Below are positions 1 through 64,000 of a stretch of 64,000 nucleotides of DNA, piece by piece (the first letter of the stretch is position 1; each line of letters opens with the position of its first letter). The notes below the pieces were generated by a model. The model searched no databases, was not told the DNA's origin, and saw only the letters and a program-made list of their open reading frames with translations. The DNA is taken from contig JBJOPW010000003.1 in NCBI GenBank assembly GCA_046050355.1, positions 11,922 through 75,921 of the forward strand, written 5' to 3'. The stretch comes from Candidatus Parcubacteria bacterium (lineage in GTDB: Bacteria > Patescibacteriota > Minisyncoccia > Phycocordibacterales > UBA918). A program made the position numbers and the translations under genes.

Positions 1-777
1 CAACAATTTCCGCTTCACCACGCACCACCACACCACCCTTACCGTGCGTGTAGGCATGAGAAATATCTTTTTGGTTAAAAGCGACCGCTCCCATCGGGAA
101 GTCTGGGCCTTTGACGAACTTAAGAAGATCATCGGTGGTAGCGTCTGGGTTATCAACGAGATGTTCGACCGCAGCGGCAATTTCGCGGAGGTTGTGTGGC
201 GGAATGTTTGTCGCCATACCAACGGCAATACCGAGAGATCCCATCAGCAAGAGGTTTGGGACGGCCGCTGGCAATACTACTGGTTCTTTTTTGGTGCCGT
301 CGTAGTTCGGTCGCCAATCAACCGTATCTTTTTCCAAATCCCGCAACATCTCCTCGGCGAGACGAGACATTTTGGCTTCGGTGTAGCGGTAGGCCGCAGC
401 ACCGTCACCATCGATTGAACCAAAGTTACCTTGACCAAGCACGAGTGGGTAGCGCGTGGCAAATGGTTGCGCCAGCTTCACCATTGCTTCATACACTGAT
501 GCATCTCCGTGTGGATGAAAGCTACCAAGCACATCTCCCACTACCGTCGCCGACTTTTTAAATTTGGCACTAGCTGTCAGTCCATTAAGACGCATTGAGT
601 AGAGGATACGGCGGTGTACGGGTTTGAGACCATCACGAATATCCGGCAGGGCCCGTGAAGTAATCACCGACATCGCGTAGTCGAGATATGCCCGCTCCAT
701 CTCGGAGGTAATCCCCTGGGTGACAATGCCACGCTCAGGCAATGGCATCGTCTCAGCGACTTCGGTCTTTTTTGGCA
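1..777 (-). CDS. gyrA: DNA gyrase subunit A, N-terminal part (3' end lies beyond the window start)
   Basis: Minus-strand translation from ATG (complement of 775-777) gives MPKKTEV...[31 protein letters not shown]...AAYRYTE...[14 protein letters not shown], the canonical GyrA/ParC N-terminal motifs including the active-site Tyr region. Absent from the ORF track because it runs off the edge. Confidence 0.9.
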
Positions 778-852
778 TAACAGGATATCGTTCGTCTACT
801 TAGCTAAATAACAGGCACTAGTATACCACAAAGCGCTACGGCCATGGAATAG

Positions 853-1263
853 CTAGTTGGTCGAGGAGGCAGTCACGGTAGCACTCGTGGTACCGATGAG
901 TACTGGCGCTGGGGTAGGTGTGGGTGTGGTACTCGTACCAACAAGCGTACGGATATCAATCATCTCTGATGTAGTTGCGGCCGCCGGAGTAGTTGAAGCA
1001 GCGGTTGTACTAGAGAAAGCTCCTGCCACCACACTCGCTTGCTGTCGCAATGACGAAAATTGATCACGAAAACCAGCCCACATCCCGGCAAACGGTGCCG
1101 TGCCTTCATTTGAGGCGAGGGTATCAGGAGAAAACCGCGCCGGCAGTGTCAACGCCCAAATACCACCGACAAGTAAGGTGAACGAGAGAGCGGTCGCAAA
1201 AGCCACCCGCTGACGTACGGCTTTTGGTTTGGTTCGCAGATTGTCTAAAGTTTTAAAGAGCAT
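853..1263 (-). CDS. hypothetical membrane-anchored protein with S/T/A/P-rich low-complexity tail
   Basis: 136-aa ORF with an N-terminal TM segment and a low-complexity C-terminus. No family recognised. Confidence 0.4.
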   Translation of the reverse strand: MLFKTLDNLRTKPKAVRQRVAFATALSFTLLVGGIWALTLPARFSPDTLASNEGTAPFAGMWAGFRDQFSSLRQQASVVAGAFSSTTAASTTPAAATTSEMIDIRTLVGTSTTPTPTPAPVLIGTTSATVTASSTN

Positions 1264-1279
1264 TACTGATAGTTACTGA

Positions 1280-1900
1280 CTATATTGAGAGCACCGCTAT
1301 GTCCCCCTCCATCTCATTCACATCCTTCTTTTTCAACGTGAGTTTGTCGACAGCTTTCACGTCATCAGCACCCGCTTCCTTAAGGAAGGCCTTGAGGGCC
1401 ACCGCATCGTAGTGCATCGGGATAATGAGGCGTGCCTCAAGCTTGAGGCCGAGCTTCGCCGCCTGCGGTACCTCAAGCACATCCCCGCCACCTATTGGGA
1501 TAAAGAGGATATCAATATCGCCAAACTCCGCGAGAATCTTGGGGTCAATCTCTGGATCACCGAGCGCGCCGAGGAATACTATGTTCATTTCTTCGAGACG
1601 CACTTGGTAAATGGTGTTGTAGTGTTCACCTCCAGCATACTTGGTCTTGACCCCGTAGCCACGGGCGGTCACCGTACCAATCTCGTATTCACCCGGACCT
1701 TGCACCACAAATGGTTCTTTGCTGCCATGTGAGGCATTTTCCACCCCATTAAAGTTTGGATGATTGAGTGAGACAAAAGCAACATCAGCGCCAAACTTAA
1801 CCGGACTCAACTTCGATGACTTTGCAATTGGGTCAAAGGCCAGTGTCGTGTCGCCAAACGACACCTTGAAGCACTGCCCACCGTGATATGTGATAACCAT
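1280..1900 (-). CDS. MBL-fold (UPF0173-type) metal-dependent hydrolase
   Basis: MVITYHGGQCFKV...FDP...HYD pattern typical of small beta-lactamase-fold hydrolases. The annotated ORF start (1981) lies inside a perfect palindrome and is AT-rich junk, so ATG at 1898-1900 is preferred. Confidence 0.65.
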   Translation of the reverse strand: MVITYHGGQCFKVSFGDTTLAFDPIAKSSKLSPVKFGADVAFVSLNHPNFNGVENASHGSKEPFVVQGPGEYEIGTVTARGYGVKTKYAGGEHYNTIYQVRLEEMNIVFLGALGDPEIDPKILAEFGDIDILFIPIGGGDVLEVPQAAKLGLKLEARLIIPMHYDAVALKAFLKEAGADDVKAVDKLTLKKKDVNEMEGDIAVLSI

Positions 1901-1953
1901 AGTGGCAGTAGTATACAAGAGGAAATAGAATATAGGAAATTGAATATAGAAAA

Positions 1954-2005
1954 TTTTAGGGGTCCAACCCCGAAATTTCACAATCTCGGGGTTGGACCCC
2001 TAAAA
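1954..2005. repeat. perfect 20-bp inverted repeat (hairpin with 12-nt loop), possible terminator or operator
   Basis: ttttaggggtccaaccccga / tcggggttggacccctaaaa are exact reverse complements. A U-rich tract follows on the minus strand. Confidence 0.6.
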
Positions 2006-2029
2006 TTACCCCTAACATATGTCCGACAC

Positions 2030-3000
2030 AGCCCCCCTTGCATAAATAAAAAGTTGGGAGTATCGTAATCCGTACCGCCGATCTTAAGCGCCGTAGCGAG
2101 TAGGGGTGACGAGCCCCATATAATCGCGGACGAACCAATCGTCTCTCTGGCGCCGAGTTTCTGGCGGTGTTTGCGAAACGGGAGCGAGGAGACAATCCAT
2201 GCCCGATTCGATCGACCGCGGCCATATCCGCGGTTCGCCTGCTGGCGGCCATGCCAGCACCCACGGCCACATCGGTTCCTTCGCGTCGCCTTCGACGATG
2301 GACCAGGCCGAGACCGCGCCCCGGATGTGGGGTCACGGACACTGACGCAACGTTCATGTCAAAGGAGGTGAAAGACATGAAACCGCCGGAGCAGTAGCTC
2401 AAATACCAAGTTCTTCACAGGCTCTAGCTGGTGTGACGCCAGCCTGCCAAAAACCAATCAAAAAGCTCCGACTTCCAAACATCCTTGCCATCACGCTTTT
2501 AAAGCTTTGATGGAAACAACAAGCCTACAAAGAAGGGTTCCGATTTCGAGCAAATAACAGGGAGGGTGAGGTGTTGGCTTCGGCCACACCCCCTCCGCAC
2601 AACCGCCCCAGCCTCCGGCTGCGGGTTTTTCATTTTATCTTTAACGTTCGTCATTGCGAGGAATGGAGCCGAAGCGACATGACGAAGCAATCTAGAGTCA
2701 CATCACAGATTCCTGGATTGCTTCGTCGCTATCACTTCTCGCAATGACGGGTGGAGTTTCCGACCGCTTTTCCCTAGGCAAGGCCTCGGGAACCGTATCC
2801 TATTTACAGTTTTACCCTTTTCTGGTATATTCCCCGCACCGAAAGGTATTAATAGTTTCCTAGCGGCACACGTTAACCCTGGGCTCAAGCACACGGCTAT
2901 GAGATATGGTTGCCCAGACGCGTGTCGTCGGAAGTCGGACAAACACACGAAGCAAGCTTCGGCGTTACGACAGCAATTTTGGTCGTCAATGTACAAATAA
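2030..3000. other. ORF-free, GC-rich, highly structured segment: candidate large non-coding RNA of unknown class
   Basis: No credible ORF in any frame. GC is clearly above the flanking genes. There are nested perfect helices (2649-2660/2738-2749 enclosing 2681-2692/2716-2727), a UUCG-capped hairpin near 2570-2620, and a 10-bp long-range complementarity between 2467-2476 and 2930-2939. Confidence 0.3.
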
Positions 3001-3076
3001 GTACATCTCCTCTCAAAATCTTGTCGCGCCTTGAATCTTATCTCCGTGAGTTCGTCCTTTAACGCATATTAAAAGT

Positions 3077-4162
3077 ATGTCAGAAGAAGTAGTAAACAGT
3101 GTAATGCATACACTCGCCGCCAACATTCCTGATTCTCCAAAAGAGGGTCAATTAGTAGAAGGTACAGTATCAGCCATCGGCCGCGCTCGTGTCTATGTCG
3201 ACCTCCCACCATTTGGTACTGGTCTCATCTTTGGTCGTGAGTACATGAACGCTCGCGACATCCTCCGCAAAGTCTCAGTTGGAGACACCATTGCGGCGAA
3301 GGTTGTTGACGTAAACAACAAGGATGGGTACATCGAGCTCTCACTCAAGGAAGCCCGTCAGGCCCTCATCTGGGCTGATGCCGAAGAAGCCGTGAAGAAG
3401 GGTACGGTTATGAGTCTTGAAGTGAAGGAGGCCAACAAGGGTGGTCTTATCATGGAATGGCAAGGTATCCAGGGCTTCCTCCCAGCTTCACAGCTTGGAC
3501 CAGACAATTACCCACGCGTTGATAACGGCGACAAGGACAAGATCCTTATGGCCCTTAACTCACTCGTTGGTAAGCATCTCGGTGTCGTCATGATCACCGC
3601 TGACCAGAAGGAGCACAAGCTCATCTTCTCAGAAAAGGGTCACCAGGAACGTGAAGAGAAGGGCGAAAAGGTTGGTAAGTACGAAGTGGGTGACGTCCTC
3701 TCGGGCGAAGTGACTGGTGCTGTTGACTTTGGCGTCTTTGTGAAGATTGAACAGGGTCTTGAAGGCCTCGTTCACATCTCTGAACTTGATTGGGGTCTTG
3801 TTGAAAATACTCGCGCCCTCTACAAGGTTGGCGACAAGGTGAAGGTCAAGGTGATTGAAGTGAAGGATGACAAGATTTCTCTCTCAATCAAGCAGCTCCG
3901 TGAAAACCCATGGACTGATGCCGCTCAAAAGTTCGCCAAGGATCAGGTCGTACCAGGTGTTGTTATCAAGTACAACAAGCACGGTGCGCTTGCGTCTATC
4001 CAAGAAGGTGTTGCTGGTCTCGTCCATATCTCTGAATTCGAATCAGAAGAAAAGATGAAGGCTACCCTCTCACTTGGTGGTGTCTACAAGTTCAAGATTT
4101 CTCTCTTTGAGCCATCTGAACAGCGTATGACGTTGACCTTCAAAGATGTAGCTCAGAGTTAG
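3077..4162 (+). CDS. rpsA: 30S ribosomal protein S1 (four S1 domains, short form)
   Basis: Repeated S1-domain pattern: G.lVeGtV..i....vyVDL, GDV..G.V......G.FV.I..G.EGLVHISE. Confidence 0.85.
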   Translation: MSEEVVNSVMHTLAANIPDSPKEGQLVEGTVSAIGRARVYVDLPPFGTGLIFGREYMNARDILRKVSVGDTIAAKVVDVNNKDGYIELSLKEARQALIWADAEEAVKKGTVMSLEVKEANKGGLIMEWQGIQGFLPASQLGPDNYPRVDNGDKDKILMALNSLVGKHLGVVMITADQKEHKLIFSEKGHQEREEKGEKVGKYEVGDVLSGEVTGAVDFGVFVKIEQGLEGLVHISELDWGLVENTRALYKVGDKVKVKVIEVKDDKISLSIKQLRENPWTDAAQKFAKDQVVPGVVIKYNKHGALASIQEGVAGLVHISEFESEEKMKATLSLGGVYKFKISLFEPSEQRMTLTFKDVAQS

Positions 4163-4184
4163 GTACTAACTCTCGCACAACAAA

Positions 4185-4207
4185 CCCCCGCGCCACAGGC
4201 GCGGGGG
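4185..4207. terminator. bidirectional rho-independent terminator between rpsA and pth
   Basis: cccccgcgcc-acag-gcgcggggg with A-run upstream and T-run downstream. Confidence 0.7.
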
Positions 4208-4215
4208 TTTGTTTG

Positions 4216-4800
4216 TTAGTTAAAACGGTTCATCGCGCGCTCCTTCCCTTCGGTCACCAAGGAGACAATCGCCTCAACCACCACCGGATACAGTGCTGTG
4301 TAGATTTCGTTTTCTTCGAGACTAATTTTACCAAGGACATATTGGGCCAGTTCCTCGCTCGTTGGTCGTATCGCCTGCCCCGTCTCACTACCGCGCGCTG
4401 CCACCCCAATCCGTACCCGGACGAAGTCTTTTGTCCCCAAGGTATCGATAATCGACGTCACGCCATTGTGACCACCAGCTCCATTACCAAACGAGATCTT
4501 AAAATCCCCCGCTGGTAGATCAACATCGTCATAGATAACGATGAGTTGGTTGTGTTCCCCTTTTTTGACGAGCTTTTTGACCGCATCCCCCGACTTATTC
4601 ATAAAGGTCTCTGGGTAGAGGACCGTGATAGCATACTCGCCAATGGTGCCTTCACTCACGCGCCCAAGATATTTTTTGCTTGGCATAGCCTCCGGCATAT
4701 CAAAGGCGGTCAGAAGCACGTCACATACGAGCCAACCGATATTGTGCCGCGTGTACTGGTATTTTGCTCCTGGATTCCCGAGCCCGACGATGTAGAACAT
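4216..4800 (-). CDS. pth: peptidyl-tRNA hydrolase
   Basis: MFYIVGLGNPG.KY..TRHNIG N-terminus, diagnostic of Pth. Confidence 0.9.
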   Translation of the reverse strand: MFYIVGLGNPGAKYQYTRHNIGWLVCDVLLTAFDMPEAMPSKKYLGRVSEGTIGEYAITVLYPETFMNKSGDAVKKLVKKGEHNQLIVIYDDVDLPAGDFKISFGNGAGGHNGVTSIIDTLGTKDFVRVRIGVAARGSETGQAIRPTSEELAQYVLGKISLEENEIYTALYPVVVEAIVSLVTEGKERAMNRFN

Positions 4801-4822
4801 GATGAGAATATTGTATCACGCA

Positions 4823-5452
4823 CTATTTCTTGCGAGCGATGATTTCAAATTCATGCCAGTGTTTTGGTGCTCCGAGTGCTGTTGTATCATCCCGCTCCAC
4901 TTCATTAAAATAGAGTATCTCCCAATCAGCAAAAAGTGCCTGGCATTCGTCTTGAGTACAAAAGGTTTTGATACCATCACCGTTATTCCACCCATCTCGG
5001 TCACCAAAGATGTTACCAACAAAAATCCCTCCAACCCGGACGGACCGTAATATTTGATTAAACACCGTCGGGAACTCAACTGGAGGAATAAATGAGAAGG
5101 CATATTGCCCAGTTACAAGATCGAAACGTTCTTGACCATAGTCATATGTCCCAAAACCAACACATTCGAACTGAAATCGACTATCCGTGATAGTGCTCGC
5201 AATTTCCTGACTGGCTTCATCAGCATCAAAGGCATAAACTCTGTCAAAGCCCGCTTGTAACAAGTATTGCGAATCGACCAAAGCACCCGCGCCAACATCA
5301 AGTGCCACACCACGTTCATTAACAAACGGGAGTGCCTGCACGAGCAGCGGTCGTGGTGGGTTAGTCTTCGTTTTTTCGTAATATTTGCGCCAAGAATATT
5401 GCATAGATACGCAGTCTATCACCCACAAAAAAGTTTTACCATCCTGACCCAC
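4823..5452 (-). CDS. class I SAM-dependent methyltransferase
   Basis: LDVGAGALVD glycine-rich SAM-binding motif I followed by an acidic motif II (AFDAD). Confidence 0.65.
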   Translation of the reverse strand: MGQDGKTFLWVIDCVSMQYSWRKYYEKTKTNPPRPLLVQALPFVNERGVALDVGAGALVDSQYLLQAGFDRVYAFDADEASQEIASTITDSRFQFECVGFGTYDYGQERFDLVTGQYAFSFIPPVEFPTVFNQILRSVRVGGIFVGNIFGDRDGWNNGDGIKTFCTQDECQALFADWEILYFNEVERDDTTALGAPKHWHEFEIIARKK

Positions 5453-5531
5453 TCATGCACACTAGTCACTCAAAATGAAAAATTTGTTTTTCATTTTGTA
5501 TCGAGTATAATGATGATAATCATTCACCACT

Positions 5532-6167
5532 ATGTCTTTGTTCTCTCGTACACCAGCACCAGAAATTATTACAACTGCTGACGATGCGGTGGTAATACCA
5601 CCACAGAGTGAGCATCCACTCATCGAAATCTTCCGCTTCACACTTATTGCCCTCGTCATCGTTATACCAATCCGCTTATTTGTCGCCCAACCATTCATCG
5701 TTTCTGGTGCCTCAATGGATGACACCTTTGAGAGTGGTCAATACCTTATCGTTGATCAAGTCAGCTACAAACTTCACGAACCTAAGCGTGGCGACGTCAT
5801 CATCTTCCGCTACCCGAAGGACCCGTCAAAATTCTTTATTAAGCGGGTCATTGGCCTCCCAGGCGATACAGTCACAATCGAAAGTAGTACGGTCACCATC
5901 AAAAACGAAGCGAACCCTGAAGGCTTCACGCTCGACGAACCCTATATCAAGAGTATGCGCAACCGTAGCGATATGACCGAAACCTTAGGCGAACGCGAAT
6001 ACTTTGTCATGGGTGACAATCGCGACCAAAGCTCAGACTCCCGTGTTTGGGGAGTCCTCCAGGAAGAACGCATCATCGGCCGTGCTTTTGTCCGCCTCTT
6101 CCCACCAAATACCTTTGATTACCTACCTGGTGAAGCCCGGTACGACGTTATTACAAGCACACCATAA
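5532..6167 (+). CDS. lepB: signal peptidase I
   Basis: GASMDDTF (catalytic Ser box), KRVIGLPGD, GDNRDQSSDSR boxes. Confidence 0.9.
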   Translation: MSLFSRTPAPEIITTADDAVVIPPQSEHPLIEIFRFTLIALVIVIPIRLFVAQPFIVSGASMDDTFESGQYLIVDQVSYKLHEPKRGDVIIFRYPKDPSKFFIKRVIGLPGDTVTIESSTVTIKNEANPEGFTLDEPYIKSMRNRSDMTETLGEREYFVMGDNRDQSSDSRVWGVLQEERIIGRAFVRLFPPNTFDYLPGEARYDVITSTP

Positions 6168-6178
6168 CAAAGATACGT

Positions 6179-7348
6179 ATGCGCATCACTCATAGTCCAA
6201 CCGAATTTTTGAAAATTGCAGCCGAAACCGCTGAACATTTTGGATTCAAAACTATCGAAGCGCTCCGTCAGGATCCAGCCTGTATCAACTGTACTGTCCC
6301 ACTCTCGCATACGGTATCTGAAGCTGATCACGGACTTGATGCGGTAAACGGCCACCTCTCACGCGCGGTATTAACCTATTGCGAAGCGGGTCTCCATGCC
6401 TATGGCAAACCAGTCTTCCTCTATACAGTAGATGTCACACAAGACAGTAATGAGACTGCCGTTTCATTCCACATCTTCAATGTTGAAAAAAGTATTGCTG
6501 AAGCAATCCTCATTCATACGACAAAAGCGCTCGCGAGTGAACTTGGACATAATGACCACGTAGTCCGTATCAATAGCCTTGGAGACACCGAATCAGTTAC
6601 TCGGTATAGTCGTGAACTAACAAACTTCCTGCGCAAGCGACTTGATCTCCTACCCCCAAACGCCCGAGAGCAGATGAAAGTCCATGCAATGTTAGCACTT
6701 CAAAGCCTGGTAGCAGAAAATCACGACCTGGCATACAAAACCCCAAATCCCCTTGAATACCTCAGTGACCAGAGCCGCAAACACTTCCGCGATATCATCG
6801 AGTATCTCGATATGAGTGGCACCGCTTACGAGATTGACCCTAAAATGCTCGGACACCACGAATACTACAGTGATGCACTCTTCTCGATTGATAGCGACCA
6901 AGACAGTGATGGCGCCCCACTTATCATTCAGGGTGGACGTTTTGACACCTTCCTCGAACGGAAGACCAAGCGGAAGACCGGCGGCGTTGGTGCGGTGGCT
7001 ATCCTCCGCGAACGACCAGCTCCGAGTCGTATTCCTAGGGCAAAGGTAGAAACCCCAAACACCTACATTATCCAACTTGGCTTTGGACCAAAAGTCCGTA
7101 GTCTTATGATTATTGATGAGCTCCGTCGTGCCGGTATTAGCATCATGCAAGATCTCGCAAATGATTCTCTATCCGCTCAGCTTCGCGATGCTGAGACTCG
7201 TGGCGTCAAGCACGTTATCATTATTGGCCAGAAGGAGTTTGTCGATGGTACAGTCATTCTCCGCGATATGGACGCCCGCAAGCAGGAGGCTATCGCAATG
7301 GACAGCCTCGTGAAGCGCCTGAAGCGCGCCGCAATGGTGAACGTCTAA
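6179..7348 (+). CDS. hisS: histidyl-tRNA synthetase (short class II aaRS, HisRS-like)
   Basis: GGRFD (HisRS GGRYD motif) plus a C-terminal class II anticodon-binding domain pattern (IIQLG...HVIIIGQKE...VILRDM). Confidence 0.7.
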   Translation: MRITHSPTEFLKIAAETAEHFGFKTIEALRQDPACINCTVPLSHTVSEADHGLDAVNGHLSRAVLTYCEAGLHAYGKPVFLYTVDVTQDSNETAVSFHIFNVEKSIAEAILIHTTKALASELGHNDHVVRINSLGDTESVTRYSRELTNFLRKRLDLLPPNAREQMKVHAMLALQSLVAENHDLAYKTPNPLEYLSDQSRKHFRDIIEYLDMSGTAYEIDPKMLGHHEYYSDALFSIDSDQDSDGAPLIIQGGRFDTFLERKTKRKTGGVGAVAILRERPAPSRIPRAKVETPNTYIIQLGFGPKVRSLMIIDELRRAGISIMQDLANDSLSAQLRDAETRGVKHVIIIGQKEFVDGTVILRDMDARKQEAIAMDSLVKRLKRAAMVNV

Positions 7349-7452
7349 CATCCATTCCAGCTAACAGACAAAAGTCGGGGCAACGCTCCGGCTTTTTGTC
7401 TGTTCTACCACCTTGCAGTTACTCGCGCCCTATGGTATTCTATCGCCCACAT

Positions 7453-7701
7453 ATGGCAACAAACGTAGCAGTCGCTAAGAATAACAACGAAAGTAGCGCA
7501 AACGTCATCCGACGCTTCCAAAAGCGTGTTCAGGGTGCAGGTATTATCCAGAAAGTTCGTGGTGGTCGTTACCATACACGCATAAAGAGTCGCAACGTAC
7601 AGAAATTTGGTCGTTTGAAGAAGCTGGCCAAAAAAGAAACCTACGAGGAGCTCTTGAAGCTTGGTAAGGTCCAAGAACGTACTCGCGGACGCCGCGGTTA
7701 A
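7453..7701 (+). CDS. rpsU: 30S ribosomal protein S21
   Basis: V.V..NE....ALRRFQKR....G......R...Y.....R...KK....K pattern, basic C-terminus, followed by a strong terminator. The ATG at 7453 is preferred over the upstream 7396 start. Confidence 0.65.
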   Translation: MATNVAVAKNNNESSANVIRRFQKRVQGAGIIQKVRGGRYHTRIKSRNVQKFGRLKKLAKKETYEELLKLGKVQERTRGRRG

Positions 7702-7710
7702 GCATCAAAA

Positions 7711-7742
7711 ACACCACCTCCCTACAGGAGGTGGTGTTTTTA
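7711..7742 (+). terminator. rho-independent terminator after rpsU
   Basis: acaccacctcc-ctaca-ggaggtggtgt followed by TTTTT. Confidence 0.8.
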
Positions 7743-7845
7743 GAATCAAGGGTTCTTTCTTTTGCGGTTCTAAGTGAGCTGGGTTCTGCGACTCACAGGA
7801 CTGGCCTTATAAAAGTGTGCGGAAAATGGCATACTACTTGTATCT

Positions 7846-8226
7846 ATGTCTACTTTTGCGATTGCAAGCACGGTAAAGTCGTACCCAACGTTTCAATACG
7901 AAACGATGAAAAACGATATCCTTGGAAAACGCTATAATCTCTCGCTCCAATTTGTCGGGCCAACCCGCGCAGCGCAGCTAAATACAACCTACCGCCAAAA
8001 AACCTACACCCCAAACGTTCTCTCCTTCCCCTTGACCCCCGACACCGGCGAAATCTTCATCTGCCCGCAGGTAGCGGTCAAAGAAGCTGCGAAGTACAAT
8101 CTCTCACAAAGTGGCTATGTGGCCTACCTCTTCATCCATGGCCTCCTCCACCTCAAAGGACTTGATCATGGAGACGAAATGGACAAGCAAGAGAAGCGTT
8201 ACCTCCGTAAGTACGACATCGCCTAA
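7846..8226 (+). CDS. ybeY: rRNA maturation endoribonuclease YbeY
   Basis: HGLLHLKGLDH zinc-binding motif (H..LHL.G.DH) and an upstream NVLSFP box. Confidence 0.85.
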   Translation: MSTFAIASTVKSYPTFQYETMKNDILGKRYNLSLQFVGPTRAAQLNTTYRQKTYTPNVLSFPLTPDTGEIFICPQVAVKEAAKYNLSQSGYVAYLFIHGLLHLKGLDHGDEMDKQEKRYLRKYDIA

Positions 8227-8229
8227 TCT

Positions 8230-9399
8230 ATGTCAGAACACATTATCACCGGCATTGATGTAGGCACCTTCCAAGTGAAGGTGGCGATTGTACGTGTCCC
8301 AAAACTCAAAGGTGAACGTGGATTACCGCAGATTATTGGCACTGGTTTTGCCGAGAGTCGCGGACTCCGCAATGGCTACATCATTAGTGAAGCTGACGTC
8401 GTACGCAGCATCAGAAGTGCTGTCGCCCAAGCCGAGAAAGCCGCCGGAGTAGATGTGAAGCGGGCCTACGTTTCAATTGGCTCAATTGGCCTTGACGAAG
8501 TAATCTCAACCGGTGAAGTGATTACTTCTCGCGCTGACTCAGAAATTACCAATATTGATATTGAAAAAGCCCAGCAAGACAGTGAGGATCGCATCATCGA
8601 CCATATCCCGAACCGTAAGATCATCCACGCTATTCCCCTACGTTATCGTGTCGATGGTGAGCTCGTCCTTGGTAAGCCCCAGGGCATGCGCGGGACGAAG
8701 CTTGAGGTAGACACCCTTTTCATCACCACCTTCGAGCAGCATCTGAATGATCTCATTGGTGCGGTCGAGCGTACCGGTATCTATGTCGAAGATGTGATGG
8801 CTTCTCCACTGGCCGCCTCCTTTGTCATCCTCTCAAAGGCTCAACGTCGCGCTGGTTGTATCCTCGCGAACATCGGCGCTGAAACAGTCTCAACCGTCGT
8901 TTTTGAGGACATGACACCCGTCTCACTGAAGGTCTTTCCGGTTGGTGCCAACGATATCACCAACGACATCGCGCTTGGACTTCGCATTCCACTTGAAGAA
9001 GCCGAAAAAGTAAAGCGCGGTGGTATGACCACGACCACCATCCCGAAAAAGAAACTTGAGGAGATTATTAATGCGCGCCTTAATGACATCTTTGAACTCA
9101 TTAGTCTTCATTTGAAGAAAATCAAAAAAGACGGACTCCTCCCCGCTGGCATCATCCTCACTGGTGGTGGCGCCACTACGCTTGGTATCCAAGAGCTCGC
9201 CCGCAACACCCTCAATCTCCCTGCTCGTATTGCCACCCTTGAGTTCGGTAAGAACACCAAAGTCCGCGACGCCTCCTGGGCAGTCGCCTACGGCCTCTGT
9301 ATGCTCGGTGCTAGTGATGGTGAGGAGACGACCGCAATTGGGGTAGTGAAGCAGACGAAACGAACTATTCTAGACTGGCTCTCCCAATTCCTCCCCTAG
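8230..9399 (+). CDS. ftsA: cell division protein FtsA
   Basis: GIDVGT actin-fold N-terminus, ~390 aa, immediately upstream of ftsZ. Confidence 0.85.
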   Translation: MSEHIITGIDVGTFQVKVAIVRVPKLKGERGLPQIIGTGFAESRGLRNGYIISEADVVRSIRSAVAQAEKAAGVDVKRAYVSIGSIGLDEVISTGEVITSRADSEITNIDIEKAQQDSEDRIIDHIPNRKIIHAIPLRYRVDGELVLGKPQGMRGTKLEVDTLFITTFEQHLNDLIGAVERTGIYVEDVMASPLAASFVILSKAQRRAGCILANIGAETVSTVVFEDMTPVSLKVFPVGANDITNDIALGLRIPLEEAEKVKRGGMTTTTIPKKKLEEIINARLNDIFELISLHLKKIKKDGLLPAGIILTGGGATTLGIQELARNTLNLPARIATLEFGKNTKVRDASWAVAYGLCMLGASDGEETTAIGVVKQTKRTILDWLSQFLP

Positions 9400-9759
9400 A
9401 ACCAATGAATCGACCTCATCTTCTTTGTTGTCTTCAACTTTGAAGTATTCGTCGTAGCAATAAGTACGTCTCACACTTCAAAGTCTCGACGTCGCGAATC
9501 TGAGGCCGCTCATTGATTCTAGTTTTCAATACCGAGTGCTTTGATATTTTTATTTAGTAAGAAACACAGTCTCAAAAAAACCGTTTTAAAATAACATTTT
9601 TTATATTAGTCAAAAACACGAAAGTCAGGATAGTCAATATAGTGACAGGTAGTTTTATTCCCTGTATGATGGTGACACCTAGAGGCAACGTGCGTTAGAC
9701 ACTGGTCCTTCTGCGGTATCGTTTGGTTATTATTATTTGGAGGTTAGTCGCAACTTATT

Positions 9760-11016
9760 ATGGAACAGATTAAAACAGACGTTGAGTCATTCGCCCGCAT
9801 TCGTGTTGTGGGTGTTGGTGGTTCAGGCAACAACGCCGTGAACTACATGGTCGGCGCCAAAGTTAAAGGTGTTGAATTTATCGCAATCAATAGTGATGCC
9901 CAAGATCTCCATCACTCACTGGCGAAACGTAAGATCCATGTCGGCAAGAATCTCACTCGTGGTCTTGGTGCTGGCGGTAACCCAGACATGGGCCGACGTG
10001 CCGCTGAAGAAACACGCGAAGAAATTGCCAATGCCATCAAGGGTTCAGATATGATCTTTGTCACCTGTGGTATGGGAGGAGGAACCGGTACCGGTGCCGC
10101 TCCAGTCGTGGCGAAGATTGCTCGTGAGAGTGGTGCGCTCACCGTGGGTGTCGTCACGAAGCCCTTCCTCTTTGAAGGGCAGGAACGAATGCGCCTCGCT
10201 CTCCAAGGCATCGAGGAATTGAAAAAAGAAGTCGACGCACTCATCACCATTCCAAACGACCGCCTCCTTGCCATTGTTGACAAAGAGACTACTGTCAAAA
10301 GCGCCTTTGAGCAGTGCGACAATGTCCTCAAGCAAGCCGTTGAAGGTATCTCTGACCTTATCACTATGCCTGGTATCATTAACGTCGACTTCGCTGATAT
10401 TCGTAGCGTCATGGAGAACGCCGGTTCAGCCCTCATGGGTGTCGGCGTCTCAGCTGGCGAAAAGCGCGCTGAGGAAGCCGCCCGCGCCGCTATCAACTCA
10501 CCACTCCTTGAAGTATCAATCACCGGGGCGAAGGGTGTCCTCTTTGCGATTGCCGGTGGTGACGACCTTGGTATGCTCGAAATCCAGGACTCAGCACGAG
10601 TGATTACCGAATCAATTGATCCACACGCCAAGGTTATCTTTGGTGCGATCAAGGACGACAAACTCAAAAAGAACGAGGTGAAGGTGACGGTAATTGCGAC
10701 CGGCTTCCCTGAAGAATCAAGTGGACACCACAGCGCACCAATTGCTCGTCGTGCCCCCATAGCTGAACCATCACCAATTATGGCCGAAACCGAGGAGCCA
10801 GTAGCTGAACCAGTTCGTGGCCGTATCTTCAATTCACTCACGAACCCACGCCGCCAAGAAGTCGACGAAGCACCAGCACCAAAGGTAGACATGATGCCAG
10901 AGCCAAAGCCTGAACTCCCTCGCCGTGAACCCAAGCCAGTCGATCCCGTCGACGAAGACGATGAGGACGATTGGGGCGCCGTGCCGGCCTTCTTGCGTCG
11001 TTCAAAACTTAAATAA
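9760..11016 (+). CDS. ftsZ: cell division GTPase FtsZ
   Basis: [10 protein letters not shown] and [11 protein letters not shown] tubulin signature, disordered acidic C-tail. Confidence 0.95.
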
Positions 11017-11387
11017 AGTTTTGACGAGCAAGGGCCGGCGCGGCGCGGCGGACCGATGTGAGTCGCCCCTTCCTAGGGCGACGAAGCAGGCCGCCGGGGT
11101 CGGAAGTACTTAGATTTTTATGAACGTAGTGAAATAAAAAGCTTAGTAACTTCTGACCTGTTCCTGCATTTCTCCGAAGGAGCCGAACCAGCAAGCCGCA
11201 GCGATACGAACCGCTCCTTCCTAGAGCGGTGAGGCAGCGAGCCGGGTGAGAAATGGGACGGGACCCATTTCGCAAGACCTTGCCAGCTATCTTTTGAGTG
11301 AAAGCGAAAAAGTAGCGACAAGGTGTACTGAACCTGTAAGGTTCGACGGCATTCTCATAATTTAATTTCAAAACCCGATTCATGACA
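11017..11387 (+). other. structured non-coding region downstream of ftsZ (candidate sRNA or long 3' UTR) with two paralogous hairpins
   Basis: Two ~85-nt imperfect tandem units. Hairpins 11062-11082 and 11210-11230 have different, mutually compensatory stems but an identical loop, CUUCCUA. A further hairpin lies at 11251-11271. No ORF. Ends at terminator 11388-11420. Confidence 0.3.
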
Positions 11388-11420
11388 AACCCCGTACTCT
11401 TGAGTACGGGGTTTTGTTTC
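11388..11420. terminator. bidirectional terminator (ftsZ-downstream transcript / csoR-family gene)
   Basis: ccccgtactc-ttg-agtacgggg followed by TTTTGTTT. Confidence 0.7.
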
Positions 11421-11421
11421 C

Positions 11422-11661
11422 CTACAACTTCTTCACAATCGTCTCCAAGAGCATCGTCGTCTCCTCATTAGACCGCTTCCCACCACACTCCTTGAGCGAT
11501 AGCAACAGATACTCCTTCACACAGGCATCAAGCGCACCCTTGGCAGCCAAGAATTGCGGCACTGCATTCGTGCATGATGGCTGGCAGGTCTCGAGGTCAG
11601 TGCGGATTTTTTGCAGCTGCCCTTCAACCCGCTTCAGTCGGTTGACGATTGGTTTCATATG
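11422..11661 (-). CDS. CsoR/RcnR-family (DUF156) metal-sensing transcriptional repressor
   Basis: MKPIVNRLKRVEGQLQKIR...C...C: the RLKRIEGQ signature of the CsoR/RcnR/FrmR family. Start at ATG 11659-11661, which appears leaderless relative to the promoter palindrome. Alternative upstream start at 11712 would add an MYH N-terminus. Confidence 0.75.
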   Translation of the reverse strand, partial: HMKPIVNRLKRVEGQLQKIRTDLETCQPSCTNAVPQFLAAKGALDACVKEYLLLSLKECGGKRSNEETTMLLETIVKKL

Positions 11662-11663
11662 TG

Positions 11664-11694
11664 GACGAGTATACCCCCTGTGGGTATACTCGTC
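11664..11694. promoter_or_regulatory. CsoR-type operator: 13-5-13 perfect palindrome overlapping the -35/-10 of the repressor gene promoter
   Basis: gacgagtataccc-cctgt-gggtatactcgtc. On the minus strand it reads TTGACG-17 nt-TATACT, ending ~7 nt before the ATG. The ATACCC...GGGTAT core matches known CsoR boxes. Confidence 0.6.
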
Positions 11695-11742
11695 AACGCA
11701 AGCGTGGTACACTATGGGCCTAATTAAATTGATTGTTTTTGT

Positions 11743-12657
11743 ATGTTCGATCTCGTCATTATCGGCGGAGGACCAGCTGGCGTATCAGCTGGCGTCTATG
11801 CTGCTCGCAAGCGTTTGACCACGTGCTTCATCACCAAGGATTGGGGTGGCCAGAGTATTGTCTCAACCGATATCCAAAACTGGATTGGTACCCCTTCAAT
11901 TAGCGGCGACAAACTCGCTTCAGACCTCAAGGCCCACCTCCTCTCCTACGCCGGCGAATATGTGACGGTAAAGAACAACCTCGTCACCAACCTCACAAAG
12001 GGTACAGACACCCACACAGTAACTCTCGACAACGGCGAGACCATCGAAGCCCGTGCCATCCTCATTGCGTCAGGTTCAGCGCGACGTCGCCTCTCTATCC
12101 CTGGCGCTGATACCTACGAACACAAAGGGCTCACCTACTGTGCTTCGTGTGATGGTCCACTGTTTGCTGGACAGGACGTCGTTGTCGTAGGTGGCGGGAA
12201 CGCCGGTTTTGAAACCGCCGCCCAGCTCCTCGCTTACACAAAAAGTGTCATCCTCCTCTCTCGCAGTGAGTTTAAGGCCGACGCCATCACGGTCGAGAAG
12301 GTGCTCGCCCATCCGAACATGACTGCCCTCACCCACGCCGAACCAACTGCAGTCTTGGGCGAACAGTTCGTCACCGGTCTCACGTACAAGACTGCTGATG
12401 GTGAAGAAAAGACCATCGCGGTTGTTGGTATCTTTGTCGAAGCGGGTATGCTCCCGAATACCACCTACGCCAAAGACGCCGTCACCCTCGATGCTTTTGG
12501 TCGGGTCGAAATTGATCCGTGGACACAGCGCACTACCACCCCTGGTATCTGGGCCGCTGGTGACTGTACGAATGTGAAGTACCACCAGAACAACATCGCC
12601 GCTGGCGACGCTGTCCGCGCGCTTGAGGACATCTATGTCACATTGAAGGCAAGATAA
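11743..12657 (+). CDS. trxB: thioredoxin-disulfide reductase
   Basis: VIIGGGPAG FAD motif, CASCDG redox-active CxxC, VVVVGGGNAG NADPH motif. Confidence 0.85.
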   Translation: MFDLVIIGGGPAGVSAGVYAARKRLTTCFITKDWGGQSIVSTDIQNWIGTPSISGDKLASDLKAHLLSYAGEYVTVKNNLVTNLTKGTDTHTVTLDNGETIEARAILIASGSARRRLSIPGADTYEHKGLTYCASCDGPLFAGQDVVVVGGGNAGFETAAQLLAYTKSVILLSRSEFKADAITVEKVLAHPNMTALTHAEPTAVLGEQFVTGLTYKTADGEEKTIAVVGIFVEAGMLPNTTYAKDAVTLDAFGRVEIDPWTQRTTTPGIWAAGDCTNVKYHQNNIAAGDAVRALEDIYVTLKAR

Positions 12658-12706
12658 CAGTGACTTGAAAACAAAAACGCACTCCCGTCGGGAGTGCGTT
12701 TTTGTT

Positions 12707-13435
12707 TTAGGTAGTATAGTCCTGGAAAGTGGCCGGTGTCACCACCCGTGGGAAGTGTTCACGGTATTCCGGATTGGCCTCGAGCCAGCGACTAATATCC
12801 GTCCACCTGAGGCCATGAAAGCCAAAGGAGTCCACGTAGTGATAATGATCCTTTGAACGCCCTTCATAGGAGAAGGCTTCGGCCACTGGCACCGGTGCAA
12901 AGCGGATCCCTTTCGCTTCAAGCTTCGCCTTTTCAGTATAACATTGTGCCCAGTCTTCTGGTTCGGTCAAGGTGAAGTCGCCAGCGGCAGCGAGCTTTGC
13001 GGTAAGGGCGAGGAGCTTCTGGCTCCGCCACGAGAAGCCACCGTTACCGACCACGAGCTGCCCAATCGATTCGACCGGTACGTCGTGTCGCTCGACCGTC
13101 CACTGCCCGATCTCAATCGGTGCGCCGATATAGTCGTACTCACGCCAGCTATCCTGCCAGGCACTGGGATTGAGAACAAAACCATCATATTGAATAATCA
13201 ATGCATATGGTGTATCGATATATTTATGAAGCTCGGTCAAGCAAAACTGCGAGTAAGCTTCAATGGAGAGAATGGGCTTAATAGCCACTTGTCGTTCGTC
13301 ACTAGTAGGAATAGAGGTGAGAAGCTTCACTGCTCCAAACTCTACTTCTTTCGTTGATATATCAGCTGCTAAAGCGAGTCGCTTGAAATTAAGACAATCA
13401 ATACCAACAAGGGTCACGTCCGACAATTCAATCAT
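12707..13435 (-). CDS. hypothetical protein (DUF5672-like; possible nucleotide-sugar transferase-like fold)
   Basis: 243-aa ORF from MIELSDVTLVGID. The longer annotated start (13561) crosses a terminator hairpin, so the ATG at 13433-13435 is preferred. GNGGFSWRS motif. Confidence 0.4.
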   Translation of the reverse strand: MIELSDVTLVGIDCLNFKRLALAADISTKEVEFGAVKLLTSIPTSDERQVAIKPILSIEAYSQFCLTELHKYIDTPYALIIQYDGFVLNPSAWQDSWREYDYIGAPIEIGQWTVERHDVPVESIGQLVVGNGGFSWRSQKLLALTAKLAAAGDFTLTEPEDWAQCYTEKAKLEAKGIRFAPVPVAEAFSYEGRSKDHYHYVDSFGFHGLRWTDISRWLEANPEYREHFPRVVTPATFQDYTT

Positions 13436-13457
13436 TGGAAAAATTATATCACGACAC

Positions 13458-13490
13458 GCAAAACGCGCCCCAGCCGGGCGCGTTTTGCTT
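13458..13490. terminator. bidirectional hairpin terminator
   Basis: aaaacgcgccc-cagcc-gggcgcgtttt. Confidence 0.6.
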
Positions 13491-13872
13491 TGTACAACGT
13501 AGAGTTTGGTCGGCATGCTCCGGCTCCTCGAGGGAACCATAGTATGGAGAATCACCACCATGTCGACCTAGATATATGGTCTCATGCTCCCAGAATTGGT
13601 CAATACACAAATACATCCCTAATCGAGCCTTATATTGCAACACTCTGTGTATAACGAGGGGAAAACCCCGTGGGAAACTTCGGTATAACTGTGTCAGTAA
13701 ATGGGTGTGTTACTCAATTGACAGCTGTGGTACTGCTGTTACCTTAAAAGTAACCCGTGATGTAGTGACAGCCAGAACCACTACTACCAGTTGCCCAGGA
13801 GTCTGTCGGCAACCTCTCAAACTACTCTGGAACGAAGTACATATTATTAGTGTTCCTTAAGTACACAAACCT

Positions 13873-14250
13873 ATGGAAAAGATTTATTCATTGTTGATTG
13901 CGAGTGACGAATTATTCACCTGTAGTGCCATCTATCGCTACAGTCATAAACACGATTTCAAGCTTCGTCTTGGACGTGACGAAGAGATCAAAATCGCGCT
14001 GCCGATGCACCTAAAATCGGTGCCGCTCGAAGATATCAACTTAATCTACAATCCTCAGATGATTGATATTTTCTACGCCAAGATTCTACAGACCCAACAA
14101 AAGTTCACTACCCTCAGACACATTATTTTACGAATGCGTCCCTACGAAATCGGCTCCACTCATATCGGCATCGCCACGAGTACAGATGCTCACGACTATG
14201 CCGCTGAAAGTCATGCTATTCCACTCGGATGGGAACCAATGGTTGCCTAA
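13873..14250 (+). CDS. hypothetical protein
   Basis: 125-aa ORF, AT-richer than neighbours. No motif recognised. Confidence 0.3.
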   Translation: MEKIYSLLIASDELFTCSAIYRYSHKHDFKLRLGRDEEIKIALPMHLKSVPLEDINLIYNPQMIDIFYAKILQTQQKFTTLRHIILRMRPYEIGSTHIGIATSTDAHDYAAESHAIPLGWEPMVA

Positions 14251-14288
14251 GTTTTTATCTTTTCTCTACCACAGAGCAAAACTACTAT

Positions 14289-16214
14289 CTACACCATTTT
14301 TTCTTTCATGAATAAAAGCCGCAAACCGTTACCAACTACAAGGAGTGTCCCACCCTCGTGCCCGATGACACCGAGTGGCAGTGGCAGGTAAAAGAATACG
14401 GTAGTAACGACCATAAGGACCATAATCCCGCAGGCAAAGATGAGGTTCTGTCTGATAATGCGGTTCGCACTCCGTGAGAGTGTGTACGCATAGACGAGCT
14501 TCCGGAGGTCATCAGACAGGAGTGCCACATCAGCTGCCTCAATCGCGGCATCAGTGCCAGCGACACCCATGGCAATACCGACCCGGGCAGTCGCAAGCGC
14601 GGCCGCATCATTCACGCCATCCCCCACAAACGCCACCTTGCCTTTCGAAGCGAGGGCCGAGACCGCGTCCACCTTATCCTCTGGTAGGAGTCCTCCCTGT
14701 ATCTCACTCTCACTGAGGCCGAGCTTCGCTCCGATAGCAGCCGCCACCACGCGCGAGTCACCGGTCAGCATCACGATATCCCGCACGCCAACCGCCTTCA
14801 GTTCTCGTAGGGCACCGACCGCTGTCTCGCGGATAGTGTCTGCGAGTGTTATATATCCGAGGACCGTCTCCCCTTCACCAATGATAATTGGCGTCTCACC
14901 AAGTGCCTCGCGCGCCGCGAGTGCTGTCTCTTCGGCCTCAGGGAGCATGGCGCGGTAGTCGGCCATCATGGCGCGGTTCCCGGCCCAGTAGGTCGAGGCG
15001 CCAAGGGTGGCCGTCACGCCTTTGCCTGGTACGGCAGTTGCCTCACCCTCGTGCCCGACTTGCACCCCACGACTCGTCACGTACGCCACAATACTCTCAG
15101 CGAGTGGGTGTGTTGAATGGGCCTCAAGCTGCCCCGCGATCTTGAGAAACACCTCCTCCTCACCAAAGGCCACTACCTGGGTCACCTCCATCACCCCGTG
15201 GGTGAGGGTGCCGGTCTTATCAAGCGCGAGCACTGTCGTATTACCAAAGTCCTCAAGTGCTGCCCCACCTTTAAAGAGCACGCCATGCCGGGCTGCCGCA
15301 GCCAAGGCCGAGAGTACCGCCGCCGGTACACTAATCACGATAGCGCAGGGACTCGCCACTACGAGTAAGGTCGCCGCCTTATAAAACGCTTCGCCTGATG
15401 GTATCCCGAGGAGCAAAAATGCCCCGAGTGCGAGGATGCTTCCAACCAGTACCACAATCGTGTACCGCTGCCCGAACCAATCGCCGAAGCGTTCACTTGG
15501 CGAGCGCTTCGCCTGGGCTTCGGTCACCAGTGCAATCATTCGCGCGAGGGTTGACTGCGACGCGAGGGCGGTCACCTCGATGGTGAGCATAGCGTTTTCG
15601 TTTACCGATCCGGCAAAGACCTTATCTCCCGCTGCCTTATCGACCGGCACCGACTCACCGGTGATACTGGCTTGATTGACCGCCCCACTACCCGATACCA
15701 CTACCCCATCAATCGGTACGCGCTCCGCTGGCCGCACCACCACCACGTCCCCTAGGGCAAGCATTTCTACCGCCACCCGTTCAGTGGAGCCATCAGCTTT
15801 CTTGCGGTTTGCTTCGTCTGGCCGCATGTCCATCAGCGCTGCGACCGAGCGCTTCGTGTTCCCCATCGCGTAGTGTTCAAGCGTCCCGGCGAGACTAAAG
15901 AGGAAGAGGAGGATAGCACCATCACGTACTTCCCCGACGCCAGCGGCTGCAAGCGCGGCGAGTACCATGAGGAGGTCTATATTGAGCTCCTTTTCAAGAA
16001 GCGAGGCAAAGGCCTCTTTTGCGGCCGGTAGTCCACCCGCCAGGTACGCCATGATGTAGAGTCCGGCTGTGACATACATCGGCCATTCGAGCCAGGTACC
16101 AAGTACCCCACCGACGAGGCCGATACCCGTGAGTGCGGTGAGGATACTCTGTATCCAGAGATCACGCCTGTCCGCCGCTATTTCTGCTAAAATCTTTGCT
16201 TTAGTTTTGTCCAT
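14289..16214 (-). CDS. P1B-4-type heavy-metal (Co/Ni/Zn-like) translocating P-type ATPase
   Basis: DKTGTLT phosphorylation site, SPC transmembrane metal motif, GDGVNDAAAL, C-terminal HEGGT. No N-terminal metal-binding domain; ~640 aa. Confidence 0.85.
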   Translation of the reverse strand: MDKTKAKILAEIAADRRDLWIQSILTALTGIGLVGGVLGTWLEWPMYVTAGLYIMAYLAGGLPAAKEAFASLLEKELNIDLLMVLAALAAAGVGEVRDGAILLFLFSLAGTLEHYAMGNTKRSVAALMDMRPDEANRKKADGSTERVAVEMLALGDVVVVRPAERVPIDGVVVSGSGAVNQASITGESVPVDKAAGDKVFAGSVNENAMLTIEVTALASQSTLARMIALVTEAQAKRSPSERFGDWFGQRYTIVVLVGSILALGAFLLLGIPSGEAFYKAATLLVVASPCAIVISVPAAVLSALAAAARHGVLFKGGAALEDFGNTTVLALDKTGTLTHGVMEVTQVVAFGEEEVFLKIAGQLEAHSTHPLAESIVAYVTSRGVQVGHEGEATAVPGKGVTATLGASTYWAGNRAMMADYRAMLPEAEETALAAREALGETPIIIGEGETVLGYITLADTIRETAVGALRELKAVGVRDIVMLTGDSRVVAAAIGAKLGLSESEIQGGLLPEDKVDAVSALASKGKVAFVGDGVNDAAALATARVGIAMGVAGTDAAIEAADVALLSDDLRKLVYAYTLSRSANRIIRQNLIFACGIMVLMVVTTVFFYLPLPLGVIGHEGGTLLVVGNGLRLLFMKEKMV

Positions 16215-16404
16215 AATGGGACTAGTATAGCAAGGAAGTACCCATCAGACGACAAAGACTAATATCTCACCGTAAACTAGACCACTATGCGACTCTTCCA
16301 AACGCCCGACAGTATACCACCAGGCAGTAATTTCAAGCTAGCATTTTGCCAATTTTTTGGTATGATGTCGCCACATTAATGTCCGTTTCGCTACAGACAT
16401 TTTT

Positions 16405-16479
16405 GGCCCTATCGTCTAGCGGCTAGGACACAGGATTCTCATTCCTGTAACCGGGGTTCGATTCCCCGTAGGGTCACCA
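16405..16479 (+). tRNA. tRNA-Glu (anticodon CUC)
   Basis: Cloverleaf: acceptor GGCCCTA/TAGGGTC, anticodon stem CAGGA/TCCTG with loop TTCTCAT, T-arm CGGGG-TTCGATT-CCCCG, CCA encoded. Confidence 0.85.
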
Positions 16480-16516
16480 AAGAGTGCATCGGTTCAAGCG
16501 TCCGAGAAAGATTATC

Positions 16517-17371
16517 ATGGACAACAAATTCCCAAGTTTAAATATAAAAAAGTTTTCGCATAGCTACAGCACATTTTTTGATGCAGCAAAACATGTATTA
16601 AAAACTGCATACACAAACGGCACTCTACTTCACATTCTGCCTGAAAAGATCTGTAAGCAATATCGATATAGTGAACATAACCGTAATCATCTTGGGTTGA
16701 TGAATTTTTTAGAAAGTTCGTATATTTTAAAAGAAGATAAAGATGGGTTTATCTCATTTTTGAATGAAGTAATTCCTGAAGTATTAAAACTTTACCAACG
16801 ATCGTCATATGAACTTGATGGGATAAATAAAAAACTTAGCGAAACACTTTTAGATTTTATTGATCTAGTAATTAGCACTAATGAAGTAGAGGTTTTCGAT
16901 CTGGACTTTTTCTATGACAAAAAAGATAGATCATTCAAAAGAAAACTTGATGATGTAACAATTGAAGTTATAAATCGAAACACTTCTAACCTTGATGAAG
17001 ATGATACTAACAAATTACGTTACGATGAGTGTGTCGCGGAGTTTTTAGCATTCAGACATGACGGACAATCAAATAAGCATCTTTTTTACAACCAATCTCT
17101 AGATAAGTTAAAGAGGATTATAGAAAATACACTTGAAAAACTTTACACTAAAGAAGATGGTACCTTTCCTAAACTAAGTAACAAGAAGCAAATCTCAAAT
17201 ATTCTCTTTGATGATCAAAATCCTGATTTTGAAAATCGTATTGGATACGTTGTGTCAAATATTCATCATGAGCAAGGTGGTCAGCCAAAGAAATTTACTG
17301 AGAAAGAATATGTATACCTTTGGCTAGAACTAAACCAAATTCTATACTTACTTAATAGGTATAAAAAATAA
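16517..17371 (+). CDS. hypothetical protein, AT-rich orphan gene adjacent to tRNA-Glu
   Basis: 285-aa ORF (MDNKFPSL...) with markedly low GC (~30-35%) against a ~50% background, starting 38 nt after the tRNA. Confidence 0.5.
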   Translation: MDNKFPSLNIKKFSHSYSTFFDAAKHVLKTAYTNGTLLHILPEKICKQYRYSEHNRNHLGLMNFLESSYILKEDKDGFISFLNEVIPEVLKLYQRSSYELDGINKKLSETLLDFIDLVISTNEVEVFDLDFFYDKKDRSFKRKLDDVTIEVINRNTSNLDEDDTNKLRYDECVAEFLAFRHDGQSNKHLFYNQSLDKLKRIIENTLEKLYTKEDGTFPKLSNKKQISNILFDDQNPDFENRIGYVVSNIHHEQGGQPKKFTEKEYVYLWLELNQILYLLNRYKK

Positions 17372-17556
17372 ATTGCAAATCCTATCACTTGAGCAAAAGG
17401 TACACGAGCTTAATACCCTGGTACATAAATGTCTAAAAGAAGAAGATCGACTTGAGCAAGACTTCAAAGGCTATGATTAAAACAGCAACTTAAATCTAAA
17501 GCTAACGACTATACATAAGAAGTGACACTCTCCCCTAACAGGAGTATTATAGGGAT

Positions 17557-18228
17557 ATGAAAAACAACACAATTTTGATCGCTCTTGGAGCGCTGGTACT
17601 CGGTGGACTTGGCGGTTATGGCCTCGCGTCCGGACATGGTGATTGGTCACGTGGTGGCTATAAGGACCGTGACCGCGACGACGCTACCCCGATGGGTATG
17701 CACCGGATGCCGGACGGCTCGATGATGGGTAATACTACCAATACACCAAACAATACCGGTATGGGGATGATGGGTGGTATGGGGATGGGTATGATGATGG
17801 TCAGTAGTGAAAAAGAATTCCTCACGGAGATGATTCCCCACCACGAAGAAGCGGTAGTCACTGCGAAAGAAGTGCTCACTCGTGGCGCCACCACCCCAGA
17901 GATCAAGACGCTCGCTGAAGGGATCATCACCGCCCAGGAAAAAGAAATTGCGAGTATGAAGACCTGGTATGCCGCCTGGTACGGTACTCCATACACACCG
18001 TCTGGCAAGTACGAACCGATGATGCGCGACCTCAGTAAGCTCAGTGGGAAAGACCTCGACAAGACCTTCCTCGAAGACATGGTCATGCACCATATGGGTG
18101 CTATCATGATGGCCCATAGTGTACAGGGTGTCATCGAACACAAGGAGGTGGAAGATTTGAGCAAAGCAATTATCGAATCACAATCAAAGGAAATTCGGCT
18201 GATGCGCCAACTTCGAGTAGGGTTATAA
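17557..18228 (+). CDS. secreted DUF305-family protein with Met-rich (MGMGMM) region; putative copper/metal resistance
   Basis: Signal peptide, MGMHRMPDGSMMG...MGMMGGMGMGMMM methionine motifs, and two HH-containing DUF305 half-repeats (IPHHEEAV, MVMHHMGAIMMAH). Confidence 0.65.
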   Translation: MKNNTILIALGALVLGGLGGYGLASGHGDWSRGGYKDRDRDDATPMGMHRMPDGSMMGNTTNTPNNTGMGMMGGMGMGMMMVSSEKEFLTEMIPHHEEAVVTAKEVLTRGATTPEIKTLAEGIITAQEKEIASMKTWYAAWYGTPYTPSGKYEPMMRDLSKLSGKDLDKTFLEDMVMHHMGAIMMAHSVQGVIEHKEVEDLSKAIIESQSKEIRLMRQLRVGL

Positions 18229-18246
18229 GAGTAAAAGAGGAAAGAT

Positions 18247-18280
18247 TCACAAGACCGCAGGCGAGTGCCTGCGGTCTTGT
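18247..18280 (+). terminator. rho-independent terminator
   Basis: cacaagaccgcaggc-gagt-gcctgcggtcttgtg. Confidence 0.7.
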
Positions 18281-18376
18281 GCTTAGACATTACCGCGCAC
18301 TATTGATTTTTAGACAAAAGTATTGTATTATCAAATAAGTTAGTGCTGCACACCGCCACCAAAATGGAGTTTTAAA

Positions 18377-18835
18377 TTGAAGGTAACCGTCACTTCTGTC
18401 CTACCCACAAACGGTGCTGTCGTCTGGAAGCTCTTGAAACAGACTTCAACCCTCATCTATGTGGCTGGCGGTTGGATGACCTACGACGGTGCTACTGATC
18501 TACCACCGACATGGCAAACAGGGGCCACCATGAACCTCAAGCCGAAACTTTGGGGTCAGCCACAAGGCGATCACATCGTGCAGGTAGTTGCCGTCAATGA
18601 TGCCGACCGGATCATTGAGACACGTGAACATGGGGCCAGCATCACCAAGTGGGACCATACCATGCGGGTAATGGGCAATTCATCCAACACCTGCCTACTC
18701 GTCGACACCATCGAGATCGAAGCGGGCTGGCGAACCTTGGCAATCGCGACTTTTGCGTGGTTCTTCTATCGCCATCGTCATAGACGGTGGCTACAGCTTA
18801 TCGCACATGAAACGAAACTGATGACCGCCAGCTAA
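18377..18835 (+). CDS. SRPBCC (Bet v1/polyketide-cyclase-like) family protein
   Basis: 152 aa with beta-rich pattern and a VW..L....W N-terminal signature. Probable TTG start. Confidence 0.4.
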   Translation: MKVTVTSVLPTNGAVVWKLLKQTSTLIYVAGGWMTYDGATDLPPTWQTGATMNLKPKLWGQPQGDHIVQVVAVNDADRIIETREHGASITKWDHTMRVMGNSSNTCLLVDTIEIEAGWRTLAIATFAWFFYRHRHRRWLQLIAHETKLMTAS

Positions 18836-18905
18836 AACGCCGAGAGACGAGGACTATCGAGTCTTCGTCTCTCGACACCCCTCCCCCCGCCCTGACCAGC
18901 GGTTT

Positions 18906-19382
18906 TTACTTTTCTGCTTTTAATATGGCTTTGAGATCTTTCAGTAGGTCAAGCGCATGGGTAGCTGGATCAACTTCAGGATAGACTTTGGCTACTTTAC
19001 CGTCTCGCCCAATAAGGTACGAAATACGGTTAGTACCACGAACTTCTTTACCGTACATCTTTTTTACGACAAAGGCGCCGTACTTGTCCATCATCTCCAT
19101 AGTAGGATCAGAGAGGAGCGTAAATGGTAGTGCGTATTTCTCGGCAAACTTCTTGTGGGACTTTGCGGTGTCTTTGCTAACTCCAAAAACATTCACCTTC
19201 ATCCGTTTGAAGTCTTTGTAGACATCGGCAATCATGCAGGCTTCTTTGGTACAGCCAGGCGTATCATCCTTGGGATAAAAGTAGATAATCGTCCACTGCC
19301 CCATTAATTCCTTGTGGGTATGGGTAACTCCATCTTGATCAACGAGTGAAAACGCTGAGGCTTTTTTACCAATTTTTAGCAT
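18906..19382 (-). CDS. bcp: thiol peroxidase / peroxiredoxin Bcp
   Basis: FYPKDDTPGCTKEAC peroxidatic Cys motif. Confidence 0.9.
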   Translation of the reverse strand: MLKIGKKASAFSLVDQDGVTHTHKELMGQWTIIYFYPKDDTPGCTKEACMIADVYKDFKRMKVNVFGVSKDTAKSHKKFAEKYALPFTLLSDPTMEMMDKYGAFVVKKMYGKEVRGTNRISYLIGRDGKVAKVYPEVDPATHALDLLKDLKAILKAEK

Positions 19383-19464
19383 ATCTTCGAGTATAACAAA
19401 TTCTCTTTTGATACTGCCAGAGACACTTACGGCCCGCGTGGGAGAGGCGGGCCGGTGACTTTGG

Positions 19465-19677
19465 TTAGCGGGCGGTGACCTGAAGTCGGGTTTCGGCGAG
19501 GCGACGCGTGAGCACTGCTGTCCTCACCAAAACGTGACGGTCTGTCTGATCACATTGACGACACTCGCTAAGGACAACCTCGTATTGACTGGCATCAAAG
19601 CGCGAAACGAATTCCAGCTCCTGCTCGTAGGTCTCATCAAAGTCCGCGAAAGGGTCAGCGACGGGGTCGGGCTGCAT
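19465..19677 (-). CDS. hypothetical small acidic protein
   Basis: 70-aa ORF followed on the minus strand by hairpin 19429-19455. Weak evidence. Confidence 0.25.
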   Translation of the reverse strand: MQPDPVADPFADFDETYEQELEFVSRFDASQYEVVLSECRQCDQTDRHVLVRTAVLTRRLAETRLQVTAR

Positions 19678-19785
19678 GGTTACCTCGCTAGATAAGAAGA
19701 GCTTATGTTTTTAATTTATGCTACCGTGCCGCACTTGGCAAGACTTTAGTCATTAACATGATTGCCAAAAGACTAGGCCTGCCTC

Positions 19786-20637
19786 ATGTATAATTTCCAT
19801 ATTATGGAGAGACTCAGATCGACCGAATCTACCGATTTGGAAATGTTTAGTCAGCCAGTATTTAACCAGTTGACTATGAAAGCAACACAGGTCAATCGCT
19901 CTGCCTCGTTGGATATGGAGCCATTTATTGATCTGTATGGTTTAGCTAAAGTAAAAGAAGATTATAGTAAAATCGCGGGGAAAATACTTAGCTATGATAA
20001 ACCCATTTCAAAGGCTGAGGCGATGGGTCCAATTTTTGAAGCGGCATTTTTGGATATAGGACAGAGAGGTCAGTGGTTTGGGGAAAATAGTGAACTAGTC
20101 CGAGCCTCTAAGTTTGACGACATTGAAAATGGCATTGATACCATAGCGACGATGGTGGCACCAGACACTAGCGCTAGACATTTGGCAATTGCGTCAGATC
20201 TAACATTTAGTTACCCCAAAGTGAGTGCGAAGTTCAATCGAATAGTCACTGACGCATTTCGAGGTAAATTAGCGGAAATAAAATATTTTCATTCAGAATT
20301 ACTCCATTTTACCGGGAAACAGTCAAATGTCCCTCGTACCGTCATAGGTCTCGAATCAAAAAATCTTAACCAGATGTTACTCCGTTGGCTCAAAGAACCA
20401 GAACTGACACAATTACAGTATGGTTCAATAATCATGCAACAAATCGCTGCTCAGTGTGAAACGCTGTCCTTAGTAGCTTACTCAAAACATAAAGATGCTT
20501 TTGGTGCTTACCGTCGCGTTGCTGACACTGCTCACATCCTACTTCGGACACACTATAAAGATATTGAACCGCCTGAAGATAAGATCCTTGATGCGATTAA
20601 AGGTCAAAGTGCTCGCTTAAAATCTGAATTTTCATAA
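19786..20637 (+). CDS. hypothetical protein, AT-rich, immediately upstream of tRNA-Val
   Basis: 283-aa ORF with low GC. No motif recognised. Confidence 0.45.
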   Translation: MYNFHIMERLRSTESTDLEMFSQPVFNQLTMKATQVNRSASLDMEPFIDLYGLAKVKEDYSKIAGKILSYDKPISKAEAMGPIFEAAFLDIGQRGQWFGENSELVRASKFDDIENGIDTIATMVAPDTSARHLAIASDLTFSYPKVSAKFNRIVTDAFRGKLAEIKYFHSELLHFTGKQSNVPRTVIGLESKNLNQMLLRWLKEPELTQLQYGSIIMQQIAAQCETLSLVAYSKHKDAFGAYRRVADTAHILLRTHYKDIEPPEDKILDAIKGQSARLKSEFS

Positions 20638-20687
20638 GACTTGTTGTCATTGCATATCGAGTATATTTCAGTATACTAATCCCACCC

Positions 20688-20759
20688 GACCGATTAGCTC
20701 AGTGGTAGAGCGCTTCGTTGACATCGAAGAGGCCACAAGTTCAATCCTTGTATCGGTCA
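20688..20759 (+). tRNA. tRNA-Val (anticodon GAC)
   Basis: Acceptor GACCGAT/ATCGGTC, anticodon stem CTTCG/CGAAG with loop TTGACAT, T-arm ACAAG-TTCAATC-CTTGT. CCA not encoded. Confidence 0.8.
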
Positions 20760-20763
20760 CAGT

Positions 20764-21627
20764 ATGGATGCCATTTTAAAAGACACCGTTATCATCTACC
20801 ACGGCGACTGTCCCGATGGCTTTGGGGCCGCCTACGCCGCCTGGAAGAAGTTTGGTGATACCGCCACCTACCTCCCGTGGAAAGATCATGGGGTCCTTCC
20901 AAGCGGACTCGTAGATAAAAGTATCTTTATTGTCGACTTCTCTTTTCATACCCCTCTGCTGAAGCAACTGAACGACACGAACACAAGTGTCGTCGTCATC
21001 GACCATCACGTCTCGGCTGAAGCTGATGTGCGCATATACCCGCAGAACATCTTTGATAACAATCACTCTGGTTGTGTACTGGCCTGGCAGTACTTCCACC
21101 CTGGGGTACCAGTACCTAATGTACTGCTATATGTTGAGGATCACGACCTGTGGCGTTTTGCACTCATCGAACATCGTGAGTTTAATGTCGCGTTGCACGA
21201 AGAAGTATCGTTTGATTTTGTAGCATGGGACAATCTCATCGAGCGATTGAAAGACGAAAACAATCTCATCAACTTTATAGCCAAAGGTGCCCTCCTCGCG
21301 AAGTTTGAAGACAAAATTGTAAACAAGATATTTTCTTACCGAGAGAAAGTCATCTTTGAAGGTATCGAATGTTATGCGATTAACGCCAGTCGGTATTATC
21401 GGAGTATCCTTGGCAACATGCTCGCCGAATTAAACGAGAATGAGGGTCGTCTACCACTTGGAATCGTATACTATCGCAGTCATGGTCGAGTGAACATATC
21501 ACTTAGAAGTAAAGGTAGGGTAGATGTCGCTAGCATAGCGGCCAAGTTTGGTGGCGGCGGACACAAGCATGCTGCTGGGATTGAGGTCAAAAACTTCCGC
21601 GACTTACCGTTTGCATTTGTAGAATAA
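20764..21627 (+). CDS. nrnA: DHH-family phosphoesterase (NrnA-like nanoRNase/pAp phosphatase)
   Basis: DHH motif (VVIDHH) and DHHA1 GGGGHKHAAG motif. Confidence 0.8.
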   Translation: MDAILKDTVIIYHGDCPDGFGAAYAAWKKFGDTATYLPWKDHGVLPSGLVDKSIFIVDFSFHTPLLKQLNDTNTSVVVIDHHVSAEADVRIYPQNIFDNNHSGCVLAWQYFHPGVPVPNVLLYVEDHDLWRFALIEHREFNVALHEEVSFDFVAWDNLIERLKDENNLINFIAKGALLAKFEDKIVNKIFSYREKVIFEGIECYAINASRYYRSILGNMLAELNENEGRLPLGIVYYRSHGRVNISLRSKGRVDVASIAAKFGGGGHKHAAGIEVKNFRDLPFAFVE

Positions 21628-21676
21628 TCTTATAACCATTCCATTTCTTCCATTTCGTGGTATAACTGGTCACGTT

Positions 21677-22846
21677 ATGCGTATTCTCTCGATTGAAACT
21701 AGCTGCGACGAAACCGCCATCAGCATTGTTGATGTTGAGAGTGAATTCCCGACCGCTACCTACACCGTCCTTGGTAATGCACTGTTTTCACAAGTCGACC
21801 TCCACAAAGAGTATGGGGGTGTCTTCCCGATGATCGCAAAGCGTGAACACGCGAAGACCCTTGTTCCCATGCTTGAAAAAGCCCTCAAGGAAGCCGAACT
21901 CTACGAAGCGGGCGAAACCGTAGTGGAAGATATGGCCAAGCTCCGTGAGACCCTCAGTCGCGAAGACGGTCTCGCTGATGACTTTATCGCCTTCCTCGCT
22001 CACACCCATCTCCCAGAAATAGACATGATTGCGGTCACCAGTGGTCCTGGCCTCGAGCCAGCGCTCTGGGTCGGCGTGAGTTTCGGGAAAGCGCTGGCGG
22101 CAGTGCTTGGCTGCCCCGTCATTCCGGTCAATCATATGGAAGGACATATCCTTGCCTCACTCTACGATGTCGAGGTCGATGACGCACTGGCACCAATACA
22201 GTTCCCAGCGCTCGCCCTCCTCGTCTCGGGTGGACACACCGAACTCATCCTCATGAAGAACTGGGGCCAGTACAAAAAAATTGGTCAGACCCGTGACGAT
22301 GCGGTGGGTGAAGCTTTTGATAAAGTCGCACGCCTGATGGGGCTCCCCTACCCGGGGGGACCCGAAATTGGTCGCCGGGCCGCGATAGCGCGCACCGCGA
22401 ACCTTCCCCACTACGGCGACAAGGTACTGCCCCGTCCAATGATACACAGTGATGATTTTGATTTCTCGTATGCAGGACTCAAGACCGCGGTACGCAATCT
22501 CGTTGGCGACAAGACACTCTCAGAAGACGAAAAGAACGCTCTCTCCCGCGACTTTGAAGACGCGGCTATTGAGTCACTCTACACAAAGACGGTAAAAGCG
22601 ATTGACCACTACGGTATCAATACCCTCATCATCGGCGGCGGGGTCTCAGCGAACAGCTTCCTCCGTCAGACCTTTACCGAAAAGCTCCTTGCGACCCATC
22701 CTCATATCGAGGTCTACCTCCCCCACCGCCACCTCTCAACTGACAATAGTGTCATGATTGCGCTCGCTGGCCACGCACAACTCGCTACCGCTCGCTCTGC
22801 CGGAGCCATAGCCTATATCCGCGCCGACGGCAACCGCTCGCTTTAA
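21677..22846 (+). CDS. tsaD: tRNA N6-adenosine threonylcarbamoyltransferase TsaD
   Basis: MRILSIETSCDETAISIV N-terminus, HMEGH, GGGVSAN. Confidence 0.9.
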   Translation: MRILSIETSCDETAISIVDVESEFPTATYTVLGNALFSQVDLHKEYGGVFPMIAKREHAKTLVPMLEKALKEAELYEAGETVVEDMAKLRETLSREDGLADDFIAFLAHTHLPEIDMIAVTSGPGLEPALWVGVSFGKALAAVLGCPVIPVNHMEGHILASLYDVEVDDALAPIQFPALALLVSGGHTELILMKNWGQYKKIGQTRDDAVGEAFDKVARLMGLPYPGGPEIGRRAAIARTANLPHYGDKVLPRPMIHSDDFDFSYAGLKTAVRNLVGDKTLSEDEKNALSRDFEDAAIESLYTKTVKAIDHYGINTLIIGGGVSANSFLRQTFTEKLLATHPHIEVYLPHRHLSTDNSVMIALAGHAQLATARSAGAIAYIRADGNRSL

Positions 22847-22850
22847 AGAT

Positions 22851-23354
22851 ATGACCAATAATATTGAGCGGCTGGGTCACAGTAAAGACAATAAGGTTTT
22901 ATACCTTGATCTTGACTCCTCACATGCAATCACCCATTTTGCCAAACATAAAAACTTAAAAGCTCTCATAAGTGAGCACATCAGCAACATAGTACTTGAT
23001 ACACCGATAGTTCGTGTTGAAATCGACACAGGGAGTGAAGTAGGTCTCTGTGACTTGGTTACTACCAACGAAACAGACGAGATAGTGTATGCGAAGCGCC
23101 CGCTCCGACATACCTACTCTAGGTTTGCTAAAAACCGCCAGAGCGAACCAACGACCTGGTTTGTACTAGATATTCGTAAACAGCAAAGTGGCAATTATTT
23201 TCTGTACACAGCTTTTATTGGTCGTCTAACCCCTTCGTTTCCAGGTGGAGACTTTCTTCCTGAGCAGAGTCGAGACTTCTGGAGTAATCATGCTCTCGTT
23301 TGGGGTTCACAAGATGTTCTTCCAGATAGCGAAACCACCAACTGTCCTTGGTAA
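22851..23354 (+). CDS. hypothetical protein
   Basis: 167-aa ORF, 4 nt after tsaD. No motif recognised. Confidence 0.4.
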   Translation: MTNNIERLGHSKDNKVLYLDLDSSHAITHFAKHKNLKALISEHISNIVLDTPIVRVEIDTGSEVGLCDLVTTNETDEIVYAKRPLRHTYSRFAKNRQSEPTTWFVLDIRKQQSGNYFLYTAFIGRLTPSFPGGDFLPEQSRDFWSNHALVWGSQDVLPDSETTNCPW

Positions 23355-23498
23355 GGTTACGTACTTGCACAACAATACGTCTGTGCTATATTCAAACTAT
23401 AACCCATGAAGCACACATTTGTAACCTATTTCTATTTTTGGTTTACGAAGCGGGAACACCGTGGTGCTTTTGTGATGAAATAGAAATAGAAAGATAAT

Positions 23499-23545
23499 CA
23501 CAAAACAGTGCGGGGTTCCCTACGGGAACCCCGCACTGTTTTGTG
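23499..23545. terminator. perfect 22-bp stem hairpin (bidirectional terminator-like)
   Basis: cacaaaacagtgcggggttccc-tac-gggaaccccgcactgttttgtg. Confidence 0.7.
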
Positions 23546-23550
23546 TAGGC

Positions 23551-23591
23551 CGCTCCTCTTGACCTAGGGTACCCCTAGGTCAAGAGGAGCG
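23551..23591. repeat. second perfect palindrome (19-bp stem, tac loop) adjacent to the first
   Basis: cgctcctcttgacctaggg-tac-ccctaggtcaagaggagcg. Confidence 0.6.
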
Positions 23592-23641
23592 ACCGGCAAC
23601 CACGCCGGAAGCGCAAAAATGTTCCAACACGGAGACGATAC

Positions 23642-23833
23642 ATGACGTTTGTTCCAACTGGTAACCAAGGTCCATTTCCGCCCAAACCTGGGAAGAGGCT
23701 GGGACCAAGTCGCGAACGTGGCGAGCACCTCAACCGCACCCATGACGGGGCCGATAAACTTGGTACAACCGAACCGCAACAGCCATCACCTGAGGATGAC
23801 ATCGTGGGGTGGCCTCGGGCAGATCAATTGTAG
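23642..23833 (+). CDS. putative small hydrophilic protein (63 aa) in a hairpin-insulated unit
   Basis: GGAGA Shine-Dalgarno 6 nt upstream of ATG. Flanked by palindromes upstream and terminator 23855-23884 downstream. Pro/Gly-rich, no TM. Confidence 0.3.
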   Translation: MTFVPTGNQGPFPPKPGKRLGPSRERGEHLNRTHDGADKLGTTEPQQPSPEDDIVGWPRADQL

Positions 23834-23854
23834 GTCTATAAGCAGTACTCATTC

Positions 23855-23884
23855 GCCCGCGCACCTGCGCGGGCTTTCTTTTTG
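23855..23884 (+). terminator. rho-independent terminator
   Basis: gcccgcgc-acct-gcgcgggc followed by TTTCTTTTT. Confidence 0.75.
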
Positions 23885-23886
23885 GT

Positions 23887-23937
23887 CGAGGTCTTGCCTC
23901 GTCTCAGCATATGTACCACGTACGAGGCAAGACCTCG
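23887..23937. repeat. 16-bp inverted repeat with 19-nt loop upstream of valS
   Basis: cgaggtcttgcctcgt ... acgaggcaagacctcg. Confidence 0.55.
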
Positions 23938-24052
23938 TACTTGATATTTCCGGTTTAATTTTCAATATTCAATGTTCTCTATTCTATATTTTTGTGCTAC
24001 GATGCGACTACTATGAGTGAGTTTATTCCGTTAGAAATCAACGTTTATTATT

Positions 24053-26269
24053 ATGGAAAACAATACAAATAACATGAATGGGGCTTCTCAAAGCCCAATT
24101 TCTAACGGGACGAGTCAAGGTCAAAGTACCACCCCAGCCCTCTTTACCAGTCCCTATAATCCGGCCGACCACGAAGCCCGTATCTATGAGCTATGGGAGC
24201 AGTCAGGTTATTTCAATCCAGACAATTTGCCCGGGGACCGGACTGAGCCTTTTGCTGTGGTGATGCCACCACCAAACGCCAATGCCTCACTCCATGCTGG
24301 CCATGCCCTGTTTGTGACCATTGAAGACATCATGATTCGCTACGAGCGTATGAGGGGTAAGAAGGCTGTGTGGTTCCCAGGCTCAGACCATGCTGGTTTT
24401 GAGACCCAAGTGGTGTACGAAAAGCATCTTGAGAAAGAGGGTCGTTCACGTTTCCAGATGACTCGCGAAGAACTGTATGGTGAAATCTACGATTTCGTAC
24501 AAAAGAATAAAAGCATGATGCAGAACCAGGTACGCTCACTTGGTGCATCCTGCGACTGGTCACGCCAGCTTTTTACCCTTGATGATCGCGTGAAGCGCAT
24601 CGTCTATGAGACCTTCAAACAGCTCGAAACCGACGAACTCCTCTATCGTGGTGCTCGTTCGAGTAACTGGTGCCCGAAGCATCAGACCTCATTCTCGAAT
24701 CTTGAAGTAGAACACGAGGAACGAACCGAACCATTTTATTACTTTCAATACGGACCATTTGTGATTGGTACGGCTCGTCCGGAGACCAAGTTCGGTGACA
24801 AGTATGTCGTCATGCACCCAGATGATGCGCGGTACGCACAGTACACCCACGGACAACAAATCGAGATGGAGTGGATCAATGGGCCGATTACCGCCACTGT
24901 CATCAAAGACGAAGCCGGTGACCCGGAGCTCGGTACCGGTGTAATGACTATCACCCCCTGGCATTCTGGTATCGACTTTGAAATCGCGAAGCGTCACAAT
25001 CTAGACTACGAACAGATCATCGACTGGCGCGGGAAGCTCCTCCCGATTGCCGGTGAGTTCGCTGGCCAGGATATTCGTGAAGCCCGTAAGTTGATTGTCG
25101 AGAAGCTCAAAGAAAAGGGACTCCTTGTCAAAATTGATGAAGGGTACCACCACGCGGTCCCCTGCTGCTACAAGTGTGGTCGTGAGATTGAACCACAGAT
25201 TAAAGAGCAGTGGTTCGTCAACATGAAGCCACTGGCTGCCAAAGCTATTGAAGCTCTTGATGCTGGTCGCTACAGCTTCGTCACAGAACGTGATGAGCGC
25301 GTGTTCCGTCATTGGCTCTCAAATATCGAAGACTGGCCAATCGCCCGCCAGATTGCCTGGGGTATTCCCATTCCTGCCAAGGTCTGTACCGTATGTCATC
25401 ACGGCATGGTCGACCTCGACAATACCATCACTGCCTGCACCAAGTGCGGTGGTACAGTCGAGCAGGAACAAGATACCTTTGATACTTGGTTCTCCTCTGG
25501 CCAGTGGCCACTGTGTGTGACCGACTTTGGTGGTGAGGGTAGCGACTTCAAAACTTTCTACCCCACCGCAGTGATGGAAACGGGCAAAGACATAGTCTTC
25601 TTTTGGGTGGCGCGGATGGTGATGCTCGGTCTCTACCGCACCGGTGAAGTACCATTTAAGAAAATCTACCTCCACGGTATGGTGCGGGACAAGCACGGCA
25701 AAAAGATGAGTAAGAGTAAAGGCAACGTGATAGCACCGAGCGAGATTCAAGAAAAGTACGGGACTGATGCACTCCGCATGGGTCTCATGATGAACAATGT
25801 GCCCGGGACCGATATGAACCTCGATCCAGACAAGGTCAATGCGCACAAGAAGTTCGCCAACAAACTCTGGAACATCACCCGCTTTGTGCTTGATAACACC
25901 GCCGACTACACACCACAGCCACCGCATACCGCCGCTGACCAAGCCTTCGAGGACGCAAATCTCCACCCGATGGTTGCGGAGATTAACAAAGACATGGCCG
26001 CTGACCGTTTTGACCTCGCTGCCGAAAAGATCTACCACTTCGTTTGGGACCACTTCGCGAGTCAGGTAATCGAAGAGAGTAAGATACTTCTCGCTGGTTC
26101 ACCCGCAGAACGTGCATCCCGCCAGCGCATGCTCACCCATTACCTCGTAACGTCACTCAAACTCCTCCACCCATTTATGCCGTTTGTGACCGAGGCCATC
26201 TGGCAGGAGCTACCAGCACACATGAAAGATGCAGAGATACTGATGATTGCATCTTGGCCAAAGGCATAA
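24053..26269 (+). CDS. valS: valyl-tRNA synthetase (short form lacking C-terminal coiled-coil)
   Basis: HIGH-class motif (PPPNANASLHAGHA) and KMSKS; editing-domain and Zn-knuckle (CCYKCG) regions. 738 aa. Confidence 0.8.
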   Translation: MENNTNNMNGASQSPISNGTSQGQSTTPALFTSPYNPADHEARIYELWEQSGYFNPDNLPGDRTEPFAVVMPPPNANASLHAGHALFVTIEDIMIRYERMRGKKAVWFPGSDHAGFETQVVYEKHLEKEGRSRFQMTREELYGEIYDFVQKNKSMMQNQVRSLGASCDWSRQLFTLDDRVKRIVYETFKQLETDELLYRGARSSNWCPKHQTSFSNLEVEHEERTEPFYYFQYGPFVIGTARPETKFGDKYVVMHPDDARYAQYTHGQQIEMEWINGPITATVIKDEAGDPELGTGVMTITPWHSGIDFEIAKRHNLDYEQIIDWRGKLLPIAGEFAGQDIREARKLIVEKLKEKGLLVKIDEGYHHAVPCCYKCGREIEPQIKEQWFVNMKPLAAKAIEALDAGRYSFVTERDERVFRHWLSNIEDWPIARQIAWGIPIPAKVCTVCHHGMVDLDNTITACTKCGGTVEQEQDTFDTWFSSGQWPLCVTDFGGEGSDFKTFYPTAVMETGKDIVFFWVARMVMLGLYRTGEVPFKKIYLHGMVRDKHGKKMSKSKGNVIAPSEIQEKYGTDALRMGLMMNNVPGTDMNLDPDKVNAHKKFANKLWNITRFVLDNTADYTPQPPHTAADQAFEDANLHPMVAEINKDMAADRFDLAAEKIYHFVWDHFASQVIEESKILLAGSPAERASRQRMLTHYLVTSLKLLHPFMPFVTEAIWQELPAHMKDAEILMIASWPKA

Positions 26270-26384
26270 CGTGGTACGATCGACTATTTTGGAAATCGCC
26301 TCAAATGAGGCGATTTCCTTTTCCCCGTATCGGGCTTTCTCGCCACTATTCGCAAGACTACGCCTGCTACAATGTTAAGACACT

Positions 26385-27083
26385 ATGGACATTACTCCAG
26401 CAGCCTTCGCTATCGCTGCCGTCTCAGGACTGGTACCGGCGCTATTTTGGCTTTGGTTCTGGCTTCGCGAAGATAAGGTAAAACCTGAACCAATCCTCCT
26501 TATCGTCATCACCTTTATTGCCGGCATGGCAGTAGTACCACTTGCCCTTCCACTCCAGAAGCTTGCTATTGAATTATATATTGGCACCAGTCTGGTGGTA
26601 GCGTGGGTCATTATTGAAGAAACCCTCAAATATGCGCTCGCTGTCCTCATTATCCTTTGGAACCGAGCCGTTGATGAGCCGATCGATATGATTATCTACA
26701 TGATCACCATCGCGCTTGGGTTTGCGGCGCTTGAAAATACCCTCTTTCTTCTCTCACCAGTCTCGGGTGGCGATTACATGAATTCGACCCTCACCGGTTC
26801 CTTCCGCTTTTTAGGCGCATCACTTCTCCATATCCTCGCCTCGGGGACTGTCGGAGTCTTCCTCGCTTTTGCCTTTTATAAGAGCAAACTCACACAAATC
26901 CTCTTTGGCATGCTGGGGTTATGCCTGGCTATTGTATTGCATGCTCTCTTTAACTTTTTTATAATTGATGCAAGTGGAGAAACTATCCTCGGTGTGTTTC
27001 TCTTCGTCTGGATAGGAATTATTATCCTGTTCTTCTTATTCGAAAAAGTCAAAGCTACCGAACGGAAGCAATTAGTACCTTAG
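26385..27083 (+). CDS. prsW: PrsW-family intramembrane metalloprotease
   Basis: EETLKY (EExxK), FAALENTLF (FxxxE), HILASG (HxxxxxxG) motifs in a polytopic membrane protein. Confidence 0.65.
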   Translation: MDITPAAFAIAAVSGLVPALFWLWFWLREDKVKPEPILLIVITFIAGMAVVPLALPLQKLAIELYIGTSLVVAWVIIEETLKYALAVLIILWNRAVDEPIDMIIYMITIALGFAALENTLFLLSPVSGGDYMNSTLTGSFRFLGASLLHILASGTVGVFLAFAFYKSKLTQILFGMLGLCLAIVLHALFNFFIIDASGETILGVFLFVWIGIIILFFLFEKVKATERKQLVP

Positions 27084-27093
27084 TTCCCTCTTT

Positions 27094-27609
27094 ATGAAAA
27101 AACCATCATTCCTCGACCGCCTCACTGGCAATGTACAACACGAAGACTACGATCGTGTTTTAGCTGACGACCACCATTTTGGCGACGACGAGGCTGAAGC
27201 AGTGGATGAATACGGGGAAGACGAAGACACCTGGCAAGACGGCAACACCCACGATCATACCCCCCAAGAAGGCGAACTACCGGTAGATATGTACCAAACA
27301 GCTGACGCTATTGTGATTCGTGCCTTGGTAGCAGGTGTCAGTCCAAACGATCTTGATATCGCCATCACGCGCGATATGGTCACTATTAAAGGTATGCGAG
27401 AAGAATACCAAGAATCATCAGACGACAACTACTTCCACCGCGAGCTCTTCTGGGGTTCATTCTCGCGGACCCTTCTCCTTCCTGAAGAAGTTGTTATCGA
27501 TGAAGCAGATGCCCAAGAAAAGCACGGCCTCCTTGAAATCCGTTTGCCAAAGCTTGATAAAAATCGCAGTACACAGCTGAGGGTTAAATCACAAGTTCAT
27601 AAGGCATAA
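27094..27609 (+). CDS. Hsp20/alpha-crystallin family small heat-shock protein
   Basis: Alpha-crystallin domain pattern (VD.Y.T.D...I.A.V.GV...D..I......V.I.G.R) and C-terminal LLEIRLPK. Confidence 0.8.
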   Translation: MKKPSFLDRLTGNVQHEDYDRVLADDHHFGDDEAEAVDEYGEDEDTWQDGNTHDHTPQEGELPVDMYQTADAIVIRALVAGVSPNDLDIAITRDMVTIKGMREEYQESSDDNYFHRELFWGSFSRTLLLPEEVVIDEADAQEKHGLLEIRLPKLDKNRSTQLRVKSQVHKA

Positions 27610-27610
27610 G

Positions 27611-27639
27611 AAAAGGCGGTCCCACGGGACCGCCTTTTT
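27611..27639. terminator. bidirectional terminator
   Basis: aaaaggcggtccc-acg-ggaccgcctttt. Confidence 0.75.
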
Positions 27640-27644
27640 CATTT

Positions 27645-27950
27645 TCACCAGCCATCGCGCGCCGCAAGATACTCCTTGCAGAACGACATTTGCTGCGAAG
27701 TCGTGAGCGGAATGTAATGCTGACGGCAACCGTAGTTCACCTCCGCATGCTCTTCATCATGATACGAAATGATGAGTTGCTTTTCCGTCACGATCGTCGT
27801 GCATGGCTGGAGACGAAACATTGTCGCCCAGTCGCGAATGATTTGTCGCGCGACCTGAAACTCCGCCACCGGCTGGAGCAATCGCTCGAGAGTCAGACAT
27901 CGAGAATCAGTACTCATCTGCAAAGAACCATCCATCTTGCTTTCCTCCAT
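27645..27950 (-). CDS. hypothetical Cys-containing small protein
   Basis: 101-aa ORF bounded by terminators. No family recognised. Confidence 0.35.
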   Translation of the reverse strand: MEESKMDGSLQMSTDSRCLTLERLLQPVAEFQVARQIIRDWATMFRLQPCTTIVTEKQLIISYHDEEHAEVNYGCRQHYIPLTTSQQMSFCKEYLAARDGW

Positions 27951-28004
27951 CTGTTGGGCACATACCCTGTTTGAACATTTCCGAGCCTCGTCATTTCACA
28001 ACCG

Positions 28005-28032
28005 AAAATCCGCCTCGGACGGCGGATTTTGA
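28005..28032. terminator. bidirectional hairpin terminator
   Basis: aaaatccgcc-tcggac-ggcggatttt. Confidence 0.6.
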
Positions 28033-28182
28033 ATGTCATCGGAGGAGATGCTCAAAAGCTACCGTCTGGTGCGGATAGTAGATACACAGGATGAGGAGAA
28101 ACTACTCCAGGTGGCGATGTGGTGGGTGAGCTTCATAGTGGTTTTATGATACTCCTTCAAATATTATTTGTCTAGATACTAC

Positions 28183-28509
28183 TCACAGCCCCAGTACTAC
28201 AGCAACTGTCTGGTCAACTTTTGATTGCACTTCCGACTCTAAACGACCAAGCTGTCCTAATACAATTTTTCGATCGAGGGTCGCAATTTTGTCACAGATT
28301 ATGTATGAAGCAATTTTAATCCCATTTTGTTGTGATGGCGTGATGGGTACTACAGCTACAGCTGGCGATTTATGTTTTGAGGAAATGAAGACGACAATAA
28401 CATCACTACCCTTAGCCTGCTTTGATAATACTAACGCCGGTCTCACTTTCTGTCCTGAAAGGTCGGTAAACGGAAACGGAATAAGAACAATATCACCACG
28501 CTTAGGCAT
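28183..28509 (-). CDS. mazF: MazF/PemK-family endoribonuclease toxin
   Basis: MPKRGDIVLIPFPFTDLSGQKVRPALVLS ... ICDKIATLD.K matches the PemK/MazF signature. Confidence 0.85.
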   Translation of the reverse strand: MPKRGDIVLIPFPFTDLSGQKVRPALVLSKQAKGSDVIVVFISSKHKSPAVAVVPITPSQQNGIKIASYIICDKIATLDRKIVLGQLGRLESEVQSKVDQTVAVVLGL

Positions 28510-28753
28510 ATTTTTGTTTAATATCAGCCAGAGTATATGTATCTGGTTCGTCGTTCAAAAAATCAAAACTGTTCGAGTAGGCATTTATATTCGTGATATC
28601 ACTAATATCTGCACGATACTGGGTTGGAAATTTAATAAGCACTGCTTCAGGTTTATCATGGCGCCCAATCACAAAATTCGCACCCTCAGTGGCTACGAGG
28701 TCTACCAAATCAGCGATTTTTTTGCGTGCTGTAGTGGTTGAAATGATTTTCAT
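28502..28753 (-). CDS. Phd/YefM-family antitoxin (with C-terminal extension)
   Basis: MKIISTTTARKKIADLV...VIGRHDKPEAVLI matches YefM/Phd. The stop overlaps the mazF start by 8 nt. The annotated longer start (28813) adds 20 aa that are not conserved. Confidence 0.75.
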   Translation of the reverse strand: MKIISTTTARKKIADLVDLVATEGANFVIGRHDKPEAVLIKFPTQYRADISDITNINAYSNSFDFLNDEPDTYTLADIKQKYA

Positions 28754-28861
28754 ATCAATATTGTACATTTTGTACAAAATACTGCAAGTCAAACAAACAT
28801 GTTCAGTAAACACTGCCCAACTCGGATTGTTCCGGCCCTAAAGGGAACCCCGGAACAGTCT

Positions 28862-28880
28862 TTCGAGCCCGCCCCCAAGC
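28862..28880 (+). repeat. copy of tRNA-Phe 3' end (T-loop to acceptor), plus-strand orientation
   Basis: TTCGAGCCCGCCCCCAAGC is the exact reverse complement of 29121-29139 inside the minus-strand tRNA-Phe gene. Confidence 0.7.
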
Positions 28881-29035
28881 TACAAATAGCAACGACCATG
28901 AAACATGCGTTTCGTACAAACGGGCTCGACCCAGAATCGCGGTTATTTATTTCACTGCGTTCATAAACAGACTCGCGTTCTTGGTCGGCTCCTCCTCGTT
29001 TTGCTCGCCCCAGCTCACAAAACATCGTCCGGAGC

Positions 29036-29080
29036 TTCGAGCCCGCCCCGGACGACATACTCATGTCGTCCTCCCAAGCA
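29036..29080 (+). repeat. second copy of tRNA-Phe 3' end, split by a 22-nt hairpin insertion
   Basis: TTCGAGCCCGCCCC-[ggacgacatactcatgtcgtcc]-TCCCAAGCA. Confidence 0.65.
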
Positions 29081-29126
29081 CATATGAAAAAACTCCCAAC
29101 TAGGAGTTTTTTCATATGTGCTTGGG
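29073..29126. repeat. perfect 24-bp-arm palindrome spanning the tRNA-Phe 3' end and its trailer
   Basis: cccaagcacatatgaaaaaactcc-caacta-ggagttttttcatatgtgcttggg. The right arm is part of the tRNA acceptor stem. Confidence 0.7.
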
Positions 29127-29191
29127 GGCGGGCTCGAACCGCCGACCCCTTCCTCTTCAGGGAAATGCTCTACCAACTGAGCTACCCAAGC
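29119..29191 (-). tRNA. tRNA-Phe (anticodon GAA)
   Basis: Minus-strand cloverleaf: acceptor GCTTGGG/CCCAAGC, D-arm GCTC-AGTTGGTA-GAGC, anticodon loop CTGAAGA, T-arm GGCGG-TTCGAGC-CCGCC, discriminator A. Position 37 is G. CCA not encoded. Confidence 0.8.
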
Positions 29192-29235
29192 AGTGAGGCA
29201 CATTGTACCTGAATTTAAGTTTTTTTCAACTTTAA

Positions 29236-29691
29236 TTACTGCCCCTCCCCACTAGGAAATCGAACGCTTTCAACAAGATAAGAAGTCTTCCCTCTCCATG
29301 GCCGAATCCCATATCTTTGCGAATATTTTATCTCTATGATGTCGCCTGTCCTTGCCGCTTCTTCAAGCATAGAAATTAGCAAATAGTTATCGGCACTTTT
29401 CTCATCAATAGAAAAATCCCAACTTTCTACGTATGCACCACTTTGTGTTACCCCAAGACTACCCTCATATGTTTTCCATAGCAAACCTTTATCACTCAAT
29501 TTTACAACCTGTCCTATTCGTATTCCCTCACTATATTCAAAATCATAGGCAACTAAACCAATTGCAATTGGAATGAGGGTCGTAAATAGAATCACTGACA
29601 ACGGTATACATAATACCAACAACCATGTCCACATTGTAGATTTTGATTTTCTACGTTTCTTTTTTTCACTTATAACTTCTGGAGTTTCCAT
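29236..29691 (-). CDS. hypothetical membrane-anchored protein, AT-rich, upstream of tRNA-Phe
   Basis: 151-aa ORF. Basic N-terminus plus TM then a soluble domain. Low GC. Confidence 0.45.
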   Translation of the reverse strand: METPEVISEKKKRRKSKSTMWTWLLVLCIPLSVILFTTLIPIAIGLVAYDFEYSEGIRIGQVVKLSDKGLLWKTYEGSLGVTQSGAYVESWDFSIDEKSADNYLLISMLEEAARTGDIIEIKYSQRYGIRPWRGKTSYLVESVRFPSGEGQ

Positions 29692-29699
29692 AATTATTT

Positions 29700-29999
29700 T
29701 TATTGGCCCATATACGTCTCAATCAGGCTTTCTATGACGGTTGTGGGAACAGTAACACCATTTACCTCAATACCTGTCCCGGTACCCGTTGTGACGCCAA
29801 TAAAGGCATTGTACAAGTAGTAATAGGCAAGCAGTGGAATACCGAGAAGTATCGTGTACCAAATCACCTTAAAGATGAAGCGGCGGCGCTCACGCCGTTC
29901 TTGGCGAATCAAGAGCTCATTGTTCTGTCGCACCAGTTCTTGATTCTCCCGCAACAGCTTAATAATAAGCTCGTGTTGATCAGTTGGCATTGGGTCCAT
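29700..29999 (-). CDS. hypothetical small membrane protein with N-terminal coiled-coil
   Basis: 99-aa ORF. ELVRQNNELLIRQERRERRR then one TM. AT-rich. Confidence 0.4.
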   Translation of the reverse strand: MDPMPTDQHELIIKLLRENQELVRQNNELLIRQERRERRRFIFKVIWYTILLGIPLLAYYYLYNAFIGVTTGTGTGIEVNGVTVPTTVIESLIETYMGQ

Positions 30000-30008
30000 A
30001 TGCTCTCA

Positions 30009-31187
30009 TTATACATCCCTTTGCTGGTGCGCGATGGATTGATGTAGAAAGACAAACGCGAGCATTGCGAGGGTACCGGCGACTAGACCTGAAGCCAAAA
30101 AGGCAGTCTCGAGCGACCAGACGTCAGCTACCCAACCGATAACCGGTGACACAATAGCAAAAAATAATCGTGTGTAGAGTGAGTTTAGAGAAATGACGGT
30201 AGCCCGAATATCAGATGGTGTTTGTTTGTGAAGGAAGTCGAGCATAATTGGATGCAAAATTCCACGAAGTAACCACGCGAGAGACATCACCGCCACCGCG
30301 GCCAGACCAATCCCAAAACTAAGGAGTATAAATACCATTCCCACTACCCCACCGCTGAGGCCAAACAATAGTGAAAAGCCAAGACGTCGCTGCAAACGAT
30401 GCGCAATATACGAACCAAATGCAGTTATTGCATTATAAGAAGCCCAGAGCACTCCAAATAACACCAAAGGAACACCTATCTCTTGCCAATATGGTTGTGC
30501 CATCCAGACGAGCAATAAACCCGACGAAAATAATATGCCCGTAAAGATATTCATATGAAGAATAGTTTTGTTCTCATACAGCGCATACCGGAGTGCTCCC
30601 AATAAATCTTTCCGTTGACGATGTCCAATCTCCATCTTTGGTTCTTTAAGCAAAAAAGTAAGCGGTATCGAACAAAGCATCACAAAAAACTGTATATATA
30701 AAACCACCGTAACTGAGTACCAGCTAGCCAAGAGACCCCCTAAGATTGCTGCTGAAGCTTCTGAGAGCCGTGCAATACTGAGCATGCGACCTTCAATCTT
30801 GGTGTGTTTATCAGTAGCGTTGTATTGCTTAAGGGTGTCATACAACAAAGCTGAGTCGGCTCCAGATATAAACGATATCGAAACAGCTAACAATAACTCT
30901 GCGGTAGCAAAACCCCAAAAGTCACCCGATAACGCATACGCGAGGTACCCGAGACTGCCGAATACCATACCAATGACTAGCGAATATTTGCGCCCGAAAC
31001 GATCAGCGAAATAACCCGATGGCACTTCCAGTGCAACGATAGCTACCGAAAAAAGTACTTGGAGCAAGAAGACATCTTGCATCGATAATCCCACATCGAG
31101 CCAATAGAGCGTAATGATGGGAATCATCAATAAAAAGGCTCGAATTGCTCGAACTATGAGAAGAAGTGTAATTTGTCGTTGCATCAA
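30009..31187 (-). CDS. MFS transporter
   Basis: 12-TM profile; GYFADRFGRKYSL matches MFS motif A (G.a.DrfGrr). Confidence 0.8.
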   Translation of the reverse strand: MMQRQITLLLIVRAIRAFLLMIPIITLYWLDVGLSMQDVFLLQVLFSVAIVALEVPSGYFADRFGRKYSLVIGMVFGSLGYLAYALSGDFWGFATAELLLAVSISFISGADSALLYDTLKQYNATDKHTKIEGRMLSIARLSEASAAILGGLLASWYSVTVVLYIQFFVMLCSIPLTFLLKEPKMEIGHRQRKDLLGALRYALYENKTILHMNIFTGILFSSGLLLVWMAQPYWQEIGVPLVLFGVLWASYNAITAFGSYIAHRLQRRLGFSLLFGLSGGVVGMVFILLSFGIGLAAVAVMSLAWLLRGILHPIMLDFLHKQTPSDIRATVISLNSLYTRLFFAIVSPVIGWVADVWSLETAFLASGLVAGTLAMLAFVFLHQSIAHQQRDV

Positions 31188-31246
31188 ACAATCGTATCAC
31201 AAACCCTCACTTCCCGACTATTTTTGTGCTACGATACCCCGTACAA

Positions 31247-31318
31247 GCCCCCGTAGCACAACGGATAGTGCAGTCCCGTCCTAAGGGAACGATCTGGGTT
31301 CGATTCCTGGCGAGGGCA
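31247..31318 (+). tRNA. tRNA-Arg (anticodon CCU), with one C-A acceptor mismatch and one anticodon-stem mismatch
   Basis: GCCCCCG-TA-GCAC-AACGGATA-GTGC-A-GTCCC-GTCCTAA-GGGAA-CGAT-CTGGG-TTCGATT-CCTGG-CGAGGGC-A, followed by terminator 31332-31368. Confidence 0.65.
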
Positions 31319-31331
31319 CACAAACGTAAAA

Positions 31332-31368
31332 GAAAAGCACTCTTTATCTAAAGAGTGCTTTTCTTTTA
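31332..31368 (+). terminator. rho-independent terminator after tRNA-Arg
   Basis: aaaagcactcttta-tct-aaagagtgctttt followed by CTTTT. Confidence 0.75.
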
Positions 31369-31523
31369 GTAAGCAATCAGTATTGCTTACGTACACTTGT
31401 GTGAGACGGAACGATGTTTTCGCTATTCCTAATGCCAAAACGAGTGAGTCGGGGTCGAGAACACTTAGTAGTTTAGAAGCGTAGCGAACTAATATACTTA
31501 GTGATTCGTGACTATTGTTAAAC

Positions 31524-31557
31524 AACAAAACCTTTCTGTTAACAGAAAGGTTTTGTT
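31524..31557. terminator. perfect 34-bp palindrome, likely bidirectional terminator downstream of the glutaredoxin gene
   Basis: aacaaaacctttctgtt/aacagaaaggttttgtt. Confidence 0.6.
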
Positions 31558-31573
31558 TATGGTTGCTCAAAAC

Positions 31574-31810
31574 TTACACTCCCAGGAGTTCCTTCACCTT
31601 GGCTTCATCAAATCCCACAATCACATCGTCTTCGATACGAATTACGGGCACACCCATCTGACCGGTCATATCTACCATCTCCTTACGCTTTTCAAGATCA
31701 CTCGCCACGTCGTGTTCAGTAAAGGCGATGTTATGCTCAGCAAAAAAATCCTTGGCCATGTGGCAGTAGTGGCAAACCGGAGTACTATAAATGGTGACAG
31801 TTTTACTCAT
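31574..31810 (-). CDS. glutaredoxin-like protein (NrdH/Grx family)
   Basis: MSKTVTIYSTPVCHYCHMAK: thioredoxin-fold CxxC N-terminus, ~78 aa. The ATG at 31810 is preferred over the annotated 31855. Confidence 0.75.
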   Translation of the reverse strand: MSKTVTIYSTPVCHYCHMAKDFFAEHNIAFTEHDVASDLEKRKEMVDMTGQMGVPVIRIEDDVIVGFDEAKVKELLGV

Positions 31811-31845
31811 ATACAATTTCTTATGTTTATGACAATAAGTATACC

Positions 31846-32223
31846 TTACCGCCAAAAAATATACCAGGGAGGGGTATCCGGCGTTGGTGGTAGTGGTGTC
31901 ACATCACTGTCACTTTTCTCTTCATCTACAATGATCACCACCTGCTCGCCTGGTTGCGCAACATCAAAGTTGCGACGCATTTCAGCCTCCATTCCCCGCT
32001 CACTGCTTAGGTATTCAACTTTATCTTTGATATGTTCCTTGCGTCCGACTAACTCAGATACCCGTACTTCCGCTTCAGCTCGGCGGTTAGCCATGTCTCG
32101 CTCAATAGTATACCGATCAATTACCACCCACAACAAAAAAATACACACGGTACCGAGTATACCCACCACCCACCAGGATTTGAGCACGCCGCGCCAACTG
32201 CGCTTTTCGTAAAACTGCAACAT
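31846..32223 (-). CDS. FtsB/DivIC-like septum formation protein (TM + coiled coil)
   Basis: N-terminal TM followed by a coiled-coil (AEAEVRVSELVGRKEHIKDKVEYL). Architecture only. Confidence 0.4.
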   Translation of the reverse strand: MLQFYEKRSWRGVLKSWWVVGILGTVCIFLLWVVIDRYTIERDMANRRAEAEVRVSELVGRKEHIKDKVEYLSSERGMEAEMRRNFDVAQPGEQVVIIVDEEKSDSDVTPLPPTPDTPPWYIFWR

Positions 32224-32258
32224 ATGGTACTATTCTAGCATTAAATTGTTAGTCGCCT

Positions 32259-32372
32259 ATGAGTTTTCTCTACCACAAAAACACCAAGAAAATTATCAAA
32301 TGGATTTGGATTGTCATCGCCAGCCTCATCGTAGCCAGTATGGTCGCCAGCCTCTTCGCCGGCTACATGTAA
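32259..32372 (+). CDS. putative 37-aa single-TM small protein, translationally coupled to the downstream gene
   Basis: MSFLYHKNTKKIIKWIWIVIASLIVASMVASLFAGYM. The stop TAA is 1 nt before the ATG of 32374. Below the ORF-track size cut-off. Confidence 0.35.
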   Translation: MSFLYHKNTKKIIKWIWIVIASLIVASMVASLFAGYM

Positions 32373-32373
32373 T

Positions 32374-33015
32374 ATGATCGACACCGAAGCAACACCTAAG
32401 ACCCCCGAATCACTGTATCGTGAAGCGGCTATACTCCTCCGAAAGCTAACCGAACAAATGCCTGACATGACTTTGCCTGATGAGCCGTGGACTCTTGATG
32501 ATATGGGCAAGCCTGTACTAAGTGAAATTTTTACTGACATGGAATTTTTACTTGCTACCGATGATGATCCTGTCGCAGATCGTCTATATGCTGAAATGTA
32601 TAAATTATTCCAAGAAGCCGAAAGATTGCCTCGCGAGTCTACACCCAACGAAAGCGAACAATTACGGACGGAAGTCAGTGAGTTTCTGAAAGTGTACGAC
32701 GATGAGACACTACATCATCTCACTTTAGCTACAACCTGGGAATTAGCGAAGTCAGATGAACTAAGAACGTTGTTGCGCGACACTACTTTTAGAGACTTCC
32801 ACGCAAAAATGACTGAAATGGTCATGACTCCAGAAATTCGAGACCCCGAGTCAAGAACAAACCCTGAATATGATTGGTTCTGGAAAGAAATGCTCCCGCA
32901 GTTTTTGAAAATTCGTAGTGCTCATGGTCGATATATGCATGATGTCCTCACCCACGACATGCCAAATTGGACACCGCTACTTGATTATTGCAAGGTAGCC
33001 AGCAATGAATTATAA
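32374..33015 (+). CDS. hypothetical acidic protein
   Basis: 213-aa ORF, no TM. No motif recognised. Confidence 0.45.
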   Translation: MIDTEATPKTPESLYREAAILLRKLTEQMPDMTLPDEPWTLDDMGKPVLSEIFTDMEFLLATDDDPVADRLYAEMYKLFQEAERLPRESTPNESEQLRTEVSEFLKVYDDETLHHLTLATTWELAKSDELRTLLRDTTFRDFHAKMTEMVMTPEIRDPESRTNPEYDWFWKEMLPQFLKIRSAHGRYMHDVLTHDMPNWTPLLDYCKVASNEL

Positions 33016-33203
33016 TCGTCATCCTATCACGCAACACTTGCACCAAAAGACCGCCCTGAAGGCGGTCTTTTTGTTTATACTTCGTTTCGTGAAAGTGACT
33101 TATTTCGAGATGGATGCGAGGCGGATGAGCAAAAATATGAGGAGGTGTACTCGTTGTACATTGACTCATATTTTTGCTCATCCAACAAAGCAGACGCTCA
33201 AAA

Positions 33204-34997
33204 TTAGTCACTTTTGACCATTTTCATGAAAACGTCTTGGGGGATGTTTACCCGATTCTTGCCCAACTCGAGCGCCTTCTTCTTCCCTTTCTTCTGCTTC
33301 TCAAGCAGCTTCATCTTGCGGGTGATGTCGCCACCGTAGAGGTAGCCGGTCACGTCTTTACGAAACGCTGAAAGCGACCGAGAGGCGATAATTTTACCGC
33401 GCACCTTCGCTTGGAGCTTCGTCACAAACTGCTGGCGAGGCATGTTGTCGTAGAGCTTGTCGACGACAGCGCGCGCATCAAATTCGGCACGTCGTTCGCC
33501 GACGACACGCGAAAATGCCGTGATAAGCTCCTCAGCCACGAGCACATCCATGCGTACCACGGTCGCTGGGCGCATCTCAGCAATCTCGTAGGAGAGCGAT
33601 GCGTAGCCACTACTGGCGTTTTTGAGTTTATCAAAGAAGTTCCGCATCAGTTCACGTAGTGGCATCTCAATCGTGATCAAGTTACGGCCGTCTTTGAGGA
33701 CCTCGGTATCAATGATACTGCCTTCGTGGTCAAAGAGGAGGGTCATGATGTTACCAAGGTGATCAACTGGCGTAATAATCTGCCCCAAGAGCCACGGTTC
33801 GCGCACTGATACTTTCTCCCCATGATCAGGAAAACGTGAAGCAGCATAAATAGACTCAATATGCCCATCATCAAACGTTACTTCGTATGCAATCGAAGGT
33901 GAGGTAATAATAATCTCAATATCAAATTCACGGCGCAGGCGCTCGGTTACAATTTCGAGATGAAGCATGCCGAGGAAACCGCAGCGGAAGCCGCGACCAA
34001 GCACACCTGACGATTCTTCTTCGTACGAAAGCGAGGAATCAGAGAGTTTTAGCCGGTCAAGAGCCTGCCTCAGCATGGTGAAATCATCCTGGCTATCCGG
34101 GAAGATAGAGGCCCAGACTACCGGCCGCGCTGGCGCATAGCCTGGCAGTGGTGGAGCAGGTTTTTTCTCAAGCGTGAGGGTGTCACCGACGGTGGCTACC
34201 CCCGGCTCTTTGATGCCGGTAACGATGTAACCAATTTCACCCTCGGAAATCTTCTCACACGGCACTTCGCTTGGCGTCACCATACCAACTTCAAGGGCGG
34301 TGAAGCTTTTACCTCCAGCCACAAAACAGAGCTGATCACCTTTCTTTACTTCCCCGTCAAACACGCGCATAAAGACAATGACGCCCCGGTGGTTTGAGTA
34401 CGTGAAGTCAAAGATGAGTCCGCGGTACGCATCAAGCTCACTCGGCTTTGGCGCGGGAATACGATCACAGATAGCCGCGAGGAGTTCAGGTACCCCGGCG
34501 CCAGTCTTCCCTGATACGAGGAGAATATCCGACCGCTCACACCCCAAGAGTTCCATCACTGATTCGGCGATTTCATCCGGTCGGGAGTGGGCCATGTCGG
34601 TCTTGGTGAGCACCGGAATGATGGTGAGGCCTTGCTCACGAGCCATCGAGAGTGTCGTCAGTGTCTGGGCCTGAATCCCTTGTGTGCTATCAACAAGGAG
34701 AAGCACACCCTCCACCGCCTTCAGGGCACGCGATACCTCATACGAGAAGTCAATGTGGCCTGGGGTATCGATGAGGTTAAGCTGGTGCTCGACACCATTG
34801 TGTACAAACTTCATGCGTACCGGCTGCATCTTGATCGTAATCCCCCGCTCCCGCTCGAGCTCCATGGAGTCGAGGACCTGCTCTTTCATCTTGCGGGCTT
34901 CGACCGTCCGGGTCGTCTCGAGCATACGGTCAGCCAAGGTCGACTTGCCGTGGTCGATGTGGGCAATGATGCTGAAATTTCTAATATGGGTGGTCAT
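33204..34997 (-). CDS. lepA: elongation factor 4 (LepA)
   Basis: MTTHIRNFSIIAHIDHGKSTLADR G1 motif, DTPGH, NKID-type box, LepA C-terminal domain. Confidence 0.95.
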   Translation of the reverse strand: MTTHIRNFSIIAHIDHGKSTLADRMLETTRTVEARKMKEQVLDSMELERERGITIKMQPVRMKFVHNGVEHQLNLIDTPGHIDFSYEVSRALKAVEGVLLLVDSTQGIQAQTLTTLSMAREQGLTIIPVLTKTDMAHSRPDEIAESVMELLGCERSDILLVSGKTGAGVPELLAAICDRIPAPKPSELDAYRGLIFDFTYSNHRGVIVFMRVFDGEVKKGDQLCFVAGGKSFTALEVGMVTPSEVPCEKISEGEIGYIVTGIKEPGVATVGDTLTLEKKPAPPLPGYAPARPVVWASIFPDSQDDFTMLRQALDRLKLSDSSLSYEEESSGVLGRGFRCGFLGMLHLEIVTERLRREFDIEIIITSPSIAYEVTFDDGHIESIYAASRFPDHGEKVSVREPWLLGQIITPVDHLGNIMTLLFDHEGSIIDTEVLKDGRNLITIEMPLRELMRNFFDKLKNASSGYASLSYEIAEMRPATVVRMDVLVAEELITAFSRVVGERRAEFDARAVVDKLYDNMPRQQFVTKLQAKVRGKIIASRSLSAFRKDVTGYLYGGDITRKMKLLEKQKKGKKKALELGKNRVNIPQDVFMKMVKSD

Positions 34998-35257
34998 AAA
35001 TTGTTCCTACAGTACCGCAAAATAGCAATAAATACCAGTCGAGACAACTTACGACGAATTCATCGAGCATGGTCAAAAGTTCCTTAGACGACAAGTAAAA
35101 GTGTAAATTGAAAACAAGCATAGGTCACTTTGTTACTAAAACTTTTCAAATTACTTCAGATGCGCGGCGTCAAGGATTGAGAATTGGAGGCGAATTTTTT
35201 ATACGATGACAATTCGAAGGACGCAGACAACAAAGCAGCTGAACAATTTGGGAAGTT

Positions 35258-36937
35258 TTAGAGGATGTCTGGTTGAGGAGCAACAACATCAGTCTTCCAG
35301 ATTCGCATCTTAAAGGACTTGGTGATTTCTGTCAGCTCTGGCGAACGGAGCACATAATACGTAGCTACGACGCCAGCCACACCAAATAGAGCTCCCGTCA
35401 AACCTTGAATAAAGATACCAATAAATTTGTCTTGATTGACACCTTCAACGACAAACGCGAGCGCTAGATACGCTACGAGACTACCGAGAATTCCCGCAAG
35501 CAACGCTCTTGCAAAGGACATAAACAAGTTCTTCCACGGTAATGAGAATCGCCAAGAAAACAAACAAAACATGACAATCAACTCAATGATAATACCAAGC
35601 AAAAATCCAAGCGGTATCATCAGTACCTCGACTCCAACCACGCCATTAAGACGCAAGGCCTCAGTCACCAAGGTAGCAAAACTGGCCGTCTCCGCAAAAA
35701 GCCTTGTACAAACATATGCCCCCACTGCTCCAACTCCAGTACCCAAAGCGGTCACGAGAAGGGGCGTACGAGTCAAGCCGCCAGCGTAAAAAGCCCGCAC
35801 CAAGAGCAATAGTATCGCCTGCCCCACCAACGTGAGGACAAACAAGGCCAACGCCGCCGCCACCAGTCTTGTATCATCCCAATTAAATGATCCACTCCCG
35901 AGCAGTACGCGAACAATCTGGGCACGCAGTACAATCACGAGCGCAGTGATGGGAATCGCCCAAAAGATAATATGTCGTAAGGCAGTTGTCACATACGCCA
36001 CAAACTTTTTTTCTTCCTTTTTTGCGAGCAAATCTGCTAGCACCGGAAAGGCTGCTACCGAATAACTCATGCCAACAATGGCGAGCGGGACTGATTGTAA
36101 ATTGTAAGCAAATTGCAAAACCGCTACGGAACCAACAGCCAAACTACTCGCAATCATCACAAATACAATCATCTGTAGTTGCCCAAAAGACAAAGTTAAT
36201 GCCCGTGGTAATGCTACCTGCGCCACCGACCAAACAAGACGCCAGTCAATTTTCCATACCAAACCAAAGGCCAAACGTGTCCTCATAACAAGTGGCCACT
36301 GCACTACCATATGACCAGCCGCCCCGAGCACAACACCGAAAGCCAAGCCCGGAAGGCCCCAAAGAGGAAAGAACACCAGCGCCCCAATAATAATACCCAC
36401 ATTGTATAAAAGTGGAGACAGTGCGTATAAAACAAAGCGGTGATGTATCTGTGTAACCACCCCGAATAAACTTGAAATACCGAGTAAAAACGGCTGCACC
36501 AGCAAGATACGGAGTATCGTTACAATCTGTGTGTATGCTTCAGGCGAAAAACCTGGGAAAAGTTTTGGTACGATAAACGGCGCACAAATCGCCGCCACAA
36601 CAGCGACGGTTATATAAAAGAACAAAAAGAGCGAGAACATCTGTGCCAAGACGGCTCGACCACCCGCACCATCGTCTTCTACCTCAGCTCTGGTCACAAA
36701 CGGCAACAATACATAGACAGATAACACCGACGCAAATAACACAAATAAGAGATCGGGAATACGAAAAGCAGCATAGTAGAGATCAAGTTCATAACCAGCC
36801 CCAAATTGATGGGCCAGTATGCGGTCGCGAACAATGGCGAGCAGTTGTGAAGCGAGCGTAAAGAGGGCAAGGACATAGGCTGCCTGATGCAGGCCGCGCA
36901 CCTCACGGTACAGAAGATTAAAGACACGTGTTACCAT
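35258..36937 (-). CDS. murJ: lipid II flippase MurJ
   Basis: 14-TM profile; N-terminal region LASQLLAIVRDRILAHQFGAGYELDLYYAAFRIPDLL is typical of MurJ/MviN. Confidence 0.85.
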   Translation of the reverse strand: MVTRVFNLLYREVRGLHQAAYVLALFTLASQLLAIVRDRILAHQFGAGYELDLYYAAFRIPDLLFVLFASVLSVYVLLPFVTRAEVEDDGAGGRAVLAQMFSLFLFFYITVAVVAAICAPFIVPKLFPGFSPEAYTQIVTILRILLVQPFLLGISSLFGVVTQIHHRFVLYALSPLLYNVGIIIGALVFFPLWGLPGLAFGVVLGAAGHMVVQWPLVMRTRLAFGLVWKIDWRLVWSVAQVALPRALTLSFGQLQMIVFVMIASSLAVGSVAVLQFAYNLQSVPLAIVGMSYSVAAFPVLADLLAKKEEKKFVAYVTTALRHIIFWAIPITALVIVLRAQIVRVLLGSGSFNWDDTRLVAAALALFVLTLVGQAILLLLVRAFYAGGLTRTPLLVTALGTGVGAVGAYVCTRLFAETASFATLVTEALRLNGVVGVEVLMIPLGFLLGIIIELIVMFCLFSWRFSLPWKNLFMSFARALLAGILGSLVAYLALAFVVEGVNQDKFIGIFIQGLTGALFGVAGVVATYYVLRSPELTEITKSFKMRIWKTDVVAPQPDIL

Positions 36938-36939
36938 AT

Positions 36940-39408
36940 CTATTCTGTTGGTGCGGGGTCACTCGCTGCTGGTACCGTATTGACTGGCACCAACAAATCA
37001 CTCTCGGGGACTGTCACCGTTGGATCGACAGTACTGTCAGTGTCATTGGGCTCAGGTTCAGTGATGGGAGTGTTTTGCTGGCCCAGTACCGCCGTGGCTG
37101 ATTCCCCGCCTTCGAGGCGGGCAATAGTATCACCAAGCACCTCATTGGCTGGATTTAGTTCCCGGACAATCCGCAATTGTTCGAGCGCGGCCGGAACGTT
37201 GTCTTCTTTTAGTAATAACAATGCGAGTAAATATCGTGCGTTTGCATACTGTGGATCGCGGGTGATCGCTTCTATAAACGCAGCTTTCGCAGCTCCATCA
37301 TCACCTTTCGCTTGGAGGAGTACTCCGAGTTGGTAATAGCGACCAGCATTATTCGCTTCAAGCGCTAATATTGATTGAGTTGTCTTTATTGCCTCATCAA
37401 TGTTACCAGAAGCAACATCAAGTTCAGCGAGCACACTCAAGGCATCAGTATAATTTGGCTTCTTCTGTAATGACTGCAGTAATAGAGATCTGGTGCCCTC
37501 GACGTTATTTTTTGTTAGCTCAAGGAGAGCTAACTTGAAGTCATAATACGGATTTTGCGGATCGCGGCGGACGGCTTCACTGTAGTCTCCTTTTGCTCGA
37601 TCATAGGCTCCTTCAATTTTTAGTCGGGCGAGCAACTCATAGATATCGCCACGAATTGCCCAATTACGCGCATCACTTGCTCGTTCTTTAATGGCGATAT
37701 TACCGGCCTCGAGGGCGGCGGTCGTAACCGCATTAAATTTTTCTACCTCCGTAGGAGATGATGCTCCGGCAGCGATAATCGTTGCGAGCGCCTCTAGGTA
37801 GTACTGTGCCAAATCTCTCACGTAGCCATCATGAGCATCAAGTGTATGGGCTTTGGCAACCAACCGAGTGATAGTATCAAGTTGTGCGTCACCAGGCGGA
37901 ACCTCAAGGGCGGCATTAAATGTGCGTATACTCAGCACTTGACGGAGTAAGTAGTATTCCACCGCTACTGATAGAACCACAACAATCATCACACCAGCGA
38001 TGAGAACAAACCCCGTACGTGAATCACGAAAGAGATTAAACGTAGCCATTGGCTTGTCCATGAGGATCTCATACGCCACGACAAATAGTCCCGTGGCAGT
38101 AAAGCCAAGCATCAGTATGACCGAACCGGGTACATAGAAAAGTGCAACCAGCCATACAAAGACAGCCACGGTAAAACTGATGGTAGCGATAAAATACCAA
38201 AAATAATCAGTCACCCGCGGACGAAGAAGTACGCGTGCTCCTTGCCATAGCAACAGACTCAAGAAAACCACCCACGCGACAATTGCGAATAAACCGCTCG
38301 TCACAAACCAGGTCATGAGGTAACTGCTGCCGGCGTAAAATGGTGTATTCCAAAATAATGTCGTGTTGAGTGATTGATCTTTGTATAGTTGCCAGGCCTC
38401 ATGGAAGTGATTTGGTCCAGCCCCCATTATCATCCGATCATTAAAAACACCTTTGAGGATATCCAGTGTCGCCCCTAAGGAAGGGCGGACCTCAAGGTAA
38501 CTAATACCGGTCTTACTATTGATGTATGCACCGAGAGTGGTACCTCCGATGACGAACAAGATAGCCATGAGACAAGAGATTGCCAAGGCACCAACAACAA
38601 CGAGTGAGGCCGGTTGACCAGAAGAAGCGACTTTTCCGATACGACCTTTGGTCAGGGTAAACATCAAAAGGAGCAAGCTAAAAAAGCCAACTACGTACCA
38701 GGTCATGGTGAAATTTATCACACCGAGCATGACCAGCGACGAAACAATGGTCAGGAGTACAAATACTTCTAAATATCGTGGCAAATTGAGCTGAATGAGT
38801 GAAATCAGTCCAACAATAATGACTAACGTAAAGAAGATTGCTAGATCATTGAAGCTCCCAATAAGGGTAGCCACCGGCGAATTAACCAGCCCAAATGATA
38901 ATATATCAGCGCCGAAGAGTAACCGCGCCACATGGATCAAAGCCAGTATCACCGCTGAGACACACAAGCTACCATACAAGAAAATCACCCCCGACTTAGC
39001 ATCTTTAAACACTCCCATCATCAGCATGATGACCAAACCAACCAGCAAAAAACCAACTGTATGAATCTCAAGCTGACCACCCCAAAAAGCGACGGATGAT
39101 TGTGGCGCTAACAAACCAGCCCCGATACTGATGAACACCACACTACCCCAGGCCAGTAAGAGTGTTGGCACGCGTAGCGCAATTGACCCACGACGTAATA
39201 TGGCAAGACTGTAGGTCATAACCGCTGCCGTGATCATAGCGGCCATAAAGTGTGTCTTTATCGACGGCGTTAGCGCGGGTATTCCCGGCACAAAAAGAAG
39301 CGGTAGTAGTGACACGGCAACGATCAGTAACCCCCGCGTCAGCTTCATAAAAAACCTATACAATCGATCAACATTTGTTGTTTGGGGGGCAAATTGCACA
39401 AAATTCAT
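36940..39408 (-). CDS. O-antigen ligase-like polytopic membrane protein with C-terminal TPR repeats
   Basis: ~12 TM N-terminal half, then tandem TPR-like repeats (YYQLGVLLQAKGDDGAAKAAFIEAITRDPQYANARYLLALLL). Confidence 0.6.
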   Translation of the reverse strand: MNFVQFAPQTTNVDRLYRFFMKLTRGLLIVAVSLLPLLFVPGIPALTPSIKTHFMAAMITAAVMTYSLAILRRGSIALRVPTLLLAWGSVVFISIGAGLLAPQSSVAFWGGQLEIHTVGFLLVGLVIMLMMGVFKDAKSGVIFLYGSLCVSAVILALIHVARLLFGADILSFGLVNSPVATLIGSFNDLAIFFTLVIIVGLISLIQLNLPRYLEVFVLLTIVSSLVMLGVINFTMTWYVVGFFSLLLLMFTLTKGRIGKVASSGQPASLVVVGALAISCLMAILFVIGGTTLGAYINSKTGISYLEVRPSLGATLDILKGVFNDRMIMGAGPNHFHEAWQLYKDQSLNTTLFWNTPFYAGSSYLMTWFVTSGLFAIVAWVVFLSLLLWQGARVLLRPRVTDYFWYFIATISFTVAVFVWLVALFYVPGSVILMLGFTATGLFVVAYEILMDKPMATFNLFRDSRTGFVLIAGVMIVVVLSVAVEYYLLRQVLSIRTFNAALEVPPGDAQLDTITRLVAKAHTLDAHDGYVRDLAQYYLEALATIIAAGASSPTEVEKFNAVTTAALEAGNIAIKERASDARNWAIRGDIYELLARLKIEGAYDRAKGDYSEAVRRDPQNPYYDFKLALLELTKNNVEGTRSLLLQSLQKKPNYTDALSVLAELDVASGNIDEAIKTTQSILALEANNAGRYYQLGVLLQAKGDDGAAKAAFIEAITRDPQYANARYLLALLLLKEDNVPAALEQLRIVRELNPANEVLGDTIARLEGGESATAVLGQQNTPITEPEPNDTDSTVDPTVTVPESDLLVPVNTVPAASDPAPTE

Positions 39409-39547
39409 ATGACAAAAAAGACTACCATTACCTCAGGCATACGCTAATCATAGCATAAAAAATGCCTTATCTTTATTACTACGGATAAGATTTGTACATA
39501 AATGAAAGCAGTGTGTACTGGTTTTTGTGCTGTGCTCCGTAGTAACT

Positions 39548-40066
39548 CTAATTTGATTGGTTGAAAATCGACATATCTAGTGAGTCACCAGCACTAATCC
39601 CAGCTAGCGCAAATAGTCCAGGAATAGTCTCGATAACATACCGGGCTGGTGCTGAGGGACTAAACGACGCGGGGTAGGTATCGGGCGAAATATTGGCTGC
39701 AATATGGGTAACGGTACCAGAAGCCGTTACCCAGATAATATCAATTGGATAGGCCATATCCTTCATCCAAAATGACCACCGCTCGTCAGTCGAAAAGACA
39801 AACACCTTGACGATATCTGGCGGCAACGCTGAAGTGTTCGACAAACCTAGTGAACGTTCAGTCTCGGTGGTGGCGAGCGATGCATACACCACCTTATCCC
39901 CGAGTGTCCATGGTACCAGTGGTTCGAAGTAGCTTCGAGTGGTCGTGGTCGCTATCGGTTTTGGCATCGGCTCTGAAACTGCTGGCGGGGCATTACGTAC
40001 TATAAGCAAGAGTACCAATCCACCACACACGAAGGTGAGGAGCAATAGCTTAAAAGAAGCGGACAT
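39548..40066 (-). CDS. DUF192-domain protein
   Basis: Signal/TM then the PIDIIWV...G.V motif typical of DUF192. Confidence 0.5.
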   Translation of the reverse strand: MSASFKLLLLTFVCGGLVLLLIVRNAPPAVSEPMPKPIATTTTRSYFEPLVPWTLGDKVVYASLATTETERSLGLSNTSALPPDIVKVFVFSTDERWSFWMKDMAYPIDIIWVTASGTVTHIAANISPDTYPASFSPSAPARYVIETIPGLFALAGISAGDSLDMSIFNQSN

Positions 40067-40454
40067 ACAAGAGATATGTCACTACCGATACTGACATACC
40101 AAGGATTGTCCCCCACGCCATATCGACGAGCGTTATCGATAGCGGCCAACCACGTAAGGTAGCGAGGTTAGTGAGATCATACGTCGCGTACGTAAAGAAA
40201 CCGAAGAGAGCACCGTAGATGAACGCGTATTGCCACTCGCCTTTTACTGCCGCTGGGTAAATAGCGAAGATAACGAGACCAACGAGAAACACCAGATAAA
40301 AGATAATGGCGGCCGTCCAATTGATATCCCCCATGATGTAGCCAAGTTTTTCTCTATAGAAGTTACTGGCTATGAAGCCGAGCCAGACCATATCAATCGC
40401 AAAAAAGATTGGTACTGAGATGAGGTACAACGTCACAAATTGGCTGATATTCAT
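40050..40454 (-). CDS. DUF2177-like integral membrane protein
   Basis: 4-TM small protein. The ATG at 40454 is preferred because the annotated longer start crosses terminator hairpin 40470-40500. Confidence 0.5.
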   Translation of the reverse strand: MNISQFVTLYLISVPIFFAIDMVWLGFIASNFYREKLGYIMGDINWTAAIIFYLVFLVGLVIFAIYPAAVKGEWQYAFIYGALFGFFTYATYDLTNLATLRGWPLSITLVDMAWGTILGMSVSVVTYLLYVRFF

Positions 40455-40533
40455 ATACCCCAAGTATATCACGCGCCATACACAAAAACCGCCCACTACT
40501 TCGGACGGTTTTCGCGAAAACACGGTAAAGGCT

Positions 40534-41406
40534 TTACGGTTTTTTGATTGACTCAAGCATTGCCGCCACCCCAGCTAAATCTTTGTTGGTACCAGCATCA
40601 AGAATGATGGTATTGCCGTGAGCGGCCGCACTGGTGATGGTATCAAGGCGATTGGTATCAGAAAGGAGTTGAATCGATTGTTCAGTTGAAAGTCCAGCAT
40701 TTTGCATCGTCCGCATCGCTTCCTCAAGACCACGAGCAATCGCTTCACGCATCTCTGCCATACCCTCACCTTGGAGCTTCTTACTCTCCGCCTCAGCCTG
40801 CGCTGCGCCGACGAGCTTGATACGCTGTGCTTCAGCTTCGTTGCGAGCAGCTTCCATGAGACGCTTACTCGCAATCACTTGATTGAAGGCATCGCGCACT
40901 TCAGCACTGGGCTGTGGTTCGTCTACCAGTACATTTTCGATGATGTACCCAAAGCGAGCAAACTGCGCTGAGAGTGCCGACTGGACTTCTTGCTCGACCG
41001 CATCGCGGTTGGCGTAGAGGTCGGTCATCTCCATCCCCGAAGCCGTCTGACGGACATTATTGAGGACGTAAGACGCAATCTGCTTTTCTGGGGCCTCCAG
41101 TTCGTAGTGGGCCTTCACTGCTCCCACACCATCATCACTCGCTCGATACTGTACCTTGACGGGCAAGGTCATAAACGCGTTGTCACTGGTCTTCACCGAC
41201 ACATCAGCATGGATTTCTTGAATCTGTAAGTTAACCCGCGCCACAATAGCGGTAATAGGCCACGGGGCTTTGACATGGAGGCCCGGAAAAACCGCCTGCG
41301 GATGTGGTCGACCAAAGGTTTCGAGAATCGCGGCCGTCTTCCCTCGCACCACATAGAGCATGGACGGGAGGAGTAAGAGCACCAGAACGAGAATAATCCA
41401 AAACAT
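40534..41406 (-). CDS. SPFH/band-7 (stomatin/prohibitin-like) membrane protein
   Basis: N-terminal TM, SPFH domain pattern, C-terminal Ala/Glu-rich coiled-coil. Confidence 0.8.
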   Translation of the reverse strand: MFWIILVLVLLLLPSMLYVVRGKTAAILETFGRPHPQAVFPGLHVKAPWPITAIVARVNLQIQEIHADVSVKTSDNAFMTLPVKVQYRASDDGVGAVKAHYELEAPEKQIASYVLNNVRQTASGMEMTDLYANRDAVEQEVQSALSAQFARFGYIIENVLVDEPQPSAEVRDAFNQVIASKRLMEAARNEAEAQRIKLVGAAQAEAESKKLQGEGMAEMREAIARGLEEAMRTMQNAGLSTEQSIQLLSDTNRLDTITSAAAHGNTIILDAGTNKDLAGVAAMLESIKKP

Positions 41407-41475
41407 ACAATTATTGGTTACTAATTAATACTACCAGCATAACGGAAATCTGCCCGGGTGGCTAGGACGACCCCA

Positions 41476-42282
41476 TTACTCGTGAGGTAACTCATCATCA
41501 TCATGGGCACCGGCCCCGTGAGCATGTTCATCAGTAACTGCAAACGCCACCAGTGACATCACCGCTAATCCAATGAGAAGGACCAACACGTGCTTGAGAA
41601 AGCCAACCCGATCACCATGGTGATGGGGCTTTGGTATGAGGTCATGGAGTACCACGTGGAGGAAAAATCCAGCCGCAATAGCGAGGAGCAACACCTCCAG
41701 GTCGTGACTGACAACAGCGAGGTAACTCAGTCCTATACCAATAAAGATGGTGCTTGATACCAGGAAGTTGACGAGGAGTGCTCGCTTTGTGCTATACCCC
41801 GCTTGCCTCAAGACAAAGAATTCTGACACTTCTTGCAAGGCTTCGTGAATAAGAATTGATACCGTCACTGCCATACCAAGCGCTGGCGAGACGAGAAAGG
41901 CCGGTACCAAGATAATACCGTCGCCAATATTATGGACGGCGTCCCCCACAATCAGCTTTCGTGCACTCGTGCGATGGCCATGGTGGTCATGCTCACACTC
42001 GGGCTCATGGTGCTGGTGGGCTTCCGGTAGTAGATACTCGAGTCCCCACGCCAAGACATACCCCGCACCGATAAGGAGGACGGCCAGGAGTGCAGTGTCC
42101 GTGAGCGCAAACACCTCAAGAGCCAAGGCGCCTGAGGTTACAAGGAAGACTCCGGCCGAAAACGACACAAGGTACGACAGTCGCTCCTCAAGAAACTTGG
42201 CTGCTACTTTGTGGGTAAATAAAATACCCGTGAGTGACGTCACCATCACAAGGAGTCCGGCACCAATAATTTGTAGTTCCAT
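41476..42282 (-). CDS. ZIP-family metal (zinc) transporter, ZupT-like
   Basis: His-rich loop HQHHEPECEHDHHGH; HNIGDG and HE..QE motifs in TM4/5. The annotated 42333 start is GTG inside the operator, so the ATG at 42282 is preferred. Confidence 0.7.
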   Translation of the reverse strand: MELQIIGAGLLVMVTSLTGILFTHKVAAKFLEERLSYLVSFSAGVFLVTSGALALEVFALTDTALLAVLLIGAGYVLAWGLEYLLPEAHQHHEPECEHDHHGHRTSARKLIVGDAVHNIGDGIILVPAFLVSPALGMAVTVSILIHEALQEVSEFFVLRQAGYSTKRALLVNFLVSSTIFIGIGLSYLAVVSHDLEVLLLAIAAGFFLHVVLHDLIPKPHHHGDRVGFLKHVLVLLIGLAVMSLVAFAVTDEHAHGAGAHDDDELPHE

Positions 42283-42333
42283 ACAAAAATTAAACGCAAG
42301 TAATTTGCATTTAGCATCATACCAAAACCACAC

Positions 42334-42360
42334 AGCTATTGCAAGTGACTTGCAATAGCT
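42334..42360. promoter_or_regulatory. 13-1-13 perfect palindrome in the divergent ZIP / Fur-family intergenic region (candidate Zur box)
   Basis: agctattgcaagt-g-acttgcaatagct. A TATAAT at 42370-42375 lies 9 nt before the regulator ATG. Confidence 0.55.
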
Positions 42361-42384
42361 GCCACGTCACGGTATAATTTTTAA

Positions 42385-42741
42385 ATGCAAAAGCGCTTTA
42401 GTCAAAAACGTGAAGATATACGCCAATTCCTCGCCGAAGCGAAAGAAGCGCTATCGGCAGCTCAGATAGTAGCTGCTCTTCCCCATATTGACCTCACGAC
42501 GGTGTACCGGAACCTCGACCAGTTCGTGGCTGATGGCGACGTCAAAAAAATCACGCTCGGAGGCGAAGCGCTCTACGAATACCAACCGCACCCGCATCAC
42601 CACGCAGTCTGTGATACTTGTCAGCGGATTATCCACTTCACAGCGCCGGACGAAAAAATAAAACTACTGCTCGGTCTACGAGACTTTACCATTAGCAGTC
42701 TCGAGCTCACCGTTCATGGTCTCTGCGACCACCAAAAGTAG
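42385..42741 (+). CDS. zur: Fur-family transcriptional regulator (Zur-like)
   Basis: Winged-helix N-terminus, HPHHH...C..C and H.LC.H metal sites. Divergent from the ZIP transporter. Confidence 0.75.
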   Translation: MQKRFSQKREDIRQFLAEAKEALSAAQIVAALPHIDLTTVYRNLDQFVADGDVKKITLGGEALYEYQPHPHHHAVCDTCQRIIHFTAPDEKIKLLLGLRDFTISSLELTVHGLCDHQK

Positions 42742-42750
42742 CAGTGGCCC

Positions 42751-44001
42751 CTACAACAAGAAGAATGCCCCTAATCCCAATAAAAAGAGTAGTCCAAATA
42801 CATCGGTAGTGGTTGAAATAAAAATCATTGAGGTAGCAGCAGGATCAAAGCCGAATCGCTTCAAGATTAAAGGAGTAATCGTACCAAAAAAGCCAGCTAC
42901 CATATGCACACCGAGGATACTTAAAGCGACCACGAGCCCCAACCAAAGCGATTGACCCATTATGAGTGATAAGAGGGCAACGATACACCCAATCAAACCC
43001 CCTGTCATCACGGCAGCAGCCACTTCATGCTTGAGTACGCCAAAGCTATCCGCCAGCGACACCGATCCTAAGGTAATGCCGCGTACCGTCACCGCAAAGG
43101 TCTGACTGGCTGCGTTCCCTCCCATACCAGCGACTACCGGTATATAAATCGACAAAAATGTCAGCGCTTCCATCGTATCCTGAAACAAAAGAATGACCCC
43201 AGCCGCCAAAAAGCAAGTAGCGAGATTGAGAACCAACCACGGGCTGCGGTTTTTGAACTTCTTCCACGCGCTATCATGAGGGCGTTCACTACTATCGACC
43301 CCAGCGATACTATACAGTGATTCAGCGGGTAGGTGTCCAAACAGATCAAGGGCGTCGTCGGCATAGATAACACCGAGCACGCTACTATCATTATCAAGCA
43401 CAATCACCTTACGTCTACCTGAACTAGTGATAGTCTCTATAATCTCCCCAACTTCCGCCTGGTACGTGATGGTAGTGACTGGTTGCGCAAATTTGGCTAG
43501 CGAGACATTACTGCGTTCTCTCACCAGTACCCCGATTGGGACTTCGCCAAGCAATTGACCCGCTTCATGAACGAGTATCTCGGGAAACTTACCAGTTTCT
43601 TCATAATGGGCTTCAATGATGTCACCAGCCTCACCAACAGTTGTAGTGGCCGGAATAAACACGTAATTAAAATGAACCAATGCAAACGTTGCTTTGGGAT
43701 GAAAGCGAAGGAAATACTCAACTTTATCCTTGATATCAGCTTTTAAGGCCGAGACAATTTTCCCACGACGATGCGGATCTTTGATGCGAGTGACCAGCCG
43801 CTCGGCCGCCTGCAAATCCATGTGATCAAGAATATCAATAATCTCACGATCGGAAAGCTCCCGTAATATCTGTTGTTGCACATAGGCTGAGACAGATTGC
43901 AAGATAGTGCTCTGCTCACCAATGGAAAGCCCACGCAACAAAGCTACTCGCTCTTGCGGATGATAGGTGACTTGCTTAGCTACTGCGTCGACATCATTCA
44001 T
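42751..44001 (-). CDS. mgtE: magnesium transporter MgtE
   Basis: MgtE N-domain, tandem CBS domains, C-terminal 5-TM MgtE pore domain (GNAASQ). Confidence 0.85.
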   Translation of the reverse strand: MNDVDAVAKQVTYHPQERVALLRGLSIGEQSTILQSVSAYVQQQILRELSDREIIDILDHMDLQAAERLVTRIKDPHRRGKIVSALKADIKDKVEYFLRFHPKATFALVHFNYVFIPATTTVGEAGDIIEAHYEETGKFPEILVHEAGQLLGEVPIGVLVRERSNVSLAKFAQPVTTITYQAEVGEIIETITSSGRRKVIVLDNDSSVLGVIYADDALDLFGHLPAESLYSIAGVDSSERPHDSAWKKFKNRSPWLVLNLATCFLAAGVILLFQDTMEALTFLSIYIPVVAGMGGNAASQTFAVTVRGITLGSVSLADSFGVLKHEVAAAVMTGGLIGCIVALLSLIMGQSLWLGLVVALSILGVHMVAGFFGTITPLILKRFGFDPAATSMIFISTTTDVFGLLFLLGLGAFFLL

Positions 44002-44015
44002 AGAGTCGAGAGTGA

Positions 44016-44972
44016 TTAAATGAGCACTTCAATTTTGGCGTCTTTTTTGAGCGTATCAATGTATGCACTGATCAATTCCTGTTCTTTGCCAAAGCGGATT
44101 TCTTGTTCGATTTGCGGTCGCACTTCTTCGAGTGGCGGGACCTTAACTTCAGGATTGGCAGTGACACTCTTATAGAGAGCAGCCACCTCCTCGTCAGTCA
44201 CAGTGATATCGTCGGTCTTCACTGCACTATCAAGATGTGTCTGAATGAGAATCTCATCTTCAATGTCCTGCATGAGACCGTCTTTGGTAATTTTGAGCTC
44301 TACCATCCGCGCCATTAAAGCCTCTTCCCCACCTTGTGAAGCAACAATTCCTTGGTAACGCTCAGTAATCTGCTCTTCAGTTACTACGACACCAGCATTG
44401 CGAGCAGCTTGCTTCAACAGAGTGCTATTTACAAGCACATCAATCGCTTGTTTTTTGATTTGTTCAGCTACCGCTGGGTCACTCGCATCGGCTCCTTGTG
44501 TGGCCGCTTGAAGTGAGAGCTGCTCAACGTTCTTGTCATAGAGTGACTGTGGGATCTTTTCACCGTTCACTTTTGCTACTGCCGCTTCAGGCATAATGAG
44601 TGCACTTACCTGATCAAAAATACCCGTGTTGACACGACCTTGTTTTTCAAGGAGATAGAGCAGGGCTCCGCCCATCAGTACTACTATGAGAGCTGCAATA
44701 CCGTATTGTTTCAATACTTGCCGGCGAGCCGATGGATTACCAACTGTAGGTGTGGACGTCATCGTGGCAGCGATAGCTGTCGCTCCCAAGTCAGTAGAGA
44801 CAGTAACCGGCGCCACACTCTCTGATGAGGTAGCAGCTACGTTTGTCACCGCGTTAACCTCCCCATCAGTGTGTACCGTGGTACTTGTCGTTGTAGTTTC
44901 TGGCACCTGAGTTCCTGTTGACTCTGGAGTTGTTGTAGTGGTAGTGGTTGGTTCTTGCATAGTCAATAACAA
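44016..44972 (-). CDS. SurA-N/PpiD-like periplasmic chaperone with Thr-rich N-terminal linker
   Basis: TM anchor, T-rich low-complexity segment, then SurA_N-like helical domain. Confidence 0.45.
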   Translation of the reverse strand: MLLTMQEPTTTTTTTPESTGTQVPETTTTSTTVHTDGEVNAVTNVAATSSESVAPVTVSTDLGATAIAATMTSTPTVGNPSARRQVLKQYGIAALIVVLMGGALLYLLEKQGRVNTGIFDQVSALIMPEAAVAKVNGEKIPQSLYDKNVEQLSLQAATQGADASDPAVAEQIKKQAIDVLVNSTLLKQAARNAGVVVTEEQITERYQGIVASQGGEEALMARMVELKITKDGLMQDIEDEILIQTHLDSAVKTDDITVTDEEVAALYKSVTANPEVKVPPLEEVRPQIEQEIRFGKEQELISAYIDTLKKDAKIEVLI

Positions 44973-45045
44973 TCAAATCAATAAGAGCGTAATCGCACCA
45001 AAAAACAGCGCAATAACGGTGTTAGTATACCATGCTCTTTTATGA

Positions 45046-45798
45046 TTATTCTAGCGCACCCCCATGTTCAGTACTCCACGCGTACATTACAATGGCAGCC
45101 GAAGCGGCAGCATTAAGCGATTCGCAGCGCGGATGCATCGGAATAGAAAGTAGTGTATCACAGGCTTCGCGTGTCTTTTCGCGGAGACCATGCCCTTCGT
45201 TACCAAGTACAAAGACCGCCGGCTTGGTAAAGCGCTCTTGGGGCAATGGGACCGCCCCCGCTTCACCAGCCAGTCCATACACCCAAGCCCCACGTTTCTT
45301 TAAATCACTGAGGGTGGCGTTGACATTTCGTATTTCGACAATTGGTATCCGAAACGCCATGCCGGCCGATACTTTGACCACCGTTCCGGTCAGCGGTGCC
45401 TGATTGTGTGGCGGGATCATGACCGCTGCAAACCCACAGGCCGCAGCCGAACGAATGACAGCCCCAACATTATGGGGATCTTGTACCTCACCGAGCACTA
45501 AGATTGCTGTGTCCGGCGTTAGAGTAATAGTTTCGATAAAACGCTTGTATTCCGTCAAAAGTCCGGCCACATACACACCAGCCACCACTCCTTGGTGTAC
45601 CGCATCACTCCGGAGGCCACCCGGGAGACGTTTTTCGTTTAAAAGTTTGGGTGCCACTTTAGCTCGTTCAAATTTGGCCAATAATTTGGCGTCACGAAAA
45701 TCAGCCGCAACGTATAGTTCACGGACCAAGTCAGGGCGAAAACTTAACGCTTCATCAATAGCGTGTTTGCCAAATACGTAGACAAGTTCTTTTTGCAT
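45046..45798 (-). CDS. SpoU/TrmH-family RNA 2'-O-methyltransferase (RlmB-like)
   Basis: N-terminal substrate-binding domain (VFGKHAIDEAL) and SPOUT motifs (LVLGEVQDPHNVGAVIRSA, GNEGHGL). Confidence 0.8.
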   Translation of the reverse strand: MQKELVYVFGKHAIDEALSFRPDLVRELYVAADFRDAKLLAKFERAKVAPKLLNEKRLPGGLRSDAVHQGVVAGVYVAGLLTEYKRFIETITLTPDTAILVLGEVQDPHNVGAVIRSAAACGFAAVMIPPHNQAPLTGTVVKVSAGMAFRIPIVEIRNVNATLSDLKKRGAWVYGLAGEAGAVPLPQERFTKPAVFVLGNEGHGLREKTREACDTLLSIPMHPRCESLNAAASAAIVMYAWSTEHGGALE

Positions 45799-45823
45799 GC
45801 AGGGTAGACTACCACAGCAATAA

Positions 45824-46291
45824 TTATAAACAAGTCATTGCTTTCATACCTTCAACAACTGTTGGCGCGTCTCCCGCTTTGATCGCAGCTACTCGATCTT
45901 TACCAATAGTCTCAATAAAGCAAGCTTCGAGTTCTGGGGTGAGGGTTTTTGGCAACTTGGCTTCATCAATACCAAGTTTTGACAACAGCCGTCGCTGTTC
46001 GGGAGACAACCAATCGGCGGTAAGAGAAGCAGCTGGAGTTGGATCTGATGACTCCTCATTACTCGATACGGTATCGGTTACTGGTGAGTCTGGCACGAGA
46101 GATCCACTAAAATCAATCCCACTTTCAGTTACTTCACCACGAATATTATTGGCAAAATTAATTACCTCATCCTTTGACGGCATGTCGGTATAGACTCGAA
46201 TCAAACTAATAACCACAAAAGCCGCCGCAAAAATACCAACAAATACTAAGACTCCAGCTGTCCATGAACGTTTACCTGGCTGCATATACAT
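45824..46291 (-). CDS. hypothetical membrane-anchored protein
   Basis: 155-aa ORF with an N-terminal TM. Confidence 0.4.
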   Translation of the reverse strand: MYMQPGKRSWTAGVLVFVGIFAAAFVVISLIRVYTDMPSKDEVINFANNIRGEVTESGIDFSGSLVPDSPVTDTVSSNEESSDPTPAASLTADWLSPEQRRLLSKLGIDEAKLPKTLTPELEACFIETIGKDRVAAIKAGDAPTVVEGMKAMTCL

Positions 46292-46360
46292 GACAGTATA
46301 TCAGACCCCAGGAGGATGTCTTCATATATCTATCTGGTATGATATGCATGATACTCCACT

Positions 46361-47401
46361 ATGCCAATTGTTACCCCCCGCCCACCTCGCCGCCTCACTG
46401 GGTTGCGATTCATTATTTGGACTAGTACGTTTTTGATTATCATGGTTGGTATTGGGTTTTTGAGTCTTATTCATCTCAAATCACTCGCACTCACTACGCC
46501 AATAACTAGCGAGGTTGGAGCCCCTACAGACGGACTACCGCCACTTCCGATTGGCGTTGATCCAGTGGCTAAAGTAATAGAAGAAAATCCAGCTGTTGAC
46601 GCTTACATGGCGGACTTTGTCGCGAGCAACCATACAGAACCAAGCCTCACCGACAACTGGCTTAACCGAGCCCTCGCTCGCCTGAGTGAACTTGATTGGT
46701 ACCAAAATCTCGCTACCCCCGCCACTCGTATTTTGATTATTCAATCTGGTGAACGACACGAAGAAATAGCAAAAAATTTCGCTCGCATTCTCCACTGGAC
46801 TGACGAAGAAAAGGTCGCCTTCACCGATCGACTCATGGACGAGGTACCGGCTGTGCGCGACGGAAAACTATACCCTGGTCGCTATGTGGTGCCAAATGAC
46901 GCTGGCCCCGAAGAAGTCGCCATCGCCGTGGCTGAGCGGTTTAACGCTGAAGTACGTACTCGTTATACCGATGACGTAGCCAAAAAAATTCCCCTCAAAG
47001 ACGCACTCATCATTGCTTCTCTCATCGAACGTGAGGCCTATGATTTTACCGATATGCGCTACATCTCCGGCGTCATTTGGAACCGACTCTTTATTGATAT
47101 GAAATTACAAATTGATGCTACCTTACAGTACGCCCGGGGTGAACAGAGTGCAGCCGCTGGTGGTCGGTACTGGCCGGTGCCGCGACCACAAGACAAGTTC
47201 ATTAAGTCTCCCTTTAATACCTATCAGAACACCGGTCTCCCGCCAGCTCCAATCGCCAACCCATCAATTGACGCCATCATCGCTGCCCTCAATCCCCGCG
47301 AGACCGACTGTCTTTTCTACTACCACACCGACGACGGTACCTTCTACTGCAATGCGACGTACGAGGAACATGTCGCTGGTATCAAGCAGCACCTCAAATA
47401 A
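46361..47401 (+). CDS. mltG: endolytic murein transglycosylase MltG (YceG-like)
   Basis: N-terminal TM, YceG domain with conserved LIEREA and NTYQNTGLPPAPIANP segments. Confidence 0.8.
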   Translation: MPIVTPRPPRRLTGLRFIIWTSTFLIIMVGIGFLSLIHLKSLALTTPITSEVGAPTDGLPPLPIGVDPVAKVIEENPAVDAYMADFVASNHTEPSLTDNWLNRALARLSELDWYQNLATPATRILIIQSGERHEEIAKNFARILHWTDEEKVAFTDRLMDEVPAVRDGKLYPGRYVVPNDAGPEEVAIAVAERFNAEVRTRYTDDVAKKIPLKDALIIASLIEREAYDFTDMRYISGVIWNRLFIDMKLQIDATLQYARGEQSAAAGGRYWPVPRPQDKFIKSPFNTYQNTGLPPAPIANPSIDAIIAALNPRETDCLFYYHTDDGTFYCNATYEEHVAGIKQHLK

Positions 47402-47428
47402 AAGAACGGCCAGGAGGCCGTTCTTTTA
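47401..47428. terminator. bidirectional terminator
   Basis: aaagaacggcc-agga-ggccgttcttt. Confidence 0.75.
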
Positions 47429-47905
47429 TGTATGCAACCCTTCAAAGAGATACCGTAATACTCCATCACCAAGCTTGCTGGACAAAAAGTCTTGTCCTAA
47501 TCCTGTCGGTCGTATCGTACGGCTTTCGTCGGTCGTCACCCAATTCACACGAGCCAGTTCGTGTGCATGGGTCGGGGTGTCCCCTAGGGTACGATAGTCA
47601 GCCGCATTATCGATAGCAAAGAAAAACTCCACTGCATGTTTTCCATTGTCTTGTGTGTAGTTGTGAATATACAGGAGTGAGCCAACCACCGGTATCACTC
47701 CGAGTTCTTCTTCAAGCTCGCGAATCAGTCCGGCTTTAATATCCTCACCCCACTCCAAGTGACCACCAGGTAACACGAGCACGCCCTCCTTGCCGACATG
47801 CTCCACAAGGAGTAACTCGCCCTTATCCAGAATAATGCCACGGCAGCGGACAACAAACTTTTTTTCCATACTCTCTGGGTTACTTACTTCCATAATGCCA
47901 ACCAC
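47426..47905 (-). CDS. NUDIX hydrolase
   Basis: Nudix box GGHLEWGEDIKAGLIRELEEELG. Confidence 0.85.
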   Translation of the reverse strand: MVGIMEVSNPESMEKKFVVRCRGIILDKGELLLVEHVGKEGVLVLPGGHLEWGEDIKAGLIRELEEELGVIPVVGSLLYIHNYTQDNGKHAVEFFFAIDNAADYRTLGDTPTHAHELARVNWVTTDESRTIRPTGLGQDFLSSKLGDGVLRYLFEGLHT

Positions 47906-48246
47906 ACACCAATGTAGTGAACCACAACATAGAGGAAGAAGATGTACCCAAGCACACCAACAATCAGGGTGAGGGCGAGGTAATTAATAATTTCATTGCG
48001 ACGACGCTTCGCTTCATCGATAGTACAGATACCTTTCTTTCGCGTTAGATAGTAGTAGAGAGAACCCATAAGGGCGAGGAGACCGGTGCCACGAAACAAC
48101 CACTTATAGTCACCGTAAAGGGTGTCAGCCAATGATGACGCAAAGCTTGCGCTCGCGACACCAAGAAGTACCAAAATCACCGGTGAGAGACAGCAAAGTG
48201 ACGCCAAGAGTACCGGCAGACTCGAAATCTTAAATATATCTTTCAT
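47884..48246 (-). CDS. small 3-4 TM membrane protein with intramembrane Cys-Cys pair
   Basis: LCCLSPV in TM1. A MerT-like or thiol-disulfide membrane protein is possible but unproven. Confidence 0.35.
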   Translation of the reverse strand: MKDIFKISSLPVLLASLCCLSPVILVLLGVASASFASSLADTLYGDYKWLFRGTGLLALMGSLYYYLTRKKGICTIDEAKRRRNEIINYLALTLIVGVLGYIFFLYVVVHYIGVWLALWK

Positions 48247-48255
48247 ATGTAGCTA

Positions 48256-49461
48256 TTATACGGCAGACAGCCACAACCCATACCCAGCAGCTTCCATCTC
48301 GGCCTGCGGGATAAAGCGAAGCGCCGCCCCATTCATACAGTACCGTTGACCACCCCGGTCGGCTGGACCGTCTGGAAAGACGTGTCCAAGATGCGAGTCA
48401 GCAAAGCGTGAACGAACCTCCGTACGGGTAGAAAAGAGTTTTTTGTCTTCATGGAGCGTGACTACCTCGTCGCTGATGGGACGTACAAACGACGGCCAGC
48501 CAGTTCCCGAATCATACTTGTCTCGTGAAGAAAACAGTGGTTCGCCGGAAACAATATCAACATAAATACCGGCCTCGTAATTTTTATCAAGCTCGCTGGT
48601 ACTCGAGCGCTCGGTGCTATCTTCCTGCGTCACACGGTACGATACGTCAGATAAAATTTGTCGTAACTCCGCTTCCCCAGGCTTTACAAAATTGTTCCAA
48701 CTCTCAGCAGTAAACGGTGTTTGCATAGTATTTTTATTTACGTTACTAACTTCAGGCCCAGTCGAGAATTCAAATGTATCTGCACTACTGCCCCAAACAC
48801 TTTGATAAAACTTAGTTCGTCCTGATGCAGCTCGATAATAATTGTAGCGAACCGGATTTTTGACTGCATAGTCTTGATGGTAATCCTCGGCAGCAAAAAA
48901 TGCTGGCCTTGGTAACAGTGCTATCGTCACTGGTTCGCTATATTTGCCGGCGGCATTAACCGCCTCTATCACTTGTTTAGCCGCCTCCTGTTCTTCGTCT
49001 GTTTCGTAGTACACCGCCGGTGCATACTGTACCCCGCGATCATAAAACGATCCTTCGGCATCAGTGGGGTCGCCGTGTTTCAATATATGTTCAACGAGGT
49101 TTTTGTATGATACCACCGTCGGATCATAGGTGACTTCGACTACCTCACGATGTCCTCCCGCCGCATAGTTTTCGTAGGTAGGACTATCGGTAGTACCGCC
49201 AGCATACCCCGAGACCACAGCAACGACACCAGCCACTGCCTCCAAATCATGCTCAACACACCAGAAACAACCATTGGCGAGGATTGCACTGGCGGTATTG
49301 GTGGCTACGATGTTCACATGCGGCGTAACGACAGGTTCACGCAGGATTGGCGTTGAAACGTTTTCCGGCAACCACAACATCACTCCTAAAACGAGAAAGG
49401 TTCCCATCACCGCAAATCCAACCAAGAGTTTAGGAAGCGGCATAGCAGTCAAAGTACACAC
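48256..49461 (-). CDS. msrAB: bifunctional peptide methionine sulfoxide reductase MsrA-MsrB fusion
   Basis: MsrA GCFWCVE active site in the N-half; MsrB RYCMN/GWPSF motifs in the C-half; signal/TM at the N-terminus. Confidence 0.85.
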
Positions 49462-50126
49462 TATTCGAGACTAAAGGTGGCGCGTGTTGTCACCATTACT
49501 TCTTTGTTCAGTGAACCGGTATCGTATGAGCCGTAGTCACTAATATCTACCCCACCCTGTGGCAATACCTGGACCACGCCACCCACCGCATTACGCAACA
49601 TCCCAACCTCTCGTCCTGATTCAGAGGCAATGGCTTCGGCTCGAGCAGTGGCGTCTTTGATGGCTTCAGAGAGGAGCGAGACCCGCATTTCATCAAGCTT
49701 ACTGTAGGTGAGTTCAAGTCCTCCGGTAGTCACCACATACCCATCGCCATTGAGGGGACTGAGGTCGTTTGCGAGCGCAGTCAATTTTGCCACGTCACTG
49801 CCGCGGACAATCACGCTCCGGTTAATGGTATACCCAGTCTGTACCGCCTCGGCGTTTTGTGGGTAGTAGTACGTCGCACTAATGTTGCCGGCCGGTGTTT
49901 CAAAGTCAGTATGACCTTCTTTAGTCAAATACGACGTGACTTTTTCGACCGCTCGACCGAGTCGCTCCACCCCTGCCTGCTGATCACCCAAACCAGTCTT
50001 TGTTTCGAGATTGATAATGAGTCGACCAGTATCTGCTACTACCGCCTCTTTGGCTGAGCCAGTCACCTCAATGGTATCGCTCGCCAGTTTGATATCGTAA
50101 AGTACCTGACCACCGTACCAAACCAT
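49461..50126 (-). CDS. SIMPL-domain (DUF541) protein
   Basis: N-terminal TM then SIMPL-like pattern. Confidence 0.5.
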
Positions 50127-50231
50127 AAGTCCCAGTGCCAGTGACAGAATCGTAACGGCGGCTACCCGCGGTTCACTATATAATCAAACAATTTATTAAA
50201 ATGCATATACCACAGTATAGCACTGGCGGTA

Positions 50232-51794
50232 TTACCTGTCTGCCGCTACCTCGATATCTACTACTTCTTTTGTGATAAGTGATTCACTCACGGCAATATT
50301 GTCTTGCAGACGCTTGAGGATTTTTATTTCTTCCCGAGTGAGCTTGCGCTTTTTACTCGCTTTTTCAAGGGATTCTATATCAACCTCAAGATCTGCTTTA
50401 AGCAGGGTAAATGACTTATGCACCATCATCCGAGCTTCGGTGATTTCGGTATGGAGTCTCTTTTTGAAGCCTGTAAACGTGCGCCAACTCCAGAGCAACA
50501 TCAGTCCCGTGAGTACAAGGAGTATGAGACTTGGCACCACAATCGCCAACACCGTTGCTGCTACGACACCAGTATTCAACGTCATCGTCTCGCCAAAGAG
50601 TGATCGGATTGGTGTTTCTTGGGGTGTCGATGTTGTCACTGCCGAAGAGACGTCAGCAATAGTGATTGTCTCAGTGCGAGACAAAATATTACCAGCCTGG
50701 TCGATAGCCCGTATGGTGACACTATGCTCACCGACGGTAAGCCCACTAAACTTGTATATAGGTCTATTACCGTCAATCAAAATTGGTTCGCTGTCACCGA
50801 CAACTACTTCATAGCGCATAATCCCAGAAATGCCATCAAAGGCGGTGAAACCAAACACATTATCGCCGAGATTGGTTACTGCCATTTTTTCTGGTGGCGT
50901 TGTATCAACTTGGAGCTTGTAGTGTTCTATAGCTCCCCAACCGGATGCCGTTTTGTACTGTACATGGAGGTATGAAATGCCCTCAGCCAAATCCTCAATC
51001 GTGCGGCTGGTAATTGGTGGCGTGTAGACTACAGTCGGCACTGAATCTGGTTGTTCGTCTACCAAGAGTCGCATCGCTACCACATCATCAGTCAGGGCAA
51101 AATTAAATGTACCAGTCGTTTCTTTTGACCAACTATCTGGAGCATGGCTCAAGGACTCGACTTTTGATACCGGCTGATTATTTACGCCATCATCAGTCAC
51201 CAAGGTAACAGGCTGTATCCCTGTCCCTGACGGCTTTGTTTCCACCACTGGTGCAGATGGCGTATCAACTACCGGAGCTGGTTCAGTCAGCTGGTACGTC
51301 GCGCTACCGCGGCTTTGTAATATTTCGGTACCCAGTCCATCATTGGCGAGCACTGACGCAGTACTGTAACTGAGTACCGCGGTCCCCACCGCTTTTACTC
51401 TAAAGGTTACCGTCAAAATCGCACCGCCCTGACCGGTATAACCTGGATTGAGGCTAATACCTTCAAAATTGATAGTGCCGGCACTATTTGAAAACGATGG
51501 TTCTACGACCCAGAGTGAAATGAGGGAGTGACTTTTTGACACCGACACCACCTCGAGTTGATTTGATGGAAACGACACTGTACCCGATACTGCATTCACT
51601 GCCTTGTCGCTACTCCCCACCGTGATAGTTGTAACAATCGTCGACCCAACAGCATACGAACCGCTCGTTCGATCAAAGGATAAACTTGCCGCCGCAGTTA
51701 TCGCCGGCATAGCAAATACAACGAGGAAGCCACTAAGGATTACACCAAGCGAGTACGGTAATAAGTACGAGCAAAATAAAGACCGAGTAGACAC
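50232..51794 (-). CDS. membrane-anchored surface protein with cohesin-like N-terminal domain
   Basis: Signal/TM, beta-sandwich-like region (SFDRTSGSYAVGSTIVTTITV...FEGISLNPGYTGQGGAILTVTFRVKAVGTAVLSY), C-terminal TM and coiled-coil tail. Start uncertain (overlaps upstream gene by 55 nt). Confidence 0.45.
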   Translation of the reverse strand: MSTRSLFCSYLLPYSLGVILSGFLVVFAMPAITAAASLSFDRTSGSYAVGSTIVTTITVGSSDKAVNAVSGTVSFPSNQLEVVSVSKSHSLISLWVVEPSFSNSAGTINFEGISLNPGYTGQGGAILTVTFRVKAVGTAVLSYSTASVLANDGLGTEILQSRGSATYQLTEPAPVVDTPSAPVVETKPSGTGIQPVTLVTDDGVNNQPVSKVESLSHAPDSWSKETTGTFNFALTDDVVAMRLLVDEQPDSVPTVVYTPPITSRTIEDLAEGISYLHVQYKTASGWGAIEHYKLQVDTTPPEKMAVTNLGDNVFGFTAFDGISGIMRYEVVVGDSEPILIDGNRPIYKFSGLTVGEHSVTIRAIDQAGNILSRTETITIADVSSAVTTSTPQETPIRSLFGETMTLNTGVVAATVLAIVVPSLILLVLTGLMLLWSWRTFTGFKKRLHTEITEARMMVHKSFTLLKADLEVDIESLEKASKKRKLTREEIKILKRLQDNIAVSESLITKEVVDIEVAADR

Positions 51795-52606
51795 AATACT
51801 AGTATACCGATAATGCGGAGAGACTGTTCATACTGACCAACCCCATTTTGGGGATAGAGTACGGCGGTGCGCGTGTTACCATTTTTATCAACGGCCTTTA
51901 CATAAATCTTTTTATCAAGATTTTGATGCTGTAACTCGTACGGACTTTCTGTTTGCTGGTAGGTACCAAACCAACCTTCTTTCACCGCCATGTAATCAAG
52001 GCCAGAGCCTTTGTCTTCGGTAGCAAATATAAGCGTCCACGCTCCCCCAAACATATCCGGGTCGCGAACAATTTGTGGTGTAAAAGCTTCTGGTAGTTCA
52101 TCATCAACCATTTGTATTGACACCATGGACGGACCAGCCACCACCGCCAGATGCAGGTTTTCTACTTGAGTCTTTGCTGGTGTACCCATCCCATCATGGA
52201 GGAGAATTTCATGAGTAGTGATATCAATCTTGCCCTGACCTAGAGCGGTGGCTTTGAAGTGTAGCGTGATAACGGTTATCGCTTCGCCGCTAAATCCACC
52301 CGGGGTAATACCGCTGAGAACAATTTTTCCTTTGGTTTCTTCTTTTGGTCGTTCTACCCAGAGCGAGACGACCGAATCACCGTCATCAAAATCAACAAAT
52401 TCAAGAAACTCAGTCGGGTACGTAAGGGCCATACCGACAGTATTCATTGTTTGCCCTTCAGTATCAAGCACTACAGCAACTATCACATCATCACCAACCC
52501 GCGAAGTCTTAAAATCACTTTGGAGCGTCAAATCAGCGGCCTGCACATACGGTACCCAAACAAAAAGCGCTAATCCACATATTCCCACTAGTAAAATCTG
52601 TCGCAT
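51740..52606 (-). CDS. membrane-anchored surface protein with cohesin-like domain (paralog of previous)
   Basis: Signal peptide MRQILLVGICGLALFVWVPYVQA, then RVGDDVIVAVVLDTEGQTMNTVGMALTYPTEFLEFVD...GFSGEAITVITLHFKATALG, then C-terminal TM. Confidence 0.45.
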   Translation of the reverse strand: MRQILLVGICGLALFVWVPYVQAADLTLQSDFKTSRVGDDVIVAVVLDTEGQTMNTVGMALTYPTEFLEFVDFDDGDSVVSLWVERPKEETKGKIVLSGITPGGFSGEAITVITLHFKATALGQGKIDITTHEILLHDGMGTPAKTQVENLHLAVVAGPSMVSIQMVDDELPEAFTPQIVRDPDMFGGAWTLIFATEDKGSGLDYMAVKEGWFGTYQQTESPYELQHQNLDKKIYVKAVDKNGNTRTAVLYPQNGVGQYEQSLRIIGILVLCLLGLYFARTYYRTRLV

Positions 52607-52607
52607 A

Positions 52608-53657
52608 CTACCCGGTCCAATTAAATGCCAATATACTAAAGTCGACCAAGTTAATCTTGCCGTCACCATTAAGGTGTTTCGCTTCACGGAGTGCAAACTC
52701 TGGTGTCATTGACCGTAAGTACCAAAAAGCGGCAATAGAAAAATCAACCAGGTTAACCCGACAATCCGCATTAAGATCAGCGCGCGGGCTACACTCTACT
52801 GATGCTTCACGATACACATCTTTGGTGCCAACCGAAAAAGCATACGCCGCACTCTGTGAAGAAATCGTGTCTTCGATACTCGAGCGCGCTTTGGCGTGAT
52901 GCTCCCCCACTTCGAGTACCGATGAATCAAAACTACGCAGGTACACACCATCAGTACCAGCGGTAGTTTTTACAAAAAATTGTTGCTCAGAATTAACTTC
53001 TAGTGTTACGGCAGAGAGCGGGAAGCTCTGCCCAAAGAGGATGATCGGGTTTCCTTTTTTTACTTCAATTTTATCTCCCGTAATGGTAGGAGCGACATAG
53101 ACACTTTCGATTTTGGCAAGAATGTTTCTGGTCACGGTGACTGGAAAGGTGAGCAGTGACGAACGAATCCCTTTGGTGTCTTCACTATAGAGTGAAAAAA
53201 TGTAGGTACCAGCGGCTAGACCCCGCACGAGGACTTGAAACGTAGCGTTCTCATCCGCTATGGTAGTTGCTACTACCTGCGCATCCTTAAGAATCGTCAC
53301 TTCACTGCCTGGATAAGCCCGACCAGTAATCACCACTTGGGCTCCACGGGTTTGACTGCCACCGCCACCTCCGCCGCCGCCACTTGGTGGCGTGTAGACA
53401 CAGGAGAGGGTATTAAACAAACACGATGAGGTACAAGCAAGGACGCCGCTGGTGAATCCGCGTGACTGACACGAGGCACCACCAAAGTTTCCGCTATCAC
53501 ATTCTTCGCCGCTATCAATGATGCCATCCCCACATCCAGGCACTCGCCCTTCTATTATGACTGTACTACTACCAACTCCTTGAGCAAAAATTGTGTTTGT
53601 GTAAGCAAAAACCAGCACTAGTACCAACAACGCACTTCCCGTTAGCAAATACCGCAT
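52608..53657 (-). CDS. secreted protein with Cys-rich N-domain, Gly8 linker, Ig-like middle and C-terminal dockerin-type repeat pair
   Basis: Two dockerin-like Ca-binding repeats: DLNADCRVNLVDFSIAAFWYL and LNGDGKINLVDFSILAFNW (D.N.DG.VN..D...L). Confidence 0.55.
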   Translation of the reverse strand: MRYLLTGSALLVLVLVFAYTNTIFAQGVGSSTVIIEGRVPGCGDGIIDSGEECDSGNFGGASCQSRGFTSGVLACTSSCLFNTLSCVYTPPSGGGGGGGGSQTRGAQVVITGRAYPGSEVTILKDAQVVATTIADENATFQVLVRGLAAGTYIFSLYSEDTKGIRSSLLTFPVTVTRNILAKIESVYVAPTITGDKIEVKKGNPIILFGQSFPLSAVTLEVNSEQQFFVKTTAGTDGVYLRSFDSSVLEVGEHHAKARSSIEDTISSQSAAYAFSVGTKDVYREASVECSPRADLNADCRVNLVDFSIAAFWYLRSMTPEFALREAKHLNGDGKINLVDFSILAFNWTG

Positions 53658-53663
53658 CGCACA

Positions 53664-54623
53664 TTAGCTACTCTTTTTACTTTTTGAGATAATCCACGCG
53701 TTGTATCGTTTGAGCAGAACGATAAGGATGATGATTGCGACCACAACGACGGTGAGGAGTTGCCATGGTACTAGCAAAAACCACAGCGAGTCACTGACCG
53801 TTTGATTGGTTGCGCCATAGACGACAGATAAGTTCGCTTTATACAAACCAAAGTGAAAATCACTGAGCTGATTTTTTACAGTACCAAAAAATGAAGTGGT
53901 GGTAGTAGCGCCTGCGAGACTGCCCCACACTGGTTCAAACTTACGAGTGCTATTAGGCAACACACTTCCTTCGTTTATGTTGGCAGAGATAGTCGCAGCC
54001 GTTCCACCAAACATATTTTTGATCGTGATATCACCAAGCGGTACTACTCGGTCACCGCCACTGTTAGCAAAGCGGTATTGAAAACTAACCGGCAGATCAA
54101 CCTGTAGACGAGAACCGGTAAGGGTAAAATCTTTGATACCCGCCGCTTCAGGAATGTCTCCCGAGACACGCAGGAGAATGAGTACGCCGAGCTTCCCACC
54201 AATTGCTACTTCGCCAGCGGCTTCGATCTCTGGATCTTGTTCGCCCCAAAAGATAGCAGCAAAATACCCACCCGGTTCGGCATCATTTGGAATCGTGATG
54301 GTGAACGGTACTTTTTTGGTTTCGCCGGTGGCCAGTAGGACACTGGTTTCTGTTCCCAGCCAGGTAGCCAGCCCATCGGACCCGCCAATAAACTTTGGTG
54401 AGCCGGTATCACCACTTGGTTCAAAGTTTTCAAACGATGAGAAAAAGGTCTTCGATCCAGCCTGCTCATTAAGCATCTCAAGTTCACCATGGAGGGTTTG
54501 TCCGGGGTCACCAGTCACCTCAATAGTCACCGGCGAAATCGTCAGGGCCTTGGCTTCATGGTTCCCCACAAAAAAACATAACAAAAGTGCTGCGACCAAT
54601 GTTATGTTTTTGAGTGATTTCAT
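53664..54623 (-). CDS. DUF916/CscA-like cell-surface protein (signal peptide, beta-rich ectodomain, C-terminal TM anchor)
   Basis: MKSLKNITLVAALLLCFFVGNHEAKA signal, ISPVTIEVTGDPGQT start of ectodomain, C-terminal TM plus basic tail KRYNAWIISKSKKSS. Confidence 0.45.
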   Translation of the reverse strand: MKSLKNITLVAALLLCFFVGNHEAKALTISPVTIEVTGDPGQTLHGELEMLNEQAGSKTFFSSFENFEPSGDTGSPKFIGGSDGLATWLGTETSVLLATGETKKVPFTITIPNDAEPGGYFAAIFWGEQDPEIEAAGEVAIGGKLGVLILLRVSGDIPEAAGIKDFTLTGSRLQVDLPVSFQYRFANSGGDRVVPLGDITIKNMFGGTAATISANINEGSVLPNSTRKFEPVWGSLAGATTTTSFFGTVKNQLSDFHFGLYKANLSVVYGATNQTVSDSLWFLLVPWQLLTVVVVAIIILIVLLKRYNAWIISKSKKSS

Positions 54624-54668
54624 GAGAGGAATAATACCCTAATTTGGCGCCCCTGCAAGTATGGAGGC

Positions 54669-55736
54669 TTAGAAGTTGGCCGTAGCTACGTAGGTTACCG
54701 CGCCTGTATATGAACCGGCTTCAGTGTTCGCGGTAATGTTAGCAATATAACGAGCTGAGTATGTCGTGTTCGCCGATGCCCCTGAAGCTGAAGCGATAAT
54801 ATCAGGGAAGGCAGCAGTATCAAATGCAAATCCAGCAGCGGCGTAGGGAGCAACCACCGCACCAGAGCCACCGGTGGCTGTCATACGAAGACCAAATTGC
54901 TCAGTACCAACTGATGAGGCAGTGTTTGCTGCACCAATTGCCGTGATGGTATTGGCCCCCGAGGTGAGCGTAGTACCACCAACGGTCATGGTGTAGCCAT
55001 TGGCGGCGTTTGTACCAACAATCACATTGTGTGCTTCACCTTCAGAACCTGCACCGGCACCAGTACCATCCGCAAAACGAGCAGCCGAAGCTGATAGTGT
55101 GCCAAAACCAATGGTAGTGTCAGAAATACTGAATGTCAGTGACTGGGGCACGGTAGCGGTAATATCAACTTGGTTACTCGTCAACATATTAACGGTCATA
55201 TCACCCGCATCACCAAACGCCCCACTAATCGAGATTACGTATGATCCCGGTGTTGATGGGTTGATTGCATTAGTTCCATCCATGGTGATGATGATTTTAT
55301 CGCTTGGTGCTACAGCGGCTGCACCAACACCGTCAGTAGGCGCCGTGAGCGTCAAGACGCGGTTCTGTGTGGACGAGAATGCCGCTCCCCACGCTGTGGC
55401 TGAAGCCGAGGCGGCCAATGTTTCTGTACTTTCTGCACCAGTGGTTGCACCGTGAGTAAATGTCACGGTACCAATCGTTTTACTCGTGAAGTTGAAGTCT
55501 GACGGGAAGGTAATGATGATCGTATCAGTGTTGTTGTTGGCTCCAGTCGGGGTCGTAAAGCGAATGGTATGGGTTGAGGTTGCGCTCACCGTCAATGACG
55601 ACATCGTGTCTGAAGCATTGGTGATCGATGCAGCCCTTGCCACCTGCATTGGCACGATCGCCAACATAATAATGGCGACACTGAGAAGCAAACTGATGGT
55701 CTGCGTACTGTAATTTTGTAAAACGGATAAACTCAT
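54669..55736 (-). CDS. secreted WxL-like (CscB/C-type) surface protein
   Basis: Signal peptide. C-terminal ~170 aa with QSLTFSISDTTIGFGTLS, GTEQFGLRMTA and terminal GSYTGAVTYVATANF blocks, paralogous to 58088-59077. Confidence 0.5.
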   Translation of the reverse strand: MSLSVLQNYSTQTISLLLSVAIIMLAIVPMQVARAASITNASDTMSSLTVSATSTHTIRFTTPTGANNNTDTIIITFPSDFNFTSKTIGTVTFTHGATTGAESTETLAASASATAWGAAFSSTQNRVLTLTAPTDGVGAAAVAPSDKIIITMDGTNAINPSTPGSYVISISGAFGDAGDMTVNMLTSNQVDITATVPQSLTFSISDTTIGFGTLSASAARFADGTGAGAGSEGEAHNVIVGTNAANGYTMTVGGTTLTSGANTITAIGAANTASSVGTEQFGLRMTATGGSGAVVAPYAAAGFAFDTAAFPDIIASASGASANTTYSARYIANITANTEAGSYTGAVTYVATANF

Positions 55737-55879
55737 ACGTTGGTGATAGAACTAAACAATAAATGCATGTAAATGAGACAGGTCAAAGTGACCACTTTTC
55801 CCATAGACCATTATACCCCACCAAGCCACGCTGGAACTGTTTACCTGTGTAGAAGATAGCCGTGTGGTCATGGTAGAAT

Positions 55880-57103
55880 GTGACCATCTATACTATGCTC
55901 CGAAACGTATTTGGACTCATTTCAACCGCCAACAAAGTCTTCAGTGTTCTTTTGTTATTCGCCCTTTCGGTGGCGATTTTTCGCTATGTCTATGCGGCTA
56001 CTCCGAACCCCGGACACAATTTTAGCGCGATTGGCGGTGGAGCAGTCCAAGGTGATCTGCTCTATGGTTCAGCGGCCGATACGCTCTCAGCTCTCCCTAA
56101 AGATACTAACGCTACTCGTTACCTCTCAAATACTGGAGCGAGTAACAACCCCGCCTGGGCGCAGGTGAATCTCACAAATGGTGTGACAGGAATTTTGCCG
56201 GGTGCAAATGGCGGCACCGGCAATGGCTTCTTTGCCGTCAGCGGACCCGCTACTGCCCTGCGCACCTTTACCTTCCCTAATGCTGACGCCACCGTCCTCA
56301 CAAGTAACGCCGCGGTGACAGTGGCTCAAGGAGGCACCGGCCTGACGACCTTGACTGTCAATAACCTCCTCGTTGGTAACGGGACCGGTAACGTTACCTT
56401 TATTGCCCCGTCAACTGATGGCAATATCCTCCAATCAAACGGCACCACCTGGATTAGTACAACGGGAGGTGTGATTCACGGCCGCCAAACCCTCACCTCA
56501 GGTACTACCTATACACCAACCACCGGCACCAAAGAAATTTGGATCCGCATGTGGGGTGGTGGTGGTGGTGGTGGTGGTTGTTCTGCTGTGGCTGGTTGTG
56601 CCGGCGGAGGTGGCGGTTCTGGCGGTTACGCTGAATATTACCTCACCGGTGTCACCGGAACCTATACCTATGCTATTGGTGCCGCCGGAGCTGGGAACTC
56701 AGGTGCGGCCGGAGGAAACGGTGGTAACACCACCTTTAACACCGGTGTTACCACCATCACTGCCTTTGGTGGTACGGGTGGAACCTTTACCGCCGGTACA
56801 GCCGCGATCAAATTTATGCCTGGTGGAGCTGGTGGCGTGATTTCAACCAATGGTCACGTTAACGGTGCTGGCGCCCCAGGAGACAACGGTATGACCAGTA
56901 CCGTAAACACGGTGGTGATGTCAGGCGCTGGAGGTGCTACTGCTCTTGGGGGCGCTGGTAACGGTCGTAACACCACCGGTGCCGGGAACGCCGCCATCGC
57001 CAACACCGGCTCTGGTGGTGGTGGCGCTGCCGCTGCGGCCGCCACGGCCAATGCTGGTGGCGCTGGTGCTGCTGGTGTCATTATTATCACTGAATTTAGA
57101 TAA
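55880..57103 (+). CDS. secreted glycine-rich repetitive protein (beta-solenoid / tail-fibre-like)
   Basis: Signal anchor, then GxGxT-type repeats (LPGANGGTGNGFFAVSG..., VAQGGTGLTTLTV), a Gly8 run, GGxGG repeats to the C-terminus. Confidence 0.5.
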   Translation: MTIYTMLRNVFGLISTANKVFSVLLLFALSVAIFRYVYAATPNPGHNFSAIGGGAVQGDLLYGSAADTLSALPKDTNATRYLSNTGASNNPAWAQVNLTNGVTGILPGANGGTGNGFFAVSGPATALRTFTFPNADATVLTSNAAVTVAQGGTGLTTLTVNNLLVGNGTGNVTFIAPSTDGNILQSNGTTWISTTGGVIHGRQTLTSGTTYTPTTGTKEIWIRMWGGGGGGGGCSAVAGCAGGGGGSGGYAEYYLTGVTGTYTYAIGAAGAGNSGAAGGNGGNTTFNTGVTTITAFGGTGGTFTAGTAAIKFMPGGAGGVISTNGHVNGAGAPGDNGMTSTVNTVVMSGAGGATALGGAGNGRNTTGAGNAAIANTGSGGGGAAAAAATANAGGAGAAGVIIITEFR

Positions 57104-57105
57104 CA

Positions 57106-58110
57106 ATGACTGCACGTCTGTACCACCAACCAAGCCCGCTCTTACTCTTTCCAGTCTTCTTACTGCTGATTATTTTTTGTATACCAACTACCCACGGACA
57201 AACACCAACAGAAACACCCGACATCGCCACACCGGTGGTTTCTACACCAAACTTTCTACTCGATACACCCATTTTCACAAACGTTGAACAGTCTGCCGTG
57301 CTGTTGACGCCGACGTTTTCTGATAATAGTACCAACCTTGCCTTTTATCTTCGTTGCCCGCACACTCTGTGTGGGAATGAAGACCTGTCGGCATCACCGT
57401 ATTACCAATTTAGTGCCGAAAATATTGGTCGCGGTAGCCTCCCCTTTAGTGAGTACTGGGCGCCACCCACTGCCACCGACTATGCGGTAATTGAATATGC
57501 CAACGACAACCAGCAATTTAGTTGCTCGGGACTGACGTTTGAGGCCTGTCTTGCTGATACACATTTTGTGCAGGTATTTTATTTTGCTGTGGTTGACGAT
57601 AGTAGCACCATCACCCCCGAACTACGCGCCGAAAAAGAACGTCTCAACAATCCAAATCCGCTGAGTGCAGAGGCAGATACCGCAGCCGTCAGTGAAGAGC
57701 TGCGGTTACTCTCGATCAATCTCTCCTCTACTTCTATCAGTTCTGACCTCGATAACGGACTGATCGTGACCGCTTCACTCGATGGCATCCCAAGTGTCGT
57801 ACTCGCCTCTGATAGTACCAGTAGCACGGCAACAGCGACAGACAGTACTCCTGAAAGCAGTTCTCCGATCAAGGATTTTTTTGCTGATGTTGTTGAAACG
57901 GTAGTGGGATTATTTACCGAACCAGACACGCCTCCCCCACCAACTGAAACGGTCACACCTCCTGAGTCTGTCCCGCCACCAGTCACCCCAAGCGACCTTG
58001 AACCAACCACAACCAACGACACACCATCGCCATCTTTTCTCGATACGGTACAATCATTCATATCGACGGATGTAACCACCCCAGACGATGTCACGACTGC
58101 TTCATTCTAA
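57106..58110 (+). CDS. secreted S/T/P-rich hypothetical protein
   Basis: Signal peptide, Cys-containing middle domain, PPPP/Ser-Thr-rich C-terminal half. Confidence 0.45.
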   Translation: MTARLYHQPSPLLLFPVFLLLIIFCIPTTHGQTPTETPDIATPVVSTPNFLLDTPIFTNVEQSAVLLTPTFSDNSTNLAFYLRCPHTLCGNEDLSASPYYQFSAENIGRGSLPFSEYWAPPTATDYAVIEYANDNQQFSCSGLTFEACLADTHFVQVFYFAVVDDSSTITPELRAEKERLNNPNPLSAEADTAAVSEELRLLSINLSSTSISSDLDNGLIVTASLDGIPSVVLASDSTSSTATATDSTPESSSPIKDFFADVVETVVGLFTEPDTPPPPTETVTPPESVPPPVTPSDLEPTTTNDTPSPSFLDTVQSFISTDVTTPDDVTTASF

Positions 58111-59077
58111 AATTATCGCCGGCCTCCTCATCTGCGGCCTCATTATGCTTGTCACCCCGCAGACAAATGCCGGTACGCTTTCATGTTCGATTACCACTAA
58201 TGCCGCTTGTACCCAAACCAAGATTCTTCGTCTCTCAGATACCACCAACGCCCACGCTGAACTTCCAAGTCAATCAACTGCTGCTTATGATAACAATGTG
58301 GTCTGCTGCACGAACGTCATTGGTCTTGGCAACTCTTGCGCGGGCACCAATGCTATTGCGGTCAAACTATCCGCCACCACCAATGCCCACGCCGAACAAA
58401 ACACCGAAGCCAACTATGCTGGTAACAATGCCTGTATCTCGGTTCCAACTGGTGGCAGTGTGACCGTTGGTTACCAGGCGTCGAACTGCACCGGCTACGA
58501 CACCACTATCGGCTCAATCGAATCACTCACAAACTCCCACGTCGGTGATGCAGCAGCGTATACCACCAAAATCTGCGCGACCGCCTCGGGTGTGCCGCAG
58601 ACACTCGTCTTTAGTATCTCTGATAACAGTATTGGGTTTGGTTCACTCTCACCGGTCCAAACCAGGTACGCCACAGGAGATACCGTCGGTGCTACCAGTG
58701 ACAGTGCTGACGCACATACTATTTCTATCGCCAGTAACGCAACAGGAGGTTATAGTATGACGATTAGTGGACAGACCCTGACCTCTGGGGCTCATACTAT
58801 TACTGCCATCGGCGGAACGGCCGTTGCCCCTGCTGTAGGTAACGAGCAATTTGGTGTACGCTTGAGCGTTAACTCCGGCACTGGCTCAGCAGCTTCACCA
58901 TATAACGGCAGTAATTGGGCACTTGATACCGGTGCCTTCCCAGACACTATAGTGACCGGAAGTGGTGACTCGGTAACTACGGTGTATGGCGCCCGGTATA
59001 TGGTAAACACGGCCACACTCACCGAACCCGGCAACTACAACGCTGTTATCACATATACTGTTACGGCTACATTCTAA
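58088..59077 (+). CDS. secreted WxL-like surface protein (paralog of 54669-55736) with Cys-rich N-domain
   Basis: QTLVFSISDNSIGFGSLS, GNEQFGVRLSV, GNYNAVITYTVTATF blocks align with 54669-55736. N-half has two TTNAHAE repeats and 11 Cys. Confidence 0.5.
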   Translation: MSRLLHSKIIAGLLICGLIMLVTPQTNAGTLSCSITTNAACTQTKILRLSDTTNAHAELPSQSTAAYDNNVVCCTNVIGLGNSCAGTNAIAVKLSATTNAHAEQNTEANYAGNNACISVPTGGSVTVGYQASNCTGYDTTIGSIESLTNSHVGDAAAYTTKICATASGVPQTLVFSISDNSIGFGSLSPVQTRYATGDTVGATSDSADAHTISIASNATGGYSMTISGQTLTSGAHTITAIGGTAVAPAVGNEQFGVRLSVNSGTGSAASPYNGSNWALDTGAFPDTIVTGSGDSVTTVYGARYMVNTATLTEPGNYNAVITYTVTATF

Positions 59078-59083
59078 TCTTGA

Positions 59084-59329
59084 TTACAGACCCTGTTTGC
59101 GCGCGCCCCGACGATCATAAAAAGTCCAGAGGTAGTACTGCTCCACTTTCTCTCTAGCCCACGGTGTTTTACGCAAAAACGTCAAACTCGAATTGACACT
59201 CGGTTTATCGACGAAACACTTGATCTTGATTTTTTGCCCAAGCGCTGCCCAGCCGTAGTGCGCTGACAACTCTTCGACCTGTCGCTTGAGAGTAATACCG
59301 TGAAGCGGATTATTTGGTTGTATGGTCAT
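59084..59329 (-). CDS. DUF2132 (VF530-like) small protein
   Basis: NPLHGITL...HYGW..L...I.I.CF...[21 protein letters not shown] matches the DUF2132 signature. Confidence 0.55.
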
Positions 59330-59336
59330 TATATTG

Positions 59337-60425
59337 CTAGCTTCCTTGATCAAATCGTTCAAGACTTTGATTCAATTGCCGATTCACCCGCACAAACGTG
59401 GCTCGCTTGGCAAATTCTTTGAGCGTGGCTGCCCCAATGTACGTACCGGTACTCCGCAGTGCTCCAAACAAATCTTGCAAAAAGTCATAGATTGAACCCT
59501 TGAGGGGAATCAACGTGTAGCGTCCCTCACTCGCTCGATGGGTATCTTTTTTTCCGTATAGCTTCGTCATAGCGTGATTCGAAGACGAACCAAAATACTC
59601 CTTGTACTGCCTGCCATCTTTTTCGACTGTTTCACCAGCACTTTCAATAAAACCCGAAAACATTGATCCAAACATATTAAAGTCGGCGCCAGCCGCAAAC
59701 GCTTTAGCGACACAGGATGGATACTGCTGACCGCCATCGGCAATAATAAGTCCGCAGCCCTGCCCACTATTGAGGCCATGGGCTGCGTCTGCACACTCAA
59801 TCACTGCACTGAGCTGTGGGTATCCCACCCCGGTCATCCGCCGAGTCGTACAAGCACTGCCGGGACCAATACCAACTTTTACAATATCGGCACCCGATAA
59901 AATAATCTCTTCGGTCATTTCGTTGGTGACCACGTTCCCGGCGATAATGATATGTTTCGGAAACATTTTTCGAATCAGTTTTATCGTATCAGTAAAACGT
60001 TCAAGGTAGCCATTTGGTACATCAATACAGATGAAGGCAAAATTATCCATGAGCTTGGCTTTCTGCATCGCTTTAATCTGCACAATATCTTCATCTCGAA
60101 TCCCGATGGTGAACGCAATATAGGGTGCGATAGCGAGCAGTTCTTTTTTGGTCTTGAAGCTACCAAAAAACTGTTCAAAGTCTTTGACCGTGTAGTACTT
60201 ATGAAAAGTGGTAACGATTTTTTGCTGTGACAAGATGCGTGCCATTTCAAAGGTCCCGCAGGTTGCCATATTAGCAGTCATAATAGGTACACCAGTCCAG
60301 ACTTGTGGCGAGTGATAAAACTTGAACGTGCGTTCGAGAGAGACATCCTTCCGTGAGGTCAAGGTACTCCGTTTTGGGCGCAAGAGTACATCCTGATAAT
60401 CAAGCTTAATTTCTTCTTCAATACG
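59337..60425 (-). CDS. guaC: GMP reductase (IMPDH/GMPR family TIM-barrel without CBS insert)
   Basis: [14 protein letters not shown]-terminus, [12 protein letters not shown] active-site loop. 362 aa from [11 protein letters not shown]; the annotated longer start adds 45 aa. Confidence 0.8.
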
Positions 60426-60471
60426 CATAATAATCTCAGTATACCAACTAATAGCCAACACCGCACGAAAC

Positions 60472-60756
60472 TCACTTCGGTTTTGAAAAGTACTTGGCAG
60501 CACCTGGCCTTCGGTGGGGACAGCCTGGCCAGCAGCAAGGGCGACGTTTCCCGCGTCCAAGGTCGAGGGTCAGGCGGCGTAAGTGGTCCGCACGCGTCTC
60601 GGCTTTTTTTACATACGTCACCCAACAGATCCACTCGTTGCGCGCCAGTGGCGTGAGACCATTCCAGATGTCTGGTATCCCTTTAGTACGAAGTAGCACC
60701 TGCCGCATATCAGTCGGTAGTCGGTGGTTTACCCCAGTAGCAAGAGTGGTTGTCAT
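60472..60756 (-). CDS. YdeI/OmpD-associated family small protein
   Basis: LARNEWICWVTYVKKAETRADHLRRL pattern. Confidence 0.4.
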   Translation of the reverse strand: MTTTLATGVNHRLPTDMRQVLLRTKGIPDIWNGLTPLARNEWICWVTYVKKAETRADHLRRLTLDLGRGKRRPCCWPGCPHRRPGAAKYFSKPK

Positions 60757-61015
60757 GCCTCTATTCTAGCGTATCTCTGAACAATAATGAAAAGGACCCT
60801 GAGCACGCATGCGCCCAGGGTCAGTTCTTTGCTCCTTGCCTCGTTCCGCTTGCTCACGGATGTACGCTTGCAAGCGTTCCACTGCTTCTGCTCGTGCCGC
60901 CTCCTGGTATTCGCTGTGTTTTGCCGCTTTGCACTGGTTCCGAGCTGTCTCCTGAGCATGTGTTCCTCCTTCTGACCAGAAAGACAACATATCATAATTT
61001 TAGAACCGTGCAATT

Positions 61016-61684
61016 TTATTGCATCAGCTTCAGACGGCGCCAAGCTAACAAACTGCATTCAAATAAAACCCACATCCCGATAATAAATAGAATTAACCGC
61101 ACATCAAGGAGCTGCAAGGCATCTTTACCGAGGGTATAGACAAGCACTCCCCAAAAGGTATTCCAAAGCAAGATTGCCAGTCCTGCCCGCACGACAAACC
61201 GATAAAGGCGCATCTGCACAATACCAGCGGCCGTCGAAGAAAACGCCGCCAGTCCAGGATTCCAAAACGTATAAAAAATGTACCGGGTATCGTGCCGTTC
61301 CAAATTTGCTTGTGCTTGTAGAATACTGCGCCGTAATCCAAACCGAAGGAAGAGCCGGTACCATCCATATTTGCCGAGTAGATAATTGATACTATAGCCA
61401 CCAGCCATACCAACACTCACGGCACAGACCGACCAAAACGCTGCCGTCGGATCTGGTGCCAATCCCACTCCCAAAAAGATAATGAGGCTACCCGGAAAGT
61501 ATAGTCCAATAAAAAGAAGTGATTCTAAGAACGAACCAAACAGCAGCACCCATAGCCCGTATTGGCTCAACCAACTTGAAACAATAGCGATCATTTCGGT
61601 CTCTGGCGGCAAATCAAACAGACGCCACAAGAGTGCGAGCCCAAGCACTAAACCAAACCAAAATAACGCTGACTTAATTCCCAT
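61016..61684 (-). CDS. DedA/VTT-family membrane protein
   Basis: Polytopic; YFPGSLIIFLGVG motif region typical of DedA (SNARE-associated). Confidence 0.6.
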   Translation of the reverse strand: MGIKSALFWFGLVLGLALLWRLFDLPPETEMIAIVSSWLSQYGLWVLLFGSFLESLLFIGLYFPGSLIIFLGVGLAPDPTAAFWSVCAVSVGMAGGYSINYLLGKYGWYRLFLRFGLRRSILQAQANLERHDTRYIFYTFWNPGLAAFSSTAAGIVQMRLYRFVVRAGLAILLWNTFWGVLVYTLGKDALQLLDVRLILFIIGMWVLFECSLLAWRRLKLMQ

Positions 61685-62229
61685 TACGATTGTTCGCCTT
61701 CAAGTGCTGCTTTGATAAGTGATTTGTTGAATGAGTTCGTCGTCTTTATTTGACTAAGTGCTTCTGCTTCAAACATCCCTACCGACACCTCAAGTTCGTA
61801 AGCTTGATTTAGTGCATCAAGCCGGGAAATCACTTCACGCATGTCATCTTGTGATGCTACATCTGTATCTAATTTAATATAAGCCTCACTTAACGCTAAC
61901 TCAGCAGCCGCTACGATTTCTAATTGGGATTTACCCTTTACACAAGTGAGCGTCGGTGTCTCCCATCCATACTCATAATTTTCGCAATCTAAAGAATCAG
62001 CCATCTCCTGTGTATTCTTGCTTTCCTTCAAATAATCATTCCCAACTTCCGCAAAAGAAACCATGTCTTCTTCTTTCATGTTTGTTACATACTCCGTAGC
62101 TTCTTCCTGTGTCATTCCTGTATCTTCAGAAAAATTGTTAATCACATCTTGTTGAGTAAATGTGTACGCAGTACCACCAATCAGTAGCGTAACCACCCCA
62201 CCAACAATAATGTTTTTGATGTTATCCAT
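61684..62229 (-). CDS. hypothetical secreted/membrane-anchored acidic protein
   Basis: 181 aa, N-terminal TM. Start overlaps the dedA stop. Confidence 0.4.
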   Translation of the reverse strand: MDNIKNIIVGGVVTLLIGGTAYTFTQQDVINNFSEDTGMTQEEATEYVTNMKEEDMVSFAEVGNDYLKESKNTQEMADSLDCENYEYGWETPTLTCVKGKSQLEIVAAAELALSEAYIKLDTDVASQDDMREVISRLDALNQAYELEVSVGMFEAEALSQIKTTNSFNKSLIKAALEGEQS

Positions 62230-62519
62230 ATGTATTAACTATGCCATATGAAATATATTTCGTACATCCCATATACCAAAACAACATCCTGCAGGATGCT
62301 GTTTTGGCTTCGGCGATTGGTTACTTCTTTGGCTGTACGGCAGCGGGCTGTGAAGCATCTTTACTCTGCGTATTGGGAGTTGGGGTCGTGGTTTCTACTT
62401 TTTTTTCATCTGCCATATGAGTTGTCTTATGAGCGATTAAACCGCGGTACTGTCAGTATACGCTACATCACACAAATAGATAGTCAAAACGTTAGTCGAG
62501 TCGGCAGAGCGTTCTTGCC

Positions 62520-62906
62520 TTATACCACCCGGACCAACTTCCCTTTTCGCTTTACGAGGTTTTTGTAGTCCCACTGTATCTCTTTAGCTTTTTTGAGCCA
62601 ACGCTTCACTTCCTTTTCACTCACCTGCCCGACCGTCGTGAACGTGATACTGGCATCCTTGAATTTGCCCGTACCTGGCATCAGTGCCGCTTCACCAAAA
62701 TCAGCACCGCTCCAAAACATCAGTCTGATACCACTTTTTAGTTTTGAATAGCCTACTACCGGATTGCCGTCAAGAAACCATACCGGGTGACGGTGCCAGA
62801 TTTTGCTTTCCGCTTTTTTGAGATGAGTTTCAATAATGCGGAGCAACTCGTCACAAATCACTCGTTCACTAGCAGCCTGCACTTGATTGTATTCGTGTAT
62901 TTCCAT
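62520..62906 (-). CDS. DUF1801 (YdhG-like) domain protein
   Basis: 128 aa; pattern W..K.K.GI.LMFW...DF consistent with DUF1801. Confidence 0.45.
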   Translation of the reverse strand: MEIHEYNQVQAASERVICDELLRIIETHLKKAESKIWHRHPVWFLDGNPVVGYSKLKSGIRLMFWSGADFGEAALMPGTGKFKDASITFTTVGQVSEKEVKRWLKKAKEIQWDYKNLVKRKGKLVRVV

Positions 62907-62911
62907 AACAA

Positions 62912-63286
62912 CTATTTAGCTCTCGTTCGAAGAATCTTTTCTATCGGCTTACCTTTCGCCGATTCATCAATAAGCTTATCAAGGTACCGTACCTCGCGCA
63001 TCAAGGGTTCTTGAATTGCTTCTACTCGCACCCCACAAATAACACCAGTAATCAATTTACGATTCAGATTTAGCTTTGCTTGCTTAAAAAATGTTTCAAA
63101 GTTTGTCCCTTTTTTTATATGCGACAGAATACTCCGCTTCGAGTAGCCGGTAAGCCACAAAATCACCGCATCAACTTCAGCTTCAGTCCGCCCTTTCTTT
63201 ACCGCCTTGGCCACATAGAGCGGATACACCACTCCAAACGACATGGTCGCTACTCGCTTCAAAGTTGCTGGCGATGTCGGTTTCAT
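62912..63286 (-). CDS. hypothetical conserved small protein
   Basis: 124-aa ORF 6 nt downstream of the previous gene. Confidence 0.4.
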
Positions 63287-63354
63287 ACTACTCTATGTTA
63301 CCACAAGTACAGGCAGTGTAACTGAATCAGTATGTACCGAGTTATAAGTAGTAT

Positions 63355-63654
63355 ATGAAATGGCATCCTTTTTTAAATGCATTGGCAGCAACTTTATACA
63401 TTACCGGCCTCGTTTCTTTTTTACAGTGGATTGAGACGTTTAAGGCCAACACCCCCGATACCCTCATCGATGGAGTCGGGGCTATTTCCCTCTTTACATT
63501 CTCCGGTTCAGTCATGGCTTTTCTCATTTTCTATCAACCACTCGTGCGCCTCATCGACAAAGACTATCGTGGCGGACTTAACTACTTTCTCGCCACCCTC
63601 GGCTACTTTGGTCTCACTACCGCCATCATTCTGACAACAGTATTGTGGCACTAG
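63355..63654 (+). CDS. small 3-TM membrane protein
   Basis: 99-aa hydrophobic ORF. Confidence 0.45.
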   Translation: MKWHPFLNALAATLYITGLVSFLQWIETFKANTPDTLIDGVGAISLFTFSGSVMAFLIFYQPLVRLIDKDYRGGLNYFLATLGYFGLTTAIILTTVLWH

Positions 63655-64000
63655 ACTAAACGCTCGTACCAAGATTTGTATTTTTTAACCATTGCCGGTA
63701 TACCCTTAGAAGAATCAGCGATTTTTTGTTTACCATGTACGAGAGTGATTGTGGTTGCTACCGTTTGAAGATTAGTCGGAACAGCTTTGCTGATCTGAGT
63801 ACTATACTTTTTGGCTTCGCGAATGATGTCTTTTGGCGTACGCGTTACCTCTGCAATGAGAGATGTAGCGCTTAAAGGCTTACCTGTCACTTTGCGTACG
63901 GCAGTCTTAAAATCATAACGGGCTCCCCAAGACCAAGCGGCTTTTAATTCTCGCCCAACTGCTTTGTTATCAACTATTGAACCGTACTTCTTTTTGAAAT
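63651..64000 (-). CDS. hypothetical protein, C-terminal part (5' end beyond the window)
   Basis: The minus-strand frame is open from position 64000 to the stop at 63651 (...KKKYGSIVDNKAVGRELKAAWSWGARYDFKTAVRKVTGKPLSA...SWYERLV). The annotated M at 63890 is a GTG inside the continuous frame. Confidence 0.45.
   Translation of the reverse strand, partial: FKKKYGSIVDNKAVGRELKAAWSWGARYDFKTAVRKVTGKPLSATSLIAEVTRTPKDIIREAKKYSTQISKAVPTNLQTVATTITLVHGKQKIADSSKGIPAMVKKYKSWYERLV

Follow-up and report, generated by a model that had tools for sequence, protein, structure and literature searches.

A conserved cohesin-dockerin gene trio in a pilus gene cluster of Candidatus Parcubacteria, probably a membrane tether for a surface filament or adhesin

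Why does an uncultured, ultra-small Candidatus Parcubacteria (CPR/Patescibacteria) bacterium encode one secreted dockerin protein next to two membrane-anchored cohesin proteins? The window, by which we mean the whole 64-kb stretch of DNA that was analysed, holds 1 dockerin and 2 cohesins, and the set is closed. We have found that the three genes form the invariant 3' part of a gene cluster for a CPR surface filament (Pam-type pilus), and that they also occur without Pam pilins. Judging from the sequences, the probable function of the cohesin-dockerin pair is to fasten a filament or an adhesin of the surface to the membrane.

The trio closes a five-gene minus-strand cluster in the order Pam-type pilin, WxLIP-like chaperone, D, C2, C3 (P5, P4, P1, P2 and P3; the letter names are also used for the orthologues), with divergent companion genes beyond it:

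50232-51794, minus strand: P3 (C3), 520 aa; signal peptide, cohesin, Ig/Big_13 region, TM, cytoplasmic helical tail
51740-52606, minus strand: P2 (C2), 288 aa; signal peptide, cohesin, FnIII-like domain, C-terminal TM helix
52608-53657, minus strand: P1 (D), 349 aa, secreted dockerin protein (ORF, Pfam, AF2 model)
53664-54623, minus strand: P4 (Ch), 319 aa; signal peptide, ectodomain, C-terminal TM; WxLIP/DUF916-like chaperone candidate (PamC/D-like)
54669-55736, minus strand: P5, 355 aa, Pam-type pilin (NCBIfam NF058581)
55880-57103, plus strand: Gly_rich_2 'tail-fibre-like' protein (Pfam Gly_rich_2, 1.7e-11); divergent companion gene
57106-58110, plus strand: P/T-rich secreted protein, 334 aa; divergent companion gene
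58088-59077, plus strand: second Pam-type pilin; divergent companion gene

The whole trio is read from the minus strand, with the dockerin gene (P1) transcribed first and the cohesin genes (P2, P3) after it. Packing is tight, with a gap of 1 nt between P1 and P2 and an overlap between P2 and P3, and hydropathy places an N-terminal signal segment in all three proteins. The start of P2 is most likely the ATG at 52606 (288 aa) rather than the TTG at 52696; for P3, the later start chosen by the gene caller (M29) would cut off the signal peptide. The original prediction of one secreted dockerin protein and two cohesin proteins, each with a C-terminal TM anchor, was borne out by Pfam matches or paralogy and by hydropathy. 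Its two "upstream" genes do encode cohesin-like ectodomains, but both lie 3' of the dockerin gene in transcription, and the span that it gave to the set (51740-53657) omits nearly all of the tailed cohesin protein (50232-51794).

P1 is 100% identical to a hypothetical protein in a Candidatus Parcubacteria MAG. From the mature N-terminus to the C-terminus, it carries the following modules:

53538-53567, minus strand: donor-strand-like motif STVIIEGRVP (V-x-I-x-x-x-V-P), residues 31-40, near the mature N-terminus
53400-53534, minus strand: Cys-rich module CGDG...EECD with six Cys, residues 42-86
53358-53381, minus strand: Gly8 linker of exactly 8 Gly, residues 93-100, pLDDT <50
52827-53342, minus strand: two Ig/FnIII-like stalk domains, residues 106-277, pLDDT >90
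52611-52802, minus strand: type I-like dockerin with two F-hand repeats, ending in NWTG, residues 286-349

The Gly8 linker and the Cys-rich module that had been predicted ahead of the dockerin were both found in the sequence. The poly-Gly run is present in every D variant, and the six cysteines (C42, C53, C63, C75, C79 and C86) are invariant. The Cys module gave matches to Pfam DUF4215 (E 0.0024) and NCBIfam myxo_disulf_rpt (E 0.0037), below the cut-off in both cases. The stalk resembles the adhesin stalk repeats 4p99, 7dm0 and 2yn3 in Foldseek searches and scored 26.7 bits against Pfam Big_6, under the cut-off of 27.6.

A Dockerin_1 domain is built from two tandem repeats of ~22 residues, in which a helix comes after the Ca2+ loop of 12 residues (D-x-N-x-D-G-x-x-N/D-x-x-D). 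The C-terminal end of P1 carries DLNADCRVNLVDFSIAAF (residues 294-311) and then LNGDGKINLVDFSILAF (residues 329-345), which supply both repeats: loop 1 is D294-N296-D298-N302-D305 and loop 2 is H328-N330-D332-N336-D339. Position 6 of loop 1 is Cys rather than Gly, and position 1 of loop 2 is His rather than Asp; the loop residues are invariant or nearly so across the D family. When the C-terminal 64 aa were searched alone, the match to Pfam Dockerin_1 (PF00404) reached 24.3 bits (cut-off 22.9); full-length P1 scored 17.9 bits, under that cut-off. All 35 orthologous C-termini that were searched match Dockerin_1 (best E 1.4e-12), and a profile of the D family retrieved the type I dockerins 2y3n_B (E 2.5e-7), 4fl4_A and 5nrm_B from the PDB. 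The assignment of the P1 repeats to the type-I dockerin calcium-loop/helix class is thus upheld by the Pfam match of the isolated domain and by 35/35 orthologues, while the consensus itself is broken at two positions.

The cohesin of P2 occupies residues 24-156 and is followed by the FnIII-like domain (170-252), the TM helix (258-283; 260-283 by hydropathy) and a short basic tail. P2 is marginal on Pfam Cohesin (PF00963; 24.8 bits, cut-off 24.1) but above the cut-off, as is the isolated P1 C-terminus on Dockerin_1. The AF2 model of P2 has an overall pLDDT of 88, mostly ~90 across the cohesin, and its residues 24-156 form a nine-stranded jelly-roll beta-sandwich, in line with the beta-sandwich-like ectodomains of the original prediction. 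Foldseek matched the model to dozens of solved cohesins (6kgc_A, 2xdh, 2vo8, 5nrm_A, 1aoh etc.; TMt 0.69-0.81, E 1e-5 to 1e-8), the best structural match being the cohesin+FnIII structure 2w1n (E 6.7e-11), and the P2 family profile matched the R. flavefaciens cohesin 5aoz at 3.3e-4.

The cohesin of P3 (residues 35-169) is a paralogue of that of P2 (BLASTP 2e-15), and an HMM of the C2 cohesin matches P3 at 5.6e-27. P3 itself gave no Pfam Cohesin match at E<=0.01; its orthologues match Cohesin in 16/31 cases (best 2e-10) and Big_13 in 27/31. The TM of P3 lies at ~409-437; hydropathy gives a TM segment at 403-438 and, after it, a charged tail of 83 aa. This helical tail is conserved and bears the motif LEKAxxKRKLTREE, in agreement with the cytoplasmic coiled-coil tail predicted for one of the two anchors. 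Residues conserved in both cohesin families (N55, A56, W83, P87, F97, G99, G104, L135 and N137-D138-G139-x-G141) map chiefly to strands 3, 5, 6 and 8 in the model of P2. In Coh-Doc complexes this 8-3-6-5 face is the one by which type I cohesins bind the dockerin.

The order D>C2>C3 is kept in ~80 of 86 related CPR loci from many CPR lineages, and in these 86 loci dockerins occur in D proteins only. In at least 46 loci, the window included, the genes immediately upstream of D encode a chaperone and/or Pam-type pilins. Both pilins of the window exceed the cut-off of 55 for NF058581 (CPR_Pam_pilin_C), P5 with 79.2 bits and the protein of 58088-59077 with 64.7 bits. Pfam WxLIP_PGBD was detected in 9/37 members of the P4 family (best 3.5e-7), and the P4 family profile matched EfmWxLIP1 (9i25/9i1y) in the PDB at 3.6e-4. 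The divergent companion trio (55880-59077) also lies beside the cluster in loci L006-L009, L018, L039 and L052.

D proteins and pilins share sequence at two levels. The first is a linker motif, V.[IV].[AGS].V[PAEDSV], found at residues 14-51 in 29 D proteins and, in Pam-type pilins, ~8 residues before QSLTFSIS; in P5 the linker strand is VDITATVP (residues 190-197), followed by QSLTFSIS. Among all assigned proteins, 58/66 occurrences of the motif fall in pilins or D, and its presence in D goes with pilin genes upstream (22/27 vs 5/38; Fisher p = 3e-8, kinship among loci being ignored in this figure). Many D orthologues read ITVEITATVP where P1 has STVIIEGRVP. The P1 strand matches the pilin linker weakly, with V, I, V and P as the only residues in common; it was not picked out by a small PSSM, and AF2 left residues 31-40 unstructured, with low pLDDT. 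The second level is that of a domain. The N-terminal domain of a minor Pam-type pilin recurs in full in longer D variants (46% identity over 168 aa, E 1e-41), which continue with poly-Gly, Ig-Ig and dockerin where pilins have their C-terminal domain. The PamT tip-pilin model is matched as well, over its N-terminal half, by this NF-head common to long D variants and pilins; the head may be a donor or have another role.

The modules and their topology, the co-occurrence and order of the genes, the pilus genes around them and the motif and domain that D has in common with pilins are direct observations, and from them a mechanism can be proposed. D would be secreted, and its C-terminal dockerin would plug, probably in a Ca2+-dependent manner, into one or both of the cohesins of C2 and C3. 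These two proteins are anchored in the cytoplasmic membrane through their C-terminal helices, and C3 adds its cytoplasmic helical tail. With its dockerin in membrane-anchored cohesins, D would therefore be tethered non-covalently to the membrane. At its other end, the mature N-terminal strand of D may mimic the linker (donor) strand of a pilin and complete the Ig domain that stands open at the C-terminal end of the last pilin. As D has no acceptor domain, polymerisation would end at this point and the base of the pilus would be tied to the membrane. D would then act as a terminator and tether in the manner of PapH or PamR, divided over two polypeptides with a cohesin-dockerin joint. We put the role of P1 as a pilus-proximal adaptor, with its dockerin plugged into the membrane cohesins, at slightly under an even chance; binding, the partner cohesin, strand insertion and tethering are all steps that we infer. 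Against it speak the low-confidence dockerin segment of the P1 model, the weak likeness of the P1 strand to the pilin linker, the triads without detectable Pam pilins, the match of the NF-head to PamT, the His at position 1 of loop 2, the silence of the Pam paper on cohesin and dockerin, and the weak correlation of pairwise divergence between the dockerin and the cohesins (Spearman 0.26-0.34). The wider proposal, that in Paceibacteria-type CPR a bacterial pilus is tethered to the membrane by the cohesin-dockerin joint, with D as the terminating subunit between pilin and two cohesin anchors, is advanced a shade more tentatively.

The strongest competitor, possible if rather unlikely, is that D is not a pilus subunit and serves instead as a surface adhesin or receptor-binding protein, with the Cys-knot or another variable head as its active part. 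The Gly hinge and Ig stalk would display this head, cohesin-dockerin binding would hold it to C2/C3, and pilus and giant-adhesin genes would adjoin because all serve host attachment. Such a role fits the dockerin and cohesin evidence equally well, as it does the resemblance of the Ig stalk to adhesin stalk repeats and the build of D, in which a constant poly-Gly/Ig-Ig/dockerin part is joined to variable N-terminal heads. It also suits the ~1/4 of loci in which the triad occurs without detectable Pam pilins and comes after giant proteins of 1400-2400 aa or after nothing recognisable; because of these loci, the tether would not be specific to pili. The heads themselves argue against it: in one type the motif of the pilin linker sits precisely at the mature N-terminus and is correlated with upstream pilin genes, another is a complete pilin N-terminal domain, and the type-a head is highly conserved rather than diversifying.

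It is less probable still that the proteins do not bind one another, C2/C3 being an assembly platform or extra chaperones for the pilins (a substitute for an usher) and D ending in a dockerin-like module that serves as a Ca2+-binding structural element or binds another partner such as the host surface or cell wall. The P1 model offers this reading some room, since AF2 did not recover a dockerin fold: segment 290-349 is of low confidence (pLDDT 42-73), with strands over 306-316 and 334-344 and residues 319-328 as a helix, so that both expected helices are drawn as strands, and no dockerin structure appeared in the top 50 Foldseek matches of the model. P2 also matches FnIII tandems of the RbmA type (4kkp, E 2.4e-5), yet with a TM of only 0.21-0.30. 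The C2 cohesin is far less conserved than the dockerin (mean pairwise identity 37% vs 60%). Generic EF-hand models also find 14/35 D C-termini, yet for 35/35 the top Pfam family is Dockerin_1. The conserved residues shared on the 8-3-6-5 face of the cohesins likewise favour binding, and one dockerin gene adjacent to two cohesin genes in a fixed order, with no other dockerin nearby, has the look of a cognate pair.

The original prediction of a minimal scaffold on the membrane, which as a cellulosome-like display of dockerin-tagged enzymes would account for the cohesin and dockerin modules and the membrane anchoring of the cohesins, is very improbable, given that the sole dockerin in the 64-kb window sits on a non-enzymatic protein without a CBM, that no glycoside hydrolase, CBM or multi-cohesin scaffoldin was found there, that each anchor has a single cohesin and that the neighbours are pilus genes.

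Should the pilus tether proposed above prove correct, it would represent a new route of pilus anchoring that uses neither sortase nor usher, and it would assign a first function to the widespread cohesin and dockerin proteins of CPR. The cytoplasmic tail of C3 could then couple the filament to the cell interior.

Among known systems, the cohesin-dockerin joint itself is familiar from cellulosome anchoring, e.g. of the Clostridium thermocellum CipA XDoc with SdbA/OlpB cohesins, and from the type I Coh-Doc complexes 2y3n, 4fl4 and 5nrm. The present pair shares the two F-hand repeats with near-identical recognition helices and the 9-stranded jelly-roll cohesin, and it would likewise fix an extracellular assembly to the cell. 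It differs in that the window lacks enzymes, CBM and multi-cohesin scaffoldin, the anchor is a C-terminal TM helix rather than SLH or sortase, and the proposed cargo is a pilus or adhesin stalk; in addition, the P1 dockerin departs by a Cys pair in loop 1 (C289-C299) and by the missing first Asp of loop 2. Non-cellulosomal cohesins (Clostridium perfringens GH84C, 2w1n; Archaeoglobus fulgidus, 2xdh) also place cohesin-dockerin modules outside cellulose degradation, but theirs are on toxins, glycosidases or soluble proteins. We know of no non-cellulosomal module that forms a conserved three-gene membrane-anchored set linked to pilus genes.

PapH, of the chaperone-usher P pili, donates a strand to the last pilin and cannot accept one, so that it ends growth and anchors the fibre. 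The analogy with D is functional only and the sequences are unrelated; P1 has no pilin fold, and D would be anchored through its dockerin where PapH is anchored through the usher. With the WxL/WxLIP (DUF916-DUF3324) clusters of Enterococcus/Lactobacillus, the likeness concerns the chaperone only, the P4 family showing sequence kinship with WxLIP, a protein of two Ig-like domains with a C-terminal TM helix and a proposed beta-hairpin insertion into its client (Hassan et al. 2023, PMC10599100). No WxL domain enters into the likeness to P4, and no cohesin or dockerin is described in those clusters (PMC10599100).

The closest system is the Pam pilus of Candidatus Mycosynbacter amalyticus, of the lineage Saccharimonadia (Troman et al. 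2026, bioRxiv 10.64898/2026.03.03.709456), a paper that makes no mention of cohesin or dockerin. There, PamC/PamD are membrane-anchored PapD/FimC-like chaperones, assembly proceeds by donor-strand exchange, and the tether PamR combines RbmA-like tandem beta-sandwiches, a C-terminal TM helix and its own N-terminal donor strand (bioRxiv 10.64898/2026.03.03.709456). Both systems are CPR-specific, with pilins whose C-terminal Ig domain is truncated and a Gly-rich 'tail-fibre-like' protein encoded nearby. P4 is a candidate for the Sec-secreted chaperone with two domains and a membrane anchor, likened to PamC/D by description. P2 is likened to PamR, also by description, in size and architecture (32.8 kDa, ~300 aa, two beta-sandwich domains, C-terminal TM), and it has the RbmA match given above. 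Unlike PamR, which bears the N-terminal strand itself, P2 has no donor-like strand; here the strand is on D, the anchors C2 and C3 are separate proteins, the second of them has the conserved cytoplasmic tail, and the host belongs to Paceibacteria/Parcubacteria.

The relevant genes all lie on the minus strand, and the five of the cluster are given here in order of transcription.

55736..54669, minus strand: Pam-type pilin, 355 aa, transcribed first of five
54623..53664, minus strand: WxLIP-like membrane-anchored chaperone candidate (Ch), 319 aa, transcribed second
53657..52608, minus strand: secreted dockerin protein (D), 349 aa, transcribed third
52606..51740, minus strand: membrane-anchored cohesin protein (C2), 288 aa counted from the ATG, transcribed fourth
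51794..50232, minus strand: membrane-anchored cohesin protein (C3), 520 aa, transcribed fifth

D and C2 are separated by 1 nt, the listed C2 ORF begins at an upstream TTG overlapping D, and the C2 and C3 genes overlap. The original prediction had set a minimal cohesin-dockerin scaffold at 51740-53657; this interval covers D and C2 and leaves C3, the protein with the predicted cytoplasmic coiled-coil tail, almost wholly outside. The predicted order, with the dockerin gene last, is reversed on the minus strand, where the dockerin gene is transcribed before the cohesin genes. Hydropathy analysis placed a signal segment at the N-terminus of each of the five proteins and bore out the C-terminal anchors predicted for the cohesin proteins, in that C2 and C3 (and also Ch) have a transmembrane segment followed by basic residues. 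A hypothetical protein in a Candidatus Parcubacteria MAG matches D at 100% identity, which assigns the window to a CPR/Patescibacteria bacterium. For C3 (window 50232-51794), the public gene call starts at Met29, giving 492 aa and losing the signal peptide present in orthologues; a start at the GTG at 51794, overlapping the end of C2, is likelier. Promoter-like sites in a scan did not exceed chance level, and none of the 18 terminator-like sites (shuffle mean 9.4) fell at an operon boundary. Directly downstream (48256-50126, minus strand) are genes for a SIMPL-domain protein and a membrane-anchored fused MsrA/MsrB (PMSR+SelR), extracytoplasmic protein-repair functions adjoining an envelope-protein operon.

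The two C-terminal tandem segments of D that had been read as type I dockerin repeats are present at residues 294-311 and 329-345, preceded by a six-Cys module (42-86) and Gly8 (93-100). Full-length D scored 17.9 bits against Pfam Dockerin_1, under the 22.9 cut-off; the C-terminal 64 aa alone scored 24.3 bits, above it, and all 35 orthologous C-termini tested matched (best E 1.4e-12). Searched against the PDB, a profile of the dockerin segment matched type I dockerins over both repeats (2y3n_B, 2.5e-7; 4fl4_A, 2.9e-6; 5nrm_B, 3.9e-6). Family profiles were needed for PDB matches because phmmer searches of PDB sequences with D and C2 as single sequences gave sub-significant matches only. A chance motif is ruled out by the Pfam and profile E-values and by conservation of the repeats in every orthologue. 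Calcium positions 1, 3, 5, 9 and 12 are occupied by D294, N296, D298, N302 and D305 in loop 1 and by H328, N330, D332, N336 and D339 in loop 2, the first Asp of loop 2 being absent in the window's clade, and the repeats are near-identical, with 12 of 20 positions the same in the window. AlphaFold2 (AF2) modeling of full-length D gave pLDDT >90 for the Ig domains (residues 106-277) and 42-73 for residues 290-349, where strands were drawn in place of the two helices expected, and a Foldseek search with this model returned Ig-stalk matches only. The C-terminus of D is thus established as a dockerin by sequence, not by fold. Position 6 of loop 1 is Cys299, paired in the sequence with Cys289 (window 52725-52790, residues 289-311). 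This pair, in the pattern C....D.N.DC, is conserved in a sizeable fraction of orthologues, and the two residues may be joined as a disulfide staple, a feature that would be unusual for dockerins.

C2 passed the Pfam Cohesin cut-off narrowly (24.8 vs 24.1 bits), as had been predicted for a cohesin-like ectodomain. Its family numbers at least 58 members of ~290 aa, every one from a CPR bacterium, and the family profile matched Ruminococcus flavefaciens cohesins (5aoz, 3.3e-4). The AF2 model (pLDDT 88) has the anticipated sandwich, nine-stranded, at residues 24-156, followed by a second sandwich at ~170-252 and a C-terminal helix at 258-287. Its top Foldseek match was the C. perfringens GH84C cohesin+FnIII tandem (2w1n, 6.7e-11), after which the list held dozens of cohesins with target-normalised TM scores of 0.69-0.81. 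The N-terminal domain of C3 is paralogous to that of C2 (2e-15; HMM 5.6e-27), and among 31 C3 orthologues Pfam Cohesin was matched in 16 and Big_13 in 27. Residues at least 80% conserved in both cohesin families (N55, A56, W83, P87, F97, G99, G104, L135 and N137-D138-G139-x-G141) map mostly to strands 3, 5, 6 and 8 and the 8-9 loop of the C2 model. The face formed by strands 3, 5, 6 and 8 is the dockerin-binding face in solved type I complexes, and by this analogy we infer that conservation of the face is probably tied to dockerin binding. C3 carries in addition an 83-aa tail that is highly conserved from lineage to lineage and contains the motif LEK(A/T)xxKRKLTxEE. This cytoplasmic tail (window 50235-50483, residues 438-520; ~80 aa) is charged and helical, has ...AE..I.KEI.DIE after the LEK motif, gave no family match, and is found in the C3 orthologues of most loci. 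Its conservation among distant CPR lineages suggests a cytoplasmic partner.

When the 64-kb window was searched with HMMs for the dockerin and each cohesin, one dockerin and two cohesins were found and no more. Related loci were collected by scanning a single genome for each GTDB species, with a 14-sequence alignment as the basis, and by contig look-ups; they were annotated with iterated HMMs; the lineages sampled were Paceibacteria/Parcubacteria, Kaiser-, Nomura-, Taylor-, Magasanik-, Falkow-, Doudna- and Portnoybacteria and related groups. Across the 86 loci, dockerins are confined to the D family, and the order D>C2>C3 is retained in ~80, the exceptions being mostly contig ends. A Ch-type gene lies directly upstream of D in at least 46 loci, and 30 loci have pilin genes of the type at 55736..54669. 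Mean pairwise identity over 70 loci was highest for the dockerin (60%), followed by the C3 cohesin (49%) and the C2 cohesin (37%); a mirror-tree test of dockerin against cohesin divergence was weak (Spearman 0.26-0.34) and is not counted as evidence. In two loci (L004:7649-8023, L005:3768-4142) a GIY-YIG endonuclease gene (124 aa) sits between D and the first cohesin gene and overlaps the start of the latter, the order being otherwise fixed; it looks like a mobile homing-endonuclease insertion. Where Pam pilins are missing, the triad of D, C2 and C3 genes is preceded by the gene of a giant surface protein, 1400-2400 aa long and Pro-rich at its C-terminus (L026:915-8099, L048:3-6122, L057:3-4178, L058:3-4433, L067:2-4567), and by that of a conserved single-pass membrane protein of ~130-140 aa (...KAILYSPSxxKIIEVAPL...). 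Many third-party MAG records (L010, L011, L025, L033, L057 and others) are titled 'uncultured Gammaproteobacteria' or 'Candidatus Saccharibacteria' despite a clearly CPR-type cluster, and these labels look unreliable.

Two window proteins exceeded the cut-off of 55 bits for NCBIfam NF058581 ("Pam pilus system pilin subunit"): the first protein of the cluster (79.2 bits) and that encoded at 58088-59077 on the plus strand (64.7 bits). The latter belongs to a divergent trio (55880-59077, plus strand) of a Gly_rich_2 'tail-fibre-like' protein, a 334-aa Pro/Thr-rich secreted protein and this second Pam-type pilin, whose N-terminal domain is Cys-rich and repeat-like (TNAHAE repeats); the trio is co-linear with the cluster also in L018, L039 and L052. 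In some loci small pilin-like proteins of ~170-200 aa replace the Pam-type ones (L004:5344-5868, 174 aa; L014/L044), with a short (~200 aa) TM-anchored chaperone-like protein as substitute for the Pam-type chaperone. The 174-aa protein has a weak NCBIfam match to the 'sunset domain' of CPR ribosomal protein variants (E 0.002).

The N-terminus of D resembles pilus subunits. Many D orthologues have a signal-peptide cleavage site (AxA) followed directly by ITVEITATVPGCGDG, and major pilins carry (N/D)QV(D/A)(I/V)TATV(P/D)QSLTFSIS where their N- and C-terminal domains meet. Across ~146,000 residues of assigned proteins, the motif V.[IV].[AGS].V[PAEDSV] was counted 66 times; pilins account for 27 of these, almost always at the domain junction, and D for 31, of which 29 lie at residues 14-51. 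It is found within residues 1-60 of D in 22 of 27 loci with upstream Pam-type pilins and in 5 of 38 without (Fisher p = 3e-8, uncorrected for relatedness). A PSSM of only 10 pilin linker strands gave per-protein p ~0.005-0.03 for D proteins of the ITVEITATVP type and did not pick out the N-terminus of the window's D; the motif regex and position test were used in its place. The window's D has a weaker version, STVIIEGRVP, unstructured in the AF2 model as expected of a free donor strand, yet this is not proof. Long D variants (430-460 aa) begin with the whole N-terminal domain of a minor Pam-type pilin ('SSNF'/NF-motif head plus FnIII; 46% identity over 168 aa, E 1e-41), and poly-Gly, Ig-Ig and dockerin occupy the place of the pilin linker and C-terminal acceptor domain. 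Such heads are shared between D variants (L057:4706-6049, L048:6574-7884, L026, L021 and others) and pilins (L029:4785-5789, L042:3547-4569); judged by the sequences, pilins and the dockerin protein have swapped a domain. PamT, the tip pilin, has an NCBIfam model whose N-terminal half (positions 8-116) is likewise matched by the NF head. Against 1.84 billion representatives, the D profile recovered a constant poly-Gly/Ig-Ig/dockerin part with variable heads; the 2017 clusters at E<=1e-30 are not a family size, being inflated by giant proteins with many Cys-rich repeats.

Beyond the module identities, topology and synteny demonstrated here, the most economical reading appears to be a tether. 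The dockerin of D would plug into the membrane cohesins of C2 and/or C3, and in Pam-type loci, including the window, D would be the pilus-proximal subunit, donating a pilin-like strand and offering no acceptor domain, by which the filament would be both terminated and tethered. Dual-mode binding would be compatible with the near-identical dockerin repeats and the two cohesin genes; so would one dockerin bridging both C2 and C3, though this second option is speculation. General display of a variable-headed protein by the triad is the main rival, because in some loci the triad comes after giant surface proteins or has no recognisable cargo ahead of it; the tether reading draws on the pilin-like strand of D and its concentration in loci with upstream Pam-type pilins. 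A literal cellulosome-like enzyme scaffold, one way of taking the minimal scaffold first proposed, is rejected, as within the 64-kb window there are no dockerin-tagged enzymes, no CBM and a single dockerin.

CPR bacteria are believed to live on the cells of hosts to which they attach, and little is known of how they build and hold their surface filaments. A first description of the Pam pilus dates from 2026, with a tether that is a prediction; a strictly conserved trio right after pilin and chaperone genes offers a concrete, testable model for fixing a filament or other surface fibre to the membrane, which would apply across much of the CPR. Outside cellulosomes, cohesins and dockerins are already known (e.g. 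2w1n and 2xdh, among the Foldseek matches), and some of these CPR proteins are already labelled cohesin- or dockerin-containing by NCBI; our literature searches found nothing tying them into a conserved triad or to the Pam pilus. If true, the model would widen the uses of cohesin-dockerin pairs from enzyme scaffolding to anchoring of cell-surface appendages and put into a functional setting thousands of CPR proteins whose annotation reads "hypothetical", "cohesin domain-containing" or "dockerin type I repeat-containing".

The closest known system is the Pam pilus of Ca. Mycosynbacter amalyticus, in which pilins are reported to be linked by donor-strand exchange, the chaperones PamC/D to be membrane-anchored, and PamR to be an RbmA-like TM-anchored tether with an N-terminal strand predicted to insert into the last pilin; neither the preprint nor its supplement mentions cohesins or dockerins (bioRxiv 10.64898/2026.03.03.709456). 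The Ch family is related to enterococcal WxL-interacting proteins (Pfam WxLIP_PGBD in 9 of 37; PDB EfmWxLIP1, 3.6e-4), which have two Ig-like domains and a C-terminal TM helix and for which client complementation by a beta-hairpin has been proposed (PMC10599100). Compared by description alone, Ch fits PamC/D. C2 matches the reported size (32.8 kDa) and architecture of PamR, and its Foldseek match to RbmA is weak (E 2.4e-5, TM 0.21-0.30). Under the tether model, a function like that of PamR, or of the P-pilus terminator and anchor PapH, would be divided among two or three polypeptides with a cohesin-dockerin joint between them.

What the first reader, a model, noticed from the sequence alone, without database searches (positions are those of the whole stretch)
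53664..59077. Two paralogous WxL-like proteins in which Trp is replaced (FxL variant), next to a DUF916-like TM-anchored protein
The C-terminal ~170 residues of 54669-55736 and 58088-59077 align block-for-block: Q[ST]L[TV]FSISD..IGFG.LS; G[TN]EQFG[LV]R[ML][ST]; and the terminal block (T)YSARYIANITANTEAGSYTGAVTYVATANF versus TVYGARYMVNTATLTEPGNYNAVITYTVTATF. The three blocks correspond in position to the SxPxFDFG, GWxL and Y.A.LTWTL blocks of Firmicute WxL domains. Both tryptophans are substituted here, by F and by Y/T. 53664-54623 has the CscA architecture of signal peptide, beta-rich ectodomain, C-terminal TM and basic tail. A divergent WxL/Csc system outside Firmicutes, in a putative episymbiont-like genome, would be new.
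Basis: partly seen in the sequence, partly recalled or inferred. Interest (0 to 1): 0.7.

Follow-up and report, generated by a model that had tools for sequence, protein, structure and literature searches.

The report
Pam-type pilus locus of a CPR bacterium

Summary
ORFs 54669-55736(-) and 58088-59077(+) share a C-terminal domain of about 165 aa (50% identity, E 7e-48). ORF 53664-54623(-) has a signal peptide, two beta-sandwich domains, a C-terminal TM helix and a basic tail.

The shared domain is not a detectable WxL domain. No family member hits Pfam PF13731, and hhalign probability is 3% or less. Both proteins pass the curated cut-off of NCBIfam NF058581, "Pam pilus system pilin subunit". 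That CPR-specific pilus, assembled by donor-strand exchange, was described in a 2026 bioRxiv preprint.

The operon [variable adhesin-like protein]-pilin-chaperone-dockerin-cohesin-cohesin is conserved in about 50 of 61 CPR genomes.

Verdict: a new member of a known, very recent kind. The useful by-product is a chaperone-level link between Pam pili and Firmicute WxL/Csc clusters, which the preprint does not mention.

The parts
54669..55736 (-). B: major (shaft) Pam-type pilin, 355 aa. Signal peptide about aa 1-35, N-terminal beta-sandwich domain about aa 36-180, linker/donor strand, C-terminal pilin domain.
   Evidence: NF058581 79.2 bits against a cut-off of 55. At least 1268 homologues of about 355 aa at 67-94% identity. 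AF2 NTD pLDDT 85-91, CTD 45-70. Present in 60 of 61 related loci.
55143..55196 (-). B linker (aa 181-198, TVNMLTSNQVDITATVPQ): putative donor strand with alternating hydrophobics V190-I192-A194-V196.
   Evidence: pLDDT <50 at 190-198 in the monomer model. Q189 and V196 invariant in 50 homologues. A motif like 'DDQVxVTAxV' precedes the CTD in 20-23 of 49 representatives of 261-420 aa but in only 2 of 85 above 420 aa. The donor role is inferred by analogy with PamA/PamB.
54672..55142 (-). B C-terminal pilin domain (aa 199-355), the acceptor domain shared with E.
   Evidence: 50% identical to the E CTD. It is the most conserved region of the family. Always C-terminal, and all 150 representatives end in F or Y.
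53664..54623 (-). A: membrane-anchored PapD-like / WxLIP-like putative pilus chaperone, 319 aa. Signal peptide aa 1-26, two Ig-like domains, TM helix about aa 287-310 (nt 53694-53765), basic tail.
58088..59077 (+). E: second Pam-type pilin, 329 aa. Signal peptide, Cys-rich NTD with three TTNAHAE/TNSHVGD repeats, and a CTD (nt 58583-59074). Candidate tip or minor subunit.
   Evidence: NF058581 64.7 bits against a cut-off of 55. It aligns to the PamT model over positions 11-241 of 241, though at 32 bits, well below the equivalog cut-off. An E-type NTD occurs next to B in 15 of 61 loci; in the others the slot holds CTD proteins encoded by ORFs of 0.8-6.3 kb.
55880..57103 (+). C: glycine-rich, tail-fibre-like secreted or anchored protein, 407 aa, first gene of the divergent C-D-E operon.
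   Evidence: PF21722 Gly_rich_2, E 1.7e-11. Near the pilin in 16 of 61 loci. The Pam preprint reports a conserved 'tail fibre-like protein' neighbour. Membership of the system is inferred.
57106..58110 (+). D: Ser/Thr/Pro-rich secreted protein, 334 aa, overlapping the E start by 23 nt.
   Evidence: ORF and overlap. No family hit. Conserved only in the 4 closest loci. Role unknown.
52608..53657 (-). Dockerin-like secreted protein, 349 aa. Cys-rich repeat, Gly run, Big_6 Ig domain, C-terminal duplicated D.N.D..(I/V)NLVDFS dockerin segment. Its start lies 6 nt after the end of A.
   Evidence: Big_6 E 6.5e-6; Dockerin_1 E 0.0037, below cut-off. Follows A in 51 of 61 loci.
51740..52696 (-). Cohesin-like protein 1, 318 aa, with an Ig-like domain and a hydrophobic C-terminal stretch that looks like a TM helix. 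Candidate membrane anchor.
   Evidence: PF00963 Cohesin 24.8 bits against a cut-off of 24.1. OmpL47-type barrel E 2.7e-4. Conserved in 41 of 61 loci. The anchoring role is speculative.
50232..51794 (-). Cohesin-like protein 2, 520 aa, paralogue of the previous one, with an apparent TM segment near aa 410-440 and a charged tail beyond it.
   Evidence: Cross-hits with cohesin-like protein 1 in phmmer; conserved in 39 of 61 loci. OmpL47-type barrel E 2.7e-6.

Best explanation
This is a Pam-type pilus locus of a CPR (Patescibacteria, Parcubacteria/Paceibacteria-like) bacterium.

B is the major shaft pilin. After Sec export and signal-peptide cleavage, its C-terminal domain is an incomplete Ig-like fold with an open groove. 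The membrane-anchored, PapD-like two-domain protein A binds the newly exported subunit and completes the fold with one of its own strands. The likely strand is the invariant, partly disordered G-E-V-A-I-G-G-K-L-G-V-L-I-L-L-R-V segment at aa 137-153.

The chaperone strand is then displaced by the linker strand (..QVDITATV..) that lies between the N- and C-terminal domains of the next B subunit. This is donor-strand exchange, and it grows a thin filament from the cytoplasmic membrane without an usher. E, and in other genomes a variable or giant protein carrying the same C-terminal domain but mostly no such linker, would sit at the distal tip as the adhesin.

Shown here: paralogy, family membership by curated HMM, the fold of A, the homology of A to WxLIP, and operon conservation. 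Inferred: polymerisation, which strands are exchanged, the tip role of E, and any role of the cohesin/dockerin proteins and of C and D.
For: - NF058581 'CPR_Pam_pilin_C' is hit above its curated cut-off by B (79.2 bits) and E (64.7 bits). A B-like pilin of a related locus also scores 81.2 bits.
- The preprint 10.64898/2026.03.03.709456 shows by cryo-EM that PamA and PamB are built as NTD, linker strand and truncated Ig CTD, and assemble by donor-strand exchange. Its PamC and PamD are PapD/FimC-like with a C-terminal TM helix, and its PamT is a single-domain tip pilin.
- B has the same layout. The NTD is modelled confidently. The linker (pLDDT <50) and the CTD (45-70) are modelled poorly, as expected for an uncomplemented pilin domain.
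- The B-A gene pair is conserved in 57 of 61 loci, all carrying CPR-type operons.
- The CTD is always C-terminal, on proteins of 160-3243 aa. All 150 representatives end in F or Y.
- The alternating-hydrophobic pre-CTD strand is concentrated in the shaft-sized class of about 355 aa.
- Weak PF00419 'Fimbrial' hits occur in 3 of 36 CTDs.
- No usher-sized unexplained ORF is present: the only ORFs above 700 aa are a class I tRNA synthetase and a TPR protein.
Against: - No direct comparison with the M. amalyticus PamA/B/C/D sequences or structures was possible. They are absent from the PDB copy, and there is no NCBIfam model for the chaperones.
- The CTD model is low-confidence, so the 'open groove' is not seen directly.
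- The PamT hits are far below the equivalog cut-off (32 and 40 bits against 240).
- The locus has one chaperone rather than two, no recognisable RbmA-like PamR, and a cohesin/dockerin module that the Pam operon description does not mention.
- The preprint reports Pam pilins mainly in Saccharimonadia and Microgenomatia, not in this lineage.
- Nothing here demonstrates a filament.
Confidence: 0.75

Rival explanations
1. Static WxL/Csc-like surface-display complex. A is not a transient chaperone but a permanent membrane anchor, as proposed for WxLIP. It holds CTD-bearing proteins (B, E and the giant adhesin-like ones) on the cell surface by strand complementation, without polymerisation.
For: A is a remote homologue of WxLIP over both domains. 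The gene set of small, medium and giant proteins sharing a strictly C-terminal domain, plus one TM-anchored two-Ig protein, mirrors small WxL, large WxL and WxLIP. For WxLIP-WxL, AF2 predicts a WxLIP strand completing the WxL sandwich, which the authors interpret as stable anchoring.
Against: The CTD belongs by curated HMM to a family whose members were seen as filaments by cryo-EM. B carries a conserved alternating-hydrophobic linker in exactly the position of the Pam donor strand, and that linker is largely absent from the giant proteins. A 1:1 anchor model does not explain why B is so uniform in length and so strongly conserved across more than 1200 homologues.
Confidence: 0.13
2. One reading: the shared C-terminal domain is a divergent WxL domain, with Trp replaced, that binds peptidoglycan.
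For: It is C-terminal only, as WxL is. Its partner protein is homologous to WxLIP. The best, non-significant, hhalign local alignments are co-linear: LsFSISd..IGFG with GpLsid..s..FG, TNA..GY.itV with D.RGt.aGW.LtV, and AG.Ys..LTY..T with a..YsTTlTW.L.
Against: PF13731 hits 0 of 38 sequences scanned. hhalign probability is 2-3% (P 0.015-0.023), matched or exceeded by unrelated pairs such as A against WxL (P 0.009) and WxLIP against WxL (P 0.003), though reversed CTD/WxL controls score worse (P about 0.7). HMM cross-hits land in the NTD of B and outside the WxL domain. There is no Trp in either motif position. Peptidoglycan binding is untested, and no WxL structure is in the PDB to compare.
Confidence: 0.2
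3. A classical pilus type: chaperone-usher/SCPU (Gram-negative), sortase-dependent (Gram-positive) or TasA-like.
For: A has the PapD-like fold. The NTD of B resembles Ig domains of Gram-positive pilins and BslA/YweA. Weak PF00419 hits occur.
Against: No usher-sized ORF is present. A is TM-anchored, unlike periplasmic chaperones. No LPXTG motif or sortase signal is present, since both proteins end ..ATANF and ..TATF. No Pfam hit to SCPU, PapD_N, TasA or Peptidase_M73 appeared in the reported lists. The host lineage is monoderm CPR.
Confidence: 0.03

Closest known systems
Pam pilus system of Candidatus Mycosynbacter amalyticus (PamA/PamB/PamE/PamT pilins, PamC/PamD chaperones, PamR); bioRxiv 10.64898/2026.03.03.709456; NCBIfam NF058581 and NF058579
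   Same: The C-terminal pilin domain passes the curated HMM threshold. The pilin is built as NTD, linker and CTD. The adjacent two-domain PapD-like protein has a C-terminal TM helix. There is no usher. A tail-fibre-like glycine-rich neighbour is present. The system is CPR-restricted.
   Different: It comes from a Parcubacteria/Paceibacteria-like lineage rather than Saccharimonadia or Microgenomatia. It has one chaperone gene instead of two. No RbmA-like PamR is recognisable. A conserved dockerin-cohesin-cohesin module follows the chaperone. The second pilin (E) has a Cys-rich repeat NTD and lies in a divergent operon. There is no ATP-synthase neighbourhood among the ORFs scanned.
WxL / Csc clusters of Firmicutes (small WxL, large WxL, WxLIP = DUF916 PF06030 + DUF3324 PF11797 + TM); PMC9772566, PMC10599100; PDB 9i1y
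   Different: The shared C-terminal domain shows no detectable sequence relationship to PF13731 and has no Trp. A lacks the NQIDKxxxYFDLK motif and does not reach the Pfam thresholds. There is no LPXTG (CscD-like) protein. WxL proteins are described as peptidoglycan-bound, not filamentous.
Chaperone-usher pili (Pap/Fim; PapD, FimC, CfaA, CsuC chaperones)
   Different: There is no outer membrane and no usher. The chaperone is membrane-anchored. The donor strand is an inter-domain linker rather than an N-terminal extension. The pilin has an extra N-terminal domain. There is no Pfam-level sequence similarity to PapD_N.

Membership tests
Pam pilus pilin (NCBIfam NF058581 CPR_Pam_pilin_C) | Score at or above the curated cut-off of the family HMM (55 bits) | tested here: met
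   B 79.2 bits (E 3.2e-22), E 64.7 bits (E 9.7e-18)
Pam pilus pilin (NCBIfam NF058581 CPR_Pam_pilin_C) | [quoted passage not shown] | tested here: inconclusive
   The AF2 model of B shows an N-terminal helix 2-27, a confident beta-sandwich at 40-185, a disordered linker at 190-198, and a beta-rich but low-confidence CTD with pLDDT 45-70. The open groove was not resolved.
Pam pilus pilin (NCBIfam NF058581 CPR_Pam_pilin_C) | Encoded next to a PapD/FimC-like chaperone carrying a C-terminal TM helix | tested here: met
   A lies 45 nt downstream of B. Fold and TM helix are shown. The pair is conserved in 57 of 61 loci.
Pam pilus pilin (NCBIfam NF058581 CPR_Pam_pilin_C) | Restricted to CPR bacteria | tested here: met
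   Most of the 61 genome loci are CPR-labelled MAGs (Paceibacterota, Parcubacteria, Nomura-, Magasanik-, Harrison-, Peribacteria, 'Saccharibacteria'). Several are labelled only 'bacterium' or 'uncultured bacterium'. A few are labelled Gammaproteobacteria or Polynucleobacter but carry the same operon and are probably mis-binned.
Pam pilus pilin (NCBIfam NF058581 CPR_Pam_pilin_C) | Polymerises into a filament by donor-strand exchange | not testable with these tools
   This needs multimer prediction or cryo-EM. The only indirect support is the conserved alternating-hydrophobic linker.
PamT tip pilin (NCBIfam NF058579, equivalog) | Score at or above 240 bits | tested here: not met
   E 32.2 bits (aligned to model positions 11-241) and B 39.5 bits (73-241). 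They are related but not orthologous.
WxL domain (Pfam PF13731) | Match to the family HMM | tested here: not met
   No hit at E<=1 for B or E. 0 of 36 CTD family members hit at E<=10.
WxL domain (Pfam PF13731) | Two conserved Trp-x-Leu motifs on adjacent strands | tested here: not met
   There is no Trp at either candidate position. The best local alignments put GY[TS]M and TY[VT] there.
WxL domain (Pfam PF13731) | Profile-profile similarity to bona fide WxL proteins | tested here: not met
   hhalign probability is 0.5-2.9% against small, large and 139-sequence WxL alignments, within the range of unrelated-pair controls.
WxL domain (Pfam PF13731) | Domain always at the C-terminus, in a cluster with a WxLIP protein | tested here: met
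   The CTD is at the extreme C-terminus in all 150 representatives. The partner A is a WxLIP homologue.
WxL domain (Pfam PF13731) | Same fold as WxL domains | not testable with these tools
   No WxL chain is in the PDB by sequence or profile. The AFDB library was unavailable. The CTD model is low-confidence.
WxLIP (DUF916 PF06030 + DUF3324 PF11797 + TM helix) | Pfam gathering thresholds for PF06030 and PF11797 | tested here: not met
   A itself has no hit. 12 of 63 family members give sub-threshold PF06030 hits, best E 0.033. PF11797 is not listed.
WxLIP (DUF916 PF06030 + DUF3324 PF11797 + TM helix) | Conserved N-terminal NQIDKxxxYFDLK motif | tested here: not met
   The mature N-terminus of A is LTISPVTIEVTGDPGQTLHGELEMLNEQ. 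The motif is absent.
WxLIP (DUF916 PF06030 + DUF3324 PF11797 + TM helix) | Signal peptide, two Ig-like domains and a C-terminal TM helix | tested here: met
   AF2 model.
WxLIP (DUF916 PF06030 + DUF3324 PF11797 + TM helix) | Remote homology by profile-profile comparison and by structure | tested here: met
   [not shown]
Chaperone-usher pilus | Outer-membrane usher encoded with the pilin and chaperone | tested here: not met
   Only two ORFs in the window exceed 700 aa, and both are explained as a tRNA synthetase and a TPR protein. None appears in the conserved operon.
Chaperone-usher pilus | PapD-like chaperone fold | tested here: met
   [not shown]

The most novel reading that the evidence does not exclude
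The CPR Pam pilus and the Firmicute WxL/Csc clusters are two branches of one ancient, usher-less system of monoderm bacteria, built on a membrane-anchored chaperone and donor-strand complementation. In that case WxL domains would be highly diverged pilin-type acceptor domains. WxLIP (DUF916/DUF3324) would be the counterpart of PamC/PamD. WxL clusters of enterococci, listeriae and lactobacilli might then assemble short fibres rather than merely sticking to peptidoglycan. The chaperone-level homology is supported here. The pilin-level homology is neither shown nor excluded.
Probability: 0.3. Interest if true: 0.8.

Novelty: new member of a known kind. Interest (0 to 1): 0.5.

Why it matters
CPR bacteria may make up a large share of bacterial diversity and live attached to host cells, so their attachment organelles are central to their biology. 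This locus suggests the Pam pilus reaches beyond the Saccharimonadia and Microgenomatia where it was mainly reported. A very large, strongly conserved family exists in Parcubacteria/Paceibacteria-like genomes: at least 1268 pilin and 849 chaperone homologues, and 790 clusters carrying the domain.

The operon has its own layout, and its tip slot holds variable proteins of up to about 3200 aa that look like host-specificity determinants.

The finding also gives the first computed link, at the level of the chaperone, between this pilus and the WxL/Csc clusters implicated in enterococcal virulence and lactobacillus adhesion. This suggests a testable mechanism for WxL-WxLIP complexes, namely donor-strand complementation by a PapD-like protein.

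Tried and rejected
- Pfam and NCBIfam scans of A, B, C, D and E gave no WxL, DUF916 or DUF3324 hit for the window proteins themselves.
- Sequence searches of the PDB with B, A, the A-family profile, the CTD profile and a cohesin-like neighbour found nothing meaningful.
- To test WxL homology I retrieved bona fide WxL clusters by scanning metagenomes for the DUF916 motif (29 loci) and 120 small WxL proteins. hhalign of CTD against small, large and deep WxL alignments stayed at 3% probability or below. Global-mode alignments collapsed.
- An apparent enrichment of B ORFs among the top WxL-HMM hits was checked and rejected: the aligned segments lie in the NTD of B and outside the WxL domain of the large WxL protein.
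- The promoter and terminator scan was not informative: promoter-like sites were at shuffle expectation, terminator-like sites were somewhat above it, and none helped to delimit the operons.
- The Rfam scan found only the four tRNAs.
- Literature searches found no paper linking WxL/DUF916 with PapD-like chaperones or Pam pili.
- No NCBIfam model exists for Pam chaperones, so A could not be tied directly to PamC or PamD.

Full report
**1. What is in the sequence**

The region holds two divergent gene arrays.

On the minus strand:
- B, 54669-55736, 355 aa
- A, 53664-54623, 319 aa, starting 45 nt after B
- a dockerin-like protein, 52608-53657, starting 6 nt after A
- two cohesin-like proteins, 51740-52696 and 50232-51794

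On the plus strand, starting 143 nt from B:
- C, 55880-57103, a Gly_rich_2 protein
- D, 57106-58110, Ser/Thr/Pro-rich
- E, 58088-59077, 329 aa, overlapping D by 23 nt

The window is a chromosomal stretch of a metagenomic contig (JGI 3300043408, Ga0451701_0000014). The gene calls on that contig agree with mine. Housekeeping genes surround the locus: FtsZ, LepA, MurJ, a class I tRNA synthetase, MgtE, MsrAB and IMPDH.

**2.

- B and E share their C-terminal approximately 165 residues at 50% identity, E 7e-48. There is no third copy in the window.
- A two-sequence profile of this domain finds 790 cluster representatives (E<=1e-3) among 1.84 billion proteins. In the 150 best listed, the domain ends within a few residues of the C-terminus, on proteins of 160 to 3243 aa.
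- All 150 of those representatives end in Phe (128) or Tyr (22).
- A is modelled confidently (pLDDT 84.8) as a signal helix, two beta-sandwich domains and a long C-terminal helix followed by a basic tail.

**3. What the shared domain is**

Pfam gives nothing for B or E. In particular there is no PF13731 (WxL) hit. NCBIfam release 20 places both above the curated cut-off of NF058581, "CPR_Pam_pilin_C, Pam pilus system pilin subunit": 79.2 and 64.7 bits against a cut-off of 55. Weaker sub-threshold hits go to NF058579, "CPR-type pilus protein PamT". E aligns to almost the whole PamT model, positions 11-241 of 241.

The family comes from a 2026 preprint (10.64898/2026.03.03.709456). Its main findings are:
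- Cryo-EM of thin filaments of the CPR parasite Ca. Mycosynbacter amalyticus identified the pilins PamA and PamB.
- The linker of one subunit fills the open C-terminal domain of the next (donor-strand exchange).
- The operon also encodes PamC and PamD, which are PapD/FimC-like but carry a C-terminal TM helix.
- It also encodes a single-domain tip pilin PamT, the pilin PamE, and the RbmA-like anchor PamR.
- A "tail fibre-like" protein is a conserved neighbour.

B fits this plan.
- Its N-terminal domain (aa 40-185) is modelled at pLDDT 85-91.
- The following segment 190-198 falls below 50.
- The C-terminal domain reaches only 45-70, which is what an uncomplemented pilin domain tends to give.
- The linker, TSNQVDITATVPQ, has alternating hydrophobics (V190, I192, A194, V196) and invariant Q189 and V196.
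- Across the 150 representatives, a "DDQVxVTAxV"-type strand directly precedes the domain in 20-23 of 49 proteins of 261-420 aa, but in only 2 of 85 proteins longer than 420 aa.

This distribution matches shaft subunits that donate a strand and large tip adhesins that only accept one. That reading is inference, not observation.

**4. What the neighbour A is**

- It is followed by the chaperone-usher chaperones CfaA (11.6), EcpB (11.2), FimC (11.1), CsuC (10.9), SafB, CupB2 and PapD (9.9).
- At sequence level, A itself has no Pfam hit. However, 12 of 63 family members give sub-threshold hits to PF06030 (WxLIP_PGBD, formerly DUF916).

To test this properly I fetched real WxL clusters.
- I scanned metagenomes for the DUF916 signature NQIDKxxxYFDLK quoted in PMC10599100. 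This gave 29 loci, 26 WxLIP ORFs and 59 WxL ORFs.
- hhalign of the 63-sequence A alignment against 12 non-redundant WxLIPs gave 76.5% probability.
- After adding 59 more divergent A homologues from related CPR loci, it gave 94.8%, E 5.5e-8, over 210 columns covering both domains.
- Reversed-sequence and unrelated-family controls stay at P>=0.003.
- In plain HMM searches, the A-family model retrieves only WxLIP ORFs as its top 8 of 1116 ORFs in the WxL loci (E 2e-5 to 9e-5).
- The WxLIP model retrieves A-type ORFs as 6 of its top 8 among 4185 ORFs of the CPR loci.

A is therefore a remote homologue of WxLIP with a PapD-like fold. It fails the family's strict criteria: it does not reach the Pfam thresholds and has no NQIDK motif.

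**5. Is the shared domain WxL-like?**

I could not show it.
- PF13731 hits none of 36 family members even at E<=10. The commonest weak hit is PF00419 "Fimbrial protein", 3 of 36, best E 0.014.
- hhalign of a 150-sequence domain alignment against small-WxL (19 sequences), large-WxL (5) and deep small-WxL (139) alignments gives probabilities of 0.5-2.9%. Unrelated control pairs score as well or better.
At P about 0.02 each, this is not evidence.
- A seeming enrichment of B among weak WxL-HMM hits dissolved on inspection: the matched segments are in the N-terminal domain of B.
- A fold-level test was impossible.

**6. Conservation and context**

- B has at least 1268 homologues, mostly of about 355 aa and 67-94% identical among the best 120. 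A has at least 849. They often occur on the same contigs.
- In one genome per species, 61 loci were found. Most are labelled as CPR MAGs (Paceibacterota, Parcubacteria, Nomura-, Magasanik-, Harrison-, Peribacteria and "Saccharibacteria"). Some are labelled only "bacterium", and a few carry probably mis-binned labels.
- The gene order is [variable domain-bearing protein]-B-A-dockerin-like-cohesin-like-cohesin-like. B is present in 60 loci, A in 57, the dockerin-like protein in 51 and the cohesin-like proteins in about 40.
- An E-type protein fills the variable slot in 15 loci. ORFs of 0.8-6.3 kb encoding other domain-bearing proteins fill it in most others. The glycine-rich protein is nearby in 16.
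- Some more distant loci (L053, L056, L057) have two A paralogues, as in the published operon. In L057 the operon sits directly after rpoB-rpoC.

**7. Mechanism proposed**

1. B, E and A are exported by Sec.
2. A stays in the membrane through its C-terminal helix. It caps the open C-terminal domain of each new subunit with one of its own strands. The best candidate is the invariant, partly disordered block G137-V153 (..GEVAIGGKLGVLILLRV..), which aligns with the WxLIP hairpin region.
3. The linker of the next B subunit displaces A, and the fibre grows from its base.
4. E, or a giant adhesin in other genomes, caps the tip.

The strictly C-terminal aromatic residue suggests recognition of the subunit's C-terminus by the chaperone, as in chaperone-usher systems. 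This rests on established knowledge of PapD and FimC and is an inference here. The cohesin-like TM proteins have two beta-sandwich domains and a TM helix, the same outline as PamR. Together with the dockerin-like protein they may anchor or decorate the base, but this is speculation.

**8. Comparison, novelty and score**

The locus works like, and by curated HMM belongs to, the Pam pilus family. It differs in several ways:
- lineage
- number of chaperones
- absence of a recognisable PamR
- a conserved cohesin/dockerin module

It is a new member of a kind first described in 2026, not a new kind. Hassan et al. predicted that a WxLIP strand completes the WxL sandwich, so the two systems look mechanistically parallel. 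The Pam preprint does not mention WxL or DUF916. I found no paper in the library connecting them.

- Interest is 0.5: solid biology, already named, with one unreported evolutionary link.
- The most novel reading still open is whole-system homology of Pam pili and WxL clusters. I put it at about 0.3.

Noticed in passing
window 50232-53657 (-): A dockerin-like secreted protein (Cys-rich repeat, a G9 run, a Big_6 domain and a duplicated D.N.D..(I/V)NLVDFS segment) is followed by two paralogous cohesin-like proteins with apparent TM segments. The trio follows the chaperone gene in 51 and about 40 of 61 related CPR loci. A cohesin-dockerin pair tied to a pilus operon is not part of the published Pam description.
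   Followed up: partly
window 58172-58582 (+), E aa 29-165: The N-terminal domain of E contains three Cys-flanked repeats: LRLSDTTNAHAE, VKLSATTNAHAE and IESLTNSHVGD. The pre-domain motif 'AYTTKIC' recurs in short (189-191 aa) and mid-sized (332-337 aa) proteins carrying the same C-terminal domain. These may be PamT-like tip subunits.
   Followed up: partly
representatives P0241-P0390: Besides the shaft-type 'DDQVxVTAxV' strand, the residues just before the C-terminal domain fall into several other conserved classes, mostly on large proteins: 'LDTYTVYPEITTA', 'NNDSCWVF' and 'DFAMVSVQWVE'. Their meaning (self-complementing strands, or other donor types) is unknown.
   Followed up: no
window 55880-58110 (+): A Gly_rich_2 (PF21722) protein with an N-terminal hydrophobic segment and a Ser/Thr/Pro-rich protein form an operon with E. 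The first may correspond to the 'tail fibre-like protein' that the Pam preprint finds co-localised with pam operons.
   Followed up: partly
[not shown]
   Followed up: no
L021, L028, L035, L037, L043, L047, L059: Contigs carrying the complete CPR-type pilin-chaperone-dockerin-cohesin operon are deposited under MAGs named Gammaproteobacteria or Polynucleobacter. These are probably mis-binned or mis-labelled.
   Followed up: no
L053, L056, L057 (e.g. L057 7872-12222): More distant loci have two chaperone paralogues separated by a 371-aa protein whose N-terminus weakly matches PamT (in L057). In L057 the operon sits immediately downstream of rpoB-rpoC, closer to the published two-chaperone pam layout.
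   Followed up: partly
window 59084-60560 (-): A small VF530-family DNA-binding protein (92 aa, PF09905) overlaps the 3' end of an IMPDH/GMP-reductase gene next to E. The same pair flanks the locus in the closest relative, L001.
   Followed up: no
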